From: Escherichia coli | Lineage (GTDB): Bacteria; Pseudomonadota; Gammaproteobacteria; Enterobacterales; Enterobacteriaceae | Length of the DNA: 64,000 nucleotides | Assembly (NCBI RefSeq): GCF_003018235.1 | Contig: NZ_CP027437.1 | Direction: 5' to 3' (one strand) | Shown here: positions 1 through 64,000 of the stretch, piece by piece | How positions within the stretch are numbered: the stretch's first letter is position 1 | How the letters are laid out: each line of letters opens with the position of its first letter | Position numbers and translations under genes: made by a program | The notes under the pieces: generated by a model | Told to the model about the DNA's origin: nothing | What the model saw: only the letters and a program-made list of their open reading frames with translations | Databases searched by the model: none

Positions 1-1
1 T

Positions 2-601
2 ATGCGTAAATTATGTGCAGTTATTTTGTCTGCAGCTGTCTGGCTGGTTGCTGCTGTTGTGCCAGCGGGTGCCGCAGAGTATCAGTCCACACTGAGTGCC
101 GGATATCTTCATGCCCGTTCCGGGATGTCCGGCAGTGATGATTCAGCCGGATTCAATGTGAAATACCGTTATGAATTAACGGACACACTGGGGATGGTGA
201 CGTCATTCAGCTATGCAGGAGACAGGAATTGCCAGCTGACCCGTTACAGCGATACCCGCTGGCATGAGGATTCCGTGCGTAACCGCTGGTTCAGCGTGAT
301 GGCGGGGCCGTCTGTGCGCGTGAATGAATGGTTCAGCGCGTATGCGATGGCGGGTGTTGCTTACAGCCGTGTGTCGACCTTCTCCGGGGATTATCTTCGC
401 GTGACTGACAACAAGGGAAAAACGCACGATGTGCTGACCGGAAGTGATGACGGTCGCCACAGCAACACGTCACCGGCGTGGGGGGCTGGCGTGCAGTTTA
501 ACCCGACCGAATCCGTGGCCATTGATATTGCTTATGAAGGCTCCGGCAGTGGTGACTGGCGCACTGACGGTTTCATTGTGGGTGTCGGTTATAAATTCTG
601 A
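2..601 (+). CDS. lom: Lom/Ail/OmpX-family outer membrane beta-barrel protein (phage lambda Lom homolog)
   Basis: 199 aa, signal peptide, near-identical over long stretches to lambda Lom as I recall it (STLSAGYLHA..., C-terminal FIVGVGYKF). Confidence 0.85.
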   Translation: MRKLCAVILSAAVWLVAAVVPAGAAEYQSTLSAGYLHARSGMSGSDDSAGFNVKYRYELTDTLGMVTSFSYAGDRNCQLTRYSDTRWHEDSVRNRWFSVMAGPSVRVNEWFSAYAMAGVAYSRVSTFSGDYLRVTDNKGKTHDVLTGSDDGRHSNTSPAWGAGVQFNPTESVAIDIAYEGSGSGDWRTDGFIVGVGYKF

Positions 602-628
602 TTAGCCAGGTGACACAGTGTTATGACA

Positions 629-655
629 GCCCGCCGGTTCAGGCGGGCTTTTTTG
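629..655 (+). terminator. Rho-independent terminator after lom
   Basis: GCCCGCC / GGCGGGC stem followed by a TTTTTT run. Confidence 0.7.
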
Positions 656-665
656 TGGGGGGAAT

Positions 666-1859
666 ATGCCAGTACAGATTTCAGGTGTGCTGAAGGATGG
701 TACAGGAAAACCGGTACCGGAGTGCACCATAGAGCTGAAAGCCGTGAGAACCAGTGAGACGGTGGTGGTCACCACGGTGGCGGAGTGTCAGCCGGGGGAA
801 ACAGGCAGTTACAGCATGCAGGTTGAGCCGGGGCGTTATCGTGTGACCCTGTGCGTGGAAGGTCGCCAGCCAGCATATGCCGGAGAGATTGATGTCATGG
901 CAGACGACAAACCGGGTACCCTGAATGCCTTTCTGCTCCGTGAAACGGATGCTGCGTATTACCCTGATGCACTGAAGAAACTGGAAGCGGCGGCGGATGA
1001 GGCTGTGCGCAGGGCGCGGGAAGCTGCTGAGAAAGCGGAAACTGCCGTGGGGCCACAGGGGCCAAAGGGAGATAAAGGCGAGAAGGGGGAGCAGGGGCCA
1101 AAGGGTGATAAGGGAGACACCGGTGCACAGGGGCCGAAGGGAGAAACCGGCGCTAAGGGTGACAAAGGTGATACAGGCCCCGCAGGTCCGAAAGGTGAGC
1201 GGGGCGACCCTGGCGGCCCACAGGGGCCAAAAGGGGATACGGGAGCCGCAGGTCCGGCAGGCCCACAGGGGCCGAAAGGGGATACCGGAGCCACAGGCCC
1301 GGCAGGCCCACAGGGACCAAAAGGAGATACCGGAGCCGCAGGTCCGGCAGGCCCACAGGGACCGAAAGGAGATACAGGAGCCACCGGTCCGGCAGGCCCA
1401 CAGGGACCGAAAGGAGATACGGGGGCCGCAGGCCCGGCAGGCCCACCGGGACCGAAAGGAGATACCGGAGCCACTGGTCCGGCAGGCCCACTGGGACCGA
1501 AAGGGGATACGGGAGCCACCGGTCCGGCAGGTCCGCAGGGGCCGAAAGGCGATACCGGAGCCACCGGTCCGGCAGGTCCGCAGGGTCCGGCGGGAAGTTC
1601 TGACAGCGGGTTGTTTGGCGTCGGTTCTTTTGTTCTTGCAGCGTATTACCCGACGAGTTACTCGGGGGACATGCCACCGGGCACAACTGTTGCCGGGTCA
1701 TCACTGTCTGCATGCTGCCTTTCGAATGGTACTCCCCTGATTGCGTCCGGTAATGTGGGGGAAACCCGTTTACCGGGGACGTGGCGTGCATGTGGTCCGT
1801 TAATATGGACATCTGCTGCGGGTATCAGACAGGCAGGATTATTTCAGCGCATATCATGA
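666..1859 (+). CDS. stf: Phage side tail fiber protein: lambda Stf-like N-terminal domain, central collagen-like Gly-X-Y region, short C-terminal domain
   Basis: N-terminus [17 protein letters not shown]... resembles lambda Stf; long [11 protein letters not shown] Gly-X-Y repeats; GGGGG Shine-Dalgarno before the ATG. Confidence 0.8.
1215..1583 (+). repeat. Tandem 45-bp (15-aa, [11 protein letters not shown][A/T]GPA) collagen-like repeats, 8 full units plus a partial unit, inside the tail fiber gene; the wider Gly-X-Y region spans about 1053..1595
   Basis: Direct reading of in-frame repeat units with synonymous and A/T variation between copies. Confidence 0.85.
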
Positions 1860-1869
1860 GGAGGTCAGG

Positions 1870-2475
1870 GTGGATAAGGGAAAAGAGATTCTTGCAGTAC
1901 GAAATGCCGGTTACAACGAATACGGCGGTATAAACTGTGAGGTGCAGTTTGAAGGCGCGGTGAATGAAAAAGGTGAAGCGTTATGGCTGCCATATACGGC
2001 AACGGAAACGGATAATACTGAACACGGAAAAGCATTATGGTCTGGTCTGACAGCAGGAAAGTACGGAGATGTGACCGCCTTTGCTGCCACGGAAGCTGTT
2101 CTTGAGGCGGCAAAATCGGTGAAAAGGGAGGAGATTAATCTCTGGCGGGACGTGCAGGAAAATATGGAATACGTGATGGAATTCAACGGAAGAAAATGGG
2201 ATTACGGCAAGAAGACATTGTCCAGGATAAGCACGACGCGCCTGATGGCGGAAAAAAACAGTCTTCCGGAAGGATTTGCGTGGACGGATGGTGAAAATAA
2301 TGTGGTGCCGGTGACGGCGGCGGAAGTTATCGCGCTGTCGGATGCGATAGAGAAGGCGATGTTTGCGAAGGGGGTGGAGATTAACACCAGACAGTTGCAG
2401 ATGAAAGCAGAGGTTGAGGCGCTGACAGAGCTGAAGTCCATCAGAAGTTATGTTGTTGGCTGGCCTGCCAGTTGA
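1870..2475 (+). CDS. Prophage protein in the tail fiber assembly (tfa) position, function unassigned; GTG start
   Basis: 201-aa ORF immediately after stf with a GAGGAGG Shine-Dalgarno; lambda gene order; no confident similarity to lambda Tfa from memory. Confidence 0.45.
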   Translation: MDKGKEILAVRNAGYNEYGGINCEVQFEGAVNEKGEALWLPYTATETDNTEHGKALWSGLTAGKYGDVTAFAATEAVLEAAKSVKREEINLWRDVQENMEYVMEFNGRKWDYGKKTLSRISTTRLMAEKNSLPEGFAWTDGENNVVPVTAAEVIALSDAIEKAMFAKGVEINTRQLQMKAEVEALTELKSIRSYVVGWPAS

Positions 2476-3135
2476 ATAAAAAAAGCGGGGCCACCCCCGG
2501 GCCCCGACATAACGAAGTATCAGATGTTTATAATTATTAGCTTACTAACTGTGCCATATCAGAATACTGCAGGAAGTGATGTTGTTATCATTTTTGCAAG
2601 CAGGGCGTTTCTGGAGGGAATCGATTGGTGATGGAGTGTGCAATGATGAAGGGAATAAGCCTCTGCAAAACAAAAAAAGACTTTAACAAAATCAAGCTCG
2701 CTTAGTGGCGCATCTGCCCGTATCCGCACCAGTCGTCCGGAAAATGATTCAAACACCGGGCGGCAAAAGTATTACCAGTGTAGCAACCTGGAATGCGGCG
2801 TATGCTTCTCAACTCTGGCAGCTTTCCATAAATTCACATCGAAACACGCTTCCGGCGTTCACTCTTCAGAAGGTATCCCGTGGCATGAACTGCCAGCTTC
2901 ACACTGGTGAAACAATCAGATGACTTTTCCTTTACCTCAAATTAACAGGCAGAATTGCCGGAGTAACAAAAAAACGATAGATTACGCGCGGGTGCCTTTC
3001 GGCTGATGGTCGGAGGGAATACCCGAAGGCCAGATGTGGAAAGGCCCCGGAAAACACTTTTGTTTAACCGAGGCCCTAACCGTCTACCCTAAGCAAGTGA
3101 TAGGTTAGCGCCTCCCCGAAAAAGGAGCAAGCGCT

Positions 3136-3276
3136 ATGTCGCAAAAATCGCTGATCGCCATCACGCTCTGCGTGACAGCAACCCTCATCATCTGGATATT
3201 GCACGGTTCGCTGTGTGAGATACGGATGAGTTTCTGGGGAGCGGAGTTTGCGGCGTTCTTACAGTGTAAGCAGTAA
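3136..3276 (+). CDS. Hok/Gef-family type I toxin-like small membrane protein (46 aa: MSQKSLIAITLCVTATLIIWILHGSLCEIRMSFWGAEFAAFLQCKQ)
   Basis: Not in the ORF track (under 60 aa). N-terminal transmembrane helix followed by the Hok signature SLCEIR ... E.AAF, closest in my memory to HokA and Hok of plasmid R1; AAAGGAG Shine-Dalgarno 7 nt upstream. Confidence 0.6.
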   Translation: MSQKSLIAITLCVTATLIIWILHGSLCEIRMSFWGAEFAAFLQCKQ

Positions 3277-3417
3277 GGAGACCGCGACGGGGGAGTAATC
3301 CCCCGTCAATCGGTTGTCAGGGTAAGGTCGAAGTGGCACCCAAATTTAAATAGAGGCCCACCAGTAAGAGTAAGAGCGGTGGGCTTAGCACTTGTTTAAA
3401 TTTGAAAGGAATTCTTT

Positions 3418-3714
3418 ATGAGTGAAATGGTATTTTGTCGCGGCTGCGGCAAGGAAATACATAAAAATGCCATATCTTGCCCCAATTGTGGAGCACCTCA
3501 AAGAACAGCAAGTTCAAAAAGCAGGATTACAGCTGCACTACTGGCTTTCTTTTTTGGTGGTCTCGGTGCACACAAATTTTATTTAGGTAAAGTGGGACAA
3601 GGATTTCTTTATCTTATTTTTTGCTGGACATTCATTCCGGCAATCGTGGCTTTTATTGAGTTTATTATCTATCTATGCACCTCAGATGAAGATTTCGCCC
3701 GCAAATATGGCTGA
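3418..3714 (+). CDS. Small membrane protein with an N-terminal zinc ribbon (CxxC-N11-CxxC) and a TM2 domain (GGLGAHKFYLGK motif)
   Basis: 98-aa ORF with AAGGA Shine-Dalgarno; motif reading only. Confidence 0.6.
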   Translation: MSEMVFCRGCGKEIHKNAISCPNCGAPQRTASSKSRITAALLAFFFGGLGAHKFYLGKVGQGFLYLIFCWTFIPAIVAFIEFIIYLCTSDEDFARKYG

Positions 3715-3739
3715 CATCTAGCGGACGAATCAGAATGAC

Positions 3740-3770
3740 AAACCCGCAACCCGCAGCGTAAAAACTGCGG
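3740..3770 (+). terminator. Rho-independent terminator after the TM2-domain gene
   Basis: CCCGCAG / CTGCGGG stem followed by TTTTCTTTT. Confidence 0.7.
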
Positions 3771-3960
3771 GTTTTCTTTTGCTACCCATCACGAATGAGG
3801 GCACCATAAAGAAAGCCCACAGCATAGTGGTTGCGGGCTTTTTACATTCAAAGATGGACGTTTTATGGACATTGAAAGTTTAAATCCTTTAACTTTCAAC
3901 TGGTTGATGCTAATTTTAACGCACCCGAAGGCGCGTTGGCGATACACTCAATATAAAGGA

Positions 3961-4356
<396 letters not shown>

Positions 4357-4523
4357 TCAAAATGTGTGATGGAAATCTCATAATTTTGTCACTTTTTGTC
4401 AACGAATCTTTTTTGTGAGAAATCGCAGGAAGAGGTGTTTTTTTACTTGAGGAATATCTCAAAGCGAGCCATATTTGATGAGATCGATAGTGACTAAATC
4501 GCTTCAGTTTCACAACTAACAGA

Positions 4524-4556
4524 ATAAAAAAACGGCAGCTCAAGGGCTGCCGTTTT
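4524..4556 (-). terminator. Bidirectional hairpin terminator downstream of bamD
   Basis: ACGGCAGC / GCTGCCGT stem flanked by an A-run and a T-run. Confidence 0.6.
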
Positions 4557-4572
4557 GTGTTTCAGGTTTTTG

Positions 4573-5310
4573 TTATGTATTGCTGCTGTTTGCAGCGATG
4601 ATTTTCGCTACTTTTTCAGCTTGCGCATTCATCTGCATCTGACGGTATGCATTTTCCATCAGCGGCAGCGCATCACGCGTCGCCTGGGTATCCGGGTAGT
4701 CGCGCAACATGCCTTCTACGCGGTTAACGACGGCAACCCATGCACCACGTTCTGTATAGTACTCGGCAACGGAGTATTCATATTTCGCCAGACGATCTTT
4801 CAGGAATACCAGACGTTTGGTGGCATCGGTGGTGTACTGACTGTTCGGATAGCCGCGCACCAGTTTGGAAAAGTCACTAAACGCAGCTCGTGCATGTTGA
4901 GGATCGCGATCGCTACGGTCAACGCCAAAGAACCCTTGCAGCGCACTGTCATCGAGCGCCATATTGGTCAGGCCACGCATGTACATGACATAATCGATAT
5001 TCGGATGGGTCGGGTTAAGGCGAATAAAACGATCGATGGCAGCCTGTGCTAACGGCAAATCGGCGTTTTTATAGTAGGCGTAGATGAGATCCAGCTGCAC
5101 CTGCTGCGAATATGGACCAAACGGATAGCGATTATCTAACGCTTCCAGTTGCGTTATTGCCTGTCTCCAGTTACCGTCCTGCAGCTTTTGTTGTGCAGTC
5201 GCGTAAATTTCATTTGGCGGATTATCAGGTACTTCTTCCTTTGACCCCGAGCAACCCGCCAAAAACAGGCTTAGTGTGGCGGCTGCCACCAGATATTTCA
5301 TGCGCGTCAT
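4573..5310 (-). CDS. bamD: Outer membrane protein assembly factor BamD (lipoprotein, TPR-like)
   Basis: 245 aa with lipobox LAGC. Confidence 0.95.
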
Positions 5311-5444
5311 GACGTTTTGACTTTCCTCAAAATGTAATACGGGAGATTCTCTGTTCCTGCTCCCGGTTAAGACCAGCTACAATAGCACACTATATTAAAC
5401 GGCAAAGCCGTAAAACCCCAACGATAAACGAAGAAGCAGTATAT

Positions 5445-6425
5445 ATGGCACAACGAGTACAGCTCACTGCAACGGTGTCCGAAAACCAACTCGGTCAACG
5501 CTTAGATCAGGCTTTGGCCGAAATGTTCCCGGATTATTCACGTTCGCGGATAAAAGAATGGATCCTCGACCAGCGCGTGCTGGTTAACGGCAAAGTTTGT
5601 GATAAGCCGAAAGAAAAAGTATTGGGTGGCGAGCAGGTTGCCATCAACGCAGAGATTGAAGAAGAAGCGCGTTTTGAACCGCAGGATATCCCGCTGGATA
5701 TCGTCTATGAAGATGAAGACATCATCGTCATTAATAAACCGCGCGACCTGGTGGTTCATCCTGGCGCGGGTAACCCGGATGGCACGGTACTGAATGCGTT
5801 GCTTCATTACTATCCGCCCATTGCCGATGTACCGCGTGCGGGCATCGTCCATCGTCTGGATAAAGACACCACTGGCCTGATGGTTGTGGCAAAAACCGTT
5901 CCGGCTCAGACGCGTTTAGTCGAATCTTTGCAACGGCGTGAAATTACTCGTGAGTATGAAGCGGTGGCAATTGGTCATATGACCGCTGGCGGTACAGTAG
6001 ATGAACCAATCAGCCGCCACCCGACCAAACGTACTCACATGGCGGTACATCCCATGGGCAAACCGGCGGTCACTCACTATCGCATCATGGAACACTTCCG
6101 TGTGCACACGCGTCTGCGGTTGCGTCTGGAAACCGGACGTACGCACCAGATCCGCGTGCATATGGCCCATATCACTCATCCGCTGGTGGGCGATCCGGTT
6201 TATGGTGGCCGTCCGCGTCCGCCAAAAGGTGCTTCGGAAGCGTTTATCTCCACGCTGCGTAAGTTTGACCGCCAGGCGCTTCATGCAACCATGTTGCGTC
6301 TTTATCACCCAATCTCCGGCATCGAAATGGAATGGCATGCGCCTATTCCACAAGATATGGTGGAGCTGATTGAGGTGATGCGCGCCGATTTCGAAGAGCA
6401 TAAGGATGAAGTGGACTGGTTATGA
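5445..6425 (+). CDS. rluD: 23S rRNA pseudouridine synthase RluD
   Basis: 326 aa, S4 domain plus pseudouridine synthase motif HRLDKDTTG. Confidence 0.95.
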   Translation: MAQRVQLTATVSENQLGQRLDQALAEMFPDYSRSRIKEWILDQRVLVNGKVCDKPKEKVLGGEQVAINAEIEEEARFEPQDIPLDIVYEDEDIIVINKPRDLVVHPGAGNPDGTVLNALLHYYPPIADVPRAGIVHRLDKDTTGLMVVAKTVPAQTRLVESLQRREITREYEAVAIGHMTAGGTVDEPISRHPTKRTHMAVHPMGKPAVTHYRIMEHFRVHTRLRLRLETGRTHQIRVHMAHITHPLVGDPVYGGRPRPPKGASEAFISTLRKFDRQALHATMLRLYHPISGIEMEWHAPIPQDMVELIEVMRADFEEHKDEVDWL

Positions 6426-7153
6426 GTAAGCTGATTGTCCCGCAGTGGCCGCTGCCAAAAGGTGTTGCGGCCTGTAGCTCCACTCGTATCGGCGGCGTGA
6501 GCTTGCCCCCGTATGACTCGCTCAACCTCGGTGCTCATTGTGGCGATAACCCGGATCACGTTGAGGAGAATCGTAAGCGACTTTTTGCTGCGGGCAATTT
6601 GCCTTCAAAACCGGTCTGGCTTGAGCAGGTACACGGCAAAGATGTGCTTAAGCTTACTGGCGAACCTTATGCCTCAAAACGAGCAGATGCCTCTTATAGC
6701 AACACGCCGGGCACGGTTTGCGCAGTGATGACTGCCGACTGCCTCCCCGTGCTGTTTTGCAATCGAGCGGGAACGGAAGTCGCCGCCGCTCATGCTGGCT
6801 GGCGTGGACTGTGCTCAGGCGTGCTGGAAGAGACGGTTTCCTGTTTTGCTGATAATCCGGAAAATATTCTCGCCTGGTTAGGGCCGGCAATTGGTCCACG
6901 CGCGTTTGAAGTGGGGGCGGAGGTTCGCGAGGCGTTTATGGCAGTAGACGCCAAAGCGAGTACAGCTTTCATTCAGCATGGTGATAAGTATCTGGCGGAT
7001 ATTTATCTCCTTGCCCGGCAGCGTCTGGCGAACGTCGGTGTCGAACAAATTTTCGGCGGTGACCGTTGTACATATACGGAAAATGAGACTTTCTTCTCTT
7101 ATCGTCGCGACAAGACCACCGGTCGTATGGCAAGTTTCATTTGGCTGATATAA
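6422..7153 (+). CDS. yfiH: YfiH/PgeF family protein (purine nucleoside phosphorylase-like, peptidoglycan editing factor)
   Basis: 243 aa; ATGA start/stop overlap with rluD. Confidence 0.9.
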   Translation: MSKLIVPQWPLPKGVAACSSTRIGGVSLPPYDSLNLGAHCGDNPDHVEENRKRLFAAGNLPSKPVWLEQVHGKDVLKLTGEPYASKRADASYSNTPGTVCAVMTADCLPVLFCNRAGTEVAAAHAGWRGLCSGVLEETVSCFADNPENILAWLGPAIGPRAFEVGAEVREAFMAVDAKASTAFIQHGDKYLADIYLLARQRLANVGVEQIFGGDRCTYTENETFFSYRRDKTTGRMASFIWLI

Positions 7154-7215
7154 CCTAAAGAATCAAGACGATCCGGTACGCGTGATTTTCTTTTCACATT
7201 AATCTGGTCAATAAC

Positions 7216-7243
7216 CTTGAATAATTGAGGGATGACCTCATTT
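7216..7243 (+). promoter_or_regulatory. Sigma32 heat-shock promoter of clpB (-35 CTTGAA, -10 CCTCATTT)
   Basis: Motif match to the sigma32 consensus, about 40 nt upstream of the clpB start. Confidence 0.6.
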
Positions 7244-7282
7244 AATCTCCAGTAGCAACTTTGATCCGTTATGGGAGGAGTT

Positions 7283-9856
7283 ATGCGTCTGGATCGTCTT
7301 ACTAATAAATTCCAGCTTGCTCTTGCCGATGCCCAATCACTTGCACTCGGGCACGACAACCAATTCATCGAACCACTTCATTTAATGAGCGCCCTGCTGA
7401 ATCAGGAAGGGGGTTCGGTTAGTCCTTTATTAACATCCGCTGGCATAAATGCTGGCCAGTTGCGCACAGATATCAATCAGGCATTAAATCGTTTACCGCA
7501 GGTTGAAGGTACTGGTGGTGATGTCCAGCCATCACAGGATCTGGTGCGCGTTCTTAATCTTTGCGACAAGCTGGCGCAAAAACGTGGTGATAACTTTATC
7601 TCGTCAGAACTGTTCGTTCTGGCGGCACTTGAGTCTCGCGGCACGCTGGCCGACATCCTGAAAGCAGCAGGGGCGACCACCGCCAACATTACTCAAGCGA
7701 TTGAACAAATGCGTGGAGGTGAAAGCGTGAACGATCAAGGTGCTGAAGACCAACGTCAGGCTTTGAAAAAATATACCATCGACCTTACCGAACGAGCCGA
7801 ACAGGGCAAACTCGATCCGGTGATTGGTCGTGATGAAGAAATTCGCCGTACCATTCAGGTGCTGCAACGTCGTACTAAAAATAACCCAGTACTGATTGGT
7901 GAACCCGGCGTCGGTAAAACTGCCATCGTTGAAGGTCTGGCGCAGCGTATTATCAACGGCGAAGTGCCGGAAGGGTTGAAAGGCCGCCGCGTACTGGCGC
8001 TGGATATGGGCGCGCTGGTGGCTGGGGCGAAATATCGCGGTGAGTTTGAAGAACGTTTAAAAGGCGTGCTTAACGATCTTGCCAAACAGGAAGGCAACGT
8101 CATCCTGTTTATCGACGAATTACATACCATGGTCGGCGCGGGTAAAGCCGATGGCGCAATGGACGCCGGAAACATGCTGAAACCGGCGCTGGCGCGTGGT
8201 GAATTGCACTGCGTAGGTGCCACGACGCTTGACGAATATCGCCAGTACATCGAAAAAGATGCTGCGCTGGAACGTCGTTTCCAGAAAGTGTTTGTTGCCG
8301 AGCCTTCTGTTGAAGATACCATTGCGATTCTGCGTGGCCTGAAAGAACGTTACGAATTGCACCACCATGTGCAAATTACTGACCCGGCAATTGTTGCAGC
8401 GGCGACGTTGTCTCATCGCTACATTGCTGACCGTCAGCTGCCGGATAAAGCCATCGACCTGATCGATGAAGCAGCATCCAGCATTCGTATGCAGATCGAC
8501 TCAAAACCAGAAGAACTCGACCGACTCGATCGTCGTATCATCCAGCTTAAACTGGAACAACAGGCGTTAATGAAAGAGTCTGATGAAGCCAGTAAAAAAC
8601 GCCTGGATATGCTCAACGAAGAACTGAGCGACAAAGAACGTCAGTACTCCGAGTTAGAAGAAGAGTGGAAAGCAGAGAAAGCATCGCTTTCTGGTACACA
8701 GACCATTAAAGCGGAACTGGAACAGGCGAAAATCGCTATTGAACAGGCTCGCCGTGTGGGTGACCTGGCGCGGATGTCTGAACTGCAATACGGCAAAATC
8801 CCGGAACTGGAAAAGCAACTGGAAGCCGCAACGCAGCTCGAAGGCAAAACTATGCGTCTGTTGCGTAATAAAGTGACCGATGCCGAAATTGCTGAAGTGC
8901 TGGCGCGTTGGACGGGGATTCCGGTTTCTCGCATGATGGAAAGCGAGCGCGAAAAACTGCTGCGTATGGAGCAAGAGCTGCACCATCGCGTTATTGGTCA
9001 GAACGAAGCGGTTGATGCGGTATCTAACGCTATTCGTCGTAGCCGTGCGGGGCTGGCGGATCCAAATCGCCCGATTGGTTCATTCCTGTTCCTCGGCCCA
9101 ACGGGTGTGGGGAAAACTGAGCTTTGTAAGGCGCTGGCGAACTTTATGTTTGATAGCGACGAGGCGATGGTCCGTATCGATATGTCCGAGTTTATGGAGA
9201 AACACTCGGTGTCTCGTCTGGTTGGTGCGCCTCCGGGATATGTCGGTTATGAAGAAGGTGGCTACCTGACCGAAGCGGTGCGTCGTCGTCCGTATTCCGT
9301 CATCCTGCTGGATGAAGTGGAAAAAGCGCATCCGGATGTCTTCAACATTCTGTTGCAGGTACTGGATGATGGGCGTCTGACTGACGGGCAGGGGAGAACG
9401 GTCGACTTCCGTAATACGGTTGTCATTATGACCTCTAACCTCGGTTCCGATTTGATTCAGGAACGCTTCGGTGAACTGGATTATGCGCACATGAAAGAGC
9501 TGGTGCTCGGTGTGGTAAGCCATAACTTCCGTCCGGAATTCATTAACCGTATCGATGAAGTGGTGGTCTTCCATCCGCTGGGTGAACAGCACATTGCGTC
9601 GATTGCGCAGATTCAGTTGAAACGTCTGTACAAACGTCTGGAAGAACGTGGTTATGAAATCCACATTTCTGACGAGGCGCTGAAACTGCTGAGCGAGAAC
9701 GGTTACGATCCGGTCTATGGTGCACGTCCTCTGAAACGTGCTATCCAGCAGCAGATCGAAAACCCGCTGGCACAGCAAATACTGTCTGGTGAATTGGTTC
9801 CGGGTAAAGTTATTCGCCTGGAAGTTAATGAAGACCGGATTGTCGCCGTCCAGTAA
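7283..9856 (+). CDS. clpB: Disaggregase chaperone ClpB (AAA+); internal GTG at 7727 (codon 149) is the known start of the short ClpB isoform
   Basis: 857 aa from the ATG at 7283 (GGGAGGAG Shine-Dalgarno); the ORF track begins 4 codons earlier at 7271; two Walker A motifs. Confidence 0.95.
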
Positions 9857-9863
9857 TGATAAA

Positions 9864-9888
9864 ACGAGCCCTTCGGGGCTCGTTTTTG
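9864..9888 (+). terminator. Rho-independent terminator after clpB
   Basis: ACGAGCCC-TTCG-GGGCTCGT hairpin followed by TTTTT. Confidence 0.8.
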
Positions 9889-9970
9889 TCTATAAATTAG
9901 ACGGAAAAGACTATGCTTAAGATGTTTTGCCTGAAAAATGAGCGAACGATAAAGTTTTTATATTTTTTGC

Positions 9971-9998
9971 TTGTCAGGCCGGAATAACTCCCTATAAT
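9971..9998 (+). promoter_or_regulatory. rRNA operon promoter P1 (-35 TTGTCA, 16-bp spacer, -10 TATAAT, GC-rich discriminator) with an AT-rich UP element upstream
   Basis: Classic rrn P1 architecture read directly. Confidence 0.75.
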
Positions 9999-10088
9999 GC
10001 GCCACCACTGACACGGAACAACGGCAAACACGCCGCCGGGTCAGCGGGGTTCTCCTGAGAATCTCAACAGAGTCAAGCAAGAAAATGC

Positions 10089-10116
10089 TTGACTCTGTAG
10101 CGGGAAAGCGTATTAT
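10089..10116 (+). promoter_or_regulatory. rRNA operon promoter P2 (-35 TTGACT, 16-bp spacer, -10 TATTAT)
   Basis: Motif reading. Confidence 0.65.
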
Positions 10117-10297
10117 GCACACCCCGCGCCGCTGAGAAAAAGCGAGGCGGCACTGCTCTTTAACAATTTATCAGACAATCTGTGTGGGCACTCGAAGATA
10201 CGGATTCTTAACGTCGCAAGACGAAAAATGAATACCAAGTCTCAAGAGTGAACACGTAATTCATTACGAAGTTTAATTCTTTGAGCATCAAACTTTT

Positions 10298-11839
<1,542 letters not shown>

Positions 11840-11924
11840 CCTTAAAGAACTGTGCTTTGCAGTGCTCACACAGATTGTCTGATGAAAAGTGAAAAGCAAG
11901 GCGTCTTGCGAAGCAGACTGATAC

Positions 11925-12000
11925 GTCCCCTTCGTCTAGAGGCCCAGGACACCGCCCTTTCACGGCGGTAACAGGGGTTCGAATCCCCTAGGGGACGCCA
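11925..12000 (+). tRNA. gltW: tRNA-Glu (UUC) in the 16S-23S spacer
   Basis: GTCCCCTTCGTCTAGAGG ... GGGGACGCCA, 76 nt ending in CCA. Confidence 0.95.
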
Positions 12001-12193
12001 CTTGCTGGTTTGTGAGTGAAAGTCACCTGCCTTAATATCTCAAAACTCATCTTCGGGTGACGTTTGAGATATTTGCTCTTTAAAAATCTGGATCAAGCTG
12101 AAAATTGAAACACTGAACAACGAAAGTTGTTCGTGAGTCTCTCAAATTTTCGCAACACGATGATGAATCGAAAGAAACATCTTCGGGTTGTGA

Positions 12194-15097
<2,904 letters not shown>

Positions 15098-15189
15098 ACA
15101 ACGCCGAAGCTGTTTTGGCGGATGAGAGAAGATTTTCAGCCTGATACAGATTAAATCAGAACGCAGAAGCGGTCTGATGAAACAGAATT

Positions 15190-15309
15190 TGCCTGGCGGC
15201 CTTAGCGCGGTGGTCCCACCTGACCCCATGCCGAACTCAGAAGTGAAACGCCGTAGCGCCGATGGTAGTGTGGGGTCTCCCCATGCGAGAGTAGGGAACT
15301 GCCAGGCAT
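15190..15309 (+). rRNA. rrfG: 5S ribosomal RNA
   Basis: TGCCTGGCGGC ... GCCAGGCAT; 120 nt. Confidence 0.97.
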
Positions 15310-15324
15310 CAAATTAAGCAGAAG

Positions 15325-15348
15325 GCCATCCTGACGGATGGCTTTTTT
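15325..15348 (+). terminator. rRNA operon terminator T1
   Basis: GCCATCC-TGAC-GGATGGC hairpin followed by TTTTTT. Confidence 0.8.
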
Positions 15349-15367
15349 GCATTGGCGCAGAAAAAAT

Positions 15368-15396
15368 GCCGGATGCGACGCTGGCGCGTCTTATAC
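15368..15396. repeat. Degenerate REP-like element (GCCGGATGCGACGCTGGCGCGTCTTAT)
   Basis: Resembles the REP consensus GCCGGATGCGGCG...CTTATC but lacks the closing half. Confidence 0.35.
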
Positions 15397-15631
15397 TCCC
15401 ACATAAGCTAGATTCAGCAGCGAATACGGCTTCCCAAACTTGCCCACCTCCATACGTGTCCTCCTTACCAGAAATTTATCCTTAAGCTCCTCAATAACCA
15501 TTTTCCTGCTAACTAAATTCATGGTTAAGGTTGCATAATGATGCGCAACAAATGTATAACATTTTCTTTACCAAAAAAATAAACAACAGCGACCGACAAA
15601 AGCATCGGATTACGGCAGGAGATATAATGGC

Positions 15632-16930
15632 ATGGCTGAAAGTACTGTAACGGCAGACAGCAAACTGACAAGTAGTGATACTCGTCGCCGCATTTGGGCA
15701 ATTGTGGGGGCCTCTTCAGGTAATCTGGTCGAGTGGTTCGATTTCTATGTCTACTCGTTCTGTTCACTCTACTTCGCCCACATCTTCTTCCCTTCCGGGA
15801 ACACGACGACTCAACTACTGCAAACAGCAGGTGTTTTTGCTGCGGGATTTCTGATGCGCCCGATAGGCGGTTGGCTATTTGGCCGCATAGCCGATAAACA
15901 TGGTCGCAAAAAATCGATGCTGTTATCGGTGTGTATGATGTGTTTCGGCTCACTGGTTATCGCCTGTTTGCCAGGCTACGAAACAATCGGTACCTGGGCT
16001 CCGGCATTATTGCTTCTTGCTCGTTTATTCCAGGGATTATCCGTTGGCGGAGAATATGGCACCAGCGCCACCTATATGAGTGAAGTTGCCGTTGAAGGGC
16101 GCAAAGGTTTTTACGCATCATTTCAGTATGTGACGTTGATCGGCGGGCAATTGCTAGCTCTACTGGTTGTCGTGGTTTTACAACACACCATGGAAGACGC
16201 TGCACTCAGAGAGTGGGGATGGCGTATTCCTTTCGCGTTAGGAGCTGTGTTAGCTGTTGTGGCGTTGTGGTTACGTCGTCAGTTAGATGAAACTTCACAA
16301 CAAGAAACACGCGCTTTAAAAGAAGCTGGATCTCTGAAAGGATTATGGCGCAATCGCCGTGCATTCATCATGGTTCTCGGTTTTACCGCTGCGGGCTCCC
16401 TTTGTTTCTATACCTTCACCACTTATATGCAGAAGTATCTGGTAAATACTGCGGGAATGCATGCCAACGTGGCGAGTGGCATTATGACTGCCGCATTGTT
16501 TGTATTCATGCTTATTCAACCACTTATTGGCGCGCTGTCGGATAAGATTGGTCGTCGTACCTCAATGTTATGTTTCGGTTCGCTGGCAACCATTTTTACC
16601 GTTCCTATTCTCTCAGCATTGCAGAACGTTTCTTCGCCTTATGCCGCTTTTGGTCTGGTGATGTGCGCCCTGCTGATAGTGAGTTTTTATACTTCAATCA
16701 GTGGAATACTGAAGGCTGAGATGTTCCCGGCACAGGTTCGCGCATTAGGCGTTGGTCTGTCATATGCGGTCGCCAATGCTATATTTGGTGGCTCAGCAGA
16801 GTATGTAGCGTTGTCGCTGAAATCAATAGGAATGGAAACAGCCTTCTTCTGGTATGTGACCTTGATGGCCGTGGTGGCGTTTCTGGTTTCTTTGATGCTA
16901 CATCGCAAAGGGAAGGGGATGCGCCTTTAA
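15632..16930 (+). CDS. kgtP: Alpha-ketoglutarate:proton symporter (MFS)
   Basis: 432 aa, matches KgtP as recalled. Confidence 0.95.
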
Positions 16931-17250
16931 TTATGCGCCAACTGCCAGACGGTATAGCCAGTAGTTGCACCGGCGACATCCCAGGTAAAATCTTTCCAGC
17001 TCCAGCCGCTCCCCTCGGGGCGGCTATCCCAAAGTTCTTTTGACGCGCCCAGCCCAACAGAGAACATCAGCCCGAAAGTGGCACTGCGATCTCGACTCAT
17101 CCCCTGATGCTGTGCATATTCATTTCCGGCGGCGGAAAGCATCGCCGAGGCGATAAAGTGTTGAGCTTTATCCTGCCCGCTCCAGCTATCGTTAGCCATA
17201 TGGCTGCATCCAGAAAGTAACAATAGCGAACAGACAAAAAGAATACGCAA
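16927..17250 (-). CDS. yfiM: Lipoprotein YfiM (DUF2279-like)
   Basis: Lipobox LLSGC; TTG start at 17250 preceded by GGAGG gives 107 aa, while the ORF track extends to another TTG at 17271; 4-nt convergent overlap with kgtP. Confidence 0.75.
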
Positions 17251-17295
17251 AACGTGGCCTCCAAAAAACAAACCCCGTACAGGACGGGGTTGTGA

Positions 17296-18651
17296 TTACA
17301 GGATGCGGCTAATTAATCGGTCGATGCGGATACGGCGCAAACGACGGATGAGTTTACGAACCTTCACCGGATAATCGGCAATACTTTGCAGATCGCGATA
17401 GTGCTTAACGATGGTGGTATGCTCGCGGATCAGCTCCAGTTCTTTCTCTCGCTGTGGCGCAAGCTCCAGTTGCGGATCGTGGATCAAAATGGCGTTTTCC
17501 AGATCCAGACGCCAGGCGCGCGGGTTCAGGTTATTACCAGTGATCAACATCCACTTATCATCAACCCACATCCCTTTCAGGTGATAGGTGTTGTCGTCAT
17601 CTTTCCATAACCGAACCACTAACTGGTCAGTGTTGACGTAATACTGTAAACGGCTCAGGAAACGACGCAGATTGATCTCATAGAGATAAGGCAATGCGCC
17701 AATTATCTTGAAAGGTTCATCTTCCGGAATGTAGAAGTCATTCGCGGTTTTATCACCAACAATAATTTCGACCTTTTTCCCTTCGCGCAGCAACTGGATG
17801 ATATTGCGCACAAGGATTGCTGGCAGGTTGAAGTATGGCGTACAGATGGTTAGTTTCTGCTCGGCACAAGGCATAAGGTGGAAAATGGTCTTGTTTAACA
17901 GACTCGATTTCCCCAGTCCCACTAGCGGCGTTACGGAAAGCTGATCGTTGTCGGCATCGCCCTGGAAATGATAAGCGGCATCACGCAGCTCCTGGCGGAA
18001 CAGACGAATATCGTTCTTGATTTCCGGGCTTTTTGGCCGATTAACATCATCCAGACGATTAACGCCGCGGCCATTCATAATATTCTGTGTAACCCATTCA
18101 AACATAATGTCTGACATCTTACGGTTACGGATCAGATGATAACGGTCGTAGCGATATTTATCGTGCTGATGCAGGTAAACATCGTTCAGGCTGGCACCGC
18201 TATAAAGTACGCTATCGTCGATGATAAAGCCTTTAAAGTGCAGAACACCAAGGGCTTCACGGGTATTGATTGGAACGCCATAAACCGGAACATCTACGCC
18301 CGGATTTTCCTGCGCCATGCGGCAGTACCAGTCAGCGTTAGTGTTAGATGCCGCAGCGCCAATGCGTCCACGTTGTGCACGATGCCAGTCGACCAGCACC
18401 CGCACATCCAGTTCCGGACGCTGCCTTTTAGCCTCATACAACGCGTTCAGAATGCCTTTGCCACCGTCATCCTGTTCGAGATACAGGGCGACAATGCAAA
18501 TGCGCTGCTTCGCGCTGGCTATTTTTTCCAGCAGCGTCTCCCGGAAGTCGGCGGGAGCGTAAAAGAAATCGACATCATCAACTGATTGAGAAATCTTGGG
18601 TAGTTGGGCAAGGTGTTGTTGATGTTTATTACGCTTAAATTTTGACAACAT
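17296..18651 (-). CDS. pssA: CDP-diacylglycerol-serine O-phosphatidyltransferase (phosphatidylserine synthase, PLD superfamily)
   Basis: 451 aa from the second Met; two HKD motifs. Confidence 0.95.
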   Translation of the reverse strand: MLSKFKRNKHQQHLAQLPKISQSVDDVDFFYAPADFRETLLEKIASAKQRICIVALYLEQDDGGKGILNALYEAKRQRPELDVRVLVDWHRAQRGRIGAAASNTNADWYCRMAQENPGVDVPVYGVPINTREALGVLHFKGFIIDDSVLYSGASLNDVYLHQHDKYRYDRYHLIRNRKMSDIMFEWVTQNIMNGRGVNRLDDVNRPKSPEIKNDIRLFRQELRDAAYHFQGDADNDQLSVTPLVGLGKSSLLNKTIFHLMPCAEQKLTICTPYFNLPAILVRNIIQLLREGKKVEIIVGDKTANDFYIPEDEPFKIIGALPYLYEINLRRFLSRLQYYVNTDQLVVRLWKDDDNTYHLKGMWVDDKWMLITGNNLNPRAWRLDLENAILIHDPQLELAPQREKELELIREHTTIVKHYRDLQSIADYPVKVRKLIRRLRRIRIDRLISRIL

Positions 18652-18764
18652 CACAGTGCATTTCTTCTCTGTTCATTGAAGGGTCCTCTGTGCAATGCAG
18701 ACGACATAAGCGGGCAATAATAACACCAGTCCCGATTAAGTGGTCAACATTTCCAGTACCTTAC

Positions 18765-21425
18765 TCATGATTCCTCGCGCTGGGCAAGATTTAGCGTAAG
18801 CCCAACGATCCCCTCTTCGAGCTGGATATCAACGTTAAACCCGAGCTTGCGGGCCAGCGCCACCATGCCACGATTGTTTGGCATCGTAATACCATTCAGA
18901 CGTTGTAGTCCGTGATCTCGCGTATAGGTAATCAACTTTTCCATTAAGCGTCGACCTAAGCCTAACCCTTTGAGATCCGAGCGAACCAGCACGGCAAATT
19001 CGGCATCGATGTTATCAGGGTCGGAGATCGCACGCGTGACGCCGAGGATCTCTTCCGTTTGTTCAATACGTCGTACTGCTACAAACGCCATTTCCCGATC
19101 GTAGTCGATCTGCGTCATGTTGGCTAAATCTTCATGGGTAAATTCGTTGATCTCGCTAAAGTAGCGGTAATAAAGATCTTCTTTGGTGACTCGCGAAATG
19201 AATTGCTGAAGTTGTGGCTCATCTTCTGGCAAAATCGGGCGGAACAAGCAGCGTTCACCGTTTTTCAATTCTACCCATTCTTCCAGCTGATGCGGATAAG
19301 GGCGCACTGCCAGCCGACTCTCGTTATCGCCTTCAAACGGCGCGATATCCAGCGTGACATCCAGCGCGGTAAATTCACTGCCAGAAGCCAGCAAAGGATG
19401 AATATCCAGACGCTGAATTTCCGGGCAATCGACAATCAAGTTAGAAACCTGCACCAGAAGCTGGCTCAAGCCTGCAACATCTAATGGGCGTAGCGCACTG
19501 CGCGCACGAATCTTTTTACTTTTGATCCCCTGAATAACCAGATAGCGGGCCAGGTTCATGTTCAGCGGCGGTAGTGCGACGACGGCTTGATCTTCAGGAC
19601 GCCACTCCACACCGCCTTCGCCCAGCATGATCAACGGCCCGAAAACCGGATCGTGCTCAACCACAACCCGCAACTCCTGAGCGCCAGCACGGTTAGCCAT
19701 ACTTTGCACCAACAGGCCGTGGATCCGCGCCTGCGGCCAGGCCATTTTTACGCGATCGAAAATAGCGTTTGCCGCTTGCTGGACTTCATTAGCTGTACGC
19801 AGGTAGAGCATTACGCCCTGAACTTCCGATTTATGTGGAATATCCGGCGAACGCAATTTCAGCGCCACCGGATAACCAATCTGTTCGGCAATATGCACCG
19901 CTTCGGTGCTATCGCTGGCAATCCAGGTGGGGAGCGTGTTCATGCCATACGCTTGCAGGATGGGCTGAACTTCATGGGTATCGAGCGACGTAGCCCCTTC
20001 GGCAATCGCCTGTTGCAACAGAAGATGTGCTTCTGCGGTATTGGAGGTCAGATTGCTGGGCAACGCCGGCGTTTCGCGTAGTTGCTTCTGATTACGTCGG
20101 TACTCCACCATATGCATAAAAGCAGTGATGGTTCCTTCCGGCGTGCGATAGGTCGGCAGCCCGGCTTCACTGAATAATCGTCGTGCCTCTTGAGAGGAGT
20201 GCTCGCCGCACCAGTTCGTCAGCAGAGAAACATACTTGCTGCGGGGATGATGCTTTACCGCTTCAATTAATACTTGCGCGCTTTCTGTTGCGGGAGCAGC
20301 GGCGCTGGGCGAATGAATAACCATCAGCGCATCAAAATCCTGGCTGTGGAGCAGAATGTCCAGCGTTTTGACATAATGCTCGCTGCTGGCGTCATCGCGT
20401 AGATCGAGCGGGTTAGAGACTGCCACATGTTCTGGCAGTGCATCGCGCAGTTTCTGGCAGGTTTCTTCGCTTAGTGTTGCCAGCTTGCCATTGCGTGACC
20501 ATAAGGCATCCAGCGCCAGCGCGGCAGGCGCAGCACCGTTGCTGATAATCATCAACCGGTCGCCACGCAGCGGGCGCATATGGCTAAGGGTTTCTACCGC
20601 CGAAAACAGTTCGTGGGTGTCCTGTACCCGCAACAAACCGGCACGCTGAATAGCCGCATCCCACGCCGGATCCATTCCTGCCGTGGTGTTCAACAGACGT
20701 TGAGCCGCCGGGCTACGTCCGCTTTTAATCACCAGAATCGGTTTATTGCGAGAGGCACTACGGGCCGCCGAAACAAAGCGTCGCGCGTCGCTTAACTGTT
20801 CGAGATAGAGCAGGATGGCGCTGGTTTTACTGTCGCGCGCCAGATAGTCGAGCAATTCATCAACGTCGATATCCAGGCTGTCGCCGAGCGCAATAAAGTA
20901 GGAAAAGCCCATCTCACGCTGTTGCGCCCAGTCGAGGATGGTATTGGAGACGGCAGCCGATTGCGAAATAAACGCCAGCTTGCCGCGTTTAATCGGCACA
21001 GGTGAAAAGCTGGCATTTAGACCTTGCCAGGGAGCCAGTAAACCCAGACTGTTTGGTCCTAGCAGGCGCATGTTATGGCGCAGGGCGCAGGCGCGGAGAT
21101 CTTCGTGTTGCGATGCCGGGGCGGAAAGAATAATGCAGGTTTTACAGCCTTTCTCGCCGAGCTCTTCCAGAAGAGCAAGATTACGGCTGGCATTGGTACA
21201 TAAAACCGCAAGGTCGGGTGTAAAGGGCAAGCTGGCAATATCCGGCCAGGCCAACACACCCAACACCGCTTTCCAGGCAGGCGTCACCGGGAGTACCGGT
21301 CCGTTAAAGCCTCCCGCCAGCAGGTTACGCATCATCAGGTAACCTGCGCGATTGGGTTTCATCGATGCGCCAATTACCGCAATCGATTTTGGTCGCAGTA
21401 GTGCTTCCAGTCCTCGCTGACTCAT
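18765..21425 (-). CDS. patZ: Protein lysine acetyltransferase PatZ/Pka (CoA-binding/NDP-forming acyl-CoA synthetase-like domain plus GNAT domain)
   Basis: 886 aa with a C-terminal GNAT motif. Confidence 0.9.
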   Translation of the reverse strand: MSQRGLEALLRPKSIAVIGASMKPNRAGYLMMRNLLAGGFNGPVLPVTPAWKAVLGVLAWPDIASLPFTPDLAVLCTNASRNLALLEELGEKGCKTCIILSAPASQHEDLRACALRHNMRLLGPNSLGLLAPWQGLNASFSPVPIKRGKLAFISQSAAVSNTILDWAQQREMGFSYFIALGDSLDIDVDELLDYLARDSKTSAILLYLEQLSDARRFVSAARSASRNKPILVIKSGRSPAAQRLLNTTAGMDPAWDAAIQRAGLLRVQDTHELFSAVETLSHMRPLRGDRLMIISNGAAPAALALDALWSRNGKLATLSEETCQKLRDALPEHVAVSNPLDLRDDASSEHYVKTLDILLHSQDFDALMVIHSPSAAAPATESAQVLIEAVKHHPRSKYVSLLTNWCGEHSSQEARRLFSEAGLPTYRTPEGTITAFMHMVEYRRNQKQLRETPALPSNLTSNTAEAHLLLQQAIAEGATSLDTHEVQPILQAYGMNTLPTWIASDSTEAVHIAEQIGYPVALKLRSPDIPHKSEVQGVMLYLRTANEVQQAANAIFDRVKMAWPQARIHGLLVQSMANRAGAQELRVVVEHDPVFGPLIMLGEGGVEWRPEDQAVVALPPLNMNLARYLVIQGIKSKKIRARSALRPLDVAGLSQLLVQVSNLIVDCPEIQRLDIHPLLASGSEFTALDVTLDIAPFEGDNESRLAVRPYPHQLEEWVELKNGERCLFRPILPEDEPQLQQFISRVTKEDLYYRYFSEINEFTHEDLANMTQIDYDREMAFVAVRRIEQTEEILGVTRAISDPDNIDAEFAVLVRSDLKGLGLGRRLMEKLITYTRDHGLQRLNGITMPNNRGMVALARKLGFNVDIQLEEGIVGLTLNLAQREES

Positions 21426-21456
21426 ACCGGTCTCCCGCAGAAGTGACCGAATGATT

Positions 21457-22155
21457 TTAAACGCTTTCTAACTGTTCTGCTGTGATGCTACCCAGATGTT
21501 GCGTTTTTCCTGCCAGATAGCGTGTTTTAAAGCGGGTAAAATGCTCGCCTAACCCTGCCGCCGCCCCGGTATCGCCGGCCATATCTAACAGTGCGATGGC
21601 TACCTCGGCAGTACAATATTGGCCTTCAGCCTGGGCTTCACGCAGGCGATAGGCAGAAAGCCGGGAAAGATCGACGGAAATGACGGGAAGATTATCCAGA
21701 TACGGACTTTTACGAAACATCTTGCGAGCTTCAGGCCAGGTACCATCGAGCATGATAAATAGCGGAGGCTTACCGGCAGGTGGTGTGAAGATCACTTCCC
21801 GTTGCTCATCAGCATATGAGGCGGGAAAGACCACCATTGGCTGATAGTCCGGGTTTTGTACCAGATCCAGCAAATCTAGCGAGGGTTCGGTACGCGACCA
21901 TTGAAACGCAACGGTATCAGGCAAAATATCAGCAATCAGACGCCCGGTATTACTGGGCTTCATTGGCTCGGTGTCGAACATCAGCAAACAGAAGCGACTT
22001 TTTGCTTGTGCTGGGGTAATTGTCGAACAGAGACATAATTTCTCTGGCAAAAGACAGCGTTGGCAGCGACGAACGCGATTACCGCGGGCAAGAAAAGGAC
22101 GTGTTGCGCGCGCAATACGCTCGGCGCGTAACTGGAGAACAGCGTTTTCGGTCAT
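21457..22155 (-). CDS. yfiP: DTW-domain protein YfiP (tRNA acp3U aminocarboxypropyltransferase family)
   Basis: 232 aa from the internal Met (MTENAVLQ...); the ORF track extends 17 codons further; DTW motif present. Confidence 0.8.
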   Translation of the reverse strand: MTENAVLQLRAERIARATRPFLARGNRVRRCQRCLLPEKLCLCSTITPAQAKSRFCLLMFDTEPMKPSNTGRLIADILPDTVAFQWSRTEPSLDLLDLVQNPDYQPMVVFPASYADEQREVIFTPPAGKPPLFIMLDGTWPEARKMFRKSPYLDNLPVISVDLSRLSAYRLREAQAEGQYCTAEVAIALLDMAGDTGAAAGLGEHFTRFKTRYLAGKTQHLGSITAEQLESV

Positions 22156-22223
22156 AAGAGAGCGTCGAAAAAACGCCATTGTCGCAGAGGAGAAAACGGG
22201 GCACAAGATGCGCCCCGGTAAGA

Positions 22224-22643
22224 TTAAAGAGATTCGTTCAGCCAGCTATCAAACGGCGCTTTCGGTACTGCGCCATTAAGCATGTCGACAACCTGACCGT
22301 TTTTGAAAATCATGATCGTCGGTATACTACGAATTCCAAAGCGACTGCTCAATTCACGTTCAGCTTCGGTATTCACTTTCACAAAGCGCACTTTACCGCT
22401 ACGCTCTTGCGCGACATCTTCAAAAATTGGTGCGAAATTACGGCAGGGGCCGCACCACGGTGCCCAGAAGTCGATCACCACAGGTAGATCATCTTTCAGC
22501 AATTTGTCGAGCGTTTCACCGGTCGCATTAATCACCTCTCCGTCAAACAAGTCGTGACCGCAGCGTCCGCATTTTGCCGCATCTTCGATCCGATCGTCGG
22601 GAATGCGATTGATGGCCTGACAATGGGTACAAACGGTATTCAT
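22224..22643 (-). CDS. trxC: Thioredoxin 2 (N-terminal zinc-finger CxxC x2, WCGPC active site)
   Basis: 139 aa. Confidence 0.95.
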
Positions 22644-22849
22644 AACTAACCTCGGGATGAGTAAGGAGACTTATCGGCAACGACGCCGGTATGTTTCTAA
22701 TATGTTACATATTATCGGGGACATTGTTCCAGACAACAATCTGTTTTATTCAATAGGTATGATAGTCGCAGGCTTTGGTACGAAATCATGGCGAACCGCG
22801 CGGACTTCGGGTAATCTGCGCGCTTCGCGCAGCGCTGGTGGAGAAAAGC

Positions 22850-23887
22850 ATGAACGATGAAATGAAAGGTAAAAGCGGCAAGGTCAAAGTGATGTATGTC
22901 CGCAGTGATGATGATTCTGATAAACGTACCCACAACCCGCGTACCGGGAAAGGGGGCGGGCGTCCAGGAAAATCTCGTGCTGACGGTGGCCGTCGCCCCG
23001 CCCGCGATGACAAACAGAGTCACCCCCGTGACCGCAAGTGGGAAGATTCGCCGTGGCGCACGGTTTCCCGCGCGCCGGGTGATGAGACGCCGGAAAAGGC
23101 CGATCACGGTGGCATCAGTGGTAAAAGTTTTATTGATCCGGAAGTTTTGCGTCGTCAACGTGCGGAAGAAACCCGCGTCTACGGCGAAAACGCCTGTCAG
23201 GCACTGTTCCAGAGCCGTCCGGAAGCGATTGTTCGCGCCTGGTTTATCCAGAGTGTAACGCCGCGTTTTAAAGAAGCCTTGCGCTGGATGGCAGCAAACC
23301 GCAAAGCGTACCATGTGGTAGATGAAGCGGAACTGACAAAAGCGTCAGGCACGGAACATCACGGCGGCGTTTGCTTCCTGATCAAAAAGCGTAATGGTAC
23401 AACCGTGCAGCAGTGGGTAAGCCAGGCAGGCGCGCAGGATTGTGTACTGGCGCTGGAAAACGAATCTAACCCGCATAACCTGGGCGGCATGATGCGTAGC
23501 TGTGCGCACTTCGGCGTGAAAGGTGTTGTGGTGCAGGATGCAGCACTGCTGGAGTCTGGGGCGGCTATCCGTACCGCAGAAGGCGGCGCAGAGCACGTTC
23601 AGCCGATTACTGGCGACAACATTGTTAACGTGCTGGATGATTTCCGTCAGGCGGGTTACACCGTAGTGACAACTTCCAGCGAGCAGGGGAAACCGCTGTT
23701 CAAAACCAGCCTGCCAGCGAAAATGGTACTGGTGCTGGGTCAGGAATATGAAGGGTTACCGGATGCCGCACGCGATCCGAACGATCTGCGCGTGAAGATT
23801 GACGGTACGGGCAACGTTGCCGGGCTGAATATCTCTGTTGCAACCGGCGTTTTGCTTGGTGAATGGTGGCGTCAGAATAAAGCCTGA
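22850..23887 (+). CDS. yfiF: SpoU/TrmH-family RNA methyltransferase YfiF with a basic N-terminal extension
   Basis: 345 aa from the ATG at 22850 (MNDEMKGK...); the ORF track starts 25 codons upstream. Confidence 0.85.
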
Positions 23888-23934
23888 TAAATCAGCCGGG
23901 TGGCAACTCTGCCATCCGGCATTTTCCCGCAAAT

Positions 23935-24624
23935 TTACTCACTCTCTGCCGGTAATACTGGCATCCAGTCAATCGGCGTCTCGCCATGTTGTTCCAGCCA
24001 CTGATTTGCCAGCACAAAATGGTTACAGCCAAAGAATCCACGATGCGCAGAAAGCGGTGACGGATGCGGTGCTTTCAGTACGTGATGGCGTTGCTTATCT
24101 ATAATCGCCCCTTTCTTTTGCGCATGCGATCCCCACAACAAAAACACCACGCCTTCGCGATGCTGGTTAATCAGGCTGATGACTTTATCAGTAAACGTCT
24201 CCCAACCGAGGCTGGCATGGGAATGCGCCTGACCTGCGCGAACCGTCAACACAGTATTGAGTAGCAGAACGCCCTGACGCGCCCAGCTTTCAAGATAACC
24301 ATGATTAGGGCGGGTGAAACCGGGAATAGTATTTTCCAGCTCTTTATACATATTCAGCAGTGACGGCGGTGTCGCAATGCCGGGGCGAACGGAAAATGCC
24401 AGACCATGCGCCTGTCCCGGTCCGTGATAAGGATCCTGGCCGAGAATCACCACTTTAACGTCACCCAACTCGGTAAAGCGGAACGCGTTAAAGACATCTT
24501 TTTGTGGTGGATAGATAGTGACGCCGGACTGCCGCTCGCTGGCGACGGTCTGTAGGGTATTAAGAAAATAGGGTTGTTGCTTCTCTTCAGCCAGCACGTC
24601 ATGCCAGGTTAATTCGTTTGCCAT
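23935..24624 (-). CDS. ung: Uracil-DNA glycosylase
   Basis: 229 aa; motifs GQDPYH and HPSPLS. Confidence 0.97.
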
Positions 24625-24806
24625 CTCGCTCTCCCGCGAATCTTCAATCCGCCTAGCTTAACTGCTTCTTTCTACAGAACAAAATCATGCTCATTTTTTA
24701 GACTTAAACGAGTGCAAAAAATGTAAATTGGTAAAATTTCACACCTGCATAAGTTGATGTAAAACAATAAAATCCATTTGCGACCATGCTTGATGTGTGG
24801 TTTTTA

Positions 24807-24820
24807 TTGATTTAAATCAA
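24807..24820 (+). promoter_or_regulatory. FNR/CRP-family binding site TTGAT-N4-ATCAA upstream of grcA
   Basis: Perfect palindrome TTGATTTAAATCAA about 110 nt upstream of the grcA start. Confidence 0.65.
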
Positions 24821-24927
24821 AGATTCAAGGGTGTTTGAGGAGTATATATACACTCAAGCAACAATGGTTTTACCAATTGGCCGCGACAGGCTGAACAAAT
24901 CAAATAATTTTGCCGGGGAGGCATCAC

Positions 24928-25311
24928 ATGATTACAGGTATCCAGATTACTAAAGCCGCTAACGACGATCTGCTGAACTCTTTCTGGCTGCTGGACAGCG
25001 AAAAAGGCGAAGCGCGTTGCATCGTTGCGAAAGCAGGTTTTGCAGAAGACGAAGTGGTTGCAGTAAGCAAACTGGGTGACATTGAGTACCGTGAAGTTCC
25101 AGTAGAAGTGAAACCAGAAGTTCGCGTTGAAGGTGGTCAACACCTGAACGTAAACGTTCTGCGTCGTGAAACTCTGGAAGATGCAGTTAAGCATCCGGAA
25201 AAATATCCGCAGCTGACCATCCGTGTATCCGGTTATGCAGTTCGCTTTAACTCTCTGACTCCGGAACAGCAGCGCGACGTTATCGCTCGTACCTTTACTG
25301 AAAGCCTGTAA
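24928..25311 (+). CDS. grcA: Autonomous glycyl radical cofactor (spare part for pyruvate formate-lyase)
   Basis: 127 aa, glycyl-radical motif RVSGYAV; ORF-track start trimmed by 6 codons. Confidence 0.95.
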
Positions 25312-25331
25312 GGCTTAAGTAGCAAGTTACT

Positions 25332-25363
25332 AAGCGGAAGAGGGCGACCTCTTCCGCTTTTTT
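25332..25363 (+). terminator. Hairpin terminator between grcA and eamB, apparently bidirectional
   Basis: AAGCGGAAGAGG / CCTCTTCCGCTT stem followed by TTTTTT. Confidence 0.75.
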
Positions 25364-25365
25364 CA

Positions 25366-25953
25366 TTAATAGAAAATGCGTACCGCGCAATAGACCAGCA
25401 GCAGCGCGAGCACGATATTTAACTGGCGACCATACTGGCGAAACAATCGCTGAAACAGGTGCCCCGCCAGCGCCCAGCACACATTGCCAAACGTCCCAAT
25501 CATCGCCAGCAAAACGCTGACGCCAATTACCCAGCTTAGCGCCTGCGTTTGCGGCAGGACAAACGTCGACAGTGCTGTAATGCCATACAAAATGATTTTG
25601 ACGTTCACAAACTGCAAAGCAAAGCTGGCCCAAAAACTGATTGGTTTTGTCTGAAGCCCATCTTCCTTTGTTGGACTGGTAGCGATTTTCCACGCCAGCC
25701 AGACAATATATGCCGCCCCCGCCCAACTCAACAGATGCACTGCTACCGGGTCGATAACAGCCAGTGAAAACGAAATGCCCGCGCATAGCAACATGACGAT
25801 TAAAAATCCCAGACTCATCCCTGCCAGCACGCGAGTACTCTGACGAAATCCGTGCGTTGTGGCTGAGCTAAGGGCGAGAATATTGTTCGGTCCTGGCGTC
25901 ATGGCGGTAATCAGGGTGTAAGTCCAAAAAGCACTTAAAAGGGTCGGTGTCAC
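25366..25953 (-). CDS. eamB: Cysteine/O-acetylserine exporter (LysE/RhtB family)
   Basis: 195 aa, polytopic membrane protein. Confidence 0.9.
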   Translation of the reverse strand: MTPTLLSAFWTYTLITAMTPGPNNILALSSATTHGFRQSTRVLAGMSLGFLIVMLLCAGISFSLAVIDPVAVHLLSWAGAAYIVWLAWKIATSPTKEDGLQTKPISFWASFALQFVNVKIILYGITALSTFVLPQTQALSWVIGVSVLLAMIGTFGNVCWALAGHLFQRLFRQYGRQLNIVLALLLVYCAVRIFY

Positions 25954-26055
25954 TTGTTATCTCCTCTGTTTTGGTAGACAGTACCCGACACGGAATATTT
26001 AAAAAAATGAATGTTTTTACATTCTAAATTCGATATTTTCGATAGGTTTGGGGTT

Positions 26056-26937
26056 ATGGATCTGCGCCGTTTTATTACGCTTAAAACCGTGGTGGAAGAG
26101 GGTTCCTTTTTGCGAGCTTCGCAAAAATTGTGCTGCACACAATCGACGGTGACTTTTCATATTCAGCAGCTTGAGCAGGAGTTCTCAGTACAGTTATTTG
26201 AGAAAATTGGTCGACGAATGTGCCTTACCCGCGAAGGAAAAAAGCTGCTGCCGCACATTTATGAACTTACCCGAGTGATGGATACCCTTCGTGAGGCTGC
26301 CAAAAAAGAGTCGGATCCGGACGGGGAACTACGCGTTGTTTCAGGCGAAACGTTGCTTTCTTACCGAATGCCGCAGGTGTTGCAGCGTTTTCGGCAACGC
26401 GCACCAAAAGTGCGTTTATCGTTGCAGTCTCTGAACTGTTACGTGATCCGTGATGCGCTACTGAATGATGAGGCTGATGTCGGCGTCTTTTACCGCGTAG
26501 GGAATGATGATGCTCTAAACCGACGAGAATTGGGTGAGCAATCGCTGGTGCTGGTAGCTTCACCGCAAATTGCAGATGTCGATTTTACTGAGCCGGGAAG
26601 ACATAACGCCTGTAGCTTTATTATCAACGAACCGCAATGTGTATTCCGGCAGATATTTGAGAGCACGCTGCGCCAGCGGCGGATCACGGTGGAAAACACC
26701 ATTGAGCTGTTAAGCATTGAAAGTATCAAACGTTGTGTCGCGGCGAATATCGGGGTCAGCTACCTGCCGCGCTTTGCGGTAGCAAAAGAATTGGCGAGCG
26801 GCGAGTTAATCGAATTGCCTTTTGGCGAACAGTCGCAGACGATTACAGCAATGTGCGCACACCATGCTGGAAAAGCGGTTAGCCCGGCGATGCACACTTT
26901 TATTCAGTGTGTTGAAGAGTGTTTTTTGCCGGGATAA
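26056..26937 (+). CDS. yfiE: LysR-family transcriptional regulator YfiE
   Basis: 293 aa from the internal Met (MDLRRFITLK...), N-terminal HTH. Confidence 0.85.
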   Translation: MDLRRFITLKTVVEEGSFLRASQKLCCTQSTVTFHIQQLEQEFSVQLFEKIGRRMCLTREGKKLLPHIYELTRVMDTLREAAKKESDPDGELRVVSGETLLSYRMPQVLQRFRQRAPKVRLSLQSLNCYVIRDALLNDEADVGVFYRVGNDDALNRRELGEQSLVLVASPQIADVDFTEPGRHNACSFIINEPQCVFRQIFESTLRQRRITVENTIELLSIESIKRCVAANIGVSYLPRFAVAKELASGELIELPFGEQSQTITAMCAHHAGKAVSPAMHTFIQCVEECFLPG

Positions 26938-26940
26938 AAA

Positions 26941-26968
26941 TAATGCCGGGCTTAAACCCGGCATTGAG
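26941..26968. terminator. Bidirectional hairpin between convergent yfiE and srmB
   Basis: ATGCCGGGCTTAAACCCGGCAT palindrome. Confidence 0.6.
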
Positions 26969-26969
26969 A

Positions 26970-28304
26970 TTACTCTTCTGTCGTTTGCGGTGGCACGCCC
27001 GTTCCGCTCGGTTTACGGCGCTTACCAATATTTTTGGTGTCGCGATGGCGTTTTTTCACCCGCGGCTTCTCTTTCTCTTTAGCTTTTTTCTTCTCGGCGC
27101 GTTTTGCCAGTACTTTCTTCGATGGCTTGCCGGTTTGCTTCTCGCTTGGCGCACGCGTTTTCGGGCGTAACTCATCAATTACACGAGCTTTAATTGGCTC
27201 TTCAATATAGCGACCAACTTTGCCCAGCAGCAGATGGTCATGGGCTTCTACCAGCGAAATTGCGGTGCCTTTACGACCGGCGCGCGCGGTACGTCCGATA
27301 CGGTGCAAATAAGTATCACCACTGCGCGGCATATCGAAGTTAAAGACGTGGCTGACATCAGGAATGTCGATACCGCGTGCAGCAACATCGGTGGCAACCA
27401 GTACGTTTACGCGGCCTTCGGTCAAACGCTTGATCGCTTCGTTACGCTTGCCTTGTACCATCTCACCTTCGAGATAGCAGTTGTTGATGCCCGCTTCGCG
27501 CAGCCAGTTTGCCAGCTCATGCACACGCTCACGCTTACGCACAAACACAATTGAGCGGGTCGCTTCCGGCTGTTTTAACAGATGCACCAGCAATGCGGTT
27601 TTATGTTCCAGGTCATCGGCGCGGTAATACCACTGATGAATTTTTTTGCGCTCACGGGTGGACGGATTGGCAGAAACCTCCACCGGATCTTCCAGCAGAC
27701 GCTCGGCAAAGTCTTGAATCGCATCGCCTTCCAGAGTTGCCGAAAAGAGCAGGGTCTGTTTACGCCAGCGCGTTTCGCCAGCAATATGTTCGATATCCTG
27801 AGCGAAGCCCATATCCAGCATACGGTCTGCTTCGTCGAGGATCAGCGTTTCAACCGCGCGGCAATCGAAGTTCTCTTCTTTTATGTATTGCAGCAGACGT
27901 CCGGTCGTGGCGACCACGATGTCCTGATTTTCGCTGAACACTTCCGCGTGGTTCATATAGGCTACGCCGCCGGTGATGGTGGCAATATCCAGATGCGTAT
28001 GTTTCGCCAGTTCGCGGGCATGATCGGCTACCTGCATCGCCAGCTCGCGAGTTGGGGTGAGGATCAAAATACGCGGCGGACCGGATTTCTTACGTGGGAA
28101 ATCGAGCAGGTGCTGCAACGCTGGCAGCAGATACGCCGCCGTTTTACCGGTGCCTGTCGGCGCAGAACCGAGTACATCACGGCCATCGAGCGCAGGCGGA
28201 ATGGCGGCAGCCTGAATGGCGGTCGGGCGAGTGAAACCTTTATCCTGGAGGGCTTCCAGCAGGCTTTCGTCGAGTTCAAGTTCGGAAAAAGTCGTTACAG
28301 TCAT
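26970..28304 (-). CDS. srmB: ATP-dependent DEAD-box RNA helicase SrmB
   Basis: 444 aa; DEAD, SAT and Walker A motifs; basic C-terminal tail. Confidence 0.95.
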
Positions 28305-28435
28305 GTTCTACCTCTGTGTGGGGCGCTGATTATAGACGTTACGGCTGCAATCTTCATCTGTTTGTATGGATATCGCTTCTCGGGTATTGTTCTCACCCGG
28401 TGCTATCGCCGTTTTTCCTGCAAGGTTTTATTTTC

Positions 28436-30789
<2,354 letters not shown>

Positions 30790-31077
30790 TTAATTTACTA
30801 AACACGGTTTGGTCAGCATAGCATCATGTTGTGCGATTAAACACCTGCTATTTTAATATTTGTTACAGTGGCTAAACACGCTGACGCAGGGCGGCGAGAA
30901 AAAGAGAAGTTACTGGCTGGTGGAGGATTAGGTGGTGAAATAAAAAGGCCGTTGGGTTACTCTTCAGGCAGTTAAATGGGCATTTCTACACAGATAATGC
31001 GATGTTCAGATTCTGTAGACTTATAATGATAGATAATGATCCGTCTACAGCATGACAAACAAAAACAGATGCGTTAC

Positions 31078-31105
31078 GGAACTTTACAAAAACGAGACAC
31101 TCTAA
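31078..31105 (+). promoter_or_regulatory. SigmaE-dependent promoter (rpoE P2): -35 GGAACTT, 16-bp spacer, -10 TCTAA
   Basis: Consensus match about 85 nt upstream of the rpoE start. Confidence 0.7.
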
Positions 31106-31187
31106 CCCTTTGCTTGCTCAAATTGCAGCTAATGGAGTGGCGTTTCGATAGCGCGTGGAAATTTGGTTTGGGGAGACTTTACCTCGG

Positions 31188-31763
31188 ATGAGCGAGCAGT
31201 TAACGGACCAGGTCCTGGTTGAACGGGTCCAGAAGGGAGATCAGAAAGCCTTTAACTTACTGGTAGTGCGCTATCAGCATAAAGTGGCGAGTCTGGTTTC
31301 CCGCTATGTGCCGTCGGGTGATGTTCCCGATGTGGTACAAGAAGCTTTTATTAAAGCCTATCGTGCGCTGGATTCGTTCCGGGGAGATAGCGCTTTTTAT
31401 ACATGGCTGTATCGGATTGCTGTAAATACAGCGAAAAATTACCTGGTTGCTCAGGGGCGTCGTCCACCTTCCAGTGATGTGGATGCCATTGAAGCTGAAA
31501 ACTTCGAAAGTGGCGGCGCGTTGAAAGAAATTTCGAACCCTGAGAACTTAATGTTGTCAGAAGAACTGAGACAGATAGTTTTCCGAACTATTGAGTCCCT
31601 CCCGGAAGATTTACGCATGGCAATAACCTTGCGGGAGCTGGATGGCCTGAGCTATGAAGAGATAGCCGCTATCATGGATTGTCCGGTAGGTACGGTGCGT
31701 TCACGTATCTTCCGAGCGAGGGAAGCTATTGATAACAAAGTTCAACCGCTTATCAGGCGTTGA
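31188..31763 (+). CDS. rpoE: RNA polymerase sigma factor sigmaE (ECF, envelope stress)
   Basis: 191 aa from the internal Met (MSEQLTDQ...). Confidence 0.95.
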   Translation: MSEQLTDQVLVERVQKGDQKAFNLLVVRYQHKVASLVSRYVPSGDVPDVVQEAFIKAYRALDSFRGDSAFYTWLYRIAVNTAKNYLVAQGRRPPSSDVDAIEAENFESGGALKEISNPENLMLSEELRQIVFRTIESLPEDLRMAITLRELDGLSYEEIAAIMDCPVGTVRSRIFRAREAIDNKVQPLIRR

Positions 31764-31795
31764 CGATAGCGGGATACTGGATAAGGGTATTAGGC

Positions 31796-32446
31796 ATGCA
31801 GAAAGAACAACTTTCCGCTTTAATGGATGGCGAAACGCTGGATAGTGAGCTGCTTAACGAACTGGCTCATAACCCAGAAATGCAGAAAACCTGGGAAAGC
31901 TATCACTTAATCCGTGACTCAATGCGGGGTGATACTCCCGAGGTGCTCCATTTCGATATCTCTTCACGCGTGATGGCCGCCATTGAAGAAGAGCCAGTAC
32001 GTCAACCGGCGACATTGATCCCGGAAGCCCAGCCTGCGCCGCATCAATGGCAGAAAATGCCATTCTGGCAGAAAGTACGTCCGTGGGCGGCACAGCTTAC
32101 CCAAATGGGCGTAGCCGCATGCGTATCGCTTGCAGTTATCGTTGGCGTCCAGCACTATAATGGACAATCTGAAACGTCCCAGCAGCCCGAAACGCCGGTA
32201 TTTAATACACTGCCGATGATGGGTAAAGCCAGCCCGGTTAGCTTGGGAGTACCTTCTGAAGCGACCGCAAATAATGGTCAACAGCAGCAGGTACAGGAGC
32301 AGCGTCGTCGCATTAATGCAATGTTGCAGGATTACGAACTGCAACGCCGACTCCACTCTGAACAGCTTCAGTTTGAGCAGGCGCAAACTCAGCAAGCCGC
32401 TGTACAGGTGCCAGGAATTCAAACTTTAGGAACGCAATCGCAGTAA
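31796..32446 (+). CDS. rseA: Anti-sigma-E factor RseA
   Basis: 216 aa from MQKEQLSAL...; single transmembrane segment. Confidence 0.95.
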   Translation: MQKEQLSALMDGETLDSELLNELAHNPEMQKTWESYHLIRDSMRGDTPEVLHFDISSRVMAAIEEEPVRQPATLIPEAQPAPHQWQKMPFWQKVRPWAAQLTQMGVAACVSLAVIVGVQHYNGQSETSQQPETPVFNTLPMMGKASPVSLGVPSEATANNGQQQQVQEQRRRINAMLQDYELQRRLHSEQLQFEQAQTQQAAVQVPGIQTLGTQSQ

Positions 32447-33402
32447 TGAAGCAACTTTGGTTTGCCATGTCATTAGTGACAGGTAGCCTGTTATTCTCTG
32501 CTAACGCCTCGGCCACTCCCGCGTCCGGGGCGTTATTACAGCAGATGAACCTGGCCAGTCAGTCACTGAATTACGAGCTGTCATTCATCAGCATCAATAA
32601 ACAGGGTGTTGAGTCTCTGCGTTATCGACATGCACGCCTCGATAACCGTCCTCTTGCACAATTGTTGCAAATGGATGGCCCGCGCCGGGAAGTGGTACAG
32701 CGCGGCAATGAAATCAGCTATTTTGAACCGGGACTTGAACCGTTCACGCTTAATGGCGATTACATTGTTGATTCTCTACCATCGCTCATCTATACCGATT
32801 TCAAACGCCTTTCTCCTTACTACGACTTTATCTCCGTCGGGCGCACGCGTATTGCTGATCGTCTTTGCGAAGTCATTCGTGTGGTTGCCCGAGATGGTAC
32901 ACGCTACAGCTACATCGTGTGGATGGACACCGAATCGAAATTACCGATGCGGGTTGATCTCCTTGATCGCGATGGTGAAACGCTGGAACAATTTCGCGTG
33001 ATTGCTTTTAATGTCAATCAGGATATCAGCAGCAGTATGCAGACGCTGGCGAAGGCAAATTTGCCGCCGTTGCTTTCTGTTCCTGTAGGTGAAAAAGCTA
33101 AATTCAGCTGGACGCCAACCTGGTTGCCACAGGGTTTTAGCGAAGTTTCCAGTAGTCGACGTCCGCTACCGACGATGGACAACATGCCTATCGAATCACG
33201 TCTCTATTCCGACGGATTATTCAGCTTCTCGGTAAACGTTAACCGCGCTACGCCATCGAGCACCGATCAGATGTTGCGCACCGGGCGCAGAACCGTCAGT
33301 ACAAGCGTACGTGATAACGCCGAAATCACCATTGTCGGTGAACTGCCGCCGCAAACGGCGAAACGCATTGCCGAGAATATTAAGTTCGGGGCAACGCAAT
33401 GA
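32446..33402 (+). CDS. rseB: SigmaE regulatory protein RseB (periplasmic)
   Basis: 318 aa; TAATG overlap with rseA. Confidence 0.95.
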   Translation: MKQLWFAMSLVTGSLLFSANASATPASGALLQQMNLASQSLNYELSFISINKQGVESLRYRHARLDNRPLAQLLQMDGPRREVVQRGNEISYFEPGLEPFTLNGDYIVDSLPSLIYTDFKRLSPYYDFISVGRTRIADRLCEVIRVVARDGTRYSYIVWMDTESKLPMRVDLLDRDGETLEQFRVIAFNVNQDISSSMQTLAKANLPPLLSVPVGEKAKFSWTPTWLPQGFSEVSSSRRPLPTMDNMPIESRLYSDGLFSFSVNVNRATPSSTDQMLRTGRRTVSTSVRDNAEITIVGELPPQTAKRIAENIKFGATQ

Positions 33403-33878
33403 TCAAAGAGTGGGCTACCGTCGTCTCCTGGGAAAACGGGCAGGCGCTGGTTAGTTGTGATGTTAAAGCCTCATGCAGCAGCTGCGCTTCACGTGCCGGT
33501 TGCGGTAGCCGCGTGTTGAATAAACTTGGCCCGCAAACCACGCATACCATTGTCGTACCCTGTGATGAGCCGTTAGTGCCGGGGCAAAAAGTAGAATTAG
33601 GAATCGCCGAAGGCAGCCTGCTTAGCTCCGCATTACTGGTTTATATGTCGCCGCTGGTGGGATTATTCCTCATCGCTTCACTATTTCAGCTACTCTTTGC
33701 TTCAGATATTGCAGCATTATGCGGTGCGATTCTCGGTGGCGTTGGTGGATTCCTGATTGCACGTGGCTGCTCTCGAAAGTTTGCTGCCCGGGCAGAATGG
33801 CAACCGATCATCTTAAGCGTGGCATTGCCGCCTGGCCTTGTGCGATTTGAAACATCTTCGGAAGACGCGAGCCAGTGA
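33399..33878 (+). CDS. rseC: RseC (SoxR-reducing system / sigmaE regulatory protein)
   Basis: 159 aa; ATGA overlap with rseB. Confidence 0.9.
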   Translation: MIKEWATVVSWENGQALVSCDVKASCSSCASRAGCGSRVLNKLGPQTTHTIVVPCDEPLVPGQKVELGIAEGSLLSSALLVYMSPLVGLFLIASLFQLLFASDIAALCGAILGGVGGFLIARGCSRKFAARAEWQPIILSVALPPGLVRFETSSEDASQ

Positions 33879-34075
33879 TTTCACTGGCTTTGTTGCATTT
33901 TGCATAACAAATGCGAGGACGTTTCCAGATACCACAATCCATACGGTATGAACATTTCCTCGCCTCAATGTTGTAGTGTAGAATGCGGCGTTTCTATTAA
34001 TACAGACGTTAAGCTCAGAACAGCGACTTCTAAAAGCCTGGTTAACCGGGCATTAAGGCACAATAATCATACTTT

Positions 34076-35875
<1,800 letters not shown>

Positions 35876-35890
35876 CCCTTAGGAGTTGGC

Positions 35891-36865
35891 ATGGCGAATA
35901 TGTTTGCCCTGATTCTGGTGATTGCCACACTAGTGACGGGCATTTTATGGTGCGTGGATAAATTCTTTTTCGCACCTAAACGGCGGGAACGTCAGGCAGC
36001 GGCGCAGGCGGCTGCCGGTGACTCACTGGATAAAGCAACACTGAAAAAGGTTGCGCCGAAGCCTGGCTGGCTGGAAACTGGTGCTTCTGTTTTTCCGGTG
36101 CTGGCTATCGTATTGATTGTGCGTTCGTTTATTTATGAACCGTTCCAGATCCCGTCAGGTTCGATGATGCCGACTCTGTTAATCGGTGATTTTATTCTGG
36201 TAGAGAAGTTTGCTTATGGCATTAAAGATCCTATCTACCAGAAAACGCTGATCGAAACCGGTCATCCGAAACGCGGCGATATCGTGGTCTTTAAATATCC
36301 GGAAGATCCAAAGCTTGATTACATCAAGCGCGCGGTGGGTTTACCGGGCGATAAAGTCACTTACGATCCGGTCTCAAAAGAGCTGACGATTCAACCGGGA
36401 TGCAGTTCCGGCCAGGCGTGTGAAAACGCGCTGCCGGTCACCTACTCAAACGTGGAACCGAGCGATTTCGTTCAGACCTTCTCACGCCGTAATGGTGGGG
36501 AAGCGACCAGCGGATTCTTTGAAGTGCCGAAAAACGAAACCAAAGAAAATGGAATTCGTCTTTCCGAGCGTAAAGAGACACTGGGTGATGTGACGCACCG
36601 CATTCTGACAGTGCCGATTGCGCAGGACCAGGTGGGGATGTATTACCAGCAGCCAGGGCAACAACTGGCAACCTGGATTGTTCCGCCGGGACAATACTTC
36701 ATGATGGGTGACAACCGCGACAACAGCGCGGACAGCCGTTACTGGGGCTTTGTGCCGGAAGCGAATCTGGTCGGTCGGGCAACGGCTATCTGGATGAGTT
36801 TCGATAAGCAAGAAGGCGAATGGCCGACAGGTGTGCGCTTAAGTCGCATTGGCGGCATCCATTAA
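35891..36865 (+). CDS. lepB: Signal peptidase I
   Basis: 324 aa; catalytic SGSMMPTL motif. Confidence 0.97.
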   Translation: MANMFALILVIATLVTGILWCVDKFFFAPKRRERQAAAQAAAGDSLDKATLKKVAPKPGWLETGASVFPVLAIVLIVRSFIYEPFQIPSGSMMPTLLIGDFILVEKFAYGIKDPIYQKTLIETGHPKRGDIVVFKYPEDPKLDYIKRAVGLPGDKVTYDPVSKELTIQPGCSSGQACENALPVTYSNVEPSDFVQTFSRRNGGEATSGFFEVPKNETKENGIRLSERKETLGDVTHRILTVPIAQDQVGMYYQQPGQQLATWIVPPGQYFMMGDNRDNSADSRYWGFVPEANLVGRATAIWMSFDKQEGEWPTGVRLSRIGGIH

Positions 36866-36878
36866 TAGCCCATCTTCG

Positions 36879-36915
36879 TTCACGTTGTCGCCGTTATGGC
36901 GACAACGTGAATTAT
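36879..36915 (+). terminator. Perfect 14-bp-stem hairpin after lepB
   Basis: TTCACGTTGTCGCC-GTTAT-GGCGACAACGTGAA followed by a T-rich stretch. Confidence 0.7.
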
Positions 36916-37107
36916 TTATGAGATAAATCTCCCGTGGCTAACGACATCCCCCGTCGTTGTGTATAGAATATTCCCCCGAAGTTTAAGGTTGGCACCTCCA
37001 GGTTGCCACGGCACACGAAACAGCGTTGGTCCCCATATACCGGTAAACTGAAACTGCAGCGAAGCAGTTAGCAGAACCATGTATATCAGGTCTGTTTCGT
37101 GTGCTGA

Positions 37108-38720
<1,613 letters not shown>

Positions 38721-38731
38721 GAGTAACTCCG

Positions 38732-39460
38732 ATGGAAGGCTGGCAGCGCGCATTTGTCCTGCATAGTCGCCCGTGGAGCGAAACCAGCCTGATGCTGGAC
38801 GTCTTCACGGAGGAATCGGGTCGCGTGCGTCTGGTTGCCAAAGGCGCACGCTCTAAACGCTCTACTCTGAAAGGTGCATTACAGCCTTTCACCCCTCTCT
38901 TGCTACGTTTCGGCGGGCGTGGTGAAGTCAAAACGCTGCGCAGTGCTGAAGCTGTCTCGCTGGCGCTGCCATTAAGCGGTATCACGCTTTACAGCGGTCT
39001 GTACATCAACGAACTTCTCTCCCGCGTACTGGAATACGAGACGCGCTTCTCTGAACTCTTTTTCGATTACTTGCACTGCATTCAGTCTCTTGCAGGTGCC
39101 ACTGGTACGCCAGAACCCGCGCTGCGCCGCTTTGAACTGGCACTGCTCGGGCATCTGGGCTATGGCGTCAATTTTACTCATTGTGCGGGTAGCGGCGAGC
39201 CGGTAGATGACACCATGACGTATCGTTATCGCGAAGAAAAAGGGTTTATCGCAAGCGTCGTTATCGACAATAAAACGTTCACCGGAAGGCAGTTAAAAGC
39301 GTTAAACGCGCGGGAATTTCCTGACGCAGACACACTGCGCGCCGCGAAACGCTTTACCCGCATGGCGCTTAAGCCGTATCTTGGCGGTAAACCATTAAAG
39401 AGCAGGGAACTGTTCCGGCAGTTTATGCCTAAGCGAACGGTGAAAACACATTATGAATGA
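38732..39460 (+). CDS. recO: DNA repair protein RecO
   Basis: 242 aa. Confidence 0.95.
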
Positions 39461-39471
39461 TGAGGATTGTC

Positions 39472-40203
39472 ATGGCTGAATTACTGTTAGGCGTCAACAT
39501 TGACCATATTGCAACGCTGCGTAACGCACGCGGTACTGCTTACCCGGATCCGGTGCAGGCGGCGTTTATTGCTGAGCAGGCGGGAGCGGACGGCATTACC
39601 GTGCATTTACGTGAAGATCGCCGCCACATTACTGACCGTGATGTGCGCATCCTGCGTCAGACGCTGGATACCCGCATGAATCTGGAGATGGCGGTGACCG
39701 AAGAGATGCTGGCGATCGCCGTTGAGACGAAGCCACATTTTTGCTGCCTGGTACCGGAAAAGCGTCAGGAAGTAACAACCGAAGGCGGCCTGGACGTCGC
39801 TGGACAGCGTGACAAAATGCGCGATGCCTGTAAACGTCTGGCGGAGGCCGGGATCCAGGTTTCTCTCTTTATCGACGCCGATGAAGAGCAGATCAAAGCT
39901 GCGGCAGAGGTTGGCGCACCGTTTATCGAGATCCACACCGGTTGCTATGCTGATGCCAAAACTGACGCCGAACAGGCGCAAGAGCTGGCGCGTATCGCCA
40001 AAGCCGCGACCTTTGCCGCTAGTCTCGGTCTGAAAGTTAACGCTGGTCACGGTCTGACCTATCACAACGTGAAAGCCATTGCCGCCATCCCTGAGATGCA
40101 TGAACTGAATATCGGTCATGCCATTATTGGTCGTGCAGTGATGACCGGACTGAAAGATGCGGTGGCAGAAATGAAGCGTTTGATGCTGGAAGCGCGTGGC
40201 TAA
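39472..40203 (+). CDS. pdxJ: Pyridoxine 5'-phosphate synthase
   Basis: 243 aa from [21 protein letters not shown]. Confidence 0.95.
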
Positions 40204-40583
40204 TGGCAATATTAGGTTTAGGTACGGATATTGTGGAGATTGCTCGCATAGAAGCGGTGATCGCCCGATCCGGTGAGCGCCTGGCACGCCGCGTATTAAG
40301 CGATAACGAATGGGCAATCTGGAAAACGCACCACCAGCCGGTGCGTTTTCTGGCGAAGCGTTTTGCTGTGAAAGAAGCGGCGGCAAAAGCGTTTGGCACC
40401 GGGATCCGCAATGGTCTGGCGTTTAATCAATTTGAAGTATTCAATGATGAGCTCGGCAAACCACGGCTACGGCTATGGGGTGAGGCATTAAAACTGGCGG
40501 AAAAGCTCGGCGTTGTAAATATGCATGTAACGCTGGCAGATGAACGCCACTATGCTTGTGCCACGGTAATTATTGAAAGTTAA
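40203..40583 (+). CDS. acpS: Holo-[acyl-carrier-protein] synthase
   Basis: 126 aa; TAATG overlap with pdxJ. Confidence 0.95.
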
Positions 40584-40605
40584 AAAAATACCGTTCTCTT
40601 TATAA

Positions 40606-40680
40606 AGTAAAACCCCCGAACTGGTAAGGAACGGGGGTTTTCACTTTACAACTTTAATTTTGTGCAGCACACGATTCCAA
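40606..40680 (-). ncRNA. ohsC: Putative OhsC antisense sRNA (antitoxin of shoB); extent approximate
   Basis: Known K-12 arrangement (divergent from shoB); minus-strand terminator at 40608..40641 and a candidate -10 CATAAT about 40689..40694; boundaries are inferred. Confidence 0.3.
40608..40641. terminator. Bidirectional hairpin terminator (acpS on +; presumed ohsC on -)
   Basis: CCCCCG / CGGGGG stem flanked by an A-run and a T-run. Confidence 0.7.
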
Positions 40681-41004
40681 CAGAAATGATTATGGATCAA
40701 TTTCGTTATCCTGTACAAGCAACTTGCAATCTCTGACATAAAAAACGCGAGCCTTTACGAAGAAATCGACATTGATAAAAAGATTAACGTGACCGCTTTT
40801 TGATAAGTACATTAAAATCGGTTTCGTTATTGGCAATTTTGCTGTGCTTTACACCATGCCACTGAATTCCCCCATTGAAACGAGTGGTGTCGTCAAAGCT
40901 CTGGTGTGGAGTGCAGCACTCGATTCCAATAACTCGCACGTTCAGTTTTGGGGAGATGTAAGGGCTAATCTGAACGGCTGCATTCCTTGTTTAAGGAAAA
41001 ACGA

Positions 41005-41085
41005 ATGACTGATTGCCGATACCTGATTAAACGGGTCATCAAAATCATCATTGCTGTTTTACAGCTGATCCTTCTGTTCTTATAA
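41005..41085 (+). CDS. shoB: ShoB small toxic membrane peptide (type I toxin), 26 aa: MTDCRYLIKRVIKIIIAVLQLILLFL
   Basis: Direct translation matches ShoB as recalled; not in the ORF track because of its size. Confidence 0.85.
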   Translation: MTDCRYLIKRVIKIIIAVLQLILLFL

Positions 41086-41278
41086 CATAAGGAAACGTAC
41101 TTAAGGCGCGTCAGGTTAACCAGCCAGGCGCGCCTTTAATAATTATAAATAAATGTCTGGGCAGATATTATATAAATTCATTTTGTGAATAATTATGCTA
41201 ATGTCATCAATTAAATAAATATAATGGCGTTAAGGCTTTCCTGTAAAATAATTAATACTCTACTTCCAGAGCAGAATA

Positions 41279-41575
<297 letters not shown>

Positions 41576-41594
41576 TTATACGCGCATTCTTTAC

Positions 41595-42443
41595 TCAGAC
41601 CAGTTTTTTCACCAGCGCTTCACTATGACGAATACGTTCTGGTGCCAGTTCCAGATCCTGCTGAATCAGCGCAATGAACAGCAAATCCGTTAACATTCCC
41701 TGCGCGTGACAAGCAGAGATTGAAGCACTGTTTGTCGCTTGTTCTTCGGCAATGGTATACAGGCAATGAGAAGCGCGCTGTTGCAGGGCATTGGGAGTAA
41801 AGCCGGTAATCGCCAGCACTTTTCCGCCCACTCGCAGCATCTCATCTGCCGCCAGGTTTAACTCGCGTCGTACACCGGTGTAAGAAATGGCTAATAACAG
41901 ATCGTCAGGGGACGACGCCTGTACTGTAGCGAGTAGCGCATGCATATCGCGCACTGCGGCAGCATTGAAGCCAATCTTCATCAGCTTCCAGGCAAAGTTT
42001 TGCGCCACCAGACCCGAAGCGCCAATACCGGTCAGAATTATCCGCCGCGCAGAGCGCAACATTGCCACGCACTCATGCAGCTTCTCTTCACTATTAACGT
42101 TTAGCGTTGCGTACATGGCGGCAGTATTTTCTTTAATCAGTTTTTCGCCGACCAGCCGTAACGGATCATCACCGCGGATTTGGTTATGAATGGGCACGGA
42201 GGGAGATTCCGGCTGGCTTGCCAGCGCTTCACTCAACGCCAACTTAAGTGCCGGAAAACCTTTATAGCCGAGTTTTTGTGCGAACTTCACGACGCTGGAC
42301 TGACTGACTCCGGCTTCGTTGGCCAGTTGCTGAGAGCTTAAATGGCGCGCCGTATCAGGTTGTAGCAGCAGATAATCCGCCAGTTTTTTATCACTCTGGG
42401 CAAGCCCCTGGTAACGCTGACGGATACGAAGTAAGCCGTTCAT
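41595..42443 (-). CDS. yfhH: RpiR/MurR-family transcriptional regulator (HTH plus SIS domain) YfhH
   Basis: 282 aa from the internal Met (MNGLLRIRQRY...). Confidence 0.85.
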   Translation of the reverse strand: MNGLLRIRQRYQGLAQSDKKLADYLLLQPDTARHLSSQQLANEAGVSQSSVVKFAQKLGYKGFPALKLALSEALASQPESPSVPIHNQIRGDDPLRLVGEKLIKENTAAMYATLNVNSEEKLHECVAMLRSARRIILTGIGASGLVAQNFAWKLMKIGFNAAAVRDMHALLATVQASSPDDLLLAISYTGVRRELNLAADEMLRVGGKVLAITGFTPNALQQRASHCLYTIAEEQATNSASISACHAQGMLTDLLFIALIQQDLELAPERIRHSEALVKKLV

Positions 42444-42651
42444 ATCTTTCCTCGCGATGAAATAGTGGCGACAACAGGCAATATGAGACACACGCGCGTG
42501 AATTTTATATTCCATTGCTGCTAATTGCCATGAATTAAAAATTCCAGTTAGCCATGATGTGGTCGATTGTTGCCGGAAAAGTAATGATCTATCTGTTAGG
42601 CTATGTAGTAGCGAAAATTAATCAGGATGTTTCAGTCCAGAGGAGTATGGT

Positions 42652-43287
42652 TTGGCAACTCACGAGCGTCGTGTGGTGTTTTTTGACTTAGATGGAACAT
42701 TGCATCAGCAGGATATGTTCGGCAGTTTTTTGCGTTATTTACTGCGTCGCCAACCGCTGAATGCGTTACTTGTCCTGCCGCTGTTGCCGATCATTGCCAT
42801 TGCGTTATTGATAAAAGGTCGTGCGGCACGCTGGCCGATGAGTCTGCTTCTGTGGGGGTGCACTTTTGGTCACAATGAAGCACGTTTACAGACGTTGCAG
42901 GCCGATTTCGTACGCTGGTTTCGTGACAATGTTACCGCCTTTCCGCTGGTGCAGGAGCGTTTAACCACCTACCTGTTAAGTTCCGATGCTGATATCTGGT
43001 TGATTACCGGCTCTCCGCAGCCGCTGGTTGAAGCGGTTTATTTCGATACGCCCTGGCTGCCGCGGATTAATCTTATCGCCAGTCAGATTCAGCGTGGCTA
43101 TGGTGGTTGGGTATTGACGATGCGTTGTCTGGGACATGAAAAGGTCGCGCAACTGGAGCGTAAAATCGGCACGCCACTGCGGTTGTACAGTGGCTATAGC
43201 GACAGTAATCAGGACAACCCGCTGCTTTATTTCTGTCAGCATCGTTGGCGAGTAACCCCGCGCGGTGAACTCCAGCAACTGGAATAG
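42652..43287 (+). CDS. pgpC: Phosphatidylglycerophosphatase C (HAD-like)
   Basis: 211 aa; N-terminal DLDGTL HAD motif. Confidence 0.9.
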   Translation: MATHERRVVFFDLDGTLHQQDMFGSFLRYLLRRQPLNALLVLPLLPIIAIALLIKGRAARWPMSLLLWGCTFGHNEARLQTLQADFVRWFRDNVTAFPLVQERLTTYLLSSDADIWLITGSPQPLVEAVYFDTPWLPRINLIASQIQRGYGGWVLTMRCLGHEKVAQLERKIGTPLRLYSGYSDSNQDNPLLYFCQHRWRVTPRGELQQLE

Positions 43288-43299
43288 AGTAAAGCATAG

Positions 43300-45401
<2,102 letters not shown>

Positions 45402-45566
45402 TTAGTTAATTCTCTGTGTCGTGCGCGTCCCAGCTTGAAAAAACGTAATAATAGTGAAAGGTTTACTCATAAATGAGCGGCATTTTGCGTAAACCTGCGC
45501 CAGTTGGCAACTTATTACAGCCATTGGCGGCACGCGTTGCTAATTCGCGATGGTGATTTTATTTCC

Positions 45567-45582
45567 ACGCAAACGGTTTCGT
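45567..45582 (+). promoter_or_regulatory. PurR operator-like box ACGCAAACGGTTTCGT upstream of purL
   Basis: Close match to the PurR consensus ACGCAAACGTTTGCGT, about 75 nt upstream of the purL start. Confidence 0.6.
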
Positions 45583-45658
45583 CAGCGCATCAGATTCTTT
45601 ATAATGACGCCCGTTTCCCCCCCTTGGGTACACCGAAAGCTTAGAAGACGAGAGACTT

Positions 45659-48600
45659 ATGATGGAAATTCTGCGTGGTTCGCCTGCATTGTCGGCATTC
45701 CGAATCAACAAACTGCTGGCACGTTTTCAGGCTGCCAGGCTCCCGGTTCACACTATTTACGCCGAGTATGTCCATTTTGCTGACCTCAATGCGCCGTTAA
45801 ACGATGATGAGCACGCACAACTTGAACGCCTGCTGAAATATGGCCCGGCACTCGCCAGCCACGCCCCGCAAGGCAAACTCCTGCTGGTGACCCCGCGTCC
45901 TGGCACCATCTCTCCCTGGTCTTCGAAAGCGACCGATATTGCCCATAACTGCGGGCTGCAACAGGTAAACCGTCTTGAGCGCGGCGTGGCTTACTATATA
46001 GAAGCCGGTACGCTGACCAATGAACAATGGCAGCAGGTTACCGCTGAACTGCACGACCGCATGATGGAAACGGTCTTTTTTGCTTTAGATGATGCAGAGC
46101 AGCTGTTTGCACACCATCAACCGACTCCGGTCACCAGCGTTGATTTGCTGGGGCTGGGCCGTCAGGCGCTAATCGACGCTAACCTGCGTCTTGGCCTGGC
46201 ACTGGCGGAAGATGAAATTGACTATTTGCAGGATGCTTTCACAAAGCTTGGTCGTAACCCGAACGACATCGAACTGTATATGTTTGCCCAGGCGAACTCC
46301 GAGCACTGCCGCCACAAAATTTTTAACGCCGACTGGGTTATCGATGGTGAACAGCAGCCGAAATCGCTGTTTAAGATGATCAAAAACACCTTCGAAACTA
46401 CGCCGGATCACGTTCTCTCTGCTTATAAAGATAACGCCGCCGTCATGGAAGGGTCTGAAGTGGGCCGCTACTTTGCTGACCACGAAACGGGCCGCTACGA
46501 TTTCCATCAGGAACCGGCGCATATTCTGATGAAAGTTGAAACCCACAACCACCCGACGGCGATTTCTCCGTGGCCGGGCGCGGCGACCGGTTCCGGCGGT
46601 GAAATCCGCGATGAAGGTGCCACCGGGCGCGGCGCGAAGCCGAAAGCTGGTTTGGTTGGTTTCTCCGTTTCCAACCTGCGAATTCCTGGCTTCGAACAGC
46701 CGTGGGAAGAAGATTTCGGTAAGCCTGAGCGCATTGTCACCGCGCTGGACATCATGACCGAAGGCCCGCTGGGTGGCGCGGCATTTAACAACGAATTTGG
46801 TCGTCCGGCACTGAACGGCTACTTCCGTACTTATGAAGAAAAAGTGAACAGCCACAATGGCGAAGAGCTGCGCGGTTATCACAAACCGATCATGCTGGCG
46901 GGCGGGATCGGCAACATTCGTGCCGATCACGTACAAAAAGGCGAGATCAACGTTGGTGCGAAGCTGGTCGTTCTCGGCGGCCCGGCAATGAACATCGGTC
47001 TTGGCGGCGGCGCGGCGTCTTCCATGGCGTCTGGTCAGTCTGATGCCGACCTCGACTTCGCTTCCGTACAGCGCGACAACCCGGAGATGGAGCGTCGCTG
47101 CCAGGAAGTGATCGACCGTTGCTGGCAGCTTGGTGATGCCAACCCAATCCTGTTTATCCACGACGTTGGCGCAGGCGGTCTTTCTAACGCCATGCCGGAA
47201 CTGGTGAGCGACGGCGGGCGCGGCGGTAAATTCGAACTGCGCGATATCCTGAGCGACGAACCGGGCATGAGCCCGCTGGAAATCTGGTGTAACGAATCCC
47301 AGGAACGCTACGTGCTGGCGGTTGCTGCCGATCAGTTACCGCTGTTTGACGAACTGTGTAAGCGTGAGCGCGCGCCATACGCGGTGATTGGTGAAGCGAC
47401 CGAAGAACTGCATCTTTCTTTGCACGATCGTCATTTTGATAATCAGCCGATCGATCTGCCGCTGGACGTACTGCTTGGTAAAACGCCGAAGATGACCCGC
47501 GAAGTACAAACGCTGAAAGCGAAGGGTGATGCGCTGGTTCGTGAAGGGATTACCATTGCTGACGCGGTGAAACGCGTGCTGCACCTGCCGACCGTGGCGG
47601 AGAAAACTTTCCTGGTGACCATTGGTGACCGCAGCGTAACCGGCATGGTAGCGCGCGATCAGATGGTGGGTCCGTGGCAGGTGCCGGTCGCTAACTGCGC
47701 GGTCACTACCGCCAGCCTTGACAGCTACTATGGTGAAGCGATGGCGATTGGCGAGCGTGCGCCGGTTGCGCTGCTGGATTTCGCCGCCTCTGCCCGTCTG
47801 GCGGTCGGTGAAGCGTTAACCAATATTGCCGCAACACAGATTGGCGATATCAAACGCATTAAACTTTCCGCCAACTGGATGGCGGCGGCAGGCCACCCTG
47901 GTGAAGATGCGGGCCTGTATGAAGCCGTTAAAGCTGTGGGCGAAGAACTTTGTCCGGTGCTGGGCCTGACGATCCCGGTGGGTAAAGACTCTATGTCGAT
48001 GAAAACCCGCTGGCAGGAAGGTAACGAAGAGCGCGAAATGACGTCGCCGCTGTCGCTGGTGATTTCTGCATTTGCCCGTGTGGAAGATGTGCGTCACACC
48101 ATCACGCCGCAGCTTTCTACCGAAGATAACGCATTACTGCTGATTGATCTGGGCAAAGGCAATAACGCGCTGGGCGCAACGGCGCTGGCGCAGGTTTATC
48201 GTCAGCTTGGCGACAAACCGGCAGATGTACGCGACGTTGCCCAACTGAAAGGCTTCTATGACGCGATTCAGGCGCTGGTTGCACAGCGTAAGCTGCTCGC
48301 GTACCACGACCGCTCGGATGGCGGCCTGCTGGTAACGCTGGCGGAAATGGCCTTTGCTGGTCATTGCGGCATTGACGCGGATATCGCCACTCTGGGTGAC
48401 GATCGCCTGGCGGCGTTGTTTAACGAAGAACTGGGTGCGGTGATTCAGGTTCGTGCCGCTGACCGTGAAGCAGTTGAAGCGGTACTGGCACAGCATGGGC
48501 TTGCGGATTGCGTCCATTATGTAGGGCAGGCGGTTTCCGGTGACCGTTTTGTGATTACCGCCAACGGGCAGACTGTATTCAGCGAAAGCCGCACTACGTT

Positions 48601-49546
48601 GCGTGTCTGGTGGGCAGAAACTACCTGGCAGATGCAGCGCCTGCGTGACAACCCGGAGTGTGCCGATCAGGAGCATCAGGCGAAATCAAACGACGCCGAT
48701 CCGGGCCTGAATGTAAAACTGTCGTTCGATATCAACGAAGATGTGGCAGCACCGTATATTGCCACTGGCGCACGTCCGAAAGTTGCTGTGCTGCGTGAGC
48801 AGGGCGTGAACTCGCATGTTGAAATGGCGGCAGCTTTCCACCGTGCAGGCTTCGATGCTATCGACGTGCATATGAGCGACCTGCTGGCTGGACGCACGGG
48901 CCTGGAGGATTTCCACGCCCTGGTAGCGTGCGGTGGTTTCTCCTACGGTGATGTGCTGGGTGCCGGTGAAGGTTGGGCGAAGTCTATCCTGTTCAATGAC
49001 CGTGTACGCGATGAGTTTGCAACCTTCTTCCACCGTCCGCAAACGCTGGCGCTGGGGGTATGTAACGGTTGCCAGATGATGTCTAATCTGCGCGAACTGA
49101 TCCCAGGTAGTGAGTTGTGGCCACGTTTTGTGCGCAATACCTCCGATCGCTTTGAAGCGCGTTTCAGCCTGGTTGAAGTAACCCAAAGCCCGTCTCTGCT
49201 GTTGCAGGGGATGGGGGGCTCGCAAATGCCGATTGCTGTCTCTCATGGTGAAGGGCGCGTGGAAGTGCGTGATGCGGCGCATCTGGCGGCACTGGAAAGC
49301 AAAGGGCTGGTGGCACTGCGCTATGTCGATAACTTCGGTAAAGTCACTGAAACCTACCCGGCTAACCCGAACGGTTCACCGAACGGTATTACGGCGGTTA
49401 CGACTGAAAGTGGTCGAGTCACCATTATGATGCCGCACCCGGAACGTGTTTTCCGTACTGTCAGCAACTCCTGGCATCCGGAAAACTGGGGCGAGGATGG
49501 GCCGTGGATGCGTATTTTCCGCAATGCACGTAAGCAATTGGGATAA
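45659..49546 (+). CDS. purL: Phosphoribosylformylglycinamidine synthase (FGAM synthase, large single-chain type)
   Basis: 1295 aa. Confidence 0.97.
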
Positions 49547-49630
49547 GCCGTCAACCCATTGGTTTTGCAGCCGCATCCGGCATTAAGCACCAACCGCTAT
49601 TATAAGCTCCCAACTTCGGGAGCTTTTTTG

Positions 49631-49744
49631 TGTCTGTAAATCACGACAATGGTTGGTTTACCGTGTCGCTTTCTGGCGACACTTAACTGATTGATTTTAA
49701 TAGCATCTAATAAGTTTATCTTAAGTTGTCTCTTTTTAGCGACA
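49631..49744 (+). promoter_or_regulatory. Three GlrR (QseF) binding sites TGTC-N10-GACA at 49631..49648, 49664..49681 and 49727..49744, upstream of glmY
   Basis: Three exact TGTC-N10-GACA elements read directly. Confidence 0.7.
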
Positions 49745-49833
49745 CAGTGGCTGATTTACAGCCAAATAGCGAAGAAGCCATAACCCCTTCAAAACAGCGT
49801 ACAATCAGTACGTTATCAAACTATTTTCTTTAT

Positions 49834-49849
49834 TGGCACAGTTACTGCA
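49834..49849 (+). promoter_or_regulatory. Sigma54 (-24/-12) promoter TGGCAC-N5-CTGCA for glmY
   Basis: GG at 49835..49836 and GC at 49847..49848; predicted transcription start about 49861. Confidence 0.7.
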
Positions 49850-49860
49850 TAATAGTAACC

Positions 49861-50050
49861 AGTGGCTCATTCACCGACTTATGTCAGCCCCTTCGGGACG
49901 TGCTACATAAAATTCGAATGACGCACAACAAGGTGCCTGCCGTCCAACTTCTGATATCAGCGTAGCTATATCAACCATCGGGCGAAACGTCGAGTTAGGC
50001 ACCGCCTTATTCCATAACAAAGCCGGGTAATTCCCGGCTTTGTTGTATCT
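49861..50050 (+). ncRNA. glmY: GlmY small RNA (regulator of glmS via GlmZ/RapZ)
   Basis: Starts AGTGGCTCATTCACCGACTTATGTCAGCCCCTTCGGG as recalled for GlmY; ends at the terminator AAAGCCGGGTAATTCCCGGCTTTGTT. Confidence 0.85.
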
Positions 50051-50102
50051 GAACTTCCCCTCGGTTAGCATCAGGCTATTCGCGTCTGACGAGAGTAACA
50101 CC

Positions 50103-51530
50103 TTGAAACGCTGGCCCGTTTTTCCCCGCTCATTACGACAACTGGTAATGCTGGCATTTTTGCTGATTCTGCTGCCCCTGTTGGTGCTGGCATGGCAAGC
50201 CTGGCAAAGCCTGAATGCGCTTAGCGATCAGGCGGCGCTGGTTAACCGCACTACGCTTATTGATGCCCGGCGCAGTGAAGCGATGACCAACGCGGCGCTG
50301 GAGATGGAGCGTAGTTACCGTCAGTATTGCGTGCTGGACGACCCTACGCTTGCGAAGGTTTATCAAAGCCAGCGCAAGCGTTACAGCGAAATGCTCGATG
50401 CCCACGCAGGCGTGCTGCCGGACGATAAACTCTACCAGGCATTACGTCAGGATTTGAACAATCTGGCTCAACTTCAGTGTAACAACAGCGGTCCCGATGC
50501 TGCCGCCGCCGCACGTCTTGAAGCCTTTGCCAGTGCCAATACCGAAATGGTGCAGGCCACGCGCACAGTGGTGTTCTCTCGTGGGCAGCAGCTTCAGCGT
50601 GAAATCGCCGAACGTGGGCAATATTTTGGTTGGCAATCGCTTGTGCTATTTCTGGTGAGTCTGGTGATGGTACTGCTTTTCACGCGGATGATTATCGGTC
50701 CGGTAAAAAATATCGAGAGGATGATCAACCGGTTGGGGGAAGGGCGTTCTCTGGGCAATAGCGTTTCGTTCAGTGGACCGAGTGAGTTACGCTCGGTTGG
50801 GCAACGTATTCTTTGGTTAAGTGAGCGCCTGTCATGGCTGGAATCCCAACGTCATCAATTCTTAAGACATTTATCTCATGAATTAAAAACGCCGCTGGCG
50901 AGTATGCGCGAGGGCACTGAATTACTGGCTGACCAGGTTGTCGGGCCGCTTACGCCAGAGCAAAAAGAGGTGGTGAGCATTCTTGATAGCAGCAGCCGCA
51001 ATTTGCAAAAGTTGATCGAACAACTGCTTGATTACAACCGTAAACAGGCGGACGGTGCGGTGGAACTGGAGAATGTTGAGTTAGCGCCACTGGTGGAAAT
51101 GGTGGTTTCTGCTCATAGCCTGCCCGCACGGGCTAAAATGATGCATACCTACGTCGATCTCAAAGCAACAGCTTGCCTGGCGGAGTCAATGCTGCTGATG
51201 AGCGTACTGGATAATCTTTACTCCAATGCGGTGCACTACGGGGCTGAATCCGGTAACATTTGCCTTCGCAGCAGTTTACATGGCGCGCGGGTTTATATTG
51301 ATGTCATCAATACAGGAACACCCATTCCGCAAGAGGAACGCGCCATGATCTTCGAACCCTTTTTTCAGGGAAGCCACCAGCGAAAAGGGGCGGTGAAGGG
51401 CAGCGGTCTGGGATTAAGCATTGCCAGGGATTGTATTCGCCGTATGCAAGGGGAACTGTATCTGGTCGACGAGAGCGGGCAAGACGTTTGCTTCCGCATT
51501 GAATTGCCGTCGTCGAAAAACACGAAATAA
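50103..51530 (+). CDS. glrK: Sensor histidine kinase GlrK (QseE)
   Basis: 475 aa from the TTG at 50103 (MKRWPVFPRS...), which lies downstream of the glmY terminator; the ORF-track start at 50040 would overlap glmY. Confidence 0.9.
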   Translation: MKRWPVFPRSLRQLVMLAFLLILLPLLVLAWQAWQSLNALSDQAALVNRTTLIDARRSEAMTNAALEMERSYRQYCVLDDPTLAKVYQSQRKRYSEMLDAHAGVLPDDKLYQALRQDLNNLAQLQCNNSGPDAAAAARLEAFASANTEMVQATRTVVFSRGQQLQREIAERGQYFGWQSLVLFLVSLVMVLLFTRMIIGPVKNIERMINRLGEGRSLGNSVSFSGPSELRSVGQRILWLSERLSWLESQRHQFLRHLSHELKTPLASMREGTELLADQVVGPLTPEQKEVVSILDSSSRNLQKLIEQLLDYNRKQADGAVELENVELAPLVEMVVSAHSLPARAKMMHTYVDLKATACLAESMLLMSVLDNLYSNAVHYGAESGNICLRSSLHGARVYIDVINTGTPIPQEERAMIFEPFFQGSHQRKGAVKGSGLGLSIARDCIRRMQGELYLVDESGQDVCFRIELPSSKNTK

Positions 51531-51694
51531 TGCTAACAGCCTATCCCATCAGGCTATTTTATTTGCCAGTTTGGCCCTGGGCAGTGCTCGAAATCCTCAC
51601 GTACGACATGTACGCTCCGGTTTCTCCGCGCTGTCCGTATCCAAACTGCCTGCAACAATTACGCCCACTGGGAAAGGCGCTAAGTCTGGTGAAT

Positions 51695-52408
51695 ATGCGA
51701 CACATTTTTCAACGATTATTGCCCCGACGGCTGTGGCTGGCAGGGCTGCCATGTCTGGCATTGCTGGGTTGCGTGCAGAGTCACAATAAGCCAGCCATTG
51801 ATACGCCAGCAGAAGAAAAAATTCCGGTTTATCAACTGGCTGACTATCTTTCTACTGAATGTAGCGACATCTGGGCGCTGCAAGGTAAATCAACCGAAAC
51901 CAATCCGCTTTACTGGCTGCGGGCGATGGATTGTGCTGATCGTTTAATGCCTGCGCAGTCGCGTCAGCAAGCCCGCCAATATGACGACGGCAGCTGGCAA
52001 AATACCTTTAAACAAGGGATTTTGCTCGCCGACGCCAAAATTACGCCGTATGAGCGCCGCCAGCTGGTCGCGCGCATTGATGCGCTAAGTACCGAGATCC
52101 CGGCACAGGTTCGCCCTCTGTATCAACTCTGGCGCGACAGTCAGGCGCTGCAACTGCAACTGGCGGAAGAGCGCCAACGCTACGGCAAGCTCCAGCAATC
52201 CAGCGACAGCGAGCTGGATACTTTGCGCCAGCAATATCACGTTCTACAGCAGCAACTGGAACTCACCACCCGCAAGCTGGAAAACCTGACTGATATTGAA
52301 CGCCAGCTCTCGACCCGCAAACCGGCTGGAAATTTCTCGCCGGATACGCCACACGAGAGTGAAAAGCCCGCGCCATCCACCGATGAGGTCACTCCTGATG
52401 AGCCATAA
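51695..52408 (+). CDS. qseG: Outer membrane lipoprotein GlrP/QseG
   Basis: 237 aa from MRHIFQRLLP...; lipobox LLGC. Confidence 0.85.
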   Translation: MRHIFQRLLPRRLWLAGLPCLALLGCVQSHNKPAIDTPAEEKIPVYQLADYLSTECSDIWALQGKSTETNPLYWLRAMDCADRLMPAQSRQQARQYDDGSWQNTFKQGILLADAKITPYERRQLVARIDALSTEIPAQVRPLYQLWRDSQALQLQLAEERQRYGKLQQSSDSELDTLRQQYHVLQQQLELTTRKLENLTDIERQLSTRKPAGNFSPDTPHESEKPAPSTDEVTPDEP

Positions 52409-53732
52409 ACCTGCGCATTTATTATTGGTCGATGACGATCCGGGATTGCTGAAACTGCTTGGCCTGCGCCTGACCAGCGAAGGCTACAGCGTGGTCACGG
52501 CGGAAAGTGGTGCTGAAGGATTACGGGTACTGAATCGCGAAAAAGTAGATTTAGTTATCAGCGACCTGCGGATGGATGAAATGGATGGTATGCAGCTGTT
52601 TGCTGAAATCCAGAAAGTGCAGCCGGGAATGCCGGTAATTATTCTTACCGCACATGGTTCTATTCCCGATGCCGTTGCTGCAACACAGCAGGGAGTGTTC
52701 AGTTTCCTCACCAAGCCTGTCGATAAAGATGCGCTATATCAGGCAATTGACGATGCGCTGGAACAATCCGCGCCAGCCACCGATGAACGCTGGCGCGAGG
52801 CGATTGTCACCCGCAGCCCGCTGATGCTGCGTTTGCTGGAACAGGCGCGGCTGGTGGCGCAATCAGACGTTAGCGTTTTGATTAACGGCCAGAGCGGCAC
52901 CGGGAAAGAGATTTTCGCCCAGGCTATCCACAACGCCAGCCCGCGCAACAGCAAGCCATTTATTGCTATTAACTGTGGCGCATTACCCGAGCAATTGCTG
53001 GAGTCGGAGCTATTTGGTCATGCGCGTGGCGCGTTTACTGGCGCTGTCAGCAATCGCGAAGGTTTATTCCAGGCGGCGGAAGGCGGTACGCTATTTCTCG
53101 ATGAGATTGGCGATATGCCCGCACCGTTGCAGGTCAAACTGCTGCGCGTGTTGCAGGAGCGTAAAGTGCGCCCGCTGGGCAGTAACCGCGATATTGATAT
53201 CGACGTGCGGATTATTTCCGCCACTCACCGCGACCTGCCAAAAGCGATGGCGCGCGGGGAATTCCGCGAAGATCTCTATTACCGCCTCAACGTTGTCAGC
53301 CTGAAAATTCCGGCACTGGCGGAGCGCACAGAAGACATTCCGCTACTGGCAAATCACCTGTTGCGCCAGGCGGCAAAGCGACATAAACCGTTTGTCCGCG
53401 CGTTCTCTACCGATGCGATGAAACGCCTGATGACCGCGAGCTGGCCGGGTAATGTGCGCCAGTTGGTCAACGTGATTGAACAGTGCGTGGCGCTGACCTC
53501 ATCTCCGGTGATTAGTGATGCGCTGGTGGAGCAGGCGCTGGAGGGTGAAAATACGGCGCTGCCAACCTTTGTTGAGGCACGTAATCAGTTTGAACTCAAC
53601 TATTTGCGTAAGCTGCTGCAAATCACCAAAGGCAACGTCACCCACGCGGCGAGAACGGCGGGGCGCAACCGGACAGAATTTTATAAACTGCTTTCCCGAC
53701 ACGAGCTGGATGCAAACGATTTCAAGGAATGA
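52398..53732 (+). CDS. glrR: Sigma54-dependent response regulator GlrR (QseF)
   Basis: 444 aa from [14 protein letters not shown]; receiver, AAA+ (GESGTGKE-like, GAFTGA) and HTH domains. Confidence 0.95.
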
Positions 53733-53756
53733 ATTGGCGTTATGTGTTACGTTTAG

Positions 53757-54131
<375 letters not shown>

Positions 54132-54144
54132 ACCGCGTCAAGGG

Positions 54145-54169
54145 TTGCCGGATGTTTCCATCCGGCAAC
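54145..54169. terminator. Palindromic hairpin between glnB and hmp (REP-like; no clear T-run)
   Basis: GTTGCCGGATG-TTTCC-ATCCGGCAAC. Confidence 0.4.
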
Positions 54170-54175
54170 ATCAAA

Positions 54176-55366
54176 TCACAGCACCTTATGCGGGCCAAAG
54201 CATTCGTAATGAATGTTTTCCTGCTTCACGCCCAGATCCACTAACTGTTTCGCGGCAAACTGCATGAAGCCAACCGGGCCGCAGAGATAGAACTGCATTG
54301 TCGGATCGCTGAACGCACCTTCCAGTTTGCTCAAATCCATCAGACCTTCGCTATCAAACTGACCTTTAGCGCGATCGGCTTCGCTTGGCTGACGATACCA
54401 GGTGTGCGCGGTAAAGCGCGGCAGTGCTTGCCCCAGTTCCTTAACTTCATCGGCAAAGGCGTGAACATCGCCATTTTCTGCCGCATGGAACCAGTTCACT
54501 TGTGCTGTGTGGCCAGCTTTTGCCAGCGTGTCGAGCATTGCCAGCATTGGCGTTTGACCGACACCGGCAGAGATTAACGTCACTGGTGTGTCATCTGCGA
54601 CAGCCATAAAGAAATCACCTGCTGGAGCAACCAGTTTCACGACATCGCCAACATTGGCGTGATTGTGCAGCCAGTTGGATACCTGCCCACCCTCTTCGCG
54701 TTTCACCGCAATACGATAGCCTTTGCCATCCGGTTTGCGAGTCAAAGAGTACTGACGAATTTCCTGATGCGGGAAACCTTCCGGCTTCAGCCAGACGCCG
54801 AGATATTGCCCCGGACGGTATTCTGCCACTGCGCCACCGTCGACCGGCTCCAGTTCGAAGCTGGTGATAAGTGCGCTGCGCGGTGTTTTAGCCACAATGC
54901 GGAAATCGCGAGTACCTTCCCAGCCACCGGCTTTGCTGGCGTTTTCGTTATAGATTTCCGCCTCGCGATTGATAAATACATTAGCCAGTACGCCATAGGC
55001 TTTACCCCACGCGTCCAGCACTTCCTGGCCCGGGCTGAACATTTCGTCCAGCGTCGCCAACAGGTGTTCACCGACAATGTTGTACTGTTCCGGTTTGATC
55101 TGGAAGCTGGTGTGCTTCTGCGCGATTTTTTCTACCGCTGGCAGCAGCGCAGGCAGGTTTTCAATATTACTGGCGTAGGCGGCAATAGCGTTAAACAGGG
55201 CTTCACGTTGATCGCCATTGCGCTGGTTACTCATGTTAAAAATTTCTTTGAGTTCTGGGTTATGAGTAAACATACGGTCGTAGAAATGGGCGGTTAACTT
55301 TGGCCCCGTTTCCACCAGTAAAGGGATGGTGGCTTTTACTGTAGCGATGGTTTGAGCGTCAAGCAT
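54176..55366 (-). CDS. hmp: Flavohemoglobin (nitric oxide dioxygenase)
   Basis: 396 aa from [11 protein letters not shown]; globin plus FAD/NAD reductase domains. Confidence 0.95.
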
Positions 55367-55394
55367 ATGGTCTTCCTTTTTTTGCATCTTAATT

Positions 55395-55415
55395 GATGTA
55401 TCTCAAATGCATCTT
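55395..55415 (-). promoter_or_regulatory. NsrR operator in the hmp promoter (AAGATGCATTTGAGATACATC on the minus strand)
   Basis: Matches the well-known hmp NsrR site as recalled. Confidence 0.7.
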
Positions 55416-55693
55416 ATAAAAAATAGCCCTGCAATGTAAATGGTTCTTTGGTGTTTTTCAGAAAGAATGTGATGAAGTGAAAAATTTGCATCACAAACCT
55501 GAAAAGAAATCCGTTTCCGGTTGCAAGCTCTTTATTCTCCAAAGCCTTGCGCAGCCTGAAGGTAATCGTTTGCGTAAATTCCTTTGTCAAGACCTGTTAT
55601 CGCACAATGATTCGGTTATACTGTTCGCCGTTGTCCAACAGGACCGCCTATAAAGGCCAAAAATTTTATTGTTAGCTGAGTCAGGAGATGCGG

Positions 55694-56947
55694 ATGTTAA
55701 AGCGTGAAATGAACATTGCCGATTATGATGCCGAACTGTGGCAGGCTATGGAGCAGGAAAAAGTACGTCAGGAAGAGCACATCGAACTGATCGCCTCCGA
55801 AAACTACACCAGCCCGCGCGTAATGCAGGCGCAGGGTTCTCAGCTGACCAACAAATATGCTGAAGGTTATCCGGGCAAACGCTACTACGGCGGTTGCGAG
55901 TATGTTGATATCGTTGAACAACTGGCGATCGATCGTGCGAAAGAACTGTTCGGTGCTGACTACGCTAACGTCCAGCCGCACTCCGGCTCCCAGGCTAACT
56001 TTGCGGTGTACACCGCGCTGCTGGAACCAGGTGATACCGTTCTGGGTATGAACCTGGCGCATGGCGGTCACCTGACTCACGGTTCTCCGGTTAACTTCTC
56101 CGGTAAACTGTACAACATCGTTCCTTACGGTATCGATGCTAGCGGTCATATCGACTACGCCGATCTGGAAAAACAAGCCAAAGAACACAAACCGAAAATG
56201 ATTATCGGTGGCTTCTCTGCATATTCCGGCGTGGTGGACTGGGCGAAAATGCGTGAAATCGCTGACAGCATCGGTGCTTACCTGTTCGTTGATATGGCGC
56301 ACGTTGCGGGCCTGGTTGCTGCTGGCGTCTACCCGAACCCGGTTCCTCATGCTCACGTTGTTACTACCACCACTCACAAAACCCTGGCGGGTCCGCGCGG
56401 TGGCCTGATCCTGGCGAAAGGTGGTAGCGAAGAGCTGTACAAAAAACTGAACTCTGCCGTTTTCCCTGGTGGTCAGGGCGGTCCGTTGATGCACGTAATC
56501 GCCGGTAAAGCGGTTGCTCTGAAAGAAGCGATGGAGCCTGAGTTCAAAACTTACCAGCAGCAGGTCGCTAAAAACGCTAAAGCGATGGTAGAAGTGTTCC
56601 TGGAACGCGGCTACAAAGTGGTTTCCGGCGGCACTGATAACCACCTGTTCCTGGTTGATCTGGTTGATAAAAAACTGACCGGTAAAGAAGCGGACGCCGC
56701 TCTGGGCCGTGCTAACATCACCGTCAACAAAAACAGCGTACCGAACGATCCGAAGAGCCCGTTTGTGACCTCCGGTATTCGCGTGGGTACTCCGGCGATT
56801 ACCCGTCGTGGCTTTAAAGAAGCCGAAGCGAAAGAACTGGCTGGCTGGATGTGTGACGTGCTGGACAGCATCAATGATGAAGCGGTTATTGAGCGCATCA
56901 AAGGTAAAGTTCTCGACATCTGTGCACGTTACCCGGTTTACGCATAA
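55694..56947 (+). CDS. glyA: Serine hydroxymethyltransferase
   Basis: 417 aa from [12 protein letters not shown]. Confidence 0.97.
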
Positions 56948-56969
56948 GCGAAACGGTTAATCTGTTGAA

Positions 56970-56995
56970 AAAAGGCTTCCTTCGGGAAGCCTTTC
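56970..56995 (+). terminator. Terminator hairpin after glyA
   Basis: AAAGGCTTCC-TTCG-GGAAGCCTTT followed by a T-rich stretch. Confidence 0.7.
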
Positions 56996-57010
56996 TACGT
57001 TATCGCGCCA

Positions 57011-58204
57011 TCAAATCTGTCGTAACTGCGCCTCAACATACAAATAGCCAATCCCCAGCACCTGTTGTGCGCGGCTTAATTGCCCAAAGCCAATTTTCGT
57101 CGCTTTCACGCTCGGTCCTTCGTCGCGGTCGAACGGGTTAAATCCCGTCTGGCGAATAATGGTATTAAGCCAGTGCTTACCAAAGGCACAACTGCGACCG
57201 TACAACCAAATCTGATTAATATTGAGGATGTTGAGGAAGTTATACAGACTCAAACCAATGGCATTGGCAGAGCGATCAACCCAACTGGTGATCCACGGTT
57301 CTCCACTCTGCCAGGCAGCGATTAACTGCGCTGTTGTCAGTTTTTCAGGATCAAGCTGAGTATTAACCGGTTGTGATTTTAGCCATACCCGCGCCTGTTT
57401 TTTTAATGCACTTAACGAGGCGACGGTTTCCAGGCAGCCGTAACGTCCACAGTCGCAGACGACGCCATCCGGATTAACGATGGTGTGACCAATCTGTCCG
57501 CTACCATACAAACAGCCGCGATAAATTTGCTCGTTAATCACGAACGACGAGCCAATGCCGTAATCAACGTTGATCACGCAGAAATCCCGTTCCTGCGAAT
57601 TATTTTGCCATTTCTCCGCCAGCGCCAGCATCACGCAGTCATTATCGACCATCACCCGAATGCCGAGCTTCTCTTCCAGCAGATACTTTACCTCAACCGG
57701 CGTTGTCCACGGCGCTTGCGGCATGGTTTGCGACACGCCAGTCACCGGATCAACCTGACCGTGGATTGCCAGCGCCAGGTTGATGGTACGGTCCGGCCAC
57801 AATTTACGGTGGCGATGCCAGCATTTTTCGATTTCGGACAGCAGCGCCTGCGGCGTCGGTGCATCAATCTGTAAATACTCAAATTCACCTTTCGGACTTA
57901 AACAGGCGTTAGCGACCTGACACTCAATACTGGTGGGCGTCACGTTCAGGCACAGCGTCCAGTCACCTTCCGGCGCAATCAGCCATGTACCGCTACTATG
58001 CCCGCGCGTCTGGCTTTCATCGTCGATATTCACCACCCGTTTTTCGCTTTCCAGTTCCTGCAAAATATTACTGACCGCCGGAATCGAAATTTGCGCCAGC
58101 CGGGCCAGGGTTGATTTATTGGCGCGCTTTTGCCGGTACAGCAGTTCCAGAATCACGCATTTGTTATGGTGGCGAATCTGTTGATTATTAATGCAGGCTC
58201 TCAT
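57011..58204 (-). CDS. yphH: ROK-family (NagC/XylR-like) transcriptional regulator YphH
   Basis: 397 aa from MRACINNQQIRHH; N-terminal HTH and ROK sugar-kinase-like fold. Confidence 0.85.
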   Translation of the reverse strand: MRACINNQQIRHHNKCVILELLYRQKRANKSTLARLAQISIPAVSNILQELESEKRVVNIDDESQTRGHSSGTWLIAPEGDWTLCLNVTPTSIECQVANACLSPKGEFEYLQIDAPTPQALLSEIEKCWHRHRKLWPDRTINLALAIHGQVDPVTGVSQTMPQAPWTTPVEVKYLLEEKLGIRVMVDNDCVMLALAEKWQNNSQERDFCVINVDYGIGSSFVINEQIYRGCLYGSGQIGHTIVNPDGVVCDCGRYGCLETVASLSALKKQARVWLKSQPVNTQLDPEKLTTAQLIAAWQSGEPWITSWVDRSANAIGLSLYNFLNILNINQIWLYGRSCAFGKHWLNTIIRQTGFNPFDRDEGPSVKATKIGFGQLSRAQQVLGIGYLYVEAQLRQI

Positions 58205-58321
58205 CTTCACTAAACCTTGTTTAGTTAATTGCGTGATTATTCCGCGAAAACATTGCCAGATTGTTCAATACACTGCCACAAATCTTTTAATTCAGTATGT
58301 CTTGTTAATATTGAGGGCACC

Positions 58322-61300
58322 ATGACTCCAGTAAAAGTGTGGCAAGAGCGCGTTGAGATCCCGACCTATGAAACCGGGCCGCAGGATATACATCCTATGT
58401 TCCTGGAAAATCGCGTTTATCAGGGATCGTCCGGCGCGGTTTATCCCTACGGCGTGACCGATACGCTGAGCGAGCAGAAAACCCTGAAATCCTGGCAGGC
58501 GGTGTGGCTGGAAAACGACTACATCAAAGTGATGATCCTGCCGGAGTTGGGCGGTCGGGTGCATCGCGCATGGGATAAAGTGAAACAGCGCGATTTTGTC
58601 TATCACAATGAAGTCATTAAACCGGCGCTGGTGGGGCTGCTGGGACCGTGGATCTCCGGCGGGATTGAGTTTAACTGGCCGCAACACCATCGCCCGACCA
58701 CCTTTATGCCCGTTGATTTCACCCTCGAAGCCCATGAAGACGGCGCACAGACGGTGTGGGTAGGCGAAACGGAGCCGATGCATGGTTTACAGGTGATGAC
58801 AGGTTTCACCCTGCGTCCTGACCGGGCGGCACTGGAAATCGCCAGCCGCGTCTATAACGGCAACGCCACGCCGCGTCATTTCTTGTGGTGGGCCAACCCG
58901 GCAGTGAAAGGGGGTGAAGGGCATCAGAGCGTCTTCCCGCCGGATGTAACGGCGGTGTTTGATCACGGCAAACGGGCCGTCTCTGCTTTCCCCATCGCCA
59001 CCGGCACTTACTACAAAGTGGACTACTCCGCTGGAGTGGACATTTCTCGCTATAAAAATGTGCCTGTTCCAACCTCATATATGGCTGAAAAATCACAGTA
59101 CGATTTTGTTGGCGCGTGGTGTCACGATGAAGATGGCGGTTTGCTACACGTTGCCAACCACCATATCGCGCCAGGTAAAAAACAGTGGAGCTGGGGACAC
59201 AGTGAATTTGGCCAGGCGTGGGATAAGAGTCTGACCGACAATAACGGCCCGTATATCGAACTGATGACCGGTATTTTTGCCGATAACCAGCCTGATTTTA
59301 CCTGGCTTGATGCGTACGAGGAGAAGCGTTTCGAGCAGTATTTCCTGCCTTATCATTCTCTGGGCATGGTGCAAAATGCCTCCCGCGATGCGGCGATAAA
59401 ACTCCAGCGTAGTGAGCGGGGGATTGAGTGGGGGCTGTATGCCATCTCTCCGTTGAAAGGATACCGTCTGGCGATCCGCGAAATCGGCAAATGCAACGCG
59501 TTACTCGATGATGCCGTGGCCCTGACACCAGCGACCGCCATCCAGGGCGTGTTGCACGGTATCAATCCTGACAGACTGACCATTGAACTCTCCGATGCCG
59601 ACGGCAATATTGTACTGAGTTATCAGGAACATCAGCCGCAGGAGTTGCCGTTGCCGGACGTCGCCAAAGCGCCACTGGCAGCACAAGACATTGCCAGTAC
59701 AGATGAAGCCTGGTTTATCGGTCAGCATCTAGAGCAATATCATCACGCCAGTCGTTCACCGTTCGATTACTACCTGCGCGGTGTGGCGCTGGACCCGCTG
59801 GATTATCGCTGTAACCTGGCGCTGGCGATGCTGGAATATAACCGCGCAGATTTCCCGCAAGCGGTGGTGTATGCCAGTCAGGCGCTGAAACGCGCACATG
59901 CGCTGAACAAAAACCCGCAGAGTGGACAGGCCAGTTTGATTCGCGCCAGTGCTTACGAACGTCAGGGGCAATATCAACAAGCCGAAGAGGATTTCTGGCG
60001 GGCGGTCTGGAGCGGCAACAGTAAAGCAGGTGGCTATTATGGTCTGGCACGGCTGGCGGCGCGTAATGGTAACTTCGACGCTGGTCTGGATTTTTGCCAA
60101 CAAAGTCTTCGCGCCTGCCCAACCAATCAGGAAGTGCTTTGCCTGCATAATCTGCTGCTGGTGTTAAGTGGTCGTCAGGACAACGCGCGTTTGCAGCGCG
60201 AGAAACTGCTGCGTGATTATCCGCTGAACGCCACTCTGTGGTGGCTGAACTGGTTCGATGGTCGTAGCGAATCAGCCTTCGCGCAGTGGCGCGGTCTGTG
60301 TCAGGGACGCGACGTTAACGCCCTGATGACCGCCGGGCAACTGATTAACTGGGGAATGCCCACCCTGGCGGCAGAGATGCTGAACGCACTGGACTGCCAG
60401 CGCACACTGCCGCTTTACCTGCAAGCCAGCTTGCTGCCGAAAGCTGAACGCGGCGAACTGGTCGCAAAAGCCATTGATGTCTTCCCACAGTTTGTCCGTT
60501 TCCCGAATACGCTGGAAGAAGTGGCGGCGCTGGAGAGTATTGAAGAGTGCTGGTTTGCCCGTCATTTACTGGCCTGCTTCTACTACAACAAGCGCAGCTA
60601 CAACAAAGCCATTACTTTATGGCAACGTTGCGTAGAGATGTCGCCGGAGTTTGCCGACGGCTGGCGCGGGTTAGCGATCCATGCGTGGAATAAGCAACAC
60701 GATTATGAGCTGGCCGCGCGTTATCTTGATAATGCTTATCAGCTTGCGCCGCAGGATGCACGTCTGCTTTTTGAACGGGATTTGCTGGATAAGTTAAGCG
60801 GTGTCACACCGGAGAAACGACTGGCGCGTCTGGAAAATAATCTTGAAATTGCGCTGAAACGCGACGACATGACCGCAGAACTGCTCAATTTGTGGCATCT
60901 CACTGGTCAGGCAGACAAAGCGGCGGACATTCTCGCCACGCGCAAATTCCACCCGTGGGAAGGCGGGGAAGGGAAGATCACCAGTCAGTTTATCCTCAAC
61001 CAGTTATTACGCGCCTGGCAGCATCTTGATGCCAGAGAGCCGCAGCAGGCCAGCGAACTGCTTCATGCCGCGCTGCATTATCCGGAGAATTTAAGTGAAG
61101 GCCGTTTACCGGGGCAAACTGATAACGACATCTGGTTCTGGCAGGCGATATGCGCCAACGCGCAGGGCGATGAAACTGAAGCGATGCGTTGTTTACGTCT
61201 GGCGGCGACTGGCGATCGCACCATTAACATTCACAGTTATTACAACGATCAGCCGGTTGATTATCTCTTCTGGCAAGGGATGGCGCTGCGACTGCTGGGC

Positions 61301-61603
61301 GAACAACAAACCGCACAGCAACTGTTTAGTGAAATGAAACAGTGGGCGCAAGAGATGGCGAAAACCAGTATCGAAGCGGATTTCTTTGCCGTCTCGCAAC
61401 CTGACTTGTTGTCGCTGTATGGCGATTTACAACAGCAGCATAAAGAAAAATGCCTGATGGTGGCGATGCTGGCGTCCGCGGGACTCGGGGAGATTGTGCA
61501 CTATGAATCTGCTCGCGCTGAATTGACGGCGATTAATCCGGCCTGGCCGAAAGCGGCATTATTCACCACTGTGATGCCTTTTATTTTTAACTACGTTCAC
61601 TAA
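58322..61603 (+). CDS. yphG: Large uncharacterised protein YphG with TPR-like C-terminal repeats
   Basis: ATG at 58322 with a GAGGG Shine-Dalgarno gives 1093 aa; the ORF track starts at a TTG at 58229 (1124 aa), only 24 bp from the divergent yphH start and without a Shine-Dalgarno. Start is uncertain. Confidence 0.8.
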   Translation: MTPVKVWQERVEIPTYETGPQDIHPMFLENRVYQGSSGAVYPYGVTDTLSEQKTLKSWQAVWLENDYIKVMILPELGGRVHRAWDKVKQRDFVYHNEVIKPALVGLLGPWISGGIEFNWPQHHRPTTFMPVDFTLEAHEDGAQTVWVGETEPMHGLQVMTGFTLRPDRAALEIASRVYNGNATPRHFLWWANPAVKGGEGHQSVFPPDVTAVFDHGKRAVSAFPIATGTYYKVDYSAGVDISRYKNVPVPTSYMAEKSQYDFVGAWCHDEDGGLLHVANHHIAPGKKQWSWGHSEFGQAWDKSLTDNNGPYIELMTGIFADNQPDFTWLDAYEEKRFEQYFLPYHSLGMVQNASRDAAIKLQRSERGIEWGLYAISPLKGYRLAIREIGKCNALLDDAVALTPATAIQGVLHGINPDRLTIELSDADGNIVLSYQEHQPQELPLPDVAKAPLAAQDIASTDEAWFIGQHLEQYHHASRSPFDYYLRGVALDPLDYRCNLALAMLEYNRADFPQAVVYASQALKRAHALNKNPQSGQASLIRASAYERQGQYQQAEEDFWRAVWSGNSKAGGYYGLARLAARNGNFDAGLDFCQQSLRACPTNQEVLCLHNLLLVLSGRQDNARLQREKLLRDYPLNATLWWLNWFDGRSESAFAQWRGLCQGRDVNALMTAGQLINWGMPTLAAEMLNALDCQRTLPLYLQASLLPKAERGELVAKAIDVFPQFVRFPNTLEEVAALESIEECWFARHLLACFYYNKRSYNKAITLWQRCVEMSPEFADGWRGLAIHAWNKQHDYELAARYLDNAYQLAPQDARLLFERDLLDKLSGVTPEKRLARLENNLEIALKRDDMTAELLNLWHLTGQADKAADILATRKFHPWEGGEGKITSQFILNQLLRAWQHLDAREPQQASELLHAALHYPENLSEGRLPGQTDNDIWFWQAICANAQGDETEAMRCLRLAATGDRTINIHSYYNDQPVDYLFWQGMALRLLGEQQTAQQLFSEMKQWAQEMAKTSIEADFFAVSQPDLLSLYGDLQQQHKEKCLMVAMLASAGLGEIVHYESARAELTAINPAWPKAALFTTVMPFIFNYVH

Positions 61604-61699
61604 ACCCTATTAACTGTAATATTTGAGCGGCACGCGCTGCCGCTCACGCTCAAATAATTAAAATAAGCCGTTGTAAATAAAAAACCTACAGGAGGTACT

Positions 61700-62683
61700 A
61701 TGCCTAAAAAAATGAGAACAACCCGTAATCTATTATTAATGGCTACGCTATTAGGTAGCGCACTATTTGCCAGGGCTGCGGATAAAGAAATGACCATTGG
61801 CGCAATATACCTTGATACCCAGGGATATTACGCTGGCGTGCGTCAGGGCGTTCAGGATGCGGCAAAAGATTCTTCAGTACAGGTACAGTTAATTGAAACT
61901 AACGCCCAGGGTGATATTTCGAAAGAAAGTACCTTTGTTGATACCCTCGTGGCGCGTAATGTCGATGCCATTATTTTATCGGCAGTGTCTGAAAATGGCA
62001 GTAGCCGTACCGTTCGTCGCGCCAGTGAAGCGGGTATTCCGGTTATTTGCTACAACACCTGTATTAATCAAAAGGGGGTCGATAAATATGTCTCGGCGTA
62101 TCTGGTCGGCGATCCGCTGGAATTTGGTAAAAAACTGGGTAATGCTGCCGCCGATTATTTTATTGCCAACAAAATTGACCAGCCGAAAATTGCCGTTATC
62201 AATTGCGAAGCCTTTGAAGTTTGTGTGCAACGACGTAAAGGGTTTGAAGAAGTATTAAAAGCCCGTGTTCCCGGCGTGCAAATTGTCGCTAATCAGGAAG
62301 GGACTGTTTTAGATAAAGCGATTTCCGTTGGTGAAAAACTAATTATCTCCACGCCGGATCTCAACGCCATTATGGGCGAATCGGGCGGTGCGACACTCGG
62401 CGCGGTAAAAGCGGTACGTAATCAAAATCAGGCCGGAAAAATTGCTGTTTTCGGTTCGGATATGACAACCGAAATTGCTCAGGAGCTGGAAAACAATCAG
62501 GTGCTGAAAGCGGTAGTGGATATTTCCGGTAAGAAAATGGGCAATGCTGTTTTCGCGCAAACTTTGAAGGTTATCAATAAACAAGCCGACGGTGCAAAAG
62601 TGATTCAGGTGCCTATCGATCTCTATACCAAAACGGAAGACGGTAAACAGTGGCTGGCAACGCACGTTGATAGTCTGCCCTAA
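61700..62683 (+). CDS. yphF: ABC transporter periplasmic sugar-binding protein (LacI/RbsB-type fold) YphF
   Basis: 327 aa with signal peptide. Confidence 0.85.
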   Translation: MPKKMRTTRNLLLMATLLGSALFARAADKEMTIGAIYLDTQGYYAGVRQGVQDAAKDSSVQVQLIETNAQGDISKESTFVDTLVARNVDAIILSAVSENGSSRTVRRASEAGIPVICYNTCINQKGVDKYVSAYLVGDPLEFGKKLGNAAADYFIANKIDQPKIAVINCEAFEVCVQRRKGFEEVLKARVPGVQIVANQEGTVLDKAISVGEKLIISTPDLNAIMGESGGATLGAVKAVRNQNQAGKIAVFGSDMTTEIAQELENNQVLKAVVDISGKKMGNAVFAQTLKVINKQADGAKVIQVPIDLYTKTEDGKQWLATHVDSLP

Positions 62684-62705
62684 TCGCTGATTCGCAGAGG
62701 TCCCT

Positions 62706-64000
62706 ATGTTCACGGCAACAGAGGCAGTCCCGGTAGCAAAAGTGGTGGCAGGAAATAAGCGTTATCCCGGCGTCGTTGCGTTGGATAACGTTAACTTCAC
62801 GCTCAATAAAGGCGAAGTTCGTGCGCTGTTAGGCAAAAACGGCGCGGGCAAATCGACCCTCATTCGAATGCTTACCGGTAGCGAACGTCCGGATAGCGGT
62901 GATATCTGGATTGGCGAGACGCGACTGGAAGGTGACGAAGCTACGTTGACTCGCCGTGCCGCTGAACTGGGGGGTCGTGCGGTTTATCAGGAGTTAAGTC
63001 TGGTGGAGGGACTGACGGTGGCGGAAAACCTCTGCCTCGGTCAGTGGCCCCGCCGCAACGGCATGATTGATTACCTGCAAATGGCGCAGGATGCCCAACG
63101 TTGCTTACAGGCGCTGGGCGTTGACGTTAGCCCTGAACAACTTGTTTCAACGCTAAGCCCGGCGCAAAAGCAACTGGTGGAAATTGCGCGGGTGATGAAG
63201 GGCGAGCCGCGCGTGGTCATTCTTGATGAACCTACCAGTTCGCTTGCCAGTGCGGAAGTTGAACTGGTGATCAGCGCGGTTAAAAAGATGTCGGCACTGG
63301 GCGTGGCGGTGATTTATGTCAGCCACCGGATGGAAGAAATCCGCCGCATTGCCTCCTGTGCCACCGTTATGCGCGATGGTCAGGTGGCGGGCGATGTGAT
63401 GCTCGAAAACACCTCCACGCATCATATTGTGTCGCTAATGCTCGGGCGCGATCACGTTGATATTGCGCCGGTTTCCCCTCAGGAAATTGTCGATCAGGCC
63501 GTGCTGGAAGTCCGTGCGTTACGCCATAAGCCCAAGCTGGAGGATATCAGCTTTACGCTCCGTCGTGGCGAAGTACTCGGCATTGCTGGCCTGCTGGGGG
63601 CAGGGCGCAGTGAATTGTTGAAAGCCATAGTTGGGCTGGAGACGTATGAACAGGGCGAAATTGTTATCAACGGCGAGAAAATCACGCGCCCCGATTACGG
63701 CGACATGCTGAAACGCGGCATTGGCTATACGCCAGAAAACCGCAAAGAAGCGGGGATCATTCCCTGGCTGGGCGTTGACGAAAATACAGTGCTGACCAAT
63801 CGGCAAAAAATCAGCGCCAACGGTGTGCTGCAATGGTCCACCATCCGCCGCCTGACCGAAGAGGTGATGCAGCGGATGACGGTCAAGGCCGCCAGTAGCG
63901 AAACGCCCATCGGCACGCTTTCTGGCGGCAATCAGCAAAAAGTGGTGATCGGTCGTTGGGTCTATGCCGCCAGCCAGATTTTGTTGCTCGACGAGCCAAC
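62706..64000 (+). CDS. yphE: ABC transporter ATP-binding protein YphE (sugar importer type, two ATPase domains); 3' end truncated by the window
   Basis: Walker A GKNGAGKST, LSGGNQQK signature, second Walker A region GLLGAGRSE; open reading frame runs to the window end. Confidence 0.85.
   Translation, partial: MFTATEAVPVAKVVAGNKRYPGVVALDNVNFTLNKGEVRALLGKNGAGKSTLIRMLTGSERPDSGDIWIGETRLEGDEATLTRRAAELGGRAVYQELSLVEGLTVAENLCLGQWPRRNGMIDYLQMAQDAQRCLQALGVDVSPEQLVSTLSPAQKQLVEIARVMKGEPRVVILDEPTSSLASAEVELVISAVKKMSALGVAVIYVSHRMEEIRRIASCATVMRDGQVAGDVMLENTSTHHIVSLMLGRDHVDIAPVSPQEIVDQAVLEVRALRHKPKLEDISFTLRRGEVLGIAGLLGAGRSELLKAIVGLETYEQGEIVINGEKITRPDYGDMLKRGIGYTPENRKEAGIIPWLGVDENTVLTNRQKISANGVLQWSTIRRLTEEVMQRMTVKAASSETPIGTLSGGNQQKVVIGRWVYAASQILLLDEP

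Follow-up and report, generated by a model that had tools for sequence, protein, structure and literature searches.

A lambda-like prophage with a P2-family integrase at the raiA terminator of Escherichia coli

Results and discussion

A prophage ends in the terminator hairpin of raiA

Analysis of a 64 kb stretch of an Escherichia coli chromosome (the window) led us to conclude that positions 1-3917 are very probably (probability about 0.88) the right-hand, attR-proximal end of a temperate-phage genome of ~45 kb, inserted in the raiA terminator hairpin by a tyrosine integrase of the P2 family. The element is real but is an ordinary site-specific insertion, with a P2-type integrase on an otherwise lambda-like phage. 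As a preliminary description of this DNA had supposed, its left end lies outside the window, as do int and attL; these were taken from the near-identical complete genomes CP076709.1 and SCU-111, not from the source genome.

In an alignment search, K-12-like genomes matched the window only from 3918 onwards, i.e. the K-12-like chromosome restarts at this position. raiA (3961-4302, minus strand) is followed by bamD, rluD, yfiH and clpB in the same order as in K-12. K-12 lacks the DNA of 1-3917 at this place, and so do at least 5273 of 5425 complete E. coli genomes, whose raiA-pheL interval is uninterrupted; this bears out the proposed insertion downstream of raiA, where K-12 has pheL-pheA.

To define the attachment site, attB of K-12 (AACGCGCCCGAAGGCGCGTT) was compared with attL (AACGCGCCCGAAGGTGCTTT) and attR of four lysogens. 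The core comprises 20 bp, with 17/20 identity between attP and attB, including an exact 8-bp CCCGAAGG.

3918-3937, no strand: attR core AACGCACCCGAAGGCGCGTT, equal to the hairpin of the raiA intrinsic terminator (att comparison in four genomes; terminator call in K-12)

Diagnostic bases lie on both sides of CCCGAAGG, and the variant in ES5 behaves likewise. In attR, base 3923 is phage-derived and CCCGAAGG spans 3924-3931; the attL/attR/attB comparison places the predicted strand exchange inside this octamer. The prophage boundary is hereby fixed to the base, and both the junction and the attR core fall within 3715-3960, where they had been expected. The direct repeat sought at the other prophage end exists as an imperfect copy of the core in CP076709.1, beside the integrase gene and followed by pheL-pheA.

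The pheL peptide had been reported missing, and a six-frame search of the 64 kb window indeed failed to find it; nor did Rfam Phe_leader match anywhere in the window (the K-12 positive control scored 132 bits at the expected place). In CP076709.1, pheL-pheA and its -35/-10 promoter are intact at the far end of the element, ~45.3 kb off and outside the window. pheL-pheA has been displaced by ~45 kb, not lost.

Lambda-like tail genes adjoin a P88-like segment

The prophage DNA in the window carries the following features.

2-601, plus strand: lom, outer-membrane beta-barrel of the Ail/Lom family, a lambdoid moron 3' of J (PHROG 108, E = 4e-101; RefSeq annotation in CP076709.1)
666-1859, plus strand: Stf-like side tail fibre (PF08400, E = 2e-41, and four Collagen matches)
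1870-2475, plus strand: gene in the tfa position, DUF4376 (PF14301, E = 1e-14; PHROG 1141 'tail fiber protein')
2611-2699, no strand: module junction; similarity to lambdoid prophages ends at ~2605-2611 and that to P88-like Peduoviridae begins at 2699
2698-2910, plus strand: 5'-truncated remnant of an ogr/Delta-type late activator gene (aligned to the intact ogr of phages Chuche and P88)
2990-3276, plus strand: type I toxin-antitoxin locus of hok/sok type (predicted leader/sok region 2990-3149; hok ORF 3136-3276)
3418-3714, plus strand: small membrane protein, zinc ribbon plus TM2 domain (PF05154, E = 4e-19; PF13240, E = 1e-4)
3748-3773, plus strand: terminator-like hairpin closing the TM2 gene (consensus scan)
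3854-3870, plus strand: P-arm pair of predicted arm-type Int-binding repeats, ATGGAC-N5-ATGGAC, 11-bp spacing (motif search)

With J upstream of lom in CP076709.1, the gene order is J-lom-stf-tfa as in the right arm of lambda, and the PHROG and Pfam matches agree with the earlier reading of these genes as lom, an Stf-like fibre and a tfa-position gene. Lom is 44% identical to lambda Lom, and residues 1-117 of the fibre are 55% identical to lambda Stf. Unlike lambda Stf, the fibre has a collagen-like shaft, encoded by a 45-bp tandem array of 8.3 copies (1215-1589) and followed by a short C-terminal domain. The DUF4376 protein gave no significant BLASTP match to lambda Tfa (E = 0.02); judged by its sequence, it is not a homologue of lambda Tfa, and position alone is conserved. 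None of the six window proteins matched a defence system in PADLOC.

The tail genes had been described as ending a few hundred bp from the raiA stop codon. The actual distance is ~1.5 kb, and the interval holds three more prophage features (truncated ogr, hok/sok and the TM2-domain gene), the last of which stops 247 bp from raiA. Positions 2699-3341, from ogr to hok/sok, are 93-95% identical to the P88-like phages (Xuanwuvirus: P88, Chuche and 500465-2) in a phage-collection search; in those phages, however, ogr is intact and the structural genes are of P2 type. The ogr remnant lacks the promoter, the start codon and the first four codons, and its first Cys pair has Ser in place of the second Cys; it matches PHROG 603 and NF007241 weakly, and RefSeq starts it at a non-ATG codon. 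In the toxin-antitoxin locus, the sok region scored 45.7 bits with Rfam RF01794 (E = 4e-8; below the gathering score of 59). The hok ORF matches PHROG 251 'MokW-like host killing' (E = 7e-21) and is a Hok/Gef protein in RefSeq, its NCBIfam HokA match falling under the cut-off. The TM2-domain gene is a cargo gene. Other Rfam matches on 1-5000 at E ≤ 1 (ncr1175, mir-1788, Trp_leader and others) lie on terminator hairpins, far under their gathering scores, and were rejected as chance.

The arm motif ATGGAC-N5-ATGGAC occurs once in the 64 kb window (0 expected). Its P-arm copies read GATGGAC and TATGGAC (3853-3870), while the P' arm has TATGGAC twice at the 3' end of int; the same spaced motif is found at the 3' end of int in every P2-family locus fetched, P2 included. 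These repeats fit tgTGGaCa, the published consensus of P2-type arm repeats (PMC3448106). The strict IHF consensus WATCAANNNNTTR has no exact match in 3700-3960, and a 12/13 near match at 3897-3909 (minus strand), noted by eye, is not significant.

The integration and replication module is of P2 type

In CP076709.1 and SCU-111 the full element has one int and one att pair, and reads int-C-cox...gpA...Q...lysis...head/tail...J-lom-stf-tfa-ogr'-hok-TM2. The integrase that remained to be located sits next to pheL in CP076709.1; int adjoins pheL in 5/5 complete genomes that carry it, and in two further assemblies. Int of CP076709.1 matches Pfam Phage_integrase and Int_N (PF00589, PF24624) and aligns with P2 Int over 98% of its length at 56% identity. 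Beside int are a PF10743 Phage_Cox protein and HTH proteins, the predicted Cox and C repressor, and the element also encodes a gpA-type replication endonuclease. Q, holin, lysozyme, Rz1, terminase, portal and lambda-type tail genes are known from the annotation of CP076709.1, outside the window. The designation as a lambdoid prophage holds for lom and stf and, upstream of them, for the genes of head, tail, Q and lysis; the integrase, repressor, Cox, replication module and last 1.2 kb are P2/P88-like.

As in P2 (ogr-attP-int-C-cox; Peduoviridae), transcription from C to int heads towards attP, ogr lies across attP, and the arm-type repeats are paired at 11-bp spacing with one pair overlapping the 3' end of int. 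The target is intergenic in both, which is typical of P2-type integrases (PMC3448106). In contrast to P2, the core is not that of P2 locI but the hairpin of the raiA terminator, hok/sok and the TM2-domain gene stand between a truncated ogr and attP, and lambdoid genes for Q, lysis, head and tail have taken the place of all late and morphogenesis genes. With an ogr that has neither start codon nor first CxxC and with lambdoid structural genes, the phage as a whole departs from the P2-like type (Peduoviridae).

On the model of P2, Int would bind the two half-sites of the hairpin sequence, both in attB and in the look-alike attP core AACGCACCCGAAGGTGCTTT, as well as the arm-type repeat pairs on either side of attP, and strands would be exchanged within the shared CCCGAAGG; Cox would direct excision. 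The insertion very probably took place between raiA and the pheL-pheA promoter, in the 20-bp inverted repeat of the raiA terminator. The phage is very probably a mosaic, in which a P2/P88-like segment across attP (ogr', hok/sok, TM2, attP, int, C and cox up to the gpA replication endonuclease) was joined to a lambdoid block of Q, lysis, head and tail genes ending in J-lom-stf-tfa. In this joining of modules ogr very probably lost its 5' end; a late activator of P2 type could presumably be dispensed with, as the late genes would be under Q.

Mosaic phage or remnant

Temperate phages of mosaic make-up are well known, and so are P2-type att sites in intergenic DNA. The element could alternatively be a dead composite, in which a lambdoid prophage recombined with, or intruded into, a degraded P2/P88-like prophage at the raiA terminator and left a remnant that is no longer mobile and is passed on solely with the chromosome. 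Signs of decay speak for this: besides the truncated ogr, the copy in CP076709.1 is annotated with an 'incomplete' J, a partial RecE and two frameshifted genes, and that in ES5 has IS200 and IS66 insertions. The early region is also present in no isolated phage of a collection of 50,697 records, so that viability is unproven; no record covers the whole early region or the whole right end. Yet loss of ogr is expected if Q drives the late genes, and int and the att pair are single, with arm sites intact at both ends. Moreover, the prophage end is identical to that in CP076709.1 except for the collagen repeats, although the flanking chromosome differs by 0.9% (56/6283 bases), which suggests recent mobility. 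ES5 combines this early module with another head/tail module, which is expected of a living lineage that exchanges modules. Weighing both sides, we regard an immobile remnant as unlikely.

A conventional lambdoid prophage, with a lambda-type Int/Xis, a lambda-style b region and an attB downstream of raiA that had gone unnoticed, is much less probable still. The lom-stf-tfa order and the lambda-like Lom and Stf N-terminus would suit such a phage, as would the head, tail, Q and lysis genes, also lambda-like, that CP076709.1 has upstream. However, the sole integrase in the near-identical full prophages is of the P2 family and lies beside C and Cox, the replication endonuclease is gpA-type, and neither Int nor attP is lambda-type; the 1.2 kb adjoining attR are P88-like instead of a lambda b region, and the arm repeats are P2-type. 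There is next to no probability that no phage is integrated here and that the tail-fibre genes are part of an unrelated genomic island or an artefact of assembly: only 3.9 kb of the element lie within the window and nothing else favours this view, but the same junction was found in two independent complete assemblies and, in the near-identical complete genomes, a contiguous 45 kb phage gene set is bordered on both sides by att repeats.

A P2-type integration and replication backbone can carry a lambdoid-looking tail module, and typing by tail genes alone would mislabel such a prophage.

The raiA terminator is a recurrent attachment site

About 152 of 5425 complete E. coli genomes (~2.8%) have an occupied raiA-pheL site. 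The Int lineage of the window prophage accounts for five of these ~152 sites, and a separate, fully P2-like prophage (STEC313-type) for 125 (counted over 5426 complete genomes). The latter is a complete P2-type myovirus prophage that sits in the attB hairpin in the orientation of the window element (int next to pheL), has hok near attR and encodes a P2-family integrase of equal length (329 aa); unlike the window element, it has an intact ogr, and the two integrases are only 58% identical. The raiA terminator is a recurrent attachment site for P2-family integrases, used by two lineages. A search of open-access full texts for a prophage at raiA/yfiA-pheL or a P2-like phage at raiA/pheA returned nothing relevant, an absence that does not mean that the site is undescribed.

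Salmonella integrases 82% identical to Int use a different site, near a TehB-like gene and minCDE. The nearest integrases of isolated phages, a group from E. coli myoviruses (vB_EcoM; 72% identity), have prophage relatives, with ~76% DNA identity over the 5' part of int, that adjoin dmsA. Chuche was rejected as a known phage for the raiA site, since no raiA-type core was seen on reading its attP interval; its Int is a different one, 51% identical to the window-type Int. Chuche and the STEC313-type prophage have ogr-hok-com-methylase DNA in common.

Insertion alters the shared terminator of raiA and RaiZ

The sRNA RaiZ depends on ProQ, and its terminator is common to the raiA mRNA. attB is the 3' terminator of both transcripts, and this is the only feature of the insertion with real biological reach. 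The raiA terminator was called by the scan in K-12 and not in the window, where the hairpin still folds, with one G.U pair, and the U tract is replaced by AAAAUUAGC. From these sequences we predict that raiA and RaiZ transcripts should end differently in lysogens.

A more ambitious reading combines a living chimeric lineage, in which P2-type lysogeny, excision and rolling-circle replication would drive a lambda-type, Q-controlled siphovirus, with a loss of the U tract that would measurably alter where RaiZ ends at its 3' side, how stable it is or how it binds ProQ, and that might permit read-through from int into pheL-pheA; we consider this combination unlikely. The attR of the STEC313-type prophage restores the U tract of the terminator (GCGCGTTTTTTG), whereas that of the window type does not. 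The window-type phage leaves no U tract and thereby provides a simple natural experiment on the influence of terminator tails on an sRNA that depends on ProQ.

Gene content of the prophage end beside raiA

We determined the gene order from open reading frames in window 1-8000, together with the RefSeq annotation of E. coli O158:H23 CP076709.1, the complete genome nearest to the window (99.6% identity over 1-4400).

Features of the window (window coordinates, strand, description)
2-601, +, lom; PHROG 108, E=4e-101; 44% identity to lambda Lom
666-1859, +, collagen-like Stf tail fibre; PF08400 plus collagen repeats; residues 1-117 55% identical to lambda Stf
1870-2475, +, DUF4376 protein in the tfa position; DUF4376 domain
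about 2698-2910, +, ogr/Delta-like fragment; P88-like DNA match, 5'-cut
3136-3276, +, hok; Hok peptide match
3418-3714, +, zinc-ribbon/TM2 protein
3961-4302, -, raiA
7164-7302, 10298-15307, 33363-34194, 36978-37192, 40604-40681 and 49861-50008, RNA features expected from K-12 in the rest of the window (Rfam)

Beyond raiA follow bamD, rluD, yfiH and clpB, and then an rrn operon. The preliminary description had proposed that lom, stf and a tfa-position gene precede raiA in lambda order and that pheL is absent, and the gene calls and searches agree with this: the order J-lom-stf-tfa was confirmed on the lambda record, no pheL peptide was found in six frames of the window, and the Rfam Phe_leader model had no match in the window, compared with 132 bits at the expected pheL place in K-12. 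The tail genes had also been placed a few hundred bp from raiA; the real distance is ~1.5 kb, and this interval is occupied by more prophage genes. The tfa-position DUF4376 protein showed no similarity to lambda Tfa. In the rest of the window, Rfam features above gathering scores were RyfD upstream of clpB, the rrn operon with tRNA-Glu, AsrC, rncO, ohsC and GlmY.

Among the cargo genes, a hok/sok locus is supported by the Hok peptide, plus an Rfam sok match (45.7 bits, E=4e-8) that is sub-threshold but non-random. The TM2 protein had no PADLOC match. The region of its gene also occurs at 90% identity on a 129 kb plasmid record (H60; CP183151.1, 32722-33210), and this cargo gene therefore also moves on plasmids or phage-plasmids.

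A mosaic join inside ogr

Similarity to lambdoid prophages ends at about 2605-2611, and P88-like similarity begins, in the alignment, inside ogr. The element is thus a mosaic of a P2/P88-like block across attP and a lambdoid late block, with the right-hand join at 2611-2699. P88-like Peduoviridae match window 2699-3341 at 93-95% identity through their ogr-hok region, and the 5' cut of the ogr/Delta gene is the exact meeting point of the P88-like and lambdoid DNA. Unrelated DNA stands in place of the ogr promoter, start codon and first four codons, and in the first Cys pair the second Cys is changed to Ser. RefSeq keeps the truncated gene (2698-2910) as a CDS with a non-ATG start.

We read int, attL and the whole architecture from near-identical complete genomes, the left end of the source genome lying outside the window. 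The whole element of CP076709.1 and of SCU-111 carries a single integrase gene, which adjoins pheL; its neighbours encode a Cox-family protein and an HTH repressor. Deeper in the element come a replication endonuclease of the gpA type (PHROG 91, E=4e-173), then a lambdoid Q and a tRNA and lysis region that resembles those of Stx phages but lacks stx; the final block comprises terminase, portal, capsid and tail genes resembling those of lambda and terminates in J-lom-stf-tfa. The integrase belongs to the P2 family: it shares 56% identity with P2 Int and 72% with the integrases of one E. coli myovirus group (vB_EcoM phages). Hence the earlier label 'lambdoid' holds for the tail genes, and fails for the integration machinery, with its P2-family Int, and for the P88-like DNA that abuts raiA.

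The annotation of CP076709.1 gives J and RecE as incomplete and marks frameshifts in two genes (loci L001, 16619-19609 and 11190-11468, and L003, 16784-18238). The same 2991-bp 'incomplete' J call is repeated in SCU-111 and in the variant genome ES5, so that it may reflect annotation habit rather than a defect.

All components of the element are of familiar types: site-specific recombination as in P2, late genes in a lambdoid block, lom and hok/sok morons, and mosaic module joins. The prophage is already present in RefSeq genomes, annotated gene by gene, and none of the isolated phage records searched has this module combination.

Integration at the raiA terminator

Typical, K-12-like E. coli genomes match the window from 3918 onward only. 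After the raiA stop codon, K-12 has the hairpin AACGCGCCTTCGGGCGCGTT and then TTTTTTG, called by a terminator scan, and this terminator directly abuts the TTGACA hexamer of the pheL-pheA promoter. Comparison of attB in K-12 (...caacaaaa AACGCGCCCGAAGGCGCGTT ggcgatac...), attR at window 3918-3937 (...gctaatttt AACGCACCCGAAGGCGCGTT ggcgatac...) and attL beside pheL in CP076709.1 and SCU-111 (...caacaaaa AACGCGCCCGAAGGTGCTTT aatgagg...) revealed phage-specific bases on both sides of CCCGAAGG, so that the predicted cleavage positions, and with them strand exchange, fall within these 8 bp. An attP core reconstructed from these sites, AACGCACCCGAAGGTGCTTT, forms a hairpin as an inverted repeat, perfect in the ES5 variant; excision would yield ...GCTAATTTTAACGCACCCGAAGGTGCTTTAATGAGG... 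as the attP junction. The core-to-core distance in CP076709.1, by arithmetic on coordinates, is ~45.3 kb.

The 64 kb window has a single ATGGAC-N5-ATGGAC motif, at 3854-3870, where none is expected by chance. Among the loci compared, these prophages carry the motif both in the P arm and at the 3' end of int, and P2 itself and other P2-family integrase genes share it at the latter place. The att architecture is P2-like, with Int binding predicted. Intergenic sites are typical targets of P2-type integrases (PMC3448106); our literature search, of limited coverage, found no paper that names an att site at the raiA terminator.

The raiA-pheL interval is intact in 5273 of 5425 complete E. coli genomes and split in ~152. 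Five complete genomes carry the window-type integrase lineage, defined by at least 95% DNA identity, in all cases beside pheL; two more draft assemblies show the same placement, with an integrase from the same 90%-identity cluster that is 98% identical to the query. The right end seen in the window is common to only two complete genomes, and ES5 combines this integration and early module with another head/tail module, of HK97-like type. An IS200C lies ~180 bp from the attR core of ES5 (locus L004, CP133871.1, 130-800), and the ogr-hok-TM2 segment is missing there.

A commoner occupant, found by its attR junction in 125 of 5426 complete genomes, is the STEC313-type, a complete P2-like myovirus prophage. 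It shares with the window type the raiA-terminator hairpin as attB; the integrases are only 58% identical.

STEC313-type prophage loci (E. coli STEC313, CP041433.1)
L015, 8860-9100
L016, 12940-14160

Integrase relatives that are more distant are found at other sites: a group ~76% identical at the DNA level adjoins dmsA, and Salmonella integrases that are 82% identical lie near minCDE.

Evidence for recent mobility of the prophage

Within stf, a 45-bp unit is repeated in tandem 8.3 times (1215-1589), encoding collagen-like units that end in (A/T)GPA. All 16 mismatches between the prophage part of the window and CP076709.1 fall inside this array, at 1271-1385 and spaced in multiples of 3, the pattern that exchange between repeat units is expected to give. 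The remaining ~3.5 kb of prophage DNA has zero mismatches, whereas the chromosome shows 56 differences (0.9%) across the adjoining 6.3 kb. The same phage is therefore present in different chromosomal backgrounds, which is evidence of recent mobility, and the element may be viable.

Flanking genes: sequence changes and possible effects

Integration leaves the leader and promoter hexamers of pheL-pheA unaltered at attL. The hairpin of the raiA terminator (3918-3937, minus strand) persists at attR with one G.U pair, and the U tract of the raiA (RaiZ) terminator is replaced by AAAAUUAGC; the terminator scan called the raiA site in K-12 but not in the window. In contrast to the window type, the STEC313-type attR rebuilds a U tract, GCGCGTTTTTTG.

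In window-type lysogens, raiA transcripts would read on into the P arm, extending toward weaker minus-strand hairpins at about 3841-3812 and 3756-3744. The altered 3' end could matter for RaiZ, because in Salmonella this ProQ-dependent sRNA comprises the last third of raiA, the 3' UTR and the terminator, and its two 3'-terminal stem-loops are protected by ProQ (PMC5391140). ES5-type lysogens, like the window type, are without the U tract of the raiA terminator.

Follow-up and report, generated by a model that had tools for sequence, protein, structure and literature searches.

What does a tandem array of 45-bp collagen-like repeats encode inside a prophage tail fibre gene of Escherichia coli, and is the number of its units fixed? 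The array lies near the start of the 64-kb stretch of DNA that we analyzed (hereafter the window; coordinates are collected in the table), and a sequence-only reading had proposed that it is prone to slipped-strand expansion and contraction and may set the length of the fibre. By using Tandem Repeats Finder (TRF), we found a single array at 1215-1589 with a period of 45 bp, 8.3 copies, 89% matches, no indels and a score of 540, and this array begins in frame with the ORF 666-1859. The frame check and the unit table confirm the in-frame collagen-like repeats put forward earlier, while the count of 8.5 copies has to be lowered to 8.3. No other strong tandem array was found within the 64-kb window, and a degenerate pattern of the unit gave nine matches in the window as against none in 100 shuffles. 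Each unit encodes 15 residues, the last four being (A/T)GPA. Five of the eight complete units fit the consensus with A and T alternating, T being present in all of the last three, and GPQ is replaced in two units, by GPP in unit 6 and by GPL in unit 7. The partial ninth unit, GPQGP (1575-1589), continues into GPAGSS. Calling the DNA of the units near-identical was generous, as their pairwise identity is 80-93%. Variable columns of the repeat fall mostly on codon position 3 of the fibre frame and of that frame only (9 of 11, binomial p ~0.0014), and the longest exact repeats within the array measure 35 bp at an offset of 45 and 29 bp at an offset of 90.

The gene that carries the array was identified as a tail fibre gene, in agreement with the first reading, by its domains, its relatives and its neighbors. 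First, PF08400 matches residues 1-127 (profile positions 1-127 of 134, E 1.4e-41), PF01391 matches four stretches of the protein (E 1e-27), the ORF matches the tail fibre family phrog_366 (E 7.8e-90), and its RefSeq relatives are named "prophage tail fiber N-terminal domain-containing protein". Second, residues 1-91 align to residues 1-91 of Ur-lambda gpStfN (PDB 9E7M chain Ta, E 2.3e-27), the collar domain of which anchors the fibre to the tail (PMC12617516); by analogy, residues 1-91 would be the collar domain docking this fibre on its tail. Third, lom, stf and the DUF4376 gene follow one another at the end of the prophage, both in the window and in all annotated relatives, and the J gene, which lies outside the window, precedes lom in relatives, giving a J-lom-stf-tfa-like order seen in full in relatives only. 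Together, these homologies point to a side tail fibre of the lambda Stf type.

Table. Features of the fibre locus in the window (nucleotide positions; residues are those of the fibre protein).
Feature	Position	Strand	Basis
lom, Ail/Lom outer-membrane beta-barrel, preceding the fibre gene, as it does in lambda	2..601	+	PF06316, phrog_108
Hairpin followed by a T-run, terminator-like, between lom and fibre gene	628..657	+	consensus scan only
stf-like side tail fibre gene, collagen-like prophage fibre, 397 aa plus stop	666..1859	+	ORF, PF08400, PF01391, phrog_366, RefSeq names
N-terminal domain, residues 1-127	666..1046	+	PF08400, PDB 9E7M match
First Gly-X-Y run, 18 triplets, residues 129-182	1050..1211	+	sequence, TRF, PF01391
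Extra glycine, residue 183, Gly-X-Y register break GDP-G-GPQ	1212..1214	+	sequence
Eight complete in-frame 45-bp units, variable-number array	1215..1574	+	TRF, unit table, copy number in relatives
Incomplete ninth unit with the closing triplets GPQ GPA GSS, end of second Gly-X-Y run	1575..1601	+	
85-aa C-terminal tip domain, ends GLFQRIS	1602..1856	+	no Pfam or NCBIfam match
DUF4376 gene where the tail fibre assembly (tfa) gene would sit	1870..2475	+	PF14301, phrog_1141
Spurious ORF, 201 aa, from stop-free repeat frame, low-complexity repeat translation	959..1564	-	no Pfam match
Spurious ORF, 219 aa, strand opposite the array	1153..1812	-	no Pfam match
Spurious ORF, 247 aa, +1 frame of the fibre gene	997..1740	+	no Pfam match

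Between the collar and the collagen-like part lies a short segment rich in Ala, Glu, Lys and Arg (residues ~95-128), which is probably helical. The Gly-X-Y region described in the sequence-only reading is present, but it extends from 1050 to 1601 rather than from 1053 to 1595, and it is not continuous. Its first run holds many charged triplets and has a loose 27/36-bp periodicity (TRF rows 1055-1144 and 1099-1162). The register is then shifted by one extra glycine that falls exactly where the 45-bp array starts, and the interruption formed there, GDPGGPQG (residues 180-187, nt 1203-1226), is kept in all 12 alleles that we compared. The second run counts 43 triplets (residues 184-312), 40 of which belong to the eight 15-residue units.

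Copy number was compared in these 12 alleles, namely that of the window and 11 from complete E. coli genomes, which carry 5, 7, 8, 9, 10 or 11 units. Viral contigs of IMG/VR carry up to 12 units, the second Gly-X-Y run of the IMG/VR relatives spans 126-186 aa, and full-length members of the protein clusters measure 307-397 aa. Two alleles, L002 and L005, have 7 and 11 units, yet only 1 of their 807 flanking (non-repeat) bases differs, and L005 carries a duplicated block of three units. The closest relative of the window allele is L012. Both lie at the raiA site, have the same number of units and show no mismatch over the 807 flanking bases; all 16 differences are located within units 2-4, and the unit D found at position 4 in one is found at position 2 in the other. 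Over the 12 alleles, the 97 units make 60 distinct DNA units and just 17 distinct peptides. The 27-bp tail of the array is the same length in 11 of the 12 alleles, L004 having 36 bp. The array is thus an in-frame variable-number tandem repeat, with a copy number that differs between alleles with nearly identical flanks, and since the count varies among related prophages, the invariant count on which the idea of an expanding and contracting array would founder was not found.

Since units share identical stretches of up to 35 bp, spaced 45 bp apart, the array would gain, lose and reshuffle whole units, whether by slippage during replication, by unequal recombination or by gene conversion, and this turnover would be much faster than point substitution. 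A 45-bp unit is a whole number of codons, so that every such change preserves the frame, and because the changes are in frame, the array alters length and does not switch the gene on and off. In agreement with this, all 12 alleles and the full-length IMG/VR copies have an intact reading frame, and we rejected phase variation at an on/off contingency locus on these grounds. The mechanism proposed at first, slipped-strand expansion and contraction, holds as regards the change in copy number, slippage being one of several mechanisms that fit. Shuffling of units agrees equally well with unequal recombination or gene conversion as with slippage. A literature search on repeat turnover in phage collagen-like repeats returned nothing specific.

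It is quite possible, although we put it forward tentatively, that turnover relies chiefly on homologous recombination or gene conversion and less on replication slippage, with the exchange taking place inside the array itself or involving paralogous fibre genes on other prophages of the same host, and that N- and C-terminal fibre modules are swapped at the array, which would then double as a crossover zone. First, in genomes with a match, the matching places number 8 at the median and 18 at most, and the complete genome CP076709 has two full lom-stf-DUF4376 modules with identical N-parts and with units A, J and E in common. Second, units were replaced at a constant count between the window and L012, which simple slippage cannot do in one step. 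Third, at 29-35 bp, the exact repeats are longer than the minimum of roughly 25 bp for RecA-dependent recombination in E. coli. Fourth, some relatives (P0009, P0029, P0012 and P0052) have their N-part and collagen in common with the window protein and switch to another C-terminus inside the collagen, and another one (P0057) joins a different N-part, with a long coiled coil, to the same tip as the window protein. However, the expansion in L005 is a local tandem duplication of three units, to which slippage or unequal sister-chromatid exchange would be equally well suited, and recombination and slippage are not mutually exclusive.

Variation of this kind could also be without consequence. The J gene is annotated in the closest relatives as a pseudogene missing its C-terminus and followed by a gap of ~390 bp before lom. 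This may mean a defective, non-inducible prophage with a decaying fibre gene, the copy number of which drifts neutrally without effect on any phage. Moreover, a collection of 50,697 phage records gave no full-length match to the fibre gene, the best match covering 15% of it, within the collagen of Stx phages. We nevertheless hold this explanation to be unlikely. The intact frame in 12/12 alleles does not fit with decay, nor does the bias toward synonymous sites, visible both in the codon positions of the variable columns and in the few peptides encoded by the 60 DNA units. Furthermore, J is intact in other relatives (L003, L008, L009 and L010), and IMG/VR viral contigs, the longest of 48 kb, also carry related fibres.

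Many database proteins of this fibre family are partial and broken inside the array, so that copy numbers taken from draft assemblies are unreliable and those from short-read assemblies should not be trusted. Given that strains carry several paralogous collagen-like fibre genes as well, the copy number of the window, or the array itself, might be an artefact of repeat collapse or expansion, or might stem from the chimeric joining of paralogous prophage copies. This appears very unlikely. The complete genome CP076709 agrees with the window in gene length (1194 bp), in number of units (8.3), in the raiA site and in its flanks, which are identical. The units differ mutually by 7-20%, and 6 of the 8 units of the window recur in independently assembled alleles (L012, L007, L006, L002 and L005). 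In addition, the open frame is followed by a conserved C-terminal domain behind the array. Finally, we rejected as highly improbable that the protein belongs to the bacterial surface, as a collagen-like adhesin of the Scl/Lcl kind, and not to a phage. Its NCBIfam scores (Lcl 153, Scl2 123 and Scl1 112 bits) are confined to the Gly-X-Y region and fall well short of the curated cut-offs (500, 325 and 400, respectively), its N-terminus is a phage collar domain with no evident signal peptide, and its gene order is lom-stf-DUF4376, with J upstream in relatives.

The reading that we favor is thus that the array very probably codes for the greater part of the shaft, a collagen-like triple helix, of a Stf-type side fibre, the gene of which lies at the right end of a lambdoid prophage integrated next to raiA, with whole units gained, lost and reshuffled in frame. 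Three chains would form one fibre. The collar would dock on the tail and lead, via the short helix, to the 18 charged triplets of the first run; the extra glycine in GDPGGPQG would then break the register and probably create a flexible point ahead of the 43 triplets that include the eight units, and the 85-aa tip would presumably trimerize, nucleate the helix and bind the receptor. At a rise of ~0.288 nm per residue, each unit would add ~4.3 nm of triple helix, and the array would contribute ~37 nm to a collagen stalk of ~53 nm.

This protein family, and the variable length of its collagen stalk, have already been described. Ghosh et al. 2012 (PLoS One 7:e37872, PMC3368898) named the E. coli prophage collagen-like proteins EPclPs, sorted them into the architectures EPclA to EPclD, and reported from CD, AUC and EM experiments that EPclA and EPclB form trimers with a collagen CD spectrum and a thin stalk. 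Like the EPclPs, the window protein has a PfN (PF08400) N-terminus, a Gly-X-Y domain (18 + 43 triplets), a place at a prophage tail-fibre locus and Pro mostly at the X position in a GP(Q/P)-GPK-G(D/E) pattern. Its GDPGGPQG agrees with the G-X-P-G-G-P-X-G interruption reported for the EPclPs along with that pattern (PMC3368898), and in both sets the collagen length varies between copies by multiples of three residues. In contrast, the coiled-coil domain PCoil found in EPclA, EPclB and EPclD (about 88-116 aa, 116 aa in EPclA), and present in P0057, is absent from the window protein, in which only ~35 residues separate PfN from the collagen starting at residue 129. The PfC (PF06820) C-terminus that defines EPclA and EPclB is also absent, the window protein having an unrelated tip that ends in GLFQRIS where EPclA ends in DVKGLD according to the primers. 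The protein is therefore neither EPclA nor EPclB, and ranks among the EPclC/D-like proteins, carrying a different tip. It fits the description of EPclC/EPclC*, which are rarer, have a non-PfC C-terminus and often miss PCoil (PMC3368898), and its tip is probably the same as that of EC55989_1078, judging from length arithmetic. The 45-bp unit structure and the turnover of units were not analyzed in that study (PMC3368898), to which our data add a clean comparative example with 5 to 11 whole units between the same or nearly the same flanks. Copy-number change together with unit reshuffling at a constant count points to a fast, frame-preserving turnover of the collagen stalk. None of this biology is new in kind, and its main value lies in annotation and assembly.

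Ur-lambda gpStf (PDB 9E7M) has a homologous collar domain and the same place after lom, and is a trimeric side fibre that speeds adsorption (PMC12617516). Side fibres of the lambda Stf type enter the virion as four trimers. The shafts differ, that of the 774-aa lambda Stf being composed of coiled-coil and gp37-like segments with a hinge whereas that of the window protein is a predicted collagen triple helix. Lambda Stf binds OmpC and is followed by Tfa, the place of which is taken in the window by the DUF4376 protein. The latter matches PF14301 (E 7.5e-15) and phrog_1141, annotated "tail fiber protein" (E 4.7e-78); neither a classical Tfa-family chaperone domain (Caudo_TAP, PF02413) nor any NCBIfam match was found in it. 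Its gene adjoins the fibre gene in all relatives examined, a position that suggests a putative chaperone role.

Whether the number of repeats sets the length of the fibre, as first proposed, can be approached from the stalk seen by Ghosh et al. 2012 and from BclA, the exosporium filament protein of Bacillus anthracis, in which the collagen repeat number sets filament length (Sylvestre et al. 2003, J Bacteriol 185:1555, as cited in PMC10470788). By analogy with these two cases, it is a reasonable inference that copy number may do so here. BclA is a trimeric collagen-like filament with a C-terminal domain that drives trimerization (PMC10470788), which is what we propose for the window fibre. On the other hand, BclA is a glycoprotein of the bacterial spore surface and does not belong to a virion, its repeats are glycosylated, Thr-rich GXX triplets, and its terminal domains are not homologous to those of the window protein. 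The collagen region of the window protein matched the sequence of 1WCK weakly. In siphophages of Streptococcus thermophilus, tail adhesion proteins also contain collagen-like stretches, of 100-500 aa and very variable, that link adhesion modules (PMC7533335). These phages differ in that their hosts are Gram-positive, their repeats lie in Tal/host-specificity proteins and not in a Stf-type side fibre, and their proteins have no homology to the window protein outside the Gly-X-Y region. If fibre length affects adsorption, arrays such as this one would be a simple route to tune host range or adsorption rate, and they could offer a handle to engineer fibres of defined length. In the streptococcal phage DT1, Duplessis and Moineau 2001 reportedly observed that collagen-like repeats were lost spontaneously, the host range being unchanged. 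A stronger version, in which the array is a selected device that matches the reach of the fibre to the variable thickness of O-antigen or capsule on E. coli hosts, by rapid in-frame turnover of 4.3-nm units and by co-resident prophages trading units and tips via the collagen repeats, seems to us doubtful at best; were it true, copy number would track the surface type of the host and not drift neutrally.

The tip presumed to trimerize and bind the receptor has few relatives. Profile searches of Pfam and NCBIfam gave no match, and a phmmer search of 1.84 billion representatives returned just 6 matches, all of them prophage fibres or fragments. An AlphaFold2 model built from an 8-sequence alignment is all-beta with a pLDDT of 72, and by comparing it to the PDB with Foldseek we obtained nothing with an E below 1. 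The same tip follows the collagen in other fibre architectures (P0057 and P0075).

The long ORFs that overlap the array, all three of which are on the mechanical ORF list, had been taken as spurious from the beginning, and our data agree. We rejected them as real genes for three reasons. First, the Pfam search of the three ORFs gave no match. Second, four of the five alternative frames over the Gly-X-Y region contain no or one stop. Third, the codon-position-3 bias backs the fibre frame only. The three ORFs are thus by-products of stop-poor repeat frames and should not be called as genes in annotation. Upstream of the fibre gene, the lom product matches PF06316 over its full length (E 4.6e-112), and the hairpin predicted by consensus scan between both genes has an 8-bp stem with 7 GC pairs, followed by TTTTTTGT.

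Residues 1-127 of the 397-residue protein encoded by the gene carrying the 45-bp repeat match the prophage tail fibre N-terminal domain (PF08400), the collagen family PF01391 is also matched, and the best PHROG match is a tail fibre family. Residues 1-91 align with the 94-residue "Tail fiber protein" chain of PDB 9E7M (E 2.3e-27), that is the Ur-lambda virion, in which twelve gpStf N-terminal domains make up the tail collar, with four trimeric side fibres projecting from it (PMC12617516). From 2476 on, the DNA is E. coli chromosome adjoining raiA and bamD, 99.5% identical to E. coli O158:H23 CP076709, which has a lom-stf-DUF4376 module at the same raiA site. These domain matches, together with the lom and DUF4376 neighbours and the raiA flank, show that the array codes for the shaft in a side tail fibre gene situated at a lambdoid prophage's right end, as the sequence-only reading had it in calling this a tail fibre gene.

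Three small genes separate the module end from raiA (2476-3960); they may be left over from another mobile element at the same integration site. The J (tail tip) gene lies upstream of lom, outside the window, and its state was read from the annotation of relatives. It is a pseudogene missing its C-terminus in the closest ones (L001, L002, L005, L006 and L012, with ~390 bp of unannotated DNA between J and lom) and intact in more distant ones (L003, L008, L009 and L010). Given this truncation, the window's prophage may be defective; alternatively, its J may have a C-terminal module that escaped recognition.

Coordinates of the features in and around the fibre gene
Feature	Position	Strand	Remark
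lom	2-601	+	PF06316; upstream of fibre gene
Fibre gene	666-1859	+	stf-like, 397 aa
Extra glycine, GDP-G-GPQ	1212-1214	+	45-bp array begins directly after
Eight complete 45-bp units	1215-1574	+	encode [11 protein letters not shown](A/T)GPA
DUF4376 gene	1870-2475	+	downstream of fibre gene, in tfa position
Ogr/Delta-like zinc-finger gene, truncated	2722-2910		identical to gene annotated in CP076709; no canonical start codon
Hok/Gef-family toxin ORF	3136-3276		
TM2-domain gene	3418-3714		

Tandem Repeats Finder (TRF) placed the array at 1215-1589 (period 45, 8.3 copies, 89% matches, no indels, score 540), the sole strong tandem array within the 64-kb window, starting in frame with the fibre ORF. 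A degenerate pattern of the unit gave 9 matches in the window and 0 in 100 dinucleotide-preserving shuffles. The A/T position alternates in units 1-5 and is T in each of units 6-8, GPQ is replaced by GPP in unit 6 and by GPL in unit 7, and a partial ninth unit (GPQGP) runs into GPAGSS. The in-frame 45-bp array is thus confirmed, while its description as near-identical DNA was somewhat generous, with pairwise unit identities of 80-93%. Likewise, the array does sit in a longer Gly-X-Y region, but this spans 1050-1601 rather than 1053-1595 and is discontinuous: 18 triplets, the extra glycine, then the array. The first run (1050-1211) is less regular, with a loose 27/36-bp periodicity (TRF rows 1055-1144 and 1099-1162), and in-frame 24-residue deletions occur there in some related proteins (P0003, P0005), so that lengths vary outside the 45-bp array as well. 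A terminator scan also returned three minus-strand hairpin-plus-T sites inside the array (1328-1349, 1418-1430 and 1463-1484), two of them copies of one unit sequence; most likely they arise from the repeat itself and are not signals.

The three long ORFs overlapping the array (959-1564 and 1153-1812 on the minus strand, 997-1740 on the plus strand), all present in the mechanical ORF list, were rejected as real genes, in line with their earlier description as spurious. First, long open frames are expected, as stops are absent across the Gly-X-Y region from the fibre frame, the +1 frame and two of the minus-strand frames, and the third minus-strand frame has one. Second, their translations are repeats with no Pfam match. 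Third, of the 11 columns that vary among the eight units, 9 are at codon position 3 of the fibre frame (binomial p ~0.0014).

We then compared 12 alleles, the window and 11 related ones from complete E. coli genomes, each divided into a 549-nt N-part, the array and a 258-nt C-part. Copy number ranges from 5 to 11 units among these related prophages and is therefore variable, not invariant as a refutation of the sequence-only reading would have required: 5 in L003, 7 in L002, L006 and L007, 8 in the window, L001, L008 and L012, 9 in L004 and L010, 10 in L009, and 11 in L005. Outside the repeats, L002 and L005 share all but 1 of 807 bases, yet they have 7 and 11 units (dJDeDfO versus dJDegfhifhO, each letter a distinct DNA unit), with a three-unit block duplicated. 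The window and L012, at the same integration site, have no flanking difference in 807 and equal counts; all 16 differences lie within units 2-4 (ABCDEFGH versus ADIJEFGH), unit D being at position 4 in one and 2 in the other. The 97 units of the 12 alleles fall into 60 different DNA sequences, which encode only 17 peptides. Such differences between alleles with near-identical flanks show that turnover of the array, in whole units, is much faster than substitution in the flanks, while the peptide repeat is conserved. Lengths also vary in other data sets, from 307 to 397 aa among full-length members of 90%-identity protein clusters, and a second collagen run of 126-186 aa occurs in IMG/VR viral contigs with the same C-terminal 85-residue tip.

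The window's copy number was read from the deposited assembly, and many deposited proteins of the family are fragments starting or ending inside the array, indicating that draft assemblies often fail here. An artefact is nevertheless unlikely, since the complete genome CP076709 has the same count at the same site. An IMG/VR copy (L020, contig 2617270976_000012) has, within its array, a patch of 10 non-collagen residues ([16 protein letters not shown]). The patch resembles a frameshift corrected by a second one; either a sequencing error or an interruption that the protein tolerates could explain it.

An on/off phase-variation switch was rejected, the unit length being a multiple of three; every length change is a multiple of 45 bp (9 bp in the first run) and preserves the frame. 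The turnover would be compatible with replication slippage, with unequal sister exchange and with gene conversion. Exact matches between units reach 35 bp at an offset of 45 bp and 29 bp at one of 90 bp. The replacement of units at constant count between the window and L012 suggests that recombination or conversion contributes, and so do the related places within single genomes, which number up to 18 and in CP076709 include two full modules. In that record, where 18 places match the fibre gene, the modules are L001 (hyaA/tRNA-Ser site) and L012 (raiA site), with identical 549-nt N-parts, 2 C-part differences and partly shared units. Moreover, P0009, P0029, P0012 and P0052 keep the N-part and collagen with other C-termini from inside the collagen, and P0057 joins a long coiled-coil N-part to the window's tip. 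From these swaps, the collagen repeats seem to be a zone of crossover as well, where modules are exchanged.

The tip has no match in Pfam or NCBIfam, and its only 6 relatives among 1.84 billion representatives are all prophage fibres or fragments, including a 619-652-aa fibre type with the same tip after a collagen run of 33-residue units. Its AlphaFold2 model is all-beta (pLDDT 72) with no fold match in the PDB; conserved positions are G..(V/L).A, a GTW motif and a terminal LF.R(I/V). Judged by position, the tip would serve trimerisation and receptor binding, and the DUF4376 protein would be its assembly partner. P0075 (652 aa) and P0112 (619 aa), whose tips are 45% identical to the window's, have a different, common E. 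coli architecture (PfN, collagen, Pf2 repeats, globular insert, second collagen, tip); the second collagen has the 33-residue unit, and listed lengths are 601-688 aa in steps of multiples of three residues.

The window fibre belongs to the E. coli prophage collagen-like tail fibre proteins (EPclP; Ghosh et al. 2012, PMC3368898), sharing their PfN domain, collagen composition, interruption motif and prophage context. It lacks PCoil and PfC, the domains defining EPclA and EPclB, which places it with the rarer EPclC/D-like forms having other C-termini. That study also reported that copies differ in collagen domain length by multiples of three residues. Features of this kind are already known; the observation is confirmed and its interpretation supported. 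What this analysis adds is the organisation into 45-bp units, the unit-by-unit mosaicism in alleles whose flanks are identical, and a connection between the fibre N-terminal domain and the solved Ur-lambda collar.

In the same study, two expressed E. coli O157:H7 prophage collagen-like proteins formed trimers with a collagen CD spectrum, electron microscopy revealed a thin stalk between two globular ends, and the C-terminal domain trimerised and renucleated the helix (PMC3368898). With the rise of 2.88 Å per residue predicted there, each 15-residue unit would add ~4.3 nm, the array region (129 residues) ~37 nm and the entire collagen part (183 residues) ~53 nm, and alleles with 5 and 11 units would differ by ~26 nm. 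Bacillus anthracis BclA offers a precedent in which collagen repeat number sets filament length (PMC10470788). The conserved GDPGGPQG interruption, a type also reported by Ghosh et al. (PMC3368898), probably makes the stalk flexible where the charged first run meets the regular array.

What the first reader, a model, noticed from the sequence alone, without database searches (positions are those of the whole stretch)
1870..2475. Gene in the tail-fiber-assembly position with no recognisable Tfa similarity
A 201-aa ORF with a GTG start and a strong GAGGAGG Shine-Dalgarno follows stf exactly where lambda has tfa, but its sequence does not resemble lambda Tfa as I recall it. It could be an alternative fiber chaperone or a cargo gene.
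Basis: partly seen in the sequence, partly recalled or inferred. Interest (0 to 1): 0.35.

Follow-up and report, generated by a model that had tools for sequence, protein, structure and literature searches.

The report
DUF4376-type tail-fibre assembly chaperone gene
The gene after the prophage's collagen-like side tail fibre is an ordinary member of a known phage protein family (DUF4376) whose members help tail fibres fold, so it does the job of lambda's Tfa with a different, non-homologous C-terminal module.

Summary
The ORF is real: 1870-2475 (+), 201 aa, GTG start, GAGGAGG 5 nt upstream and overlapping the stf stop codon, dN/dS about 0.12. It is not an orphan. It passes the Pfam threshold for DUF4376 (PF14301), matches PHROG 1141 at 4.7e-78, and RefSeq already names it "DUF4376 domain-containing protein".

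It has no detectable homology to lambda Tfa or Caudo_TAP (hhalign probability 1.1%). It is a profile homolog of Alteromonas phage V22 gp27, a DUF4376 protein shown by experiment to be a tail-fibre chaperone.

In 80 related phage loci the gene nearly always lies directly after a fibre gene. Natural chimeras link it to canonical Tfa proteins:
- Lambda-Tfa N-half + DUF4376 C-module.
- This ORF's N-domain + a Caudo_TAP or Phage_tail_APC C-module.

The N-domain type tracks a fibre C-terminal motif (PGTWRA...GLFQRIS). The DUF4376 module does not.

Verdict: this is a two-module tail-fibre assembly chaperone for the collagen-like Stf. It is a new member of a known kind and is not cargo. Whether it leaves the mature fibre or stays on as a cap cannot be decided here. 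Interest is low to modest.

The parts
666..1859 (+). Client side tail fibre gene (stf, 397 aa). It has a phage_tail_N attachment domain (aa 1-127), a collagen triple-helix region (about aa 128-312, including a 45-nt tandem repeat x8.3 at 1215-1589), and an unannotated C-terminal domain.
   Evidence: Pfam PF08400 at 1.4e-41 and PF01391 at 1e-27; tandem repeats; RefSeq name 'prophage tail fiber N-terminal domain-containing protein'.
1602..1856 (+). Stf C-terminal domain (aa 313-397), the presumed docking and nucleation site for the chaperone. It has no Pfam family, is not the PF06820 PfC domain of EPclA, and ends in the motif PGTWRA...GLFQRIS.
   Evidence: No Pfam hit. The motif is present in the fibre of all 33 non-redundant loci whose partner has the same N-domain type and in none of the 10 loci with other N-domain types. 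The same motif precedes N-domain relatives that carry other C-modules.
1858..1864 (+). Shine-Dalgarno GAGGAGG. It overlaps the stf stop codon (TGA 1857-1859) and lies 5 nt upstream of the GTG, which suggests translational coupling to stf.
   Evidence: Read directly from the sequence; conserved in relatives.
1870..2475 (+). DUF4376-type tail fibre assembly chaperone gene (201 aa, GTG start).
1870..2097 (+). N-terminal module (about aa 1-76): three beta strands plus a short helix. This is the variable, fibre-specific module.
   Evidence: AF2 model with strands 7-15, 21-31 and 37-44 and pLDDT above 90. Its profile finds 1804 proteins, among which DUF4376, Caudo_TAP and Phage_tail_APC C-modules occur. 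It co-varies with the fibre C-end.
2110..2430 (+). DUF4376 domain (aa 81-187): a helical body with a beta hairpin (aa 101-112). This is the conserved module.
   Evidence: Pfam PF14301 at 7.5e-15, 55.7 bits. There are 26 invariant columns in the alignment, nearly all in this half. AF2 secondary structure. hhalign to V22 gp27 gives 93.3% probability.
2486..2506 (.). GC-rich hairpin that closes the stf-chaperone unit. It has a T-run on the minus strand and an A-run upstream on the plus strand, so it may terminate in both directions.
   Evidence: Terminator-like scan.

Best explanation
The ORF encodes a two-module intermolecular tail-fibre assembly chaperone for the collagen-like side tail fibre encoded just upstream. 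Most likely (inferred) it is translated in coupling with stf. Its N-terminal three-stranded beta module docks on the fibre's C-terminal domain, the one ending in PGTWRA...GLFQRIS. The conserved helical DUF4376 module multimerises and brings three fibre C-termini into register. The C-terminal knob then trimerises and the collagen triple helix zips up from the C-terminal end. The protein afterwards either dissociates or stays for a while as a cap on the fibre tip. In function it replaces lambda Tfa, but its C-module is not detectably homologous to the Caudo_TAP C-module.

Shown here: family membership, homology to a proven chaperone, synteny, module swapping, and the link between N-module type and fibre end. 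Inferred: docking geometry, trimerisation, folding direction, and the fate of the protein after folding.
For: - Family: Pfam DUF4376 above the gathering score, PHROG 1141 at 4.7e-78, RefSeq name.
- Homology to a proven chaperone: hhalign of the family alignment against Alteromonas phage V22 gp27 gives 93.3% probability, E=2.8e-7, across the DUF4376 domain. gp27 has the same size and layout (195 aa, DUF4376 at 87-187). It is required for functional RBP gp26 and is absent from the final complex (PMC7289586). Campylobacter CJIE1 DUF4376 proteins are needed for one H-fibre and co-elute with the fibres (PMC7882524, PMC11464564).
- Synteny: in P-EibA (J-lom-orf401-orf191A), phiP27 (L56-L57), Av-05 and most of 80 IMG/VR loci the homolog starts within about 20 nt of the end of a long fibre ORF, or overlaps it. 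phiP27 has a canonical fibre+Tfa pair and, next to it, a phage_tail_N fibre + DUF4376 pair.
- Module swapping: the L074 protein is 62% identical to lambda Tfa over aa 1-117 (E=2e-53) and 54% identical to this ORF's aa 76-198 over its aa 116-238 (E=1e-47). The L061 and L075 proteins pass the Pfam cutoff for the N-half of Caudo_TAP plus DUF4376. In the other direction, this ORF's N-domain profile hits P0243, which carries Caudo_TAP positions 73-131, and P0249, which carries Phage_tail_APC.
- Fibre link: identity between fibre C-termini correlates with identity between N-modules (Mantel rho 0.65, p=0.0005) and not with identity between DUF4376 modules (rho 0.07, p=0.19). All 33 beta-type partners follow fibres ending in ...LFxRIx, against 0 of 10 others. 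The same fibre ending precedes beta-N proteins that carry other C-modules.
- Structure: AF2 model with pLDDT 94 shows three N-terminal strands, a helical body and a beta hairpin, as described for V22 gp27 and A5 gp9 (PMC10579305).
- Selection: dN/dS is about 0.12.
Against: - There is no experiment on this protein or any close enterobacterial homolog.
- Within the beta-type subset alone, fibre-end identity correlates about equally weakly with both modules (rho 0.27 and 0.23). The covariation signal is therefore categorical (which module type goes with which fibre end), not fine-grained.
- A related collagen-like fibre (EPclA, with a different PfC end) trimerises in E. coli with no partner reported (PMC3368898). 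A5 and RM1221 fibres work without their DUF4376 partner (PMC10579305, PMC11464564). The chaperone may therefore be dispensable.
- My single-chain 3:3 AF2 construct was inconclusive (pTM 0.46, fibre domain pLDDT 50-72).
- Fold searches of the PDB found no specific relative. The published resemblance to the T5 and K1F intramolecular chaperone domains was not reproduced.
- J and T are annotated as pseudogenes in this prophage, so the gene may no longer be used in this strain.
Confidence: 0.8

Rival explanations
1. The protein is a permanent structural part of the fibre, either a distal tip subunit, cap or adhesin that stays bound and contacts the receptor (like T2 gp38) or a Tfa that stays on the fibre tip (like Mu Tfa). 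On this reading it is not a transient folding helper.
For: PHROG families that match it are labelled 'tail fiber protein', and several phage records annotate homologs the same way. A5 and Campylobacter DUF4376 proteins co-elute with their fibres, and a 'transient cap' role has been proposed (PMC10579305, PMC11464564). The N-module tracks the fibre end, which fits a stable complex just as well.
Against: V22 gp27 separates completely from the functional RBP on SEC (PMC7289586). The most conserved part of the protein is the DUF4376 module, and dN/dS is 0.09 there. A receptor-contacting adhesin would be expected to vary most at its exposed end. The 'tail fiber protein' labels are automatic annotations, not experimental results.
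Confidence: 0.15
2. The ORF is a cargo (moron) gene carried downstream of the tail genes and unrelated to fibre assembly, comparable to effector or lysogenic-conversion genes found after stf in lambdoid prophages.
For: It lies near the prophage end. Genuine cargo-like genes follow it: an ogr-like zinc finger, Hok/Gef and a TM2 protein at 2722-3714. In the P-Eib prophages the eib genes follow the homolog.
Against: Its SD overlaps the stf stop codon and no promoter-like site lies between the two genes. Homologs sit directly after fibre genes in myoviruses, siphoviruses and podoviruses from distant hosts. Its modules recombine with those of canonical Tfa proteins. It has no PADLOC hit and no non-phage family hit.
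Confidence: 0.02
3. The ORF is really the C-terminal part of Stf, an intramolecular chaperone or distal domain that is normally fused to Stf. On this reading the split into two genes is a mutation or a sequencing artefact.
For: In strain A8 the two genes are annotated as one 587-aa CDS. [quoted passage not shown]
Against: The A8 fusion comes from a 1-nt deletion about 20 nt before the stf stop codon. The window and most relatives keep the stop codon, the SD and a separate start. Pfam finds no Peptidase_S74 hit. Fold searches did not recover the T5 or K1F domains.
Confidence: 0.03

Closest known systems
Alteromonas phage V22 gp27 and A5 gp9 (DUF4376 intermolecular tail-fibre chaperones; PMC7289586, PMC10579305)
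   Same: Both have a Pfam DUF4376 domain at the C-terminus of a protein of about 195-240 aa. Profile homology is 93.3%. Both genes lie directly downstream of the fibre/RBP gene. The predicted secondary-structure order is the same: three N-terminal strands, a helical body and a beta hairpin (one search compared with the paper's description).
   Different: Sequence identity is only about 21% and is confined to the DUF4376 domain, and the N-modules are unrelated by BLAST. The client here is a lambdoid side tail fibre with a phage_tail_N anchor and a collagen-like shaft, not a myovirus or schitovirus knob fibre. The host is enterobacterial. Nothing has been tested experimentally.
Lambda Tfa / Mu U (Caudo_TAP, PF02413; North et al. 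2019 as summarised in PMC7882524)
   Same: The genes occupy the same position after stf, and the proteins are similar in size. Both follow the same two-module logic: a variable N-module that matches the fibre tip and a conserved C-module. The modules are exchanged in nature. Lambda Tfa's N-half occurs fused to DUF4376, and this ORF's N-module occurs fused to the Caudo_TAP C-half.
   Different: No sequence or profile similarity to Caudo_TAP was found. The DUF4376 C-module is about 120 aa, against about 60 aa for the Caudo_TAP C-half. The statement in PMC7882524 and PMC11464564 that Mu U contains DUF4376 is not borne out by a Pfam scan of Mu U and U'.
ORF-191A/C/D/E of the P-Eib prophages of E. 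coli ECOR-9, and L57 of phage phiP27
   Same: These are the closest described homologs in phage records, at 34-43% identity over more than 90% of the length. The P-EibA layout is identical: J-lom-orf401(stf)-orf191. phiP27 L56 is also a phage_tail_N fibre, followed by L57 with DUF4376.
   Different: They are uncharacterised ORFs annotated as 'hypothetical' or 'tail fiber protein', and their client fibres have different shafts and ends.
C-terminal intramolecular chaperone domains of T5 pb1 and K1F endosialidase (Peptidase_S74)
   Same: The literature proposes a shared helical core plus beta-hairpin 'tentacle' and a capping position on the fibre tip (PMC10579305).

Membership tests
Pfam DUF4376 (PF14301) | Match to the family HMM above the curated gathering score | tested here: met
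   55.7 bits against a cutoff of 25, E=7.5e-15, aa 81-187 covering profile positions 2-99 of 106. All 80-odd homologs also carry PF14301.
DUF4376-type intermolecular tail-fibre chaperone (V22 gp27 type) | Homology to an experimentally characterised member | tested here: met
   hhalign of alignment A1 against V22 gp27 gives 93.3% probability, E=2.8e-7, over 126 aligned columns.
DUF4376-type intermolecular tail-fibre chaperone (V22 gp27 type) | Gene immediately downstream of the fibre/RBP gene on the same strand, encoding a protein of about 190-240 aa with DUF4376 at the C-terminus | tested here: met
   In the window there is a 10-nt gap after stf. The same arrangement is seen in P-EibA, phiP27, Av-05, V22 and most IMG/VR loci.
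DUF4376-type intermolecular tail-fibre chaperone (V22 gp27 type) | Predicted fold: N-terminal beta strands, alpha-helical body and a protruding beta hairpin | tested here: met
   AF2 model, pLDDT 94: E7-15, E21-31, E37-44, H75-98, hairpin E101-105/E108-112, H114-128, H150-184. BFVD Foldseek hits are DUF4376 phage proteins. Only the order of secondary-structure elements was compared with the published description; no superposition was possible.
DUF4376-type intermolecular tail-fibre chaperone (V22 gp27 type) | Required for, or binds to, the fibre in co-expression | not testable with these tools
   This needs wet-lab co-expression. The single-chain 3:3 AF2 surrogate was inconclusive (pTM 0.46).
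Canonical tail fibre assembly protein Tfa (Caudo_TAP, PF02413) | Match to the Caudo_TAP HMM, or profile homology to lambda Tfa / Mu U | tested here: not met
   No hit at E<=0.1. The controls lambda Tfa, Mu U and Mu U' score 127-148 bits. BLASTP gives E=0.021. hhalign of A1 against the Tfa alignment A2 gives 1.1%.
Canonical tail fibre assembly protein Tfa (Caudo_TAP, PF02413) | Two-module build: a variable N-module tied to the fibre C-end plus a conserved C-module | tested here: met
   Mean pairwise identity is 0.32 for the N-module and 0.53 for the C-module. The fibre end correlates with the N-module only. The N-module is shared with Caudo_TAP-bearing proteins.
T2/T6 gp38-type tip adhesin | Homology to gp38 adhesins (glycine-rich motifs and hypervariable segments) | tested here: not met
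   No such Pfam or PHROG family appears among the hits. The C-terminal half is the conserved part, not a hypervariable one.
Intramolecular chaperone domain (Peptidase_S74 / T5 pb1 C-terminus) | Covalently attached to the fibre C-terminus with an autoproteolytic Ser-Lys site; structural match to 3GW6 or 4UW8 | tested here: not met
Prophage cargo / moron or defence gene | Independent expression signals, variable presence relative to virion genes, and similarity to non-virion families | tested here: not met
   Coupled SD and no intervening promoter-like site. Constant linkage to fibre genes. No PADLOC hit.

The most novel reading that the evidence does not exclude
Tail-fibre assembly proteins would form one combinatorial two-module system. 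A fibre-specific N-module, here a three-stranded beta module, reads a short C-terminal fibre 'address' (PGTWRA...GLFQRIS). It can be joined to any of at least three non-homologous C-modules that do the same job: the Caudo_TAP C-half, DUF4376 and Phage_tail_APC. On this reading the window gene is the DUF4376 version, used to fold a collagen-like fibre, and DUF4376 is an independent evolutionary solution to fibre trimerisation. This would give a simple rule for predicting and engineering chaperone-fibre pairs.
Probability: 0.45. Interest if true: 0.4.

Novelty: new member of a known kind. Interest (0 to 1): 0.22.

Why it matters
The finding mainly clears up an annotation. The ORF can be labelled a DUF4376-type tail-fibre assembly chaperone instead of 'domain of unknown function' or 'tail fiber protein'.

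Two by-products have practical value:
- DUF4376, the Caudo_TAP C-half and Phage_tail_APC appear to be interchangeable C-modules attached to shared N-modules.
- The N-module type can be predicted from the last residues of the fibre (...GTWRA...LFQRIS).

Both help anyone who wants to express or retarget enterobacterial side tail fibres, for example in engineered phages, tailocins or fibre-based binders, because the matching chaperone usually has to be co-expressed. The gene also offers a tractable case of chaperone-assisted folding of a bacterial collagen-like trimer.

Tried and rejected
- Sequence search of the PDB found nothing relevant (best E=0.94).
- NCBIfam gave no hit, and PADLOC gave no hit.
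- A word-index search with the N-domain alone returned only short fragments. The exhaustive profile search was needed instead.
- The lambda Tfa homolog search returned only close relatives of at least 78% identity among those listed. The Tfa profile used for hhalign (A2) is therefore shallow even after adding Mu U, Mu U' and phiP27 L55, and a deeper profile could in principle reveal very remote homology.
- The single-chain 3x(fibre C-terminus + linker + chaperone) AF2 construct gave pTM 0.46 and mean pLDDT 63. The tool returns no contacts, so the result is inconclusive.
- Fine-grained covariation within the beta-type subset did not separate the N-module from the C-module (rho 0.27 and 0.23).
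- The 'natural fusion' seen in strain A8 proved to be a 1-nt deletion.
- Rfam found no RNA element in or next to the ORF.

Full report
**1. Where the window comes from**

The window is identical to E. coli O158:H23 strain CFIAFB20140388, NZ_CP076709.1. It begins in the lom gene of a lambdoid prophage. Upstream, outside the window, that prophage carries terminase, portal, tail genes and J. Homology to the core chromosome (raiA-bamD-rluD-yfiH-clpB) resumes at about window position 3918.

**2.

- An ORF of 201 codons runs from a GTG at 1870 to a stop codon ending at 2475.
- GAGGAGG lies at 1858-1864 and overlaps the TGA of the upstream gene.
- The upstream gene (666-1859) is a 397-aa side tail fibre with a phage_tail_N domain, collagen triple-helix repeats and an unannotated C-terminal domain of 85 aa.
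- Close relatives read ATGGTG at the start, while the window reads AGGGTG, so GTG is the start here.
- dN/dS against three relatives is 0.11-0.13, which marks a real coding gene.
- A GC-rich hairpin at 2486-2506 follows the ORF.

**3. The ORF is not lambda Tfa, but it is not an orphan**

There is no detectable link to lambda Tfa or Caudo_TAP:
- BLASTP against lambda Tfa finds nothing meaningful (E=0.021 over 30 residues).
- Pfam finds no Caudo_TAP hit. The controls lambda Tfa, Mu U and Mu U' score 127-148 bits.
- Profile-profile comparison of the ORF's family with a Tfa alignment gives 1.1% probability.

The ORF does belong to a named family:
- It passes the Pfam gathering score for DUF4376 (55.7 bits against 25, aa 81-187).
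- It matches PHROG 1141 at 4.7e-78.
- RefSeq names it "DUF4376 domain-containing protein".
- It has about 80 homolog clusters in Escherichia, Salmonella, Citrobacter and Cronobacter.
- The nearest homologs in phage records are ORF-191A/C/D/E of the P-Eib prophages, phiP27 L57, and genes of GER2, Rac-SA53 and Av-05.

**4. What the family does, from the literature**

- Alteromonas phage V22 gp27 has DUF4376 at its C-terminus and is encoded just after the RBP gp26. It is required to obtain functional gp26 and is not part of the final complex (PMC7289586).
- The A5 homolog gp9 co-elutes with its fibre but is dispensable, and a "transient cap" role was proposed from AlphaFold-Multimer hetero-hexamers (PMC10579305).
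- In Campylobacter CJIE1 prophages the DUF4376 protein downstream of the H-fibre is required for one fibre and not for another, and it co-purifies with both (PMC7882524, PMC11464564).
- I fetched V22 gp27. It scores 76 bits on DUF4376 and aligns to this ORF's family profile with 93.3% probability, E=2.8e-7.

**5. Synteny**

- P-EibA has the same J-lom-stf-orf191 layout.
- phiP27 carries a canonical fibre+Tfa pair (L54, L55) followed by a phage_tail_N fibre + DUF4376 pair (L56, L57).
- Av-05 and V22 show the same adjacency.
- In 80 IMG/VR loci the homolog nearly always starts within about 20 nt of the end of a long fibre-like ORF, or overlaps it.

**6. Modular architecture and chimeras**

- Within the family the C-terminal DUF4376 half is strongly conserved and the first 75 or so residues are variable.
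- Many relatives share only the DUF4376 half.
- The L074 protein is a clean chimera. Its aa 1-117 are 62% identical to lambda Tfa aa 1-117 (E=2e-53). Its aa 116-238 are 54% identical to this ORF's aa 76-198 (E=1e-47).
- The L061 and L075 proteins pass the Pfam threshold for the N-half of Caudo_TAP joined to DUF4376.
- In the other direction, a profile of this ORF's N-domain finds 1804 proteins among 1.84 billion representatives. Of 68 longer hits, 19 carry DUF4376, 14 carry Caudo_TAP and 3 carry Phage_tail_APC. One example is P0243, with the N-domain at 99.1% hhalign probability plus Caudo_TAP positions 73-131. Another is P0249, with Phage_tail_APC at E=2.8e-22.

The ORF is therefore built from two modules that both circulate among tail-fibre assembly proteins. 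The C-modules can replace one another.

**7. Which module reads the fibre**

- Across 43 non-redundant fibre/partner pairs, identity of the fibre's last 100 residues correlates with N-module identity (Mantel rho 0.65, p=0.0005) and not with DUF4376 identity (rho 0.07, p=0.19).
- The signal is categorical. All 33 partners with the beta-type N-module follow fibres ending in PGTW/Y..A...(G)LFxRIx, and none of the 10 others do.
- The same fibre ending precedes beta-N proteins that carry Phage_tail_APC or a Tfa-like C-end (L091 and L092).
- Within the beta-type subset alone the two modules are not distinguishable.

**8. Structure**

- AF2 gives a confident model (pLDDT 94). It has three N-terminal strands, a short helix, a long helix, a beta hairpin at aa 101-112 and two further long helices. 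This matches the published description of V22 gp27 and A5 gp9.
- BFVD Foldseek returns DUF4376 proteins from many unrelated phages.
- The PDB holds no specific relative.
- I could not reproduce the proposed likeness to the T5 and K1F intramolecular chaperone domains.
- A single-chain 3:3 fibre-end/chaperone construct was inconclusive (pTM 0.46).

**9. Mechanism (inferred)**

The protein is made in coupling with Stf. Its N-module docks on the Stf C-terminal domain, and the DUF4376 helical module multimerises and aligns three chains. The knob trimerises, and the collagen helix forms from the C-terminal end. In the related fibre EPclA the C-terminal domain nucleates the triple helix (PMC3368898). 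The chaperone then leaves or stays briefly as a cap.

**10. Rivals and verdict**

- Permanent tip subunit or adhesin: cannot be excluded.
- Cargo gene: rejected on coupling, synteny and module sharing. There is also no PADLOC hit.
- Split C-terminal domain of Stf: rejected. The single fused annotation, in strain A8, is a 1-nt deletion.

The finding is a new member of a known kind. Interest is low to modest. The useful by-products are the evidence that C-modules are interchangeable and the link between the fibre-end motif and the N-module type.

Noticed in passing
L002 (E. coli A8, NZ_CP028766.1) 3900-4010; equivalent to window ~1841: A 1-nt deletion (ATTATTT to ATTTTT) about 20 nt before the stf stop codon fuses stf to the DUF4376 ORF. 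RefSeq annotates the result as a single 587-aa 'prophage tail fiber N-terminal domain-containing protein'. It could be a real mutation or a homopolymer sequencing error.
   Followed up: yes
window 2476-3917: A cargo-like stretch lies between the chaperone gene and the chromosome junction. It holds an ogr/Delta-like zinc-finger ORF (2722-2910), a Hok/Gef toxin ORF (3136-3276) with no Rfam Sok-type antisense hit, and a zinc-ribbon + TM2-domain membrane protein (3418-3714). Homology to nearly all E. coli genomes resumes at about 3918, just before raiA. Only 67 of 5426 genomes carry most of this stretch.
   Followed up: partly
L001 9321-9599 and 14750-17740 (same prophage, upstream of the window): The tail assembly gene T and the host-specificity gene J are annotated as truncated pseudogenes in this prophage, so the prophage may be defective and its fibre module unused. 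Strain A8 shows the same truncated J, and in addition an IS3 element inside lom.
   Followed up: no
window 1215-1589 (and 959-1564 minus strand): The collagen-like shaft of stf is a 45-nt tandem repeat (8.3 copies, 89% matches) that encodes [11 protein letters not shown](A/T)GPA units. The 201-aa antisense ORF at 959-1564 and the other long overlapping ORFs are by-products of this repeat.
   Followed up: partly
window 1602-1856 (Stf aa 313-397) and fibre C-termini in L005-L092: Fibres with very different shafts share an unannotated C-terminal domain of about 90 aa, with the consensus VGSxVLAAY...GSxL...PGTWRA...GLFQRIx. It has no Pfam family and is distinct from the PF06820 'PfC' domain of the O157 collagen-like fibre EPclA.
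   Followed up: partly
L004 (phage Mu) 2976-3503 and 3532-4065: Two Campylobacter papers (PMC7882524, PMC11464564) state that Mu U (TfaMu) contains DUF4376. A Pfam scan of Mu U and U' finds only Caudo_TAP (127-128 bits) and no DUF4376, so the two families seem to have been conflated.
   Followed up: yes
P0215 (572 aa, metagenomic representative): This protein matches the beta-type N-domain profile in nine separate stretches and has weak glycosidase-family Pfam hits. It may be a repeat protein or a compositional artefact, and it remains unexplained.
   Followed up: no
L006 (phage phiP27) 959-4567: phiP27 carries two consecutive fibre/helper pairs of different kinds: L54 + L55 (Caudo_TAP Tfa) and L56 (phage_tail_N fibre) + L57 (DUF4376). 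This is a natural side-by-side case of the two chaperone types.
   Followed up: partly
window 7164-7302, 10298-15307, 33363-34194, 36978-37192, 40604-40681, 49861-50008: The rest of the window is ordinary E. coli chromosome. Rfam finds RyfD, an rRNA operon with tRNA-Glu, AsrC, rncO, OhsC and GlmY.
   Followed up: no

What the first reader, a model, noticed from the sequence alone, without database searches (positions are those of the whole stretch)
2991..3775. Compact two-gene small-membrane-protein cassette at the prophage/raiA junction as a candidate uncharacterised module
Two small membrane-active proteins (Hok-like toxin, Zn-ribbon/TM2 protein) sit co-directionally between the tail fiber region and the core gene raiA, a position where lambdoid phages usually carry accessory 'moron' genes (lambda b region) such as exclusion or defence functions. 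A stable GC hairpin (3356..3384), embedded in a 10-bp perfect inverted repeat (CAAATTTAAA at 3341..3350, TTTAAATTTG at 3394..3403), separates the two genes. Whether the two act together (for example as an abortive-infection or superinfection-exclusion pair) is purely inference.
Basis: inference. Interest (0 to 1): 0.65.

Follow-up and report, generated by a model that had tools for sequence, protein, structure and literature searches.

The report
Hok/Sok toxin locus beside unrelated TM2 gene
The two small membrane-protein genes are real, but they are two independent accessory genes stacked at the end of a P2-derived prophage arm, a standard hok/sok toxin-antitoxin locus and a widespread TM2-domain gene of unknown function, not a two-gene system.

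Summary
The sequence features are there. Hok (46 aa) is at 3136-3276 and a Zn-ribbon/TM2 protein (98 aa) at 3418-3714.

The DNA from 2699 to about 3920 is not lambdoid. It is the right end of a P2-like prophage (5'-truncated ogr, hok, TM2, attR) fused to lambdoid tail genes in a hybrid prophage.

The hok unit (2990-3341) is a hok/sok-type type I toxin-antitoxin locus. Its mRNA closes 5' to 3' (z = -7.75), it matches the Rfam sok model and Pfam HOK_GEF, and conserved promoter boxes lie on both strands.

The TM2 gene is a separate 406-bp insertion. Phage P88 goes from the hok end straight to the same terminator. The pair occurs only in one prophage lineage:
- 93 of 5,426 complete E. coli genomes carry the pair, against 1,543 with a hok-locus match.
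- Only 7 of 80 viral loci with a TM2 relative also carry hok.
- Independent TM2 lineages lack hok: other P2-like prophages, tail-module morons, and lone chromosomal genes in Yersinia and Enterobacter.

The "cassette" is therefore adjacency by descent. The function of TM2 remains unknown, and superinfection exclusion is only an analogy.

The parts
2699..2910 (+). 5'-truncated ogr (P2 late-gene activator). It lacks the start codon and the first Cys of the zinc finger. The left boundary is the lambdoid/P2 junction.
   Evidence: Homology to full-length ogr of P2-like prophages and phage P88 starts at 2699. RefSeq annotates 2722-2910 as an ogr/Delta-like zinc finger protein. The full ogr in L002 is 86 aa.
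2955..2983 (+). Putative hok promoter: TTGCCG (2955-2960), 17-nt spacer, TAGATT (2978-2983). The transcript would start at about 2990.
   Evidence: Read from the sequence. The TTGCC and TA.ATT boxes are invariant in seven hok loci that differ by up to about 20%, while the spacer varies. At 8 of 12 matches it is below the threshold of the promoter scan, so this is inference.
2990..3341 (+). hok mRNA unit. It contains a tac-like 5' element (2990-3004), a ucb-like box (3039-3048) and an fbi-like 3' element (3327-3341).
   Evidence: The minimum-energy fold closes the 5' end onto the 3' end with 15 pairs, dG -155.9 kcal/mol, z = -7.75. The alternative local pairing 2991-3000/3039-3048 is seen. The Rfam sok model RF01794 matches 2990-3149 over its full length at 45.7 bits, E = 1.6e-8, below the gathering score of 59. 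Homology to Stx2a-phage copies spans exactly 2969-3341.
3136..3276 (+). hok coding sequence: a 46-aa Hok/Gef-family membrane toxin with an AAGGAG ribosome-binding site 7 nt upstream.
   Evidence: Pfam HOK_GEF 2.1e-6. PHROG 251 at 6.5e-21. NCBIfam HokA 6.8e-7, below the curated cut-off. It aligns with the SLCE motif and C-terminal Cys of canonical Hoks. dN/dS is 0.11-0.37.
3037..3130 (-). Putative sok antisense gene. On the minus strand: -35 TTGCTC (3130-3125), -10 TAACCT (3107-3102), an RNA of about 60 nt running from about 3096 to 3037, ending in a hairpin (3045-3077).
   Evidence: The TTGC and TAACCT boxes keep a fixed 17-nt spacing and are invariant across seven diverged loci while the spacer varies. 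The predicted RNA folds into a hairpin of -23.8 kcal/mol. It is covered by the Rfam sok hit. The ends are not mapped, so this is inference.
3341..3404 (+). Composite hairpin: inverted-repeat arms 3341-3350/3395-3404 around the GC stem 3356-3362/3378-3384. It marks the 5' edge of the TM2 insertion.
   Evidence: It is present only in the 93 genomes that carry this TM2 allele, so it is not a dispersed repeat. It is conserved in L009 with a pair-preserving change.
3342..3747 (+). TM2 insertion module relative to phage P88. P88 has 22 nt here.
   Evidence: P88 aligns to 2699-3341 and again, at 100% identity, to 3748-3780.
3418..3714 (+). Gene for a 98-aa protein with an N-terminal CxxC...CxxC zinc ribbon and a TM2 two-helix membrane domain. 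The ribosome-binding site AAAGGA is at 3405-3410.
   Evidence: Pfam TM2 4.1e-19 and Zn_Ribbon_1 1.4e-4. 1,130 homologue clusters, 70-80% identical across Enterobacterales. dN/dS is about 0.08-0.10. The AlphaFold model shows a beta ribbon plus helices 33-55 and 61-97, at low confidence (pLDDT 66).
3748..3780 (+). Intrinsic terminator at the phage right end, shared with P88, where it directly follows hok.
   Evidence: Terminator scan: 9-bp stem, 6 GC pairs, tail TTCTTTTGCT. 100% identical in P88.
3923..3939 (.). attR-like core: an imperfect copy of the raiA terminator sequence, also found next to the pheL promoter at the other prophage end.
   Evidence: GCGCCTTCGGGTGCGTT here against GCACCTTCGGGCGCGTT at the integrase/pheL end. 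Core-genome homology resumes at 3918.

Best explanation
The interval holds two independent single-gene accessory modules. They are stacked in the variable cargo slot between ogr and attR of a P2-type prophage arm. That arm now forms the right end of a P2/lambda hybrid prophage inserted in the raiA terminator.

Module 1 (about 2955-3341) is a complete hok/sok-type type I toxin-antitoxin locus.
- A stable, tightly folded hok mRNA is kept untranslatable by pairing of its 5' end with its 3' end.
- A short, unstable antisense Sok RNA is made from the opposite strand of the leader and blocks any mRNA that opens.
- When transcription of the locus stops (loss of the element, host shut-off by an infecting phage, or prophage induction), Sok decays first, Hok is made, inserts in the inner membrane and kills or lyses the cell.
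- Only the RNA architecture and family membership are shown here. The kinetics are inferred from R1 hok/sok and from hokW/sokW.

Module 2 (3342-3747) is a separately acquired moron. It encodes a small inner-membrane protein with a zinc ribbon (probably cytoplasmic) and a TM2 helical hairpin.
- In this lineage it has no recognisable promoter of its own. It is probably transcribed by read-through from hok or upstream, through the long hairpin, and ends at the phage-end terminator.
- Its function is unknown. My best guess (about 0.3) is a prophage-expressed membrane protein that excludes superinfecting phages at the DNA-entry step.

The two genes are neighbours by descent in one prophage lineage. 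They are not partners.
For: P2 origin and hybrid structure:
- ogr-hok-TM2 follows gpD and the tail genes of intact P2-like prophages at raiA, flk and on a plasmid.
- The host genome shows P2-type int/Cox/gpA at the pheL end and lambdoid late genes in the middle.

hok/sok identity:
- Pfam and PHROG hits and the Rfam sok hit.
- The 5'-3' closed fold, z = -7.75, and the alternative tac-ucb pairing.
- Conserved promoter boxes on both strands and purifying selection.

Independence of the two genes:
- P88 lacks the 406-bp TM2 segment but keeps the flanks.
- The slot occurs as ogr-hok-attR, ogr-hok-com-methyltransferase, ogr-hok-other genes, ogr-TM2, ogr-hok-hok-TM2 and ogr-hok-TM2-com-methyltransferase.
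- 1,543 genomes match the hok+TM2 query, nearly all over the hok half only. 93 carry the pair.
- Only 7 of 80 IMG/VR TM2 loci have Hok, all with TM2 at least 94% identical. A Hok-family HMM finds nothing significant in the other 73.
- Yersinia and Enterobacter carry a lone TM2 gene with its own promoter and terminator.

TM2 as an autonomous moron:
- Terminator-promoter-gene-terminator layout in HUE1 and others.
- It also sits between the tail chaperone and tape-measure genes. That is the position of the HK97 gp15 exclusion moron (PMC3594210).
Against: - No transcript data: the Sok ends, the hok mRNA 3' end and the TM2 promoter are all inferred.
- The Rfam sok hit is below the gathering score, and the NCBIfam Hok hits are below the curated cut-offs.
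- No mok-like overlapping reading frame is present, so translational control may differ from R1.
- In this lineage TM2 lacks its own promoter and shares the terminator with hok. Co-transcription, and hence some regulatory coupling, is not excluded.
- Within E. coli chromosomes nearly every full-length copy of this TM2 allele is next to hok (93 of about 100). I attribute that to common descent.
- Nothing tested here bears directly on what the TM2 protein does. PADLOC has no match, and the structure model is of low confidence.
Confidence: 0.8

Rival explanations
1. The two genes form one functional unit, for example an abortive-infection or superinfection-exclusion pair in which the TM2 protein senses or gates Hok.
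For: - They are adjacent, co-directional and 141 nt apart.
- They share one downstream terminator, and no promoter is detectable in front of TM2 in this lineage.
- The arrangement is conserved in 93 E. coli genomes at several integration sites and on a plasmid.
Against: - All 93 belong to one lineage, at least 92% identical including the non-coding DNA.
- hok occurs without TM2 in P88-like phages, Stx2a phages and more than 1,400 genomes.
- TM2 occurs without hok in every independent lineage examined.
- hok/sok is self-sufficient in characterised systems (PMC8621323).
- PADLOC has no match.
Confidence: 0.05
2. The TM2 protein is a host-physiology factor, a small envelope or stress membrane protein. 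It was captured from, or domesticated into, enterobacterial chromosomes and merely carried along by phages. It has no role in phage-phage conflict.
For: - A 77-79% identical copy is a lone, apparently fixed chromosomal gene in Yersinia enterocolitica (listed in 1,562 collection blocks) and in Enterobacter between cpxP and fieF. Each has its own promoter and terminator and no phage genes nearby.
- Strong purifying selection, dN/dS about 0.1.
- Parallel: HK97 gp15 derives from the host YebO family (PMC3594210).
Against: - It is recurrently carried by unrelated phage types at classic moron positions.
- cpxP-fieF is itself a P2 attachment site in E. coli W (PMC3032704), so the lone copies may be prophage remnants.
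- No experimental data exist for either view.
Confidence: 0.35
3. The region is a decaying prophage remnant whose hok/sok and TM2 genes are no longer functional.
For: - ogr is truncated, and the com/mom-like methyltransferase module present in most relatives is missing.
- The neighbouring J gene is a pseudogene.
- Many chromosomal hok loci of K-12 are known to be inactivated (established knowledge).
Against: - Both ORFs are intact.
- All RNA elements of hok are intact, and their boxes are identical to those of relatives in active phages such as P88.
- The Hok substitutions are conservative changes within the transmembrane segment.
- dN/dS is low for both genes.
- No insertion sequence is present.
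Confidence: 0.12

Closest known systems
hok/sok of plasmid R1 and the chromosomal hok loci of E. coli (type I toxin-antitoxin, Hok/Gef family, Pfam PF01848, Rfam RF01794)
   Same: - A small hydrophobic toxin with the SLCE motif and a C-terminal Cys.
- An mRNA of about 350 nt whose 5' end pairs with its 3' end, with an alternative 5'-proximal pairing.
- An antisense promoter inside the leader that overlaps the hok ribosome-binding site.
- Full-length alignment to the Rfam leader model.
   Different: - Hok is 46 aa, shorter than the 49-52 aa of characterised Hoks. It belongs to a subfamily found only in E. coli/Shigella, Salmonella and Klebsiella.
- There is no mok-like overlapping frame. Two short leader ORFs end before hok, and hok has its own strong ribosome-binding site.
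- Scores are below the Rfam gathering and NCBIfam curated thresholds.
- It is carried at the ogr-attR end of P2-like phages and after lom in Stx2a phages, not on a plasmid.
hokW/sokW of Stx2 prophage Sp5 (PMC8621323)
   Same: A prophage-borne hok/sok locus. [quoted passage not shown]
   Different: HokW is a 51-aa HokC/D-like protein encoded at a different locus. The 46-aa type studied here is a separate Hok lineage, and in Stx2a phages it sits just after lom. No experiments exist for it.
HK97 gp15 and other single-gene membrane morons that confer superinfection exclusion (PMC3594210)
   Same: - A small inner-membrane protein encoded by an autonomous promoter-gene-terminator unit.
- In about 35 viral loci the TM2 gene occupies the same slot as gp15, between the tail chaperone and tape-measure genes.
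- Host-chromosomal homologues exist.
   Different: - No sequence relationship: gp15 belongs to the YebO family, while this protein is Zn-ribbon plus TM2 (PF05154).
- Exclusion activity of the TM2 protein is untested.
P2 accessory-gene hotspots (old/tin, Z/fun; Rousset et al. 2022, PMC9122126; bioRxiv 10.64898/2026.02.27.708500)
   Same: A short locus of high gene turnover between a conserved phage gene and a fixed boundary, with modular swapping of cargo.
   Different: - The described hotspots lie between gpA and the portal gene, int-att, int-primase, within the late genes and downstream of gpL. Term searches of these two papers (whole-word in PMC9122126; in the preprint) found no occurrence of hok or TM2, and no 'attR' in PMC9122126. 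'ogr' was searched only in the preprint, also with no hit. The preprint's section on hotspot locations lists no ogr-attR slot.
- The cargo here has no match among known defence systems.

Membership tests
hok/sok type I toxin-antitoxin | Toxin of the Hok/Gef protein family (about 50-aa single-pass membrane peptide, conserved Cys in the periplasmic part) | tested here: met
   Pfam HOK_GEF E = 2.1e-6 over residues 6-44. PHROG 251 at 6.5e-21. It aligns with R1 Hok and HokA-E, including SLCE and the C-terminal Cys (the canonical sequences were recalled from memory and used as probes). NCBIfam HokA scores 29 bits against a cut-off of 89, so it is not an equivalog.
hok/sok type I toxin-antitoxin | Long structured mRNA whose 5' end (tac) pairs with its 3' end (fbi), closing the molecule | tested here: met
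   The fold of 2990-3341 has 15 terminal pairs between 2990-3004 and 3326-3341, dG -155.9 kcal/mol, z = -7.75, with 0 of 100 shuffles as stable. Both ends are invariant in seven diverged loci.
hok/sok type I toxin-antitoxin | Mutually exclusive alternative pairing of the 5' end with an upstream complementary box | tested here: met
   2991-3000 pairs with 3039-3048. The RNAalifold consensus of seven loci chooses this local helix.
hok/sok type I toxin-antitoxin | cis-encoded antisense Sok RNA with its own promoter in the leader | tested here: inconclusive
   Rfam RF01794 matches over its full length at 45.7 bits, E = 1.6e-8, below the gathering score of 59. Minus-strand TTGC...17 nt...TAACCT boxes are invariant with a variable spacer. 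A hairpin lies at the predicted 3' end. There is no transcript evidence, and the promoter scan did not reach its threshold.
hok/sok type I toxin-antitoxin | mok reading frame overlapping hok and coupling its translation | tested here: not met
   Three-frame translation shows only leader ORFs 3006-3092 (28 aa) and 3034-3108 (24 aa), both ending before the hok ATG. The frame that overlaps hok has no ATG, GTG or TTG.
hok/sok type I toxin-antitoxin | Toxicity of Hok and neutralisation by Sok; post-segregational or shut-off-triggered killing | not testable with these tools
   Needs expression and rifampicin-chase experiments. Shown for relatives only (PMC8621323).
   The pair occurs only in one lineage (93 genomes; 7 of 80 viral loci). 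Each gene is found alone in several independent contexts.
   PADLOC-DB gives no family at E up to 1 for Hok, TM2 or the ogr fragment.
TM2 domain proteins (Pfam PF05154, COG2314/YozV) | Pair of transmembrane helices joined by a short linker, matching the TM2 profile | tested here: met
   Pfam TM2 4.1e-19, model positions 2-51 of 51. Invariant G-x-H-x-F-Y-L-G and W-T-x-I-P motifs in 28 homologues. The model shows helices 33-55 and 61-97 (low confidence).
Phage moron (autonomous promoter-gene-terminator insertion) | Present or absent as a discrete insertion between conserved flanks, with its own expression signals | tested here: inconclusive
   The discrete 406-bp indel against P88 meets the first part. 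Own promoter (TGTAAAAT) and terminator are seen in the HUE1, Enterobacter and Yersinia copies. In the window lineage no promoter is detectable and the terminator is the phage's own.
Superinfection-exclusion membrane proteins (function class, e.g. HK97 gp15, P22 SieA) | Blocks infection by other phages when expressed from the prophage | not testable with these tools
   Only a positional analogy (PMC3594210). There is no sequence similarity.

The most novel reading that the evidence does not exclude
The Zn-ribbon/TM2 protein founds an uncharacterised, very widespread family of prophage-borne and domesticated inner-membrane proteins that protect the lysogen against other phages, by blocking DNA entry or by membrane-based abortive infection. 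In the lineage seen here its expression has become wired to the hok transcript, so a toxin-antitoxin locus and an exclusion gene are read from one promoter.
Probability: 0.15. Interest if true: 0.55.

Novelty: new member of a known kind. Interest (0 to 1): 0.2.

Why it matters
As a two-gene system it does not hold up, so it adds no new defence or toxin mechanism.

Three smaller points remain:

1. A 46-aa Hok subfamily without a mok frame travels both at the ogr-attR end of P2-like phages and after lom in Stx2a phages. It would be a compact model for how hok translation is controlled without mok.

2. The ogr-attR interval behaves as a modular cargo slot (hok, TM2, com/mom-like methyltransferase and others in many combinations). 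It is not among the P2 hotspots listed in the two papers I read.

3. The Zn-ribbon/TM2 family is strongly conserved (dN/dS about 0.1). It is carried by unrelated phages at classic moron positions, is fixed in some enterobacterial chromosomes, and has no known function. A simple cloning and phage-panel test could assign one.

Tried and rejected
- Lambdoid b-region moron: rejected. Homology from 2699 is to P2-like prophages and P88, and ogr is truncated at the junction.
- Identity with hokW/sokW, suggested by the PHROG name 'MokW-like': rejected. HokW is a 51-aa HokC/D-type protein (PMC8621323).
- Hairpin 3341-3404 as an intrinsic terminator: no U-tract on either strand, and the scan did not call it.
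- Hairpin as a dispersed repeat or MITE: it occurs only with this TM2 allele.
- A sigma-70 or extended -10 promoter for TM2 in 3342-3417: none found. The candidates would start transcription inside the ribosome-binding site.
- Known defence systems: no PADLOC match.
- Solved structures with a TM2 domain: only weak zinc-ribbon matches, E at least 0.03.
- AlphaFold model: pLDDT 66, too low for a fold search, so none was run.
- Divergent Hok hidden next to TM2 relatives: a Hok-family HMM run over all six-frame segments of 90 loci found none (best E = 0.11, 3.5 kb away).
- Ogr remnants next to the lone Yersinia and Enterobacter TM2 genes: none.
- Literature on TM2 domains in prophages or defence: nothing relevant.
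- The Rfam hits mir-1788, MicC and sraA near 3657-3827 and 4472-4564 are below threshold and are just terminator hairpins.
Full report
**What is in the sequence.** The window is E. coli chromosome, 100% identical to strain CFIAFB20140388 (O158:H23). Between the tail-fibre assembly gene (1870-2475) and raiA (3961-4302, minus strand) lie three small plus-strand genes:
- An ogr fragment (RefSeq 2722-2910).
- hok (3136-3276, 46 aa).
- A Zn-ribbon/TM2 gene (3418-3714, 98 aa).

Hok matches Pfam HOK_GEF (E = 2.1e-6) and PHROG 251 (6.5e-21). The second protein matches Pfam TM2 (4.1e-19) and a zinc ribbon (1.4e-4). It encloses the GC stem 3356-3362/3378-3384. Together they fold as one long hairpin (dG -26.2 kcal/mol for the 90-nt stretch 3336-3425, z = -3.5).

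**Where the DNA comes from.** That is wrong.
- From 2699 to about 3806-3821 the window aligns at about 92% with the right end of intact P2-like prophages. There the order is tail sheath, tube, tape measure, gpD, ogr, hok, TM2, usually com plus a mom-like DNA methyltransferase, then the bacterial flank.
- The alignment starts inside ogr at about codon 5. The start codon and first zinc-finger cysteine are replaced by lambdoid DNA.
- The whole element in the source genome is a hybrid. It has P2-type integrase, Cox and gpA next to pheL, then lambdoid Q, lysis, head and tail genes, and finally this P2-type right arm next to raiA.
- Imperfect copies of the raiA terminator sequence flank the element.

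**The hok unit.**
- *Boundaries.* Homology to Stx2a-converting phages (82%) covers exactly 2969-3341. Homology to P88-like phages ends at 3341. That defines a discrete unit.
- *RNA fold.* RNA 2990-3341 folds with its first 15 nucleotides paired to its last 16 (dG -155.9 kcal/mol, z = -7.75). This is the tac/fbi closure typical of hok mRNAs. The alternative pairing of the same 5' end with 3039-3048 also exists.
- *Leader.* The Rfam sok/hok-leader model aligns over its full length to 2990-3149 (45.7 bits, E = 1.6e-8, gathering score 59).
- *Promoter boxes.* In seven loci differing by up to about 20%, the plus-strand boxes TTGCC/TA.ATT upstream of 2990 are invariant while their spacers vary. So are the minus-strand boxes TTGC-17 nt-TAACCT inside the leader. 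I read these as the hok and sok promoters. The predicted Sok RNA (about 3096 to 3037) ends in a strong hairpin.
- *Selection.* hok is under purifying selection (dN/dS 0.11-0.37).
- *Differences from R1.* There is no mok-like overlapping frame, and Hok is only 46 aa. It belongs to a subfamily seen only in E. coli/Shigella, Salmonella and Klebsiella.
- *Not hokW.* HokW is a 51-aa protein (PMC8621323). That paper does show that a prophage hok/sok locus is a working type I toxin-antitoxin system whose toxin appears on induction and aids release.

**The TM2 unit.**
- *Insertion.* Phage P88 runs from the hok 3' end through 22 nt into a terminator that is 100% identical to window 3748-3780. The window instead has 406 bp (3342-3747) carrying the hairpin, a ribosome-binding site and the TM2 gene. 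TM2 is thus an insertion between hok and the phage-end terminator.
- *Distribution.* The protein family is large (1,130 clusters) and 70-80% identical across Enterobacterales, Aeromonas and Plesiomonas. The CxxC pairs and the GxHxFYLG and WTxIP motifs are invariant.
- *Selection and structure.* dN/dS is about 0.08-0.10. An AlphaFold model is of low confidence but shows a beta ribbon plus two long helices. No solved relative exists.

**Do the two genes belong together?**

E. coli complete genomes (5,426):

| Query | Genomes |
|---|---|
| hok+TM2 query (760 bp), any match, nearly all over the hok half only | 1,543 |
| hok and TM2 side by side | 93 |
| Intergenic hairpin | the same 93 |

All 93 belong to one lineage, at least 92% identical including non-coding DNA. 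They sit at raiA, flk or on a plasmid.

The ogr-attR slot occurs in many combinations:
- ogr-hok-attR.
- ogr-hok-com-methyltransferase.
- ogr-hok plus other genes.
- ogr-TM2 without hok, in a divergent prophage at yegQ.
- ogr-hok-hok-TM2.

Of 80 IMG/VR loci encoding a TM2 relative, only the 7 with at least 94% identity carry Hok.
- Eight with divergent Ogr have TM2 downstream of ogr; seven of those gaps are about 100-270 nt, too short for a hok locus, and the eighth is about 600 nt.
- About 35 have TM2 between the tail chaperone and tape-measure genes.
- Others have it among Mu-like tail genes.
- A Hok-family HMM over all six-frame segments found nothing else.

In Yersinia enterocolitica and Enterobacter the gene stands alone in the chromosome, with its own extended -10 promoter and terminator.

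**How it most likely works.**
- *hok/sok.* It acts as in characterised relatives. A stable closed mRNA is slowly activated, and a short-lived antisense RNA is needed continuously to prevent Hok synthesis. Loss of transcription releases Hok, which depolarises the inner membrane. At a prophage end this can stabilise the element, abort infections that shut off host transcription, or help lysis on induction. These roles are inferred, not tested.
- *TM2 expression.* TM2 in this lineage has no detectable promoter. It probably depends on read-through from hok or upstream. The 24-bp hairpin could be an RNase III processing site that separates the two RNAs. This is speculation.
- *TM2 function.* It is unknown. 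The recurrent moron positions, including the HK97 gp15 slot (PMC3594210), suggest superinfection exclusion. The fixed chromosomal copies argue as strongly for a host envelope role.

**Comparison and novelty.**
- Both genes are already annotated in RefSeq as 'Hok/Gef family protein' and 'TM2 domain-containing protein'.
- The hok locus is a new, uncharacterised member of a well-known kind.
- The TM2 gene is a member of a known domain family with no assigned function.
- PADLOC finds no known defence system.
- The P2 hotspot papers I read do not mention hok, TM2 or an ogr-attR slot.
- Interest is low for the cassette as proposed. The residual interest lies in the TM2 family.

Noticed in passing
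window 1-3940; locus L093 (NZ_CP076709.1 2966000-3015000): The prophage between pheL and raiA is a P2/lambda hybrid. It has P2-type integrase, Cox and gpA replication endonuclease at one end, and lambdoid Q, tRNAs, lysis, head and tail genes (J is a pseudogene) in the middle. A P2-type truncated ogr-hok-TM2 arm forms the other end. Only 2 of 5,426 complete E. coli genomes share the junction.
   Followed up: partly
window 666-1859: The tail-fibre gene has a long collagen-like Gly-X-Y repeat region. It gives strong but sub-threshold matches to bacterial collagen-like adhesins Lcl and Scl.
   Followed up: no
window 3781-3922: The com plus mom-like DNA methyltransferase module sits between TM2 and raiA in most relatives (about 1.1 kb in L002). 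It is absent here. Window 3807-3917 has no counterpart in L002 and contains further hairpins (3812-3841, 3872-3899).
   Followed up: partly
L009 4298-4447 and 4697-4861: One IMG/VR P2-like contig carries two tandem hok genes (53% and 89% identical to the window Hok) between ogr and TM2.
   Followed up: no
L099-L103 (Enterobacter) 5001-5297; L094-L098 (Yersinia enterocolitica) 5001-5297: A 77-79% identical Zn-ribbon/TM2 gene stands alone in core chromosome. In Enterobacter it lies between cpxP and fieF, a P2 attachment site in E. coli W (PMC3032704). In Yersinia it lies next to ihfA. No ogr, hok or other phage genes are nearby. It may be a domesticated prophage remnant or the ancestral host copy.
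   Followed up: partly
L034 4962-5306 and about 35 similar IMG/VR loci: A 60%-identical TM2 gene lies between the tail assembly chaperone genes and the tape-measure gene. This is the slot of the HK97 gp15 superinfection-exclusion moron (PMC3594210).
   Followed up: partly
E. coli small plasmids of 2-9 kb (e.g. L007, NZ_CP041285.1): 58 plasmid places carry an 81%-identical but N-terminally truncated TM2 pseudogene, next to wzz(fepE) and a cupin fragment.
   Followed up: no
L005 and L090 (Stx2a-type lambdoid phages), about 2500-2875: The same 46-aa hok unit (79-82% DNA identity) sits directly after lom in Stx2a-converting phages, separately from the published hokW locus (PMC8621323).
   Followed up: partly
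window 40604-40681 (-), 7164-7302 (+), 10298-15307 (+): The rest of the window is ordinary core genome. It holds the ohsC antitoxin RNA of the shoB/ohsC type I toxin-antitoxin system, the RyfD sRNA upstream of clpB, an rRNA operon with tRNA-Glu, and also rncO, GlmY and AsrC.
   Followed up: no
window 3153-3183 (-): A terminator-like hairpin (14 pairs, tail AGCGATTTTT) lies on the minus strand inside the hok coding region. A plus-strand promoter-like site lies at 3172-3200. Neither has an assigned role, and both may be chance.
   Followed up: no

What the first reader, a model, noticed from the sequence alone, without database searches (positions are those of the whole stretch)
2476..3135. 660-bp apparently non-coding gap between the tfa-position gene and the hok-like gene
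The only ORFs here (2559..2756 -, 2705..2923 +) lack ribosome-binding sites and recognisable motifs. The stretch begins with a GC-rich hairpin (CGGGGCC ... GGCCCCG, about 2493..2513) preceded by an A-run, which would act as a minus-strand terminator. It could hold a regulatory RNA, a degraded gene, or a recombination junction.
Basis: seen in the sequence. Interest (0 to 1): 0.3.

Follow-up and report, generated by a model that had tools for sequence, protein, structure and literature searches.

The report
Prophage recombination scar plus hok/sok leader
The 660-bp "empty" stretch is an ordinary prophage mosaic: the tail end of a lambda-like tail-fibre module joined to a broken P2-type ogr regulator gene, followed by the promoter, leader and antisense-RNA region of an intact hok toxin gene.

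Summary
The gap is real (DUF4376 gene ends at 2475, hok starts at 3136), but it is not featureless. It has three parts of known kinds.

1. **2476-2697: lambdoid DNA.**
   - It starts with a minus-strand intrinsic terminator: hairpin 2486-2506 plus a T7 run. The hairpin is conserved with compensatory changes behind DUF4376 genes of other lambdoid prophages.
   - A conserved non-coding trailer follows.
   - It ends with about 70 bp homologous to the attP arm of ompW-integrating phages, cut off about 95 bp short of the att core.
2. **2699-2945: a dead P2-type ogr/Delta zinc-finger gene.**
   - It has lost its start codon, ribosome-binding site and Cys4.
   - Cys7 is changed to Ser, there is a premature TGA at 2908-2910, and there is a 1-bp deletion near the old 3' end.
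   - RefSeq calls 2722-2910 a 62-aa CDS with an ATC start.
3. **2955-3135: the hok promoter and mRNA leader, with a predicted antisense Sok gene.**

The breakpoint lies at 2698 ±1. The same junction occurs in 2 of 5426 complete E. coli genomes. The exact truncated-ogr protein called across it occurs on 71 public contigs.

This is ordinary phage mosaicism and of low interest. The one loose end is the conserved trailer, which might encode a small minus-strand RNA.

The parts
1870..2475 (+). DUF4376 gene in the tail-fibre-assembly position. It is the last gene of the lambdoid late/tail module and forms the left border of the gap.
   Evidence: ORF of 201 aa. PF14301 at 55.7 bits. RefSeq protein WP_106906726.1.
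2478..2506 (-). Intrinsic terminator for leftward (minus-strand) transcription. Stem CGGGGCC/GGCCCCG at 2486-2506, followed on the minus strand by T7 (2484-2478).
   Evidence: Terminator scan. Fold of -17.1 kcal/mol. Conserved with compensatory pairs in 8 lambdoid prophages. Within the junction lineage, locus L024 carries the alternative allele with paired changes 2490 G>A and 2502 C>T.
2507..2605 (.). Conserved non-coding trailer of the lambdoid tail-fibre module. It contains a small palindrome, TTAG(2537-2540)/CTAA(2545-2548), and a near-invariant block at 2573-2597. A promoter-like site lies on the minus strand: -35 ATGGCA 2557-2552, -10 AATTAT 2535-2530.
   Evidence: 70-80% identical downstream of DUF4376 genes in prophages at ompW, ssrA, tRNA-Ser, prfC and yecD. 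The promoter-like site sits at the same alignment column in 7 of 8 prophages. No Rfam, Pfam or PHROG match.
2625..2697 (.). Remnant of the P arm of an ompW-type lambdoid attP, truncated about 95 bp before the att core.
   Evidence: 81% identical to PPompW prophages, where the match ends 96 bp before the annotated insertion duplication. 98% identical over 45 bp to P-EibA. The same segment is found in ECO2947 and ES5 next to the ompW 3' fragment. In PPompW, intE and xisE are on the minus strand next to the core.
2697..2699 (.). Breakpoint between lambdoid-derived and P2-like-derived DNA. No microhomology is recognisable.
   Evidence: Three-way alignments. The identical junction is present in SCU-111 and in all 8 sampled contigs.
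2699..2945 (+). ogr/Delta zinc-finger pseudogene. It lacks the ATG, the ribosome-binding site and Cys4. Cys7 is changed to Ser (TGT>AGT at 2704-2706). Gly75 is changed to a stop (TGA 2908-2910). There is a 1-bp deletion before the former TAA (2943-2945).
   Evidence: Alignment to the intact 86-aa gene of RM10740 and CRE1540. PF04606 at 34.4 bits over profile positions 6-45 only. No ATG, GTG or TTG in this frame. RefSeq calls 2722-2910 with an ATC start.
2955..2983 (+). Predicted hok promoter: -35 TTGCCG (2955-2960), 17-nt spacer, -10 TAGATT (2978-2983).
   Evidence: Read from the sequence. It is below the scan threshold at 8 of 12 matches. Both hexamers and their spacing are conserved in the Stx2-phage copy while the upstream flank is unrelated.
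2990..3392 (+). hok mRNA. The leader is 2990-3135 and the CDS is 3136-3276. The 5' tac element (2990-3004) pairs with the fbi element (3326-3341). A 3' hairpin lies at 3353-3386.
   Evidence: The Rfam sok/hok-leader model matches 2990-3149 at 45.7 bits, E = 1.9e-8, against a gathering score of 59. MFE is -173.6 kcal/mol with z = -5.98 and the 5' and 3' ends paired. Homology with the Stx2-phage copy stops at the fbi element. No variable site at 2946-3135 among 9 loci.
3038..3130 (-). Predicted sok antisense gene. Promoter: -35 TTGCTC (3130-3125), 17-nt spacer, -10 TAACCT (3107-3102). The RNA runs from about 3095 to about 3038, with a stem-loop at 3077-3041.
   Evidence: Minus-strand sequence. 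Fold of -24.5 kcal/mol, z = -2.0. Hexamers and the 17-nt spacing are conserved in all 7 aligned loci although the spacer sequence differs in the Stx2-phage copy. The transcript has not been shown experimentally.
3136..3276 (+). hok toxin gene of 46 aa, HokA-like. It forms the right border of the gap. Its Shine-Dalgarno sequence AAGGAG (3122-3127) lies inside the gap.
   Evidence: PF01848 at 27.8 bits against a cut-off of 22. PHROG 251 at 75 bits. NCBIfam HokA at 29 bits, below its cut-off.

Best explanation
The interval is a composite left by illegitimate recombination between two unrelated temperate-phage genomes. It is followed by the normal regulatory region of a hok/sok-type toxin-antitoxin cassette.

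**Left part (2476-2697).** This is the natural 3' end of a lambdoid tail-fibre module.
- It has a conserved terminator that stops leftward (minus-strand) transcription before it runs antisense into the tail-fibre genes. That transcription would come from the att/int side or from cargo genes. The terminator sits in the same position as tI in phage lambda.
- A conserved trailer follows.
- It ends with the outer part of an ompW-type attP arm.

**Junction and ogr remnant.** At 2698 this DNA is fused to codon 5/6 of the ogr late-gene activator of a P2-like (P88/Xuanwuvirus-type) prophage. The ogr remnant cannot make a zinc finger and has no translation start, so it is a pseudogene.

**Right part.** From 2955 the intact hok cassette begins.
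- A promoter drives a roughly 400-nt mRNA whose 5' end pairs with its 3' fbi element.
- The hok Shine-Dalgarno sequence is sequestered in a local hairpin.
- A roughly 57-nt antisense Sok RNA is made from a promoter that overlaps the hok ribosome-binding site.

**Shown:** the homologies, the breakpoint, the gene lesions, the hairpin covariation and the in-silico folds.

**Inferred:** that the terminator terminates, that Sok is transcribed and represses hok, and the order of events that produced the junction.
For: **Identity and context**
- The window is E. coli O158:H23 CFIAFB20140388 at 100% identity.
- Window 2699-3135 matches about 1250 genomes at 90-96%. In those genomes an intact 261-nt ogr sits between the P2 gpD-type tail gene and hok.

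**Left part**
- Window 2440-2697 matches DNA downstream of DUF4376 genes and next to the ompW att site in lambdoid prophages.
- The hairpin shows covariation.
- Minus-strand cargo genes (YkgJ family, DinI-like) run into this trailer in O104:H4 and SHP24.
- int and xis are oriented towards the core in PPompW.

**Breakpoint and ogr lesions**
- The breakpoint is mapped.
- The ogr lesions are listed.
- Pfam matches only profile positions 6-45.

**hok anatomy:**

**Prophage backbone**
- The whole prophage between raiA and pheL has a P2-type int/C/cox/replication endonuclease at one end, lambdoid Q-lysis-head-tail genes in the middle, and 'ogr-hok-TM2 at the other end.

**Distribution**
- The junction is inherited unchanged. 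It is in 2 complete genomes, and the exact truncated-ogr protein is on 71 contigs. All 8 sampled contigs show DUF4376, then 246 bp, then 'ogr-hok-TM2-raiA.
Against: - No transcript data are available. The hok promoter scores only 8 of 12 and was not picked up by the scan.
- The Rfam sok hit is below the gathering score.
- No canonical mok frame overlaps hok, so the classical mok-coupled control may not apply.
- The Sok hairpin is followed by only three U residues, so its 3' end is uncertain.
- A related prophage with a 92%-identical int (strain ES5) has no ogr-hok-TM2 at its raiA end. It is therefore unresolved whether the P2-like right end belonged to the same phage or to an older resident prophage.
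- RefSeq treats 2722-2910 as a CDS.
Confidence: 0.85

Rival explanations
1. The RefSeq-annotated 62-aa ogr/Delta-like CDS (2722-2910) is a functional small protein, so the interval is partly coding.
For: - PGAP calls it.
- The Pfam Ogr_Delta match is above the gathering score.
- The exact sequence is kept on 71 contigs.
Against: - The call needs an ATC start with no Shine-Dalgarno sequence upstream. There is no ATG, GTG or TTG in this frame.
- Two of the four zinc ligands are gone: Cys4 is deleted and Cys7 is Ser.
- There is a premature stop and a 1-bp deletion relative to the intact 86-aa gene.
- 5 of the 6 variable sites found at 2607-3135 among 9 loci fall in this remnant, and none in the hok leader.
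- The 71 contigs are explained by clonal inheritance of the same junction.
Confidence: 0.04
2. The junction is a chromosomal deletion scar rather than the crossover of a viable hybrid phage. On this view, a phage with lambdoid late genes integrated beside an older P2-like prophage remnant at the raiA-pheL site, and a later deletion removed everything between the lambdoid attP arm and ogr codon 5.
For: - The ES5 relative, with the same int type, ends DUF4376-lom-IS200-raiA with no ogr-hok-TM2.
- The prophage is already decayed: J, tail-assembly protein T, RecE and other genes are pseudogenes.
- The lambdoid piece retains part of a foreign, ompW-type att arm.
Against: - No second att core or int remnant was seen between 2476 and 3850.
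- The two ends of the prophage (int/C/cox and 'ogr-hok) are both P2-type, as expected if a single P2-like genome had its late region replaced.
- The data cannot order the events.
Confidence: 0.35
3. The conserved trailer (2478 to about 2560, minus strand) is a small-RNA gene. A weak promoter (-35 ATGGCA, -10 AATTAT/TATGAT) would drive a roughly 45-55-nt RNA ending at the conserved terminator.
For: - The terminator shows covariation.
- A promoter-like site sits at the same alignment column in 7 of 8 prophages.
- Sequence blocks are conserved across prophages with different integration sites and cargo.
Against: - The promoter matches are weak (8-9 of 12) in AT-rich DNA, and one relative lacks the site.
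- There is no Rfam family here.
- The folding z-score is about 0.
- The block is equally well explained as the 3' UTR and terminator of leftward cargo or int transcripts.
Confidence: 0.15
4. The hairpin is a lambda sib-type retroregulator. It would be an RNase III site formed only in read-through transcripts, controlling int expression, rather than a plain terminator.
For: - It has the same relative position and orientation as lambda tI/sib: leftward of attP, on the strand of int. This comparison rests on textbook knowledge of lambda.
- A 7-bp GUUAUGU/ACAUAAC pairing flanks the hairpin in the window.
Against: - The extended fold is no better than shuffles, with z = 0.08.
- The flanking pairing is not conserved in the relatives.
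- In this genome the cognate lambdoid int is absent.
Confidence: 0.1

Closest known systems
Ogr/Delta late-gene activators of P2-like phages (Pfam PF04606), specifically the 86-aa ogr of P88/Xuanwuvirus-type prophages (WP_000488107.1)
   Same: - 96% DNA identity from codon 6 onward.
- The same downstream neighbours: hok, cargo genes, then attR.
   Different: - 5' truncated, with no start codon or ribosome-binding site.
- The first Cys pair is lost.
- There is a premature stop and a 1-bp deletion.
- The upstream neighbour is a lambdoid DUF4376 gene instead of P2 gpD.
hok/sok type I toxin-antitoxin loci: plasmid R1 hok/sok, chromosomal hokA, and Rfam RF01794
   Same: - A Hok/Gef peptide.
- A long, structured mRNA with 5'-3' (tac-fbi) pairing.
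- An antisense promoter and stem-loop in the leader.
- The cassette behaves as a mobile moron. It is also found in Stx2 phages with identical borders.
   Different: - No canonical mok frame overlaps hok.
- hok has its own strong Shine-Dalgarno sequence.
- The Rfam score is below gathering, and the NCBIfam HokA score is below its cut-off.
- It is not the experimentally studied hokW-sokW of Sp5. That locus encodes a different, 51-aa Hok and has a different leader (PMC8621323, primer sequences).
Phage lambda tI terminator / sib region and the attP P arm
   Same: - A leftward-strand terminator between the tail-fibre end of the genome and attP.
- In relatives, int and xis are transcribed towards it across the core.
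   Different: - No evidence for an RNase III-sensitive extended stem.
- About 330 bp from the core in ECO2947-type prophages.
- In this genome the att core and the lambdoid int are missing, so it is an orphan.
Mosaic (hybrid) temperate phages generated by illegitimate recombination at module boundaries
   Same: - A sharp switch of homology within 1-2 bp and no microhomology.
- Each side is 75-96% identical to a different phage family.
   Different: The breakpoint lies inside a gene (ogr) and inside an att arm rather than at a gene boundary.

Membership tests
Ogr/Delta zinc-finger family (PF04606) | Sequence match to the family profile above the curated cut-off | tested here: met
   34.4 bits against a cut-off of 26.3, but only profile positions 6-45 of 47 are matched. 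NCBIfam PRK09678 scores 25 bits against a cut-off of 116.
Ogr/Delta zinc-finger family (PF04606) | Four cysteine zinc ligands (Cys-X2-Cys ... Cys-X4-Cys) | tested here: not met
   The intact relative has C4, C7, C32 and C37. The window copy lacks C4 because it lies beyond the breakpoint, and has Ser in place of C7. Only the second pair remains.
Ogr/Delta zinc-finger family (PF04606) | Complete ORF with a start codon and ribosome-binding site | tested here: not met
   No ATG, GTG or TTG in frame from 2659 to 2910. The RefSeq call uses ATC at 2722 with no Shine-Dalgarno sequence. A TGA replaces codon 75 of 86.
hok/sok type I toxin-antitoxin | Hok/Gef family toxin peptide | tested here: met
   PF01848 at 27.8 bits against a cut-off of 22. 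PHROG 251 at 75 bits.
hok/sok type I toxin-antitoxin | Long-range pairing of the mRNA 5' end (tac) with a 3' fbi element | tested here: met
   In the MFE structure, 2990-3004 pairs with 3326-3341, with z = -5.98. Changes on the 3' side among 7 loci keep the pairs through G-C/G-U and U-G/U-A swaps. This is in silico only.
hok/sok type I toxin-antitoxin | Antisense Sok RNA gene in the leader | tested here: inconclusive
   A conserved -35/17-nt/-10 arrangement and a stem-loop lie on the minus strand. Rfam RF01794 scores 45.7 bits against a gathering score of 59, and the hit is on the hok-sense strand. No transcript data.
hok/sok type I toxin-antitoxin | Overlapping mok reading frame that couples translation to hok | tested here: not met
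   No ORF with a canonical start overlaps hok. The leader ORFs end before hok. The ATG at 3034-3036, which opens the leader ORF ending at the TAG at 3106-3108, is followed by a shifted frame in the Stx2-phage copy.
hok/sok type I toxin-antitoxin | Toxicity of Hok and its neutralisation by Sok | not testable with these tools
   Needs expression experiments.
Rho-independent (intrinsic) terminator | G+C-rich hairpin immediately followed by a U-run on the transcribed strand | tested here: met
   On the minus strand there are 7 G-C pairs, a 7-nt loop and T7. On the + strand no T-run follows the hairpin.
Rho-independent (intrinsic) terminator | Structure conserved through compensatory change in homologues | tested here: met
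   Two pairs of the helix change on both sides. 98.4% of cells pair, against 27-43% when partners are slid.
Lambda sib/tI retroregulator | Lies beyond attP on the strand of int | tested here: met
   In ompW-type prophages the order is DUF4376, hairpin, arm, core. intE and xisE are on the minus strand at the other end of the prophage.
Lambda sib/tI retroregulator | Extended double-stranded stem (RNase III site) in read-through RNA | tested here: not met
   The fold of 2440-2580 on the minus strand has z = 0.08. The consensus fold of 8 homologues shows only the short hairpin.

The most novel reading that the evidence does not exclude
The roughly 130-bp trailer conserved behind DUF4376 tail-fibre-assembly-position genes of many lambdoid prophages (window 2478 to about 2605) may be a previously undescribed prophage small-RNA gene or 3'-UTR-derived sRNA on the minus strand. 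It would end at the covarying terminator and have a conserved single-stranded 5' segment (CUGAUAC). In this genome it would survive as an orphan next to the junction.
Probability: 0.15. Interest if true: 0.4.

Novelty: already known. Interest (0 to 1): 0.15.

Why it matters
This matters mainly as a clean-up. A large "empty" intergenic region is fully accounted for by ordinary phage mosaicism.

Three points are useful for annotation:
- The RefSeq 62-aa ogr/Delta CDS with an ATC start (WP_097749596.1), called on 71 contigs, should be treated as a pseudogene.
- The hok cassette's promoter, leader and antisense gene occupy about 190 bp that annotation leaves blank.
- The junction is a lineage marker for a prophage at the raiA-pheL site that combines P2-type integration, immunity and replication genes with lambdoid late genes.

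The conserved tail-fibre trailer with its terminator is the only element whose function is not yet assigned.

Tried and rejected
- **Rfam on the left part.** A permissive scan of 2400-3000 gave only chance hits to eukaryotic and viral families. No known sRNA family (STnc100, AgvB, AsxR, Esr41 and others) appeared among hits with E <= 1 in 1800-4400.
- **Small ORFs.** Pfam, NCBIfam and PHROGs searches of both long ORFs found nothing, and PHROGs found nothing for five short ORFs in the lambdoid part (2524-2705). Coding explanations for 2476-2698 are rejected.
- **A sib-like extended RNase III stem around the hairpin.** The fold is no better than shuffles and is not conserved.
- **A mok frame.** None with a canonical start overlaps hok.
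- **Orthology with hokW-sokW of Sp5.** The 'MokW-like' PHROG name suggested it. The published primers show that hokW encodes MKQQKAM... with a different leader, so orthology is rejected. The 84%-identical copy in Stx2 phages is a second, different hok locus.
- **Literature search for P2-like + hok + ogr.** Nothing relevant was found. The Pas-sRNA preprint does not cover this locus.
- **An intact P2-like prophage at raiA-pheL as the ancestral state.** None was found. The 82 other genomes with ogr-hok-TM2 appear to carry it elsewhere: their matches stop at window 3808, short of the raiA side, and the one I looked at sits at the flk site.
- **Microhomology at the breakpoint.** None beyond a possible single base.

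Full report
**Observation**

The window is the reverse complement of E. coli O158:H23 strain CFIAFB20140388, at 100% identity. The gap is bounded by a DUF4376 gene (1870-2475, the tail-fibre-assembly position of a lambdoid late operon) and a 46-aa hok gene (3136-3276).

The hairpin is at 2486-2506 (CGGGGCC / 7-nt loop / GGCCCCG), preceded on the + strand by A7. It therefore reads as a hairpin plus T7 terminator on the minus strand. A single such site is not more than chance in this region, so its reality rests on comparison with relatives.

**Right two-thirds: a P2-type ogr remnant and the hok leader**

Megablast of the gap against 5426 complete E. coli genomes found the whole interval in only two genomes. 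Positions 2699-3135 were found in about 1250 genomes at 90-96% identity.

In those genomes, and in Peduoviridae phages such as P88 and Chuche, the matching DNA is the right end of a P2-like genome. The order is tail gene D, then ogr (261 nt, 86 aa), a 190-nt spacer, hok, cargo genes, and then att/int.

Alignment shows that window homology starts at CGCTT (2699), inside codon 5/6 of ogr. The remnant has these lesions:
- It has lost its promoter, ribosome-binding site, ATG and Cys4.
- TGT is changed to AGT, converting Cys7 to Ser.
- Codon 75 is TGA (2908-2910).
- There is a 1-bp deletion just before the former stop (2943-2945).

The frame still matches Pfam Ogr_Delta, but only from profile position 6. 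It has no ATG, GTG or TTG start. RefSeq's 62-aa CDS (2722-2910) begins at ATC with no Shine-Dalgarno sequence. With two of four zinc ligands missing, I read it as a pseudogene.

**The hok regulatory region (2955-3135)**

- **Cassette borders.** An 84%-identical copy of the cassette in Stx2 phages shares homology from the -35 hexamer (TTGCCG 2955-2960; 17-nt spacer; TAGATT 2978-2983) to the sequence GGCACCC (3335-3341). The flanks are unrelated. This delimits a mobile cassette.
- **Leader homology.** The Rfam sok/hok-leader model aligns from 2990 to 3149 at 45.7 bits and E = 1.9e-8, below the gathering score of 59.
- **mRNA fold.** RNA 2990-3392 folds with its first 15 nt paired to 3326-3341, the tac-fbi arrangement of hok mRNAs. 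The energy is -173.6 kcal/mol, z = -5.98. In that fold the hok Shine-Dalgarno sequence (3122-3127) is paired.
- **Predicted Sok.** On the minus strand, TTGCTC (3130-3125), a 17-nt spacer and TAACCT (3107-3102) are conserved in all seven aligned loci, although the spacer sequence varies. A stem-loop follows at 3077-3041. This predicts a Sok RNA of roughly 57 nt.
- **Departures from the classical model.** No canonical mok frame overlaps hok.
- **Not hokW.** The locus is not hokW-sokW of Sp5, whose published primers show a different gene (PMC8621323).
- **Variation.** Among nine loci that share the junction, the leader has no variable site, the ogr remnant has five and the hok CDS has four.

**Left third: the end of a lambdoid tail-fibre module**

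A sensitive search showed that 2440 to about 2605 is 70-80% identical to DNA following DUF4376 genes in lambdoid prophages integrated at ompW, ssrA, a tRNA-Ser gene, prfC and yecD.

The hairpin is kept with compensatory changes (C-G to U-A, and A-U to G-C). In the alignment 96.6% of cells pair, against 27-43% when partners are slid. None of 500 shuffles reaches the covariation score. The A-run is invariant.

In O104:H4 and SHP24, minus-strand cargo genes (YkgJ family, DinI-like) run into this trailer. One member of the junction lineage (L024) carries a different trailer allele with paired hairpin changes but the same junction. The trailer therefore travels with the tail-fibre module.

Positions 2625-2697 match a segment that lies about 95 bp before the annotated insertion duplication (att core) in PPompW prophages, P-EibA, ECO2947 and ES5. 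In PPompW, intE and xisE are on the minus strand beside the core. In the circular phage, int transcription would therefore cross attP and this arm and reach the hairpin. That is the position of tI in lambda (textbook knowledge). I found no support for a sib-like extended RNase III stem. No small ORF or Rfam family accounts for this part.

**The junction and its setting**

Lambdoid homology ends at ...AACAAAATCAAGC (2697) and P2-like homology starts at 2699, with no clear microhomology.

The prophage between raiA and pheL has three sections:
- a P2-type integrase, C-like repressor, Cox and replication endonuclease at the pheL end;
- lambdoid Q, lysis, head and tail genes in the middle, several of them pseudogenes;
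- 'ogr-hok-TM2 at the raiA end.

A relative with a 92%-identical int (ES5) has the same early/late combination but no ogr-hok-TM2. Whether the right end belonged to the same phage or to an older resident prophage cannot be decided.

The exact truncated-ogr protein is on 71 public contigs. All eight sampled loci show DUF4376, then 246 bp, then 'ogr-hok-TM2-raiA. The scar is therefore stably inherited in a lineage.

**Verdict**

All three of its suggested interpretations apply. Each component belongs to a well-known kind, and the two genes are already named in RefSeq. Interest is low.

The residual open point is the function of the conserved trailer. The possibilities are a leftward terminator and 3' UTR (favoured) or a small minus-strand RNA. 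The latter has a promoter-like site at the same column in 7 of 8 relatives, and I put its probability at about 0.15.

Noticed in passing
window 666-1859 (+): The tail-fibre gene carries a long run of collagen-like Gly-X-Y repeats, made of tandem units of about 45 bp encoding [11 protein letters not shown](A/T)GPA. Its length varies between otherwise near-identical loci (382, 397 and 400 aa).
   Followed up: no
window 3418-3714 (+): A cargo gene for a 98-aa zinc-ribbon plus TM2-domain membrane protein sits between hok and the prophage end. The same ogr-hok-TM2 module occurs at about 92% identity in 82 other genomes; in the one examined (ETEC1706) it belongs to a P2-like prophage at the flk site.
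   Followed up: partly
window 2955-3341; L010 about 1490-1860: The hok cassette, from the -35 hexamer to the fbi element, is shared at 84% identity between P2-like prophages and Stx2-converting phages, with unrelated flanks. In the Stx2 phages a + strand terminator precedes it. It behaves as a self-contained moron and is distinct from hokW-sokW of Sp5.
   Followed up: partly
window 2507-2605 (minus strand); A5 column 81: The conserved non-coding trailer has a small covarying palindrome (TTAG/CTAA), a near-invariant 25-nt block (2573-2597), and a promoter-like site at the same alignment column in 7 of 8 lambdoid prophages. It could be a small minus-strand RNA gene.
   Followed up: partly
L007 (NZ_CP076709.1 2965500-3015000), mostly outside the window: The prophage between raiA and pheL combines a P2-type int/C/cox/replication endonuclease with lambdoid DUF968-Q, lysis, head and tail genes. 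The same backbone is in strain ES5. J, tail-assembly protein T, RecE and other genes are pseudogenes.
   Followed up: partly
L004 and L019/L020 (E. coli ES5): IS66 copies sit beside lom (next to the ompW prophage end) and beside a truncated J (in the pheL prophage). This suggests an IS66-mediated rearrangement between two lambdoid prophages about 1.4 Mb apart.
   Followed up: no
window 3809-3848: P2-like homology ends at 3808 and chromosomal (raiA-side) homology begins at 3849. The attR core of the P2-type integrase probably lies in this 40-bp stretch. The weak Rfam hits nearby (mir-1788 at 3760-3827, MicC at 3657-3788) are terminator-like hairpins, not real family members.
   Followed up: partly
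L024 (GCA_018253955.1), equivalent to window 2485-2580: One assembly with the same ogr junction carries a different allele of the hairpin and trailer, with about 30 differences and paired stem changes. This indicates homologous exchange of the tail-fibre module after the junction formed.
   Followed up: partly

What the first reader, a model, noticed from the sequence alone, without database searches (positions are those of the whole stretch)
3418..3714. Zinc-ribbon + TM2-domain small membrane protein encoded immediately downstream of the hok-like gene
The 98-aa ORF has an N-terminal CxxC-N11-CxxC zinc ribbon and a TM2-domain hallmark (GGLGAHKFYLGK followed by two hydrophobic helices). It has its own Shine-Dalgarno and terminator (3740..3770). 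TM2-domain proteins in bacteria and phages have no established function as far as I know.
Basis: partly seen in the sequence, partly recalled or inferred. Interest (0 to 1): 0.6.

Follow-up and report, generated by a model that had tools for sequence, protein, structure and literature searches.

The report
Prophage-borne zinc-ribbon TM2 membrane protein gene
A real, strongly conserved 98-residue inner-membrane protein gene of unknown function is carried as add-on cargo at the decayed end of a P2-like (P88-type) prophage in E. coli. It is a known, already annotated protein family rather than a new kind of system.

Summary
The ORF at 3418..3714 is real. It matches Pfam TM2 (E=4e-19) and has an N-terminal C4 zinc ribbon whose four cysteines are invariant in 58 homologs. 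dN/dS is about 0.1. RefSeq already calls it "TM2 domain-containing protein". No library or paper searched gives a function for bacterial or phage TM2 proteins.

The window is E. coli. A lambdoid prophage tail end abuts a remnant of a P88-type (P2-like) prophage: ogr pseudogene, hok/sok, TM2, then raiA.

Compared with phage P88, the TM2 gene is an AT-rich insert of about 390-400 nt (GC 0.40 against 0.52). It sits between the 3' fold-back element of the hok mRNA and the hok-locus terminator. So it has its own ribosome-binding site but no recognisable promoter, and "its" terminator is the ancestral hok terminator.

The same family recurs as single-gene cargo after ogr in other P2-like prophages and just before the tape-measure gene in Acinetobacter phages, which is the HK97 gene-15 slot. 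It also lies between cI and int in a Streptococcus phage, and at stable chromosomal sites in several genera.

Best guess: a lysogen-expressed membrane factor, possibly excluding incoming phage. This is inferred, not shown. Interest is moderate to low.

The parts
2699..2910 (+). ogr/Delta-like pseudogene. This is the left edge of the P88-type (P2-like) prophage remnant, and the junction with lambdoid tail-fibre DNA is at about 2699.
   Evidence: Homology to P2-like loci and to phages P88 and P88_4B11 starts at 2699. The translation lacks the start codon and the first CxxC and stops early, compared with the intact 86-aa Ogr of L002. RefSeq annotates a 62-aa fragment.
2990..3341 (+). [quoted passage not shown] The hok CDS is 3136..3276. 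The 5' element gggtgcc (2990-2996) is complementary to the 3' fold-back element ggcaccc (3335-3341).
   Evidence: PHROG 251 'MokW-like host killing' E=6.5e-21. Rfam sok RF01794 matches 2990-3149 at 45.7 bits, E=1.3e-8, below the gathering score. The segment is 93% identical to the hok locus of phage P88 up to 3341. The complementarity is read from the sequence.
3342..3747 (+). Insert relative to phage P88 that carries the TM2 gene. By eye the homology resumes at about 3728, so the insert is about 390-400 nt. GC is 0.40.
   Evidence: BLAST against P88 (NC_026014) aligns window 2699-3341 and then 3748-3780.
3341..3404 (+). Long hairpin (-25 kcal/mol) without a T-run, directly abutting the ribosome-binding site. 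It is conserved in the P2-like copy L002.
   Evidence: RNA fold. It was not called as a terminator.
3404..3410 (+). Shine-Dalgarno sequence (gaAAGGA), 7 nt before the ATG.
   Evidence: Sequence.
3418..3714 (+). CDS of the 98-aa zinc-ribbon + TM2 protein. Residues 1-30 form the cytoplasmic C4 zinc ribbon. Residues 36-55 form helix 1, ending in GGLGAHKFYLG. Residues 59-87 form kinked helix 2 (W70, T71, P74, E81). Residues 88-98 form the conserved acidic tail SDEDFARKYG.
   Evidence: RefSeq WP_106906727.1 'TM2 domain-containing protein'.
3748..3783 (+). Intrinsic terminator (9-bp stem, 6 GC pairs, T-run). It is the ancestral hok-locus terminator of P88-type phages and is shared by hok and TM2.
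   Evidence: Terminator scan. 33 nt are 100% identical to P88, and roughly 290 E. coli genomes match only the last part of the query, which includes this stretch, without the TM2 gene.
3784..3821 (+). Last stretch homologous to P2-like prophage ends. Positions 3822-3917 are of unassigned origin, and core E. coli sequence (the raiA side) resumes at 3918.

Best explanation
What it is (shown). The gene is a single-gene cargo ('moron'-type) insert at the right end of a P88-type, P2-like prophage. Only the segment ogr'-hok/sok-TM2 of that prophage survives here, next to raiA, and it is fused to a lambdoid prophage tail region. The product is a 98-aa protein with two membrane helices.

Topology (inferred). 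The zinc ribbon needs the cytoplasm, and a family of fusions places a pilin head after a third helix. Both point to N-in/C-in, with the zinc ribbon and the conserved acidic tail in the cytoplasm and the H-K-F-Y-L-G loop facing the periplasm.

How it is expressed (inferred). No promoter is recognisable between hok and the ORF. The insert lies between the hok mRNA fold-back element and the hok terminator. The gene is therefore most likely transcribed by read-through from the constitutive hok promoter, that is, in the lysogen.

What it does (inferred, weakest step). It has no catalytic domain, and it has invariant polar residues within or beside the membrane helices (H52, W70, E81; T71 and P74 nearly invariant). 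It probably works as a small oligomeric or partner-binding hairpin that alters an inner-membrane machine. In a prophage the most likely pay-off is protection of the lysogen at the envelope. That would be exclusion of incoming phage at the DNA-entry or tape-measure step, as with the unrelated HK97 gp15 moron protein.
For: Identity and reality of the gene.

Cargo nature:
- Absent from the closest phages (P88 and relatives), which have ogr-hok-terminator.
- Absent from every Peduoviridae record in the phage collection.
- GC 0.40 and GC3 0.31, against 0.52 and 0.53 around it.
- About 93 of 5,426 complete E. coli genomes carry this allele, while roughly 290 more match only the last part of the query, which includes the shared 33-nt terminator.

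A mobile cassette. Homology between phage and chromosomal copies is confined to the gene plus short flanks:
- L013 against L008: -62 to the stop codon.
- L032 against L114: -120 to +60.
- L038 against L004: starts right after ogr.

Lysogeny-type or moron positions in unrelated phages:
- After ogr, next to attR, in at least six diverged P2-like lineages, with or without hok.
- Between the cI/ImmA-like genes and int, on the same strand, in Streptococcus phage Javan7.
- After the endolysin and spanin genes, at the prophage edge, in Dickeya.
- In 33 Acinetobacter phage contigs the order is tube, two small ORFs, TM2, tape measure. Some have a lipoprotein gene inserted beside TM2.
- That is the slot of HK97 gene 15, a small inner-membrane exclusion protein with chromosomal YebO homologs (PMC3594210).

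Retention: the gene is intact while the neighbouring ogr has decayed.

Expression inference.

Topology: and the TM2-pilin fusions.
Against: No experiment or annotation links any TM2 protein to phage exclusion. PADLOC is negative.

Exclusion proteins usually evolve fast and are patchy. This family is the opposite:
- It is 55-60% identical to archaeal and CPR copies.
- dN/dS is about 0.1.
- It is more conserved than the neighbouring gpD and Ogr proteins.
- It sits at stable chromosomal sites across genera: cueR|copA in Kosakonia, Erwinia and Mixta; cpxP|fieF in Enterobacter; beside ihfA in Yersinia.

The prophage copy shows no divergence from chromosomal copies, unlike gp15 against YebO. TM2 proteins also occur in lytic phages and giant viruses.

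There is no sequence relation to gp15. Co-transcription with hok is inferred from anatomy only. The structure model is of modest confidence (pLDDT 70), and fold searches gave nothing.
Confidence: 0.3

Rival explanations
1. It is a general envelope or ion-homeostasis factor. The TM2 hairpin has the same conserved cellular job in chromosomes and in phages, for example forming or regulating a small ion or metal path, or stabilising a membrane complex. Phages carry it as an auxiliary host-physiology gene with no anti-phage role.
For: Conservation is extreme from Enterobacterales to archaea, with invariant H52, W70 and E81 in or beside the membrane.

Purifying selection is strong.

Chromosomal positions are stable across genera: cueR|copA in seven loci of three genera, cpxP|fieF, and beside ihfA.

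Prophage copies are not diverged from chromosomal ones. The family is present in lytic phages and giant viruses.
Against: This does not explain the repeated choice of lysogeny-type and moron slots. It also does not explain retention in a decayed prophage in a species, E. coli, that lacks a chromosomal copy in about 98% of complete genomes.

In the cueR|copA loci the CueR-box copA promoter lies downstream of the TM2 gene, so TM2 is not part of the copper regulon. No transporter-like fold was found.
Confidence: 0.3
2. It modulates a GxGD-type intramembrane aspartyl protease or the type IV pilin pathway. The TM2 hairpin binds the prepilin peptidase or pilus platform and changes pilus, type II secretion or DNA-uptake functions. 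In a lysogen that would block pilus-dependent phages.
For: A widespread fusion family joins zinc ribbon + TM2 (56% identical to this protein) to a third helix and a type IV pilin domain that lacks the prepilin cleavage motif. There are 131 representatives at E<=1e-30, and 23 of 25 sampled members match Pfam Pilin.

In Drosophila, a fragment of Almondex consisting of the TM2 domain and its short tail blocks Notch at the gamma-secretase step (PMC8714088). That presenilin and prepilin peptidases are both GxGD aspartyl proteases is my own knowledge.
Against: The fusion genes are not in pilus operons, and a fusion may only use TM2 as a membrane anchor. There is no co-occurrence evidence and no direct data. 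The metazoan proteins have the opposite topology.
Confidence: 0.05
3. It is a functional partner of hok, for example a modulator or antidote of the Hok toxin, or a second membrane toxin released with it.
For: It lies inside the hok transcription unit, between the fold-back element and the terminator. Both products are small inner-membrane proteins.
Against: P88-type phages have hok without TM2. At least six other P2-like lineages, and all chromosomal, Acinetobacter, SfV-like and Gram-positive copies, have TM2 without hok. hok/sok is self-sufficient (established knowledge).
Confidence: 0.04
4. It has a lysis-timing function as a holin, antiholin or pinholin-like protein.
For: It is a small protein with two hydrophobic helices and a charged C-terminal tail. 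One Dickeya prophage copy follows the endolysin and spanin genes.
Against: It is not in a lysis cassette in the window, in P2-like, Acinetobacter or Streptococcus phages. In Dickeya it is a separate unit about 400 nt downstream. Stable chromosomal orthologs with no phage genes nearby do not fit a holin.
Confidence: 0.05

Closest known systems
Pfam TM2 domain (PF05154) / COG2314 'YozV'; NCBI names 'TM2 domain-containing protein', 'zinc-ribbon domain and TM2 domain-containing protein', 'NINE protein'
   Same: Full-length match to the domain model with the same conserved loop motif. Hundreds of 97-100-aa homologs at 65-95% identity have the same zinc-ribbon + TM2 architecture.
   Different: Nothing differs: it is a plain member. 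The family has no assigned function.
HK97 gp15 moron protein (superinfection exclusion; chromosomal YebO homologs)
   Same: Both are small inner-membrane proteins encoded by an add-on gene. Both have homologs in phages and as ordinary chromosomal genes. In Acinetobacter phages the TM2 gene occupies the same slot, immediately before the tape-measure gene.
   Different: There is no sequence relation (hhalign probability 0.4%). gp15 has one helix, and its C-terminal part has diverged from YebO, whereas phage TM2 copies are not diverged from chromosomal ones. No exclusion phenotype is known for TM2. The window copy lies after ogr/hok, not beside the tape-measure gene.
Metazoan TM2D1/2/3 (Drosophila biscotti, amaretto, almondex; Alzheimer-risk gene TM2D3)
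   Same: Same Pfam domain. The loop motif D-R-F corresponds to H-K/R-F here. There is also a short conserved C-terminal tail, and the molecular function is likewise unknown (PMC8714088).
   Different: The metazoan proteins have a signal peptide, a large extracellular N-terminal region and an intracellular loop. This protein has a cytoplasmic zinc ribbon and therefore the opposite orientation.
Lysogenic-conversion cargo of P2-like phages (old, tin, fun/Z) and the P88-type hok/sok locus
   Same: It is variable cargo at a fixed spot of a P2-like genome. After the hok fold-back element, P88 has nothing, P88_4B11 has other genes, and this lineage has TM2.
   Different: The location differs: ogr-attR rather than the Z/fun or tin/old spots (the latter from my own knowledge of P2). 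The gene matches no PADLOC defence model.
Zinc-ribbon-TM2-type IV pilin fusion proteins (unnamed family)
   Same: The N-terminal 100 residues are homologous (56-57% identity) and include the tail motif.
   Different: The fusions add a third helix and a periplasmic pilin domain, which the window protein lacks.

Membership tests
Pfam TM2 domain (PF05154) | Significant full-length match to the profile | tested here: met
   E=4.1e-19, 69 bits, model positions 2-51 of 51, residues 33-83.
Pfam TM2 domain (PF05154) | Two hydrophobic helices joined by a short loop | tested here: met
   Hydropathy peaks at residues 35-52 and 59-90. AlphaFold2 helices at 36-46/51-55 and 59-87, pLDDT about 70-79.
Pfam TM2 domain (PF05154) | Conserved loop motif G-x-H-[KR]-F-Y-L-G (the counterpart of metazoan DRF) | tested here: met
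   G50, H52, F54, Y55 and L56 are invariant, and K53 and G57 are at least 90% conserved, in 58 homologs.
Zinc ribbon (PF13240 and relatives) | Two CxxC knuckles separated by a short spacer, conserved in homologs | tested here: met
   C7-x2-C10-x10-C21-x2-C24 is invariant in 58 sequences. The profile E-value of 1.4e-4 is weak on its own.
Zinc ribbon (PF13240 and relatives) | Binds zinc | not testable with these tools
   Needs metal analysis of purified protein.
Phage moron (as defined in PMC3594210, citing Juhala et al. 2000) | Extra DNA between elements that are adjacent in related phages | tested here: met
   P88 has the hok fold-back element, about 22 nt, then the terminator. The window has roughly 390-400 nt inserted there.
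Phage moron (as defined in PMC3594210, citing Juhala et al. 2000) | Base composition differs from the neighbours | tested here: met
   GC 0.40 (GC3 0.31), against 0.51-0.54 for ogr', hok and the core genes.
Phage moron (as defined in PMC3594210, citing Juhala et al. 2000) | Own promoter | tested here: not met
   No sigma-70-like site lies between hok and the ORF, even with relaxed rules. Other alleles carry conserved upstream motifs or, in Lonsdalea, a FliA-type promoter.
Phage moron (as defined in PMC3594210, citing Juhala et al. 2000) | Own terminator | tested here: inconclusive
   A good terminator follows the gene, but it is the pre-existing hok-locus terminator. Other alleles have their own.
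Phage moron (as defined in PMC3594210, citing Juhala et al. 2000) | Expressed from the repressed prophage | not testable with these tools
   Needs transcript mapping in the lysogen.
HK97 gp15-type superinfection exclusion protein | Sequence homology to gp15/YebO | tested here: not met
   hhalign probability 0.4%, 9 aligned columns.
HK97 gp15-type superinfection exclusion protein | Blocks genome entry of incoming phage without blocking adsorption | not testable with these tools
   Needs plating, adsorption and DNA-entry assays.
Known anti-phage defence systems (PADLOC-DB v2) | Match to any defence-protein model | tested here: not met
   0 families at E<=0.1.
hok/sok toxin-antitoxin module (as an added component) | Consistent co-occurrence with hok | tested here: not met
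   hok occurs without TM2 in P88 phages. TM2 occurs without hok in most contexts.
Holin | Encoded in the lysis cassette next to the endolysin | tested here: not met
   The window copy is next to ogr', hok and raiA. P2-like, Acinetobacter and Streptococcus copies are not in lysis cassettes.
Metazoan TM2D proteins | Signal peptide, extracellular N-terminal region and intracellular loop | tested here: not met
   The N-terminus is a C4 zinc ribbon with no signal peptide. It shares the domain but not the architecture.

The most novel reading that the evidence does not exclude
The TM2 hairpin is a universal binding or regulatory module for GxGD-type intramembrane aspartyl proteases: presenilin/gamma-secretase in animals, and prepilin or preflagellin peptidases in bacteria and archaea. 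Phages would carry it to shut down pilus-, secretion- or DNA-uptake-dependent entry routes in the lysogen. A one-gene E. coli prophage cassette would then be a simple genetic model for the unexplained, Alzheimer-linked TM2D proteins.
Probability: 0.05. Interest if true: 0.85.

Novelty: new member of a known kind. Interest (0 to 1): 0.35.

Why it matters
The TM2 domain is found in bacteria, archaea, phages, giant viruses and animals. The animal members (TM2D1-3) affect Notch signalling, and a TM2D3 variant is associated with Alzheimer's disease. No molecular function is known in any of these lineages.

This copy is a compact single gene in an E. coli prophage remnant. It is intact, under strong purifying selection, and appears to be wired into a constitutive transcription unit. 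That makes it an easy object for knock-out and expression tests.

Its recurrence at moron slots of unrelated phages, including the HK97 gene-15 slot, gives a concrete and testable hypothesis of phage exclusion at the inner membrane.

If the tests come out negative, the gene remains an ordinary, already annotated hypothetical membrane protein.

Tried and rejected
Database and structure searches that gave nothing:
- PADLOC returned no families, and NCBIfam returned only a sub-threshold zinc-finger family.
- PDB sequence and profile searches matched only generic zinc ribbons.
- BFVD returned only other TM2 or zinc-ribbon proteins with no function.

Literature searches: queries on TM2/phage, PF05154, COG2314/YozV and 'NINE protein' returned no functional data. 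The 'NINE protein' query returned only unrelated papers.

Ideas tested and dropped:
- The Hok diversity preprint does not mention TM2, ogr or P2-like phages.
- No promoter was found for the window copy.
- A FliA (sigma-28) promoter seen upstream of some copies is confined to Lonsdalea-type copies, 5 of 179 loci, and is absent here.
- I considered a copper or zinc regulon link because chromosomal copies sit beside copA or fieF. The CueR-box copA promoter lies downstream of the TM2 gene, so the gene is not in that operon.
- The small E. coli plasmid examined carries only a truncated pseudogene copy, and the other small-plasmid matches are partial too.
- The pilin-fusion genes are not in pilus operons.

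Not attempted: an oligomer model with linked copies, because the tool returns no coordinates, so contacts could not be read.

Full report
**1. The observation.** Positions 3418..3714 (+) hold a 98-codon ORF with an AAGGA ribosome-binding site 7 nt upstream. Pfam gives TM2 (PF05154) at E=4.1e-19 over residues 33-83, covering the whole model, and a zinc ribbon at E=1.4e-4 over residues 6-27. In an alignment of 58 homologs the four cysteines are invariant, as are G47, G50, H52, F54, Y55, L56, G62, W70, I73 and E81. Against close copies dN/dS is 0.09-0.13, and against more distant copies synonymous sites are saturated while dN stays at 0.12-0.2. This is a real gene under strong purifying selection. 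Three small corrections apply. The cysteine spacing is N10, not N11. The GGLGAHKFYLGK motif lies between the two helices rather than before both. The terminator is shared with hok, as shown in section 3.

**2. Where it sits.** The window is E. coli and is 100% identical over the region to strain O158:H23 CFIAFB20140388, where RefSeq already annotates "TM2 domain-containing protein". Upstream lie lambdoid tail genes: lom, a collagen-repeat tail fibre and a DUF4376 gene. Downstream lie raiA, bamD, rluD, yfiH and clpB. From 2699 to 3821 the DNA is about 92% identical to the right end of P2-like prophages, in the order gpD, ogr, hok, TM2, host DNA. The Ogr type is that of Xuanwuvirus (phage P88 and relatives) at 93-99% identity. 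In the window, ogr has lost its start codon and its first CxxC and stops early. Only a decayed remnant of the P2-like prophage is left, yet hok and the TM2 gene are intact. Core E. coli sequence resumes at 3918. This exact junction occurs in 2 of 5,426 complete genomes.

**3. Anatomy relative to P88.** Phage P88 aligns with the window from 2699 to 3341, covering ogr and hok up to the element ggcaccc. That element is complementary to gggtgcc at 2990-2996 and is taken to be the fold-back pairing of the hok mRNA. P88 then aligns again at 3748-3780, 33 nt at 100% identity, which is the terminator. In P88 these two points are about 22 nt apart. The TM2 segment is therefore an insert of about 390-400 nt. 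It consists of a -25 kcal/mol hairpin (3341-3404), the ribosome-binding site, the ORF and a few bases. It sits inside the hok transcription unit. Its GC content is 0.40 (GC3 0.31), against 0.51-0.54 around it. No sigma-70-like promoter lies between hok and the ORF, even under relaxed rules, and the hairpin has no T-run. I infer transcription by read-through from the hok side. This is not shown. P88_4B11 carries different genes at the same point, so the spot is a cargo site. In complete E. coli genomes about 93 carry this TM2 allele. Roughly 290 more match only the last part of the query, which includes the shared terminator stretch. A second allele, 71% identical at the protein level, lies directly after ogr without hok in 5 genomes.

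**4. The family elsewhere.** The protein search found more than 1,100 clusters. Most are 97-100 aa and are named "TM2 domain-containing", "zinc-ribbon domain and TM2 domain-containing" or "NINE protein".

Phage and prophage contexts:
- After ogr in at least six diverged P2-like lineages. TM2 identity is 69-95%, while gpD is 48-73% and Ogr 33-52%.
- In 33 Acinetobacter phage contigs (relatives of phages 5W and vB_AbaSI_5), directly before the tape-measure gene and after two small ORFs that occupy the chaperone position. In about a dozen of them an extra insert of about 0.5-0.9 kb lies beside it; in the one examined (L062) it encodes a lipoprotein.
- Among small genes between the sheath/tube genes and the tape-measure gene in Escherichia phage BUCT618.
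- Antisense, between the tape-measure and baseplate-hub genes, in an SfV-like contig.
- After the endolysin and spanin genes at a prophage edge in Dickeya.
- Between the cI/ImmA-like genes and int in Streptococcus phage Javan7.

Chromosomal contexts with no phage genes nearby:
- Between cueR and the CueR-box copA promoter in seven Kosakonia, Erwinia and Mixta loci.
- Between cpxP and fieF in Enterobacter.
- Beside ihfA in Yersinia.
- Single-gene sites in Photorhabdus, Aeromonas and others.

Homology between phage and chromosomal copies is limited to the gene and 60-260 nt of flank, so the unit moves as a cassette. Copies 55-60% identical occur in archaea and in candidate-phyla bacteria.

**5. 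What it might do.** No library or paper gives a function. No solved structure is related. The AlphaFold2 model is modest (pLDDT 70) and matches nothing informative. The protein has no catalytic domain. It has a cytoplasmic zinc ribbon, which other lineages replace with other small domains, a two-helix hairpin with invariant polar residues, and a conserved acidic tail.

The closest functional analogy is HK97 gp15. That is a small inner-membrane protein encoded by a moron in the slot before the tape-measure gene. It is expressed from the prophage, blocks genome entry, and has chromosomal homologs called YebO (PMC3594210; gene position confirmed). There is no sequence relation to gp15.

Against an exclusion role stand three points: the extreme conservation, the stable chromosomal orthologs, and the lack of divergence of the phage copies. 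These fit a general envelope function equally well. I therefore rate the two readings about equal, at 0.3 each.

**6. A side lead.** A large family fuses zinc ribbon + TM2 to a third helix and a type IV pilin domain without the prepilin cleavage motif. This supports the N-in/C-in topology. Taken together with the finding that a TM2-only fragment of Drosophila Almondex blocks Notch at the gamma-secretase step (PMC8714088), it allows a speculative link to GxGD intramembrane proteases or the pilin pathway. The fusion genes are not in pilus operons.

**7. Verdict.** The gene is a member of a known, annotated family of unknown function, carried as prophage cargo. The added value here is:
- its precise anatomy as an insert inside the hok transcription unit of a decayed P88-type prophage end;
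- its recurrence at moron slots of unrelated phages;
- a short list of testable hypotheses.

Interest is moderate to low (0.35).

Noticed in passing
window 2699 (junction); 2699..2910: Lambdoid tail-fibre-region DNA is joined to a 5'-truncated, degenerate ogr gene of a P88-type prophage. Two prophages of different families are fused or stacked at the raiA-proximal site. A viral contig (L023) has an intact P2-like end near the same raiA flank.
   Followed up: partly
window 666..1859: The tail-fibre N-terminal-domain gene has a long collagen-like G-X-Y repeat ([10 protein letters not shown]...). The repeat produces long spurious ORFs in other frames and on the opposite strand.
   Followed up: no
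window 3822..3917: About 97 nt of AT-rich sequence (GC 0.39 over 3776-3917) match neither the P2-like prophage ends nor the core raiA flank of other E. coli genomes. The origin is unassigned.
   Followed up: no
L034 4250-4320, L036, L037, L126, L130 (Lonsdalea-type copies): A near-perfect sigma-28/FliA class-3 promoter (TAAAGNTTT-N11-GCCGATAA) lies about 36 nt upstream of the TM2 start in 5 of 179 loci. In that lineage the gene would be expressed with late flagellar genes.
   Followed up: partly
L062 4525..4989 (Acinetobacter phage contigs L061-L072): A 154-aa lipoprotein gene (signal sequence ending in the lipobox LVGC) is inserted between the chaperone-position ORFs and the TM2 gene. It has no PHROG or PADLOC match. 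This slot collects envelope-targeted cargo.
   Followed up: partly
L177 4001..4738 and proteins P0122-P0262: A widespread fusion family joins zinc ribbon + TM2 to a third helix and a type IV pilin domain without the prepilin cleavage site. In L177 it lies next to a split Old-family nuclease gene and a ParE/RelE-like ORF.
   Followed up: partly
L148-L175 (Acinetobacter chromosomes), e.g. L160 3788..4201 and 4240..4845: Chromosomal Acinetobacter TM2 proteins replace the zinc ribbon with a domain of about 65 aa that is not in Pfam. The convergent neighbouring gene carries the same N-terminal domain on a different membrane module, which looks DUF805-like from the sequence.
   Followed up: partly
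L102-L105, L109, L112, L118 (cueR|copA); L008-L012 (cpxP|fieF): Chromosomal copies sit repeatedly in regulatory intergenic regions next to metal-efflux genes (copA, fieF). The CueR-box promoter lies downstream of the TM2 gene, so no operon link is evident. The recurrence is unexplained.
   Followed up: partly
L020 (plasmid pCO_Eco4457-4); other small E. coli plasmids of about 2.6-10 kb: In the plasmid examined (L020) the TM2 copy is a truncated pseudogene, with a separate zinc-ribbon fragment, next to wzz(fepE). The matches in other small plasmids also cover only part of the gene.
   Followed up: partly
L183 3100..5258 (phage P88_4B11): At the exact point after the hok fold-back element where the window carries TM2, P88_4B11 carries several other hypothetical genes. 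This is a cargo hotspot of Xuanwuvirus phages.
   Followed up: no
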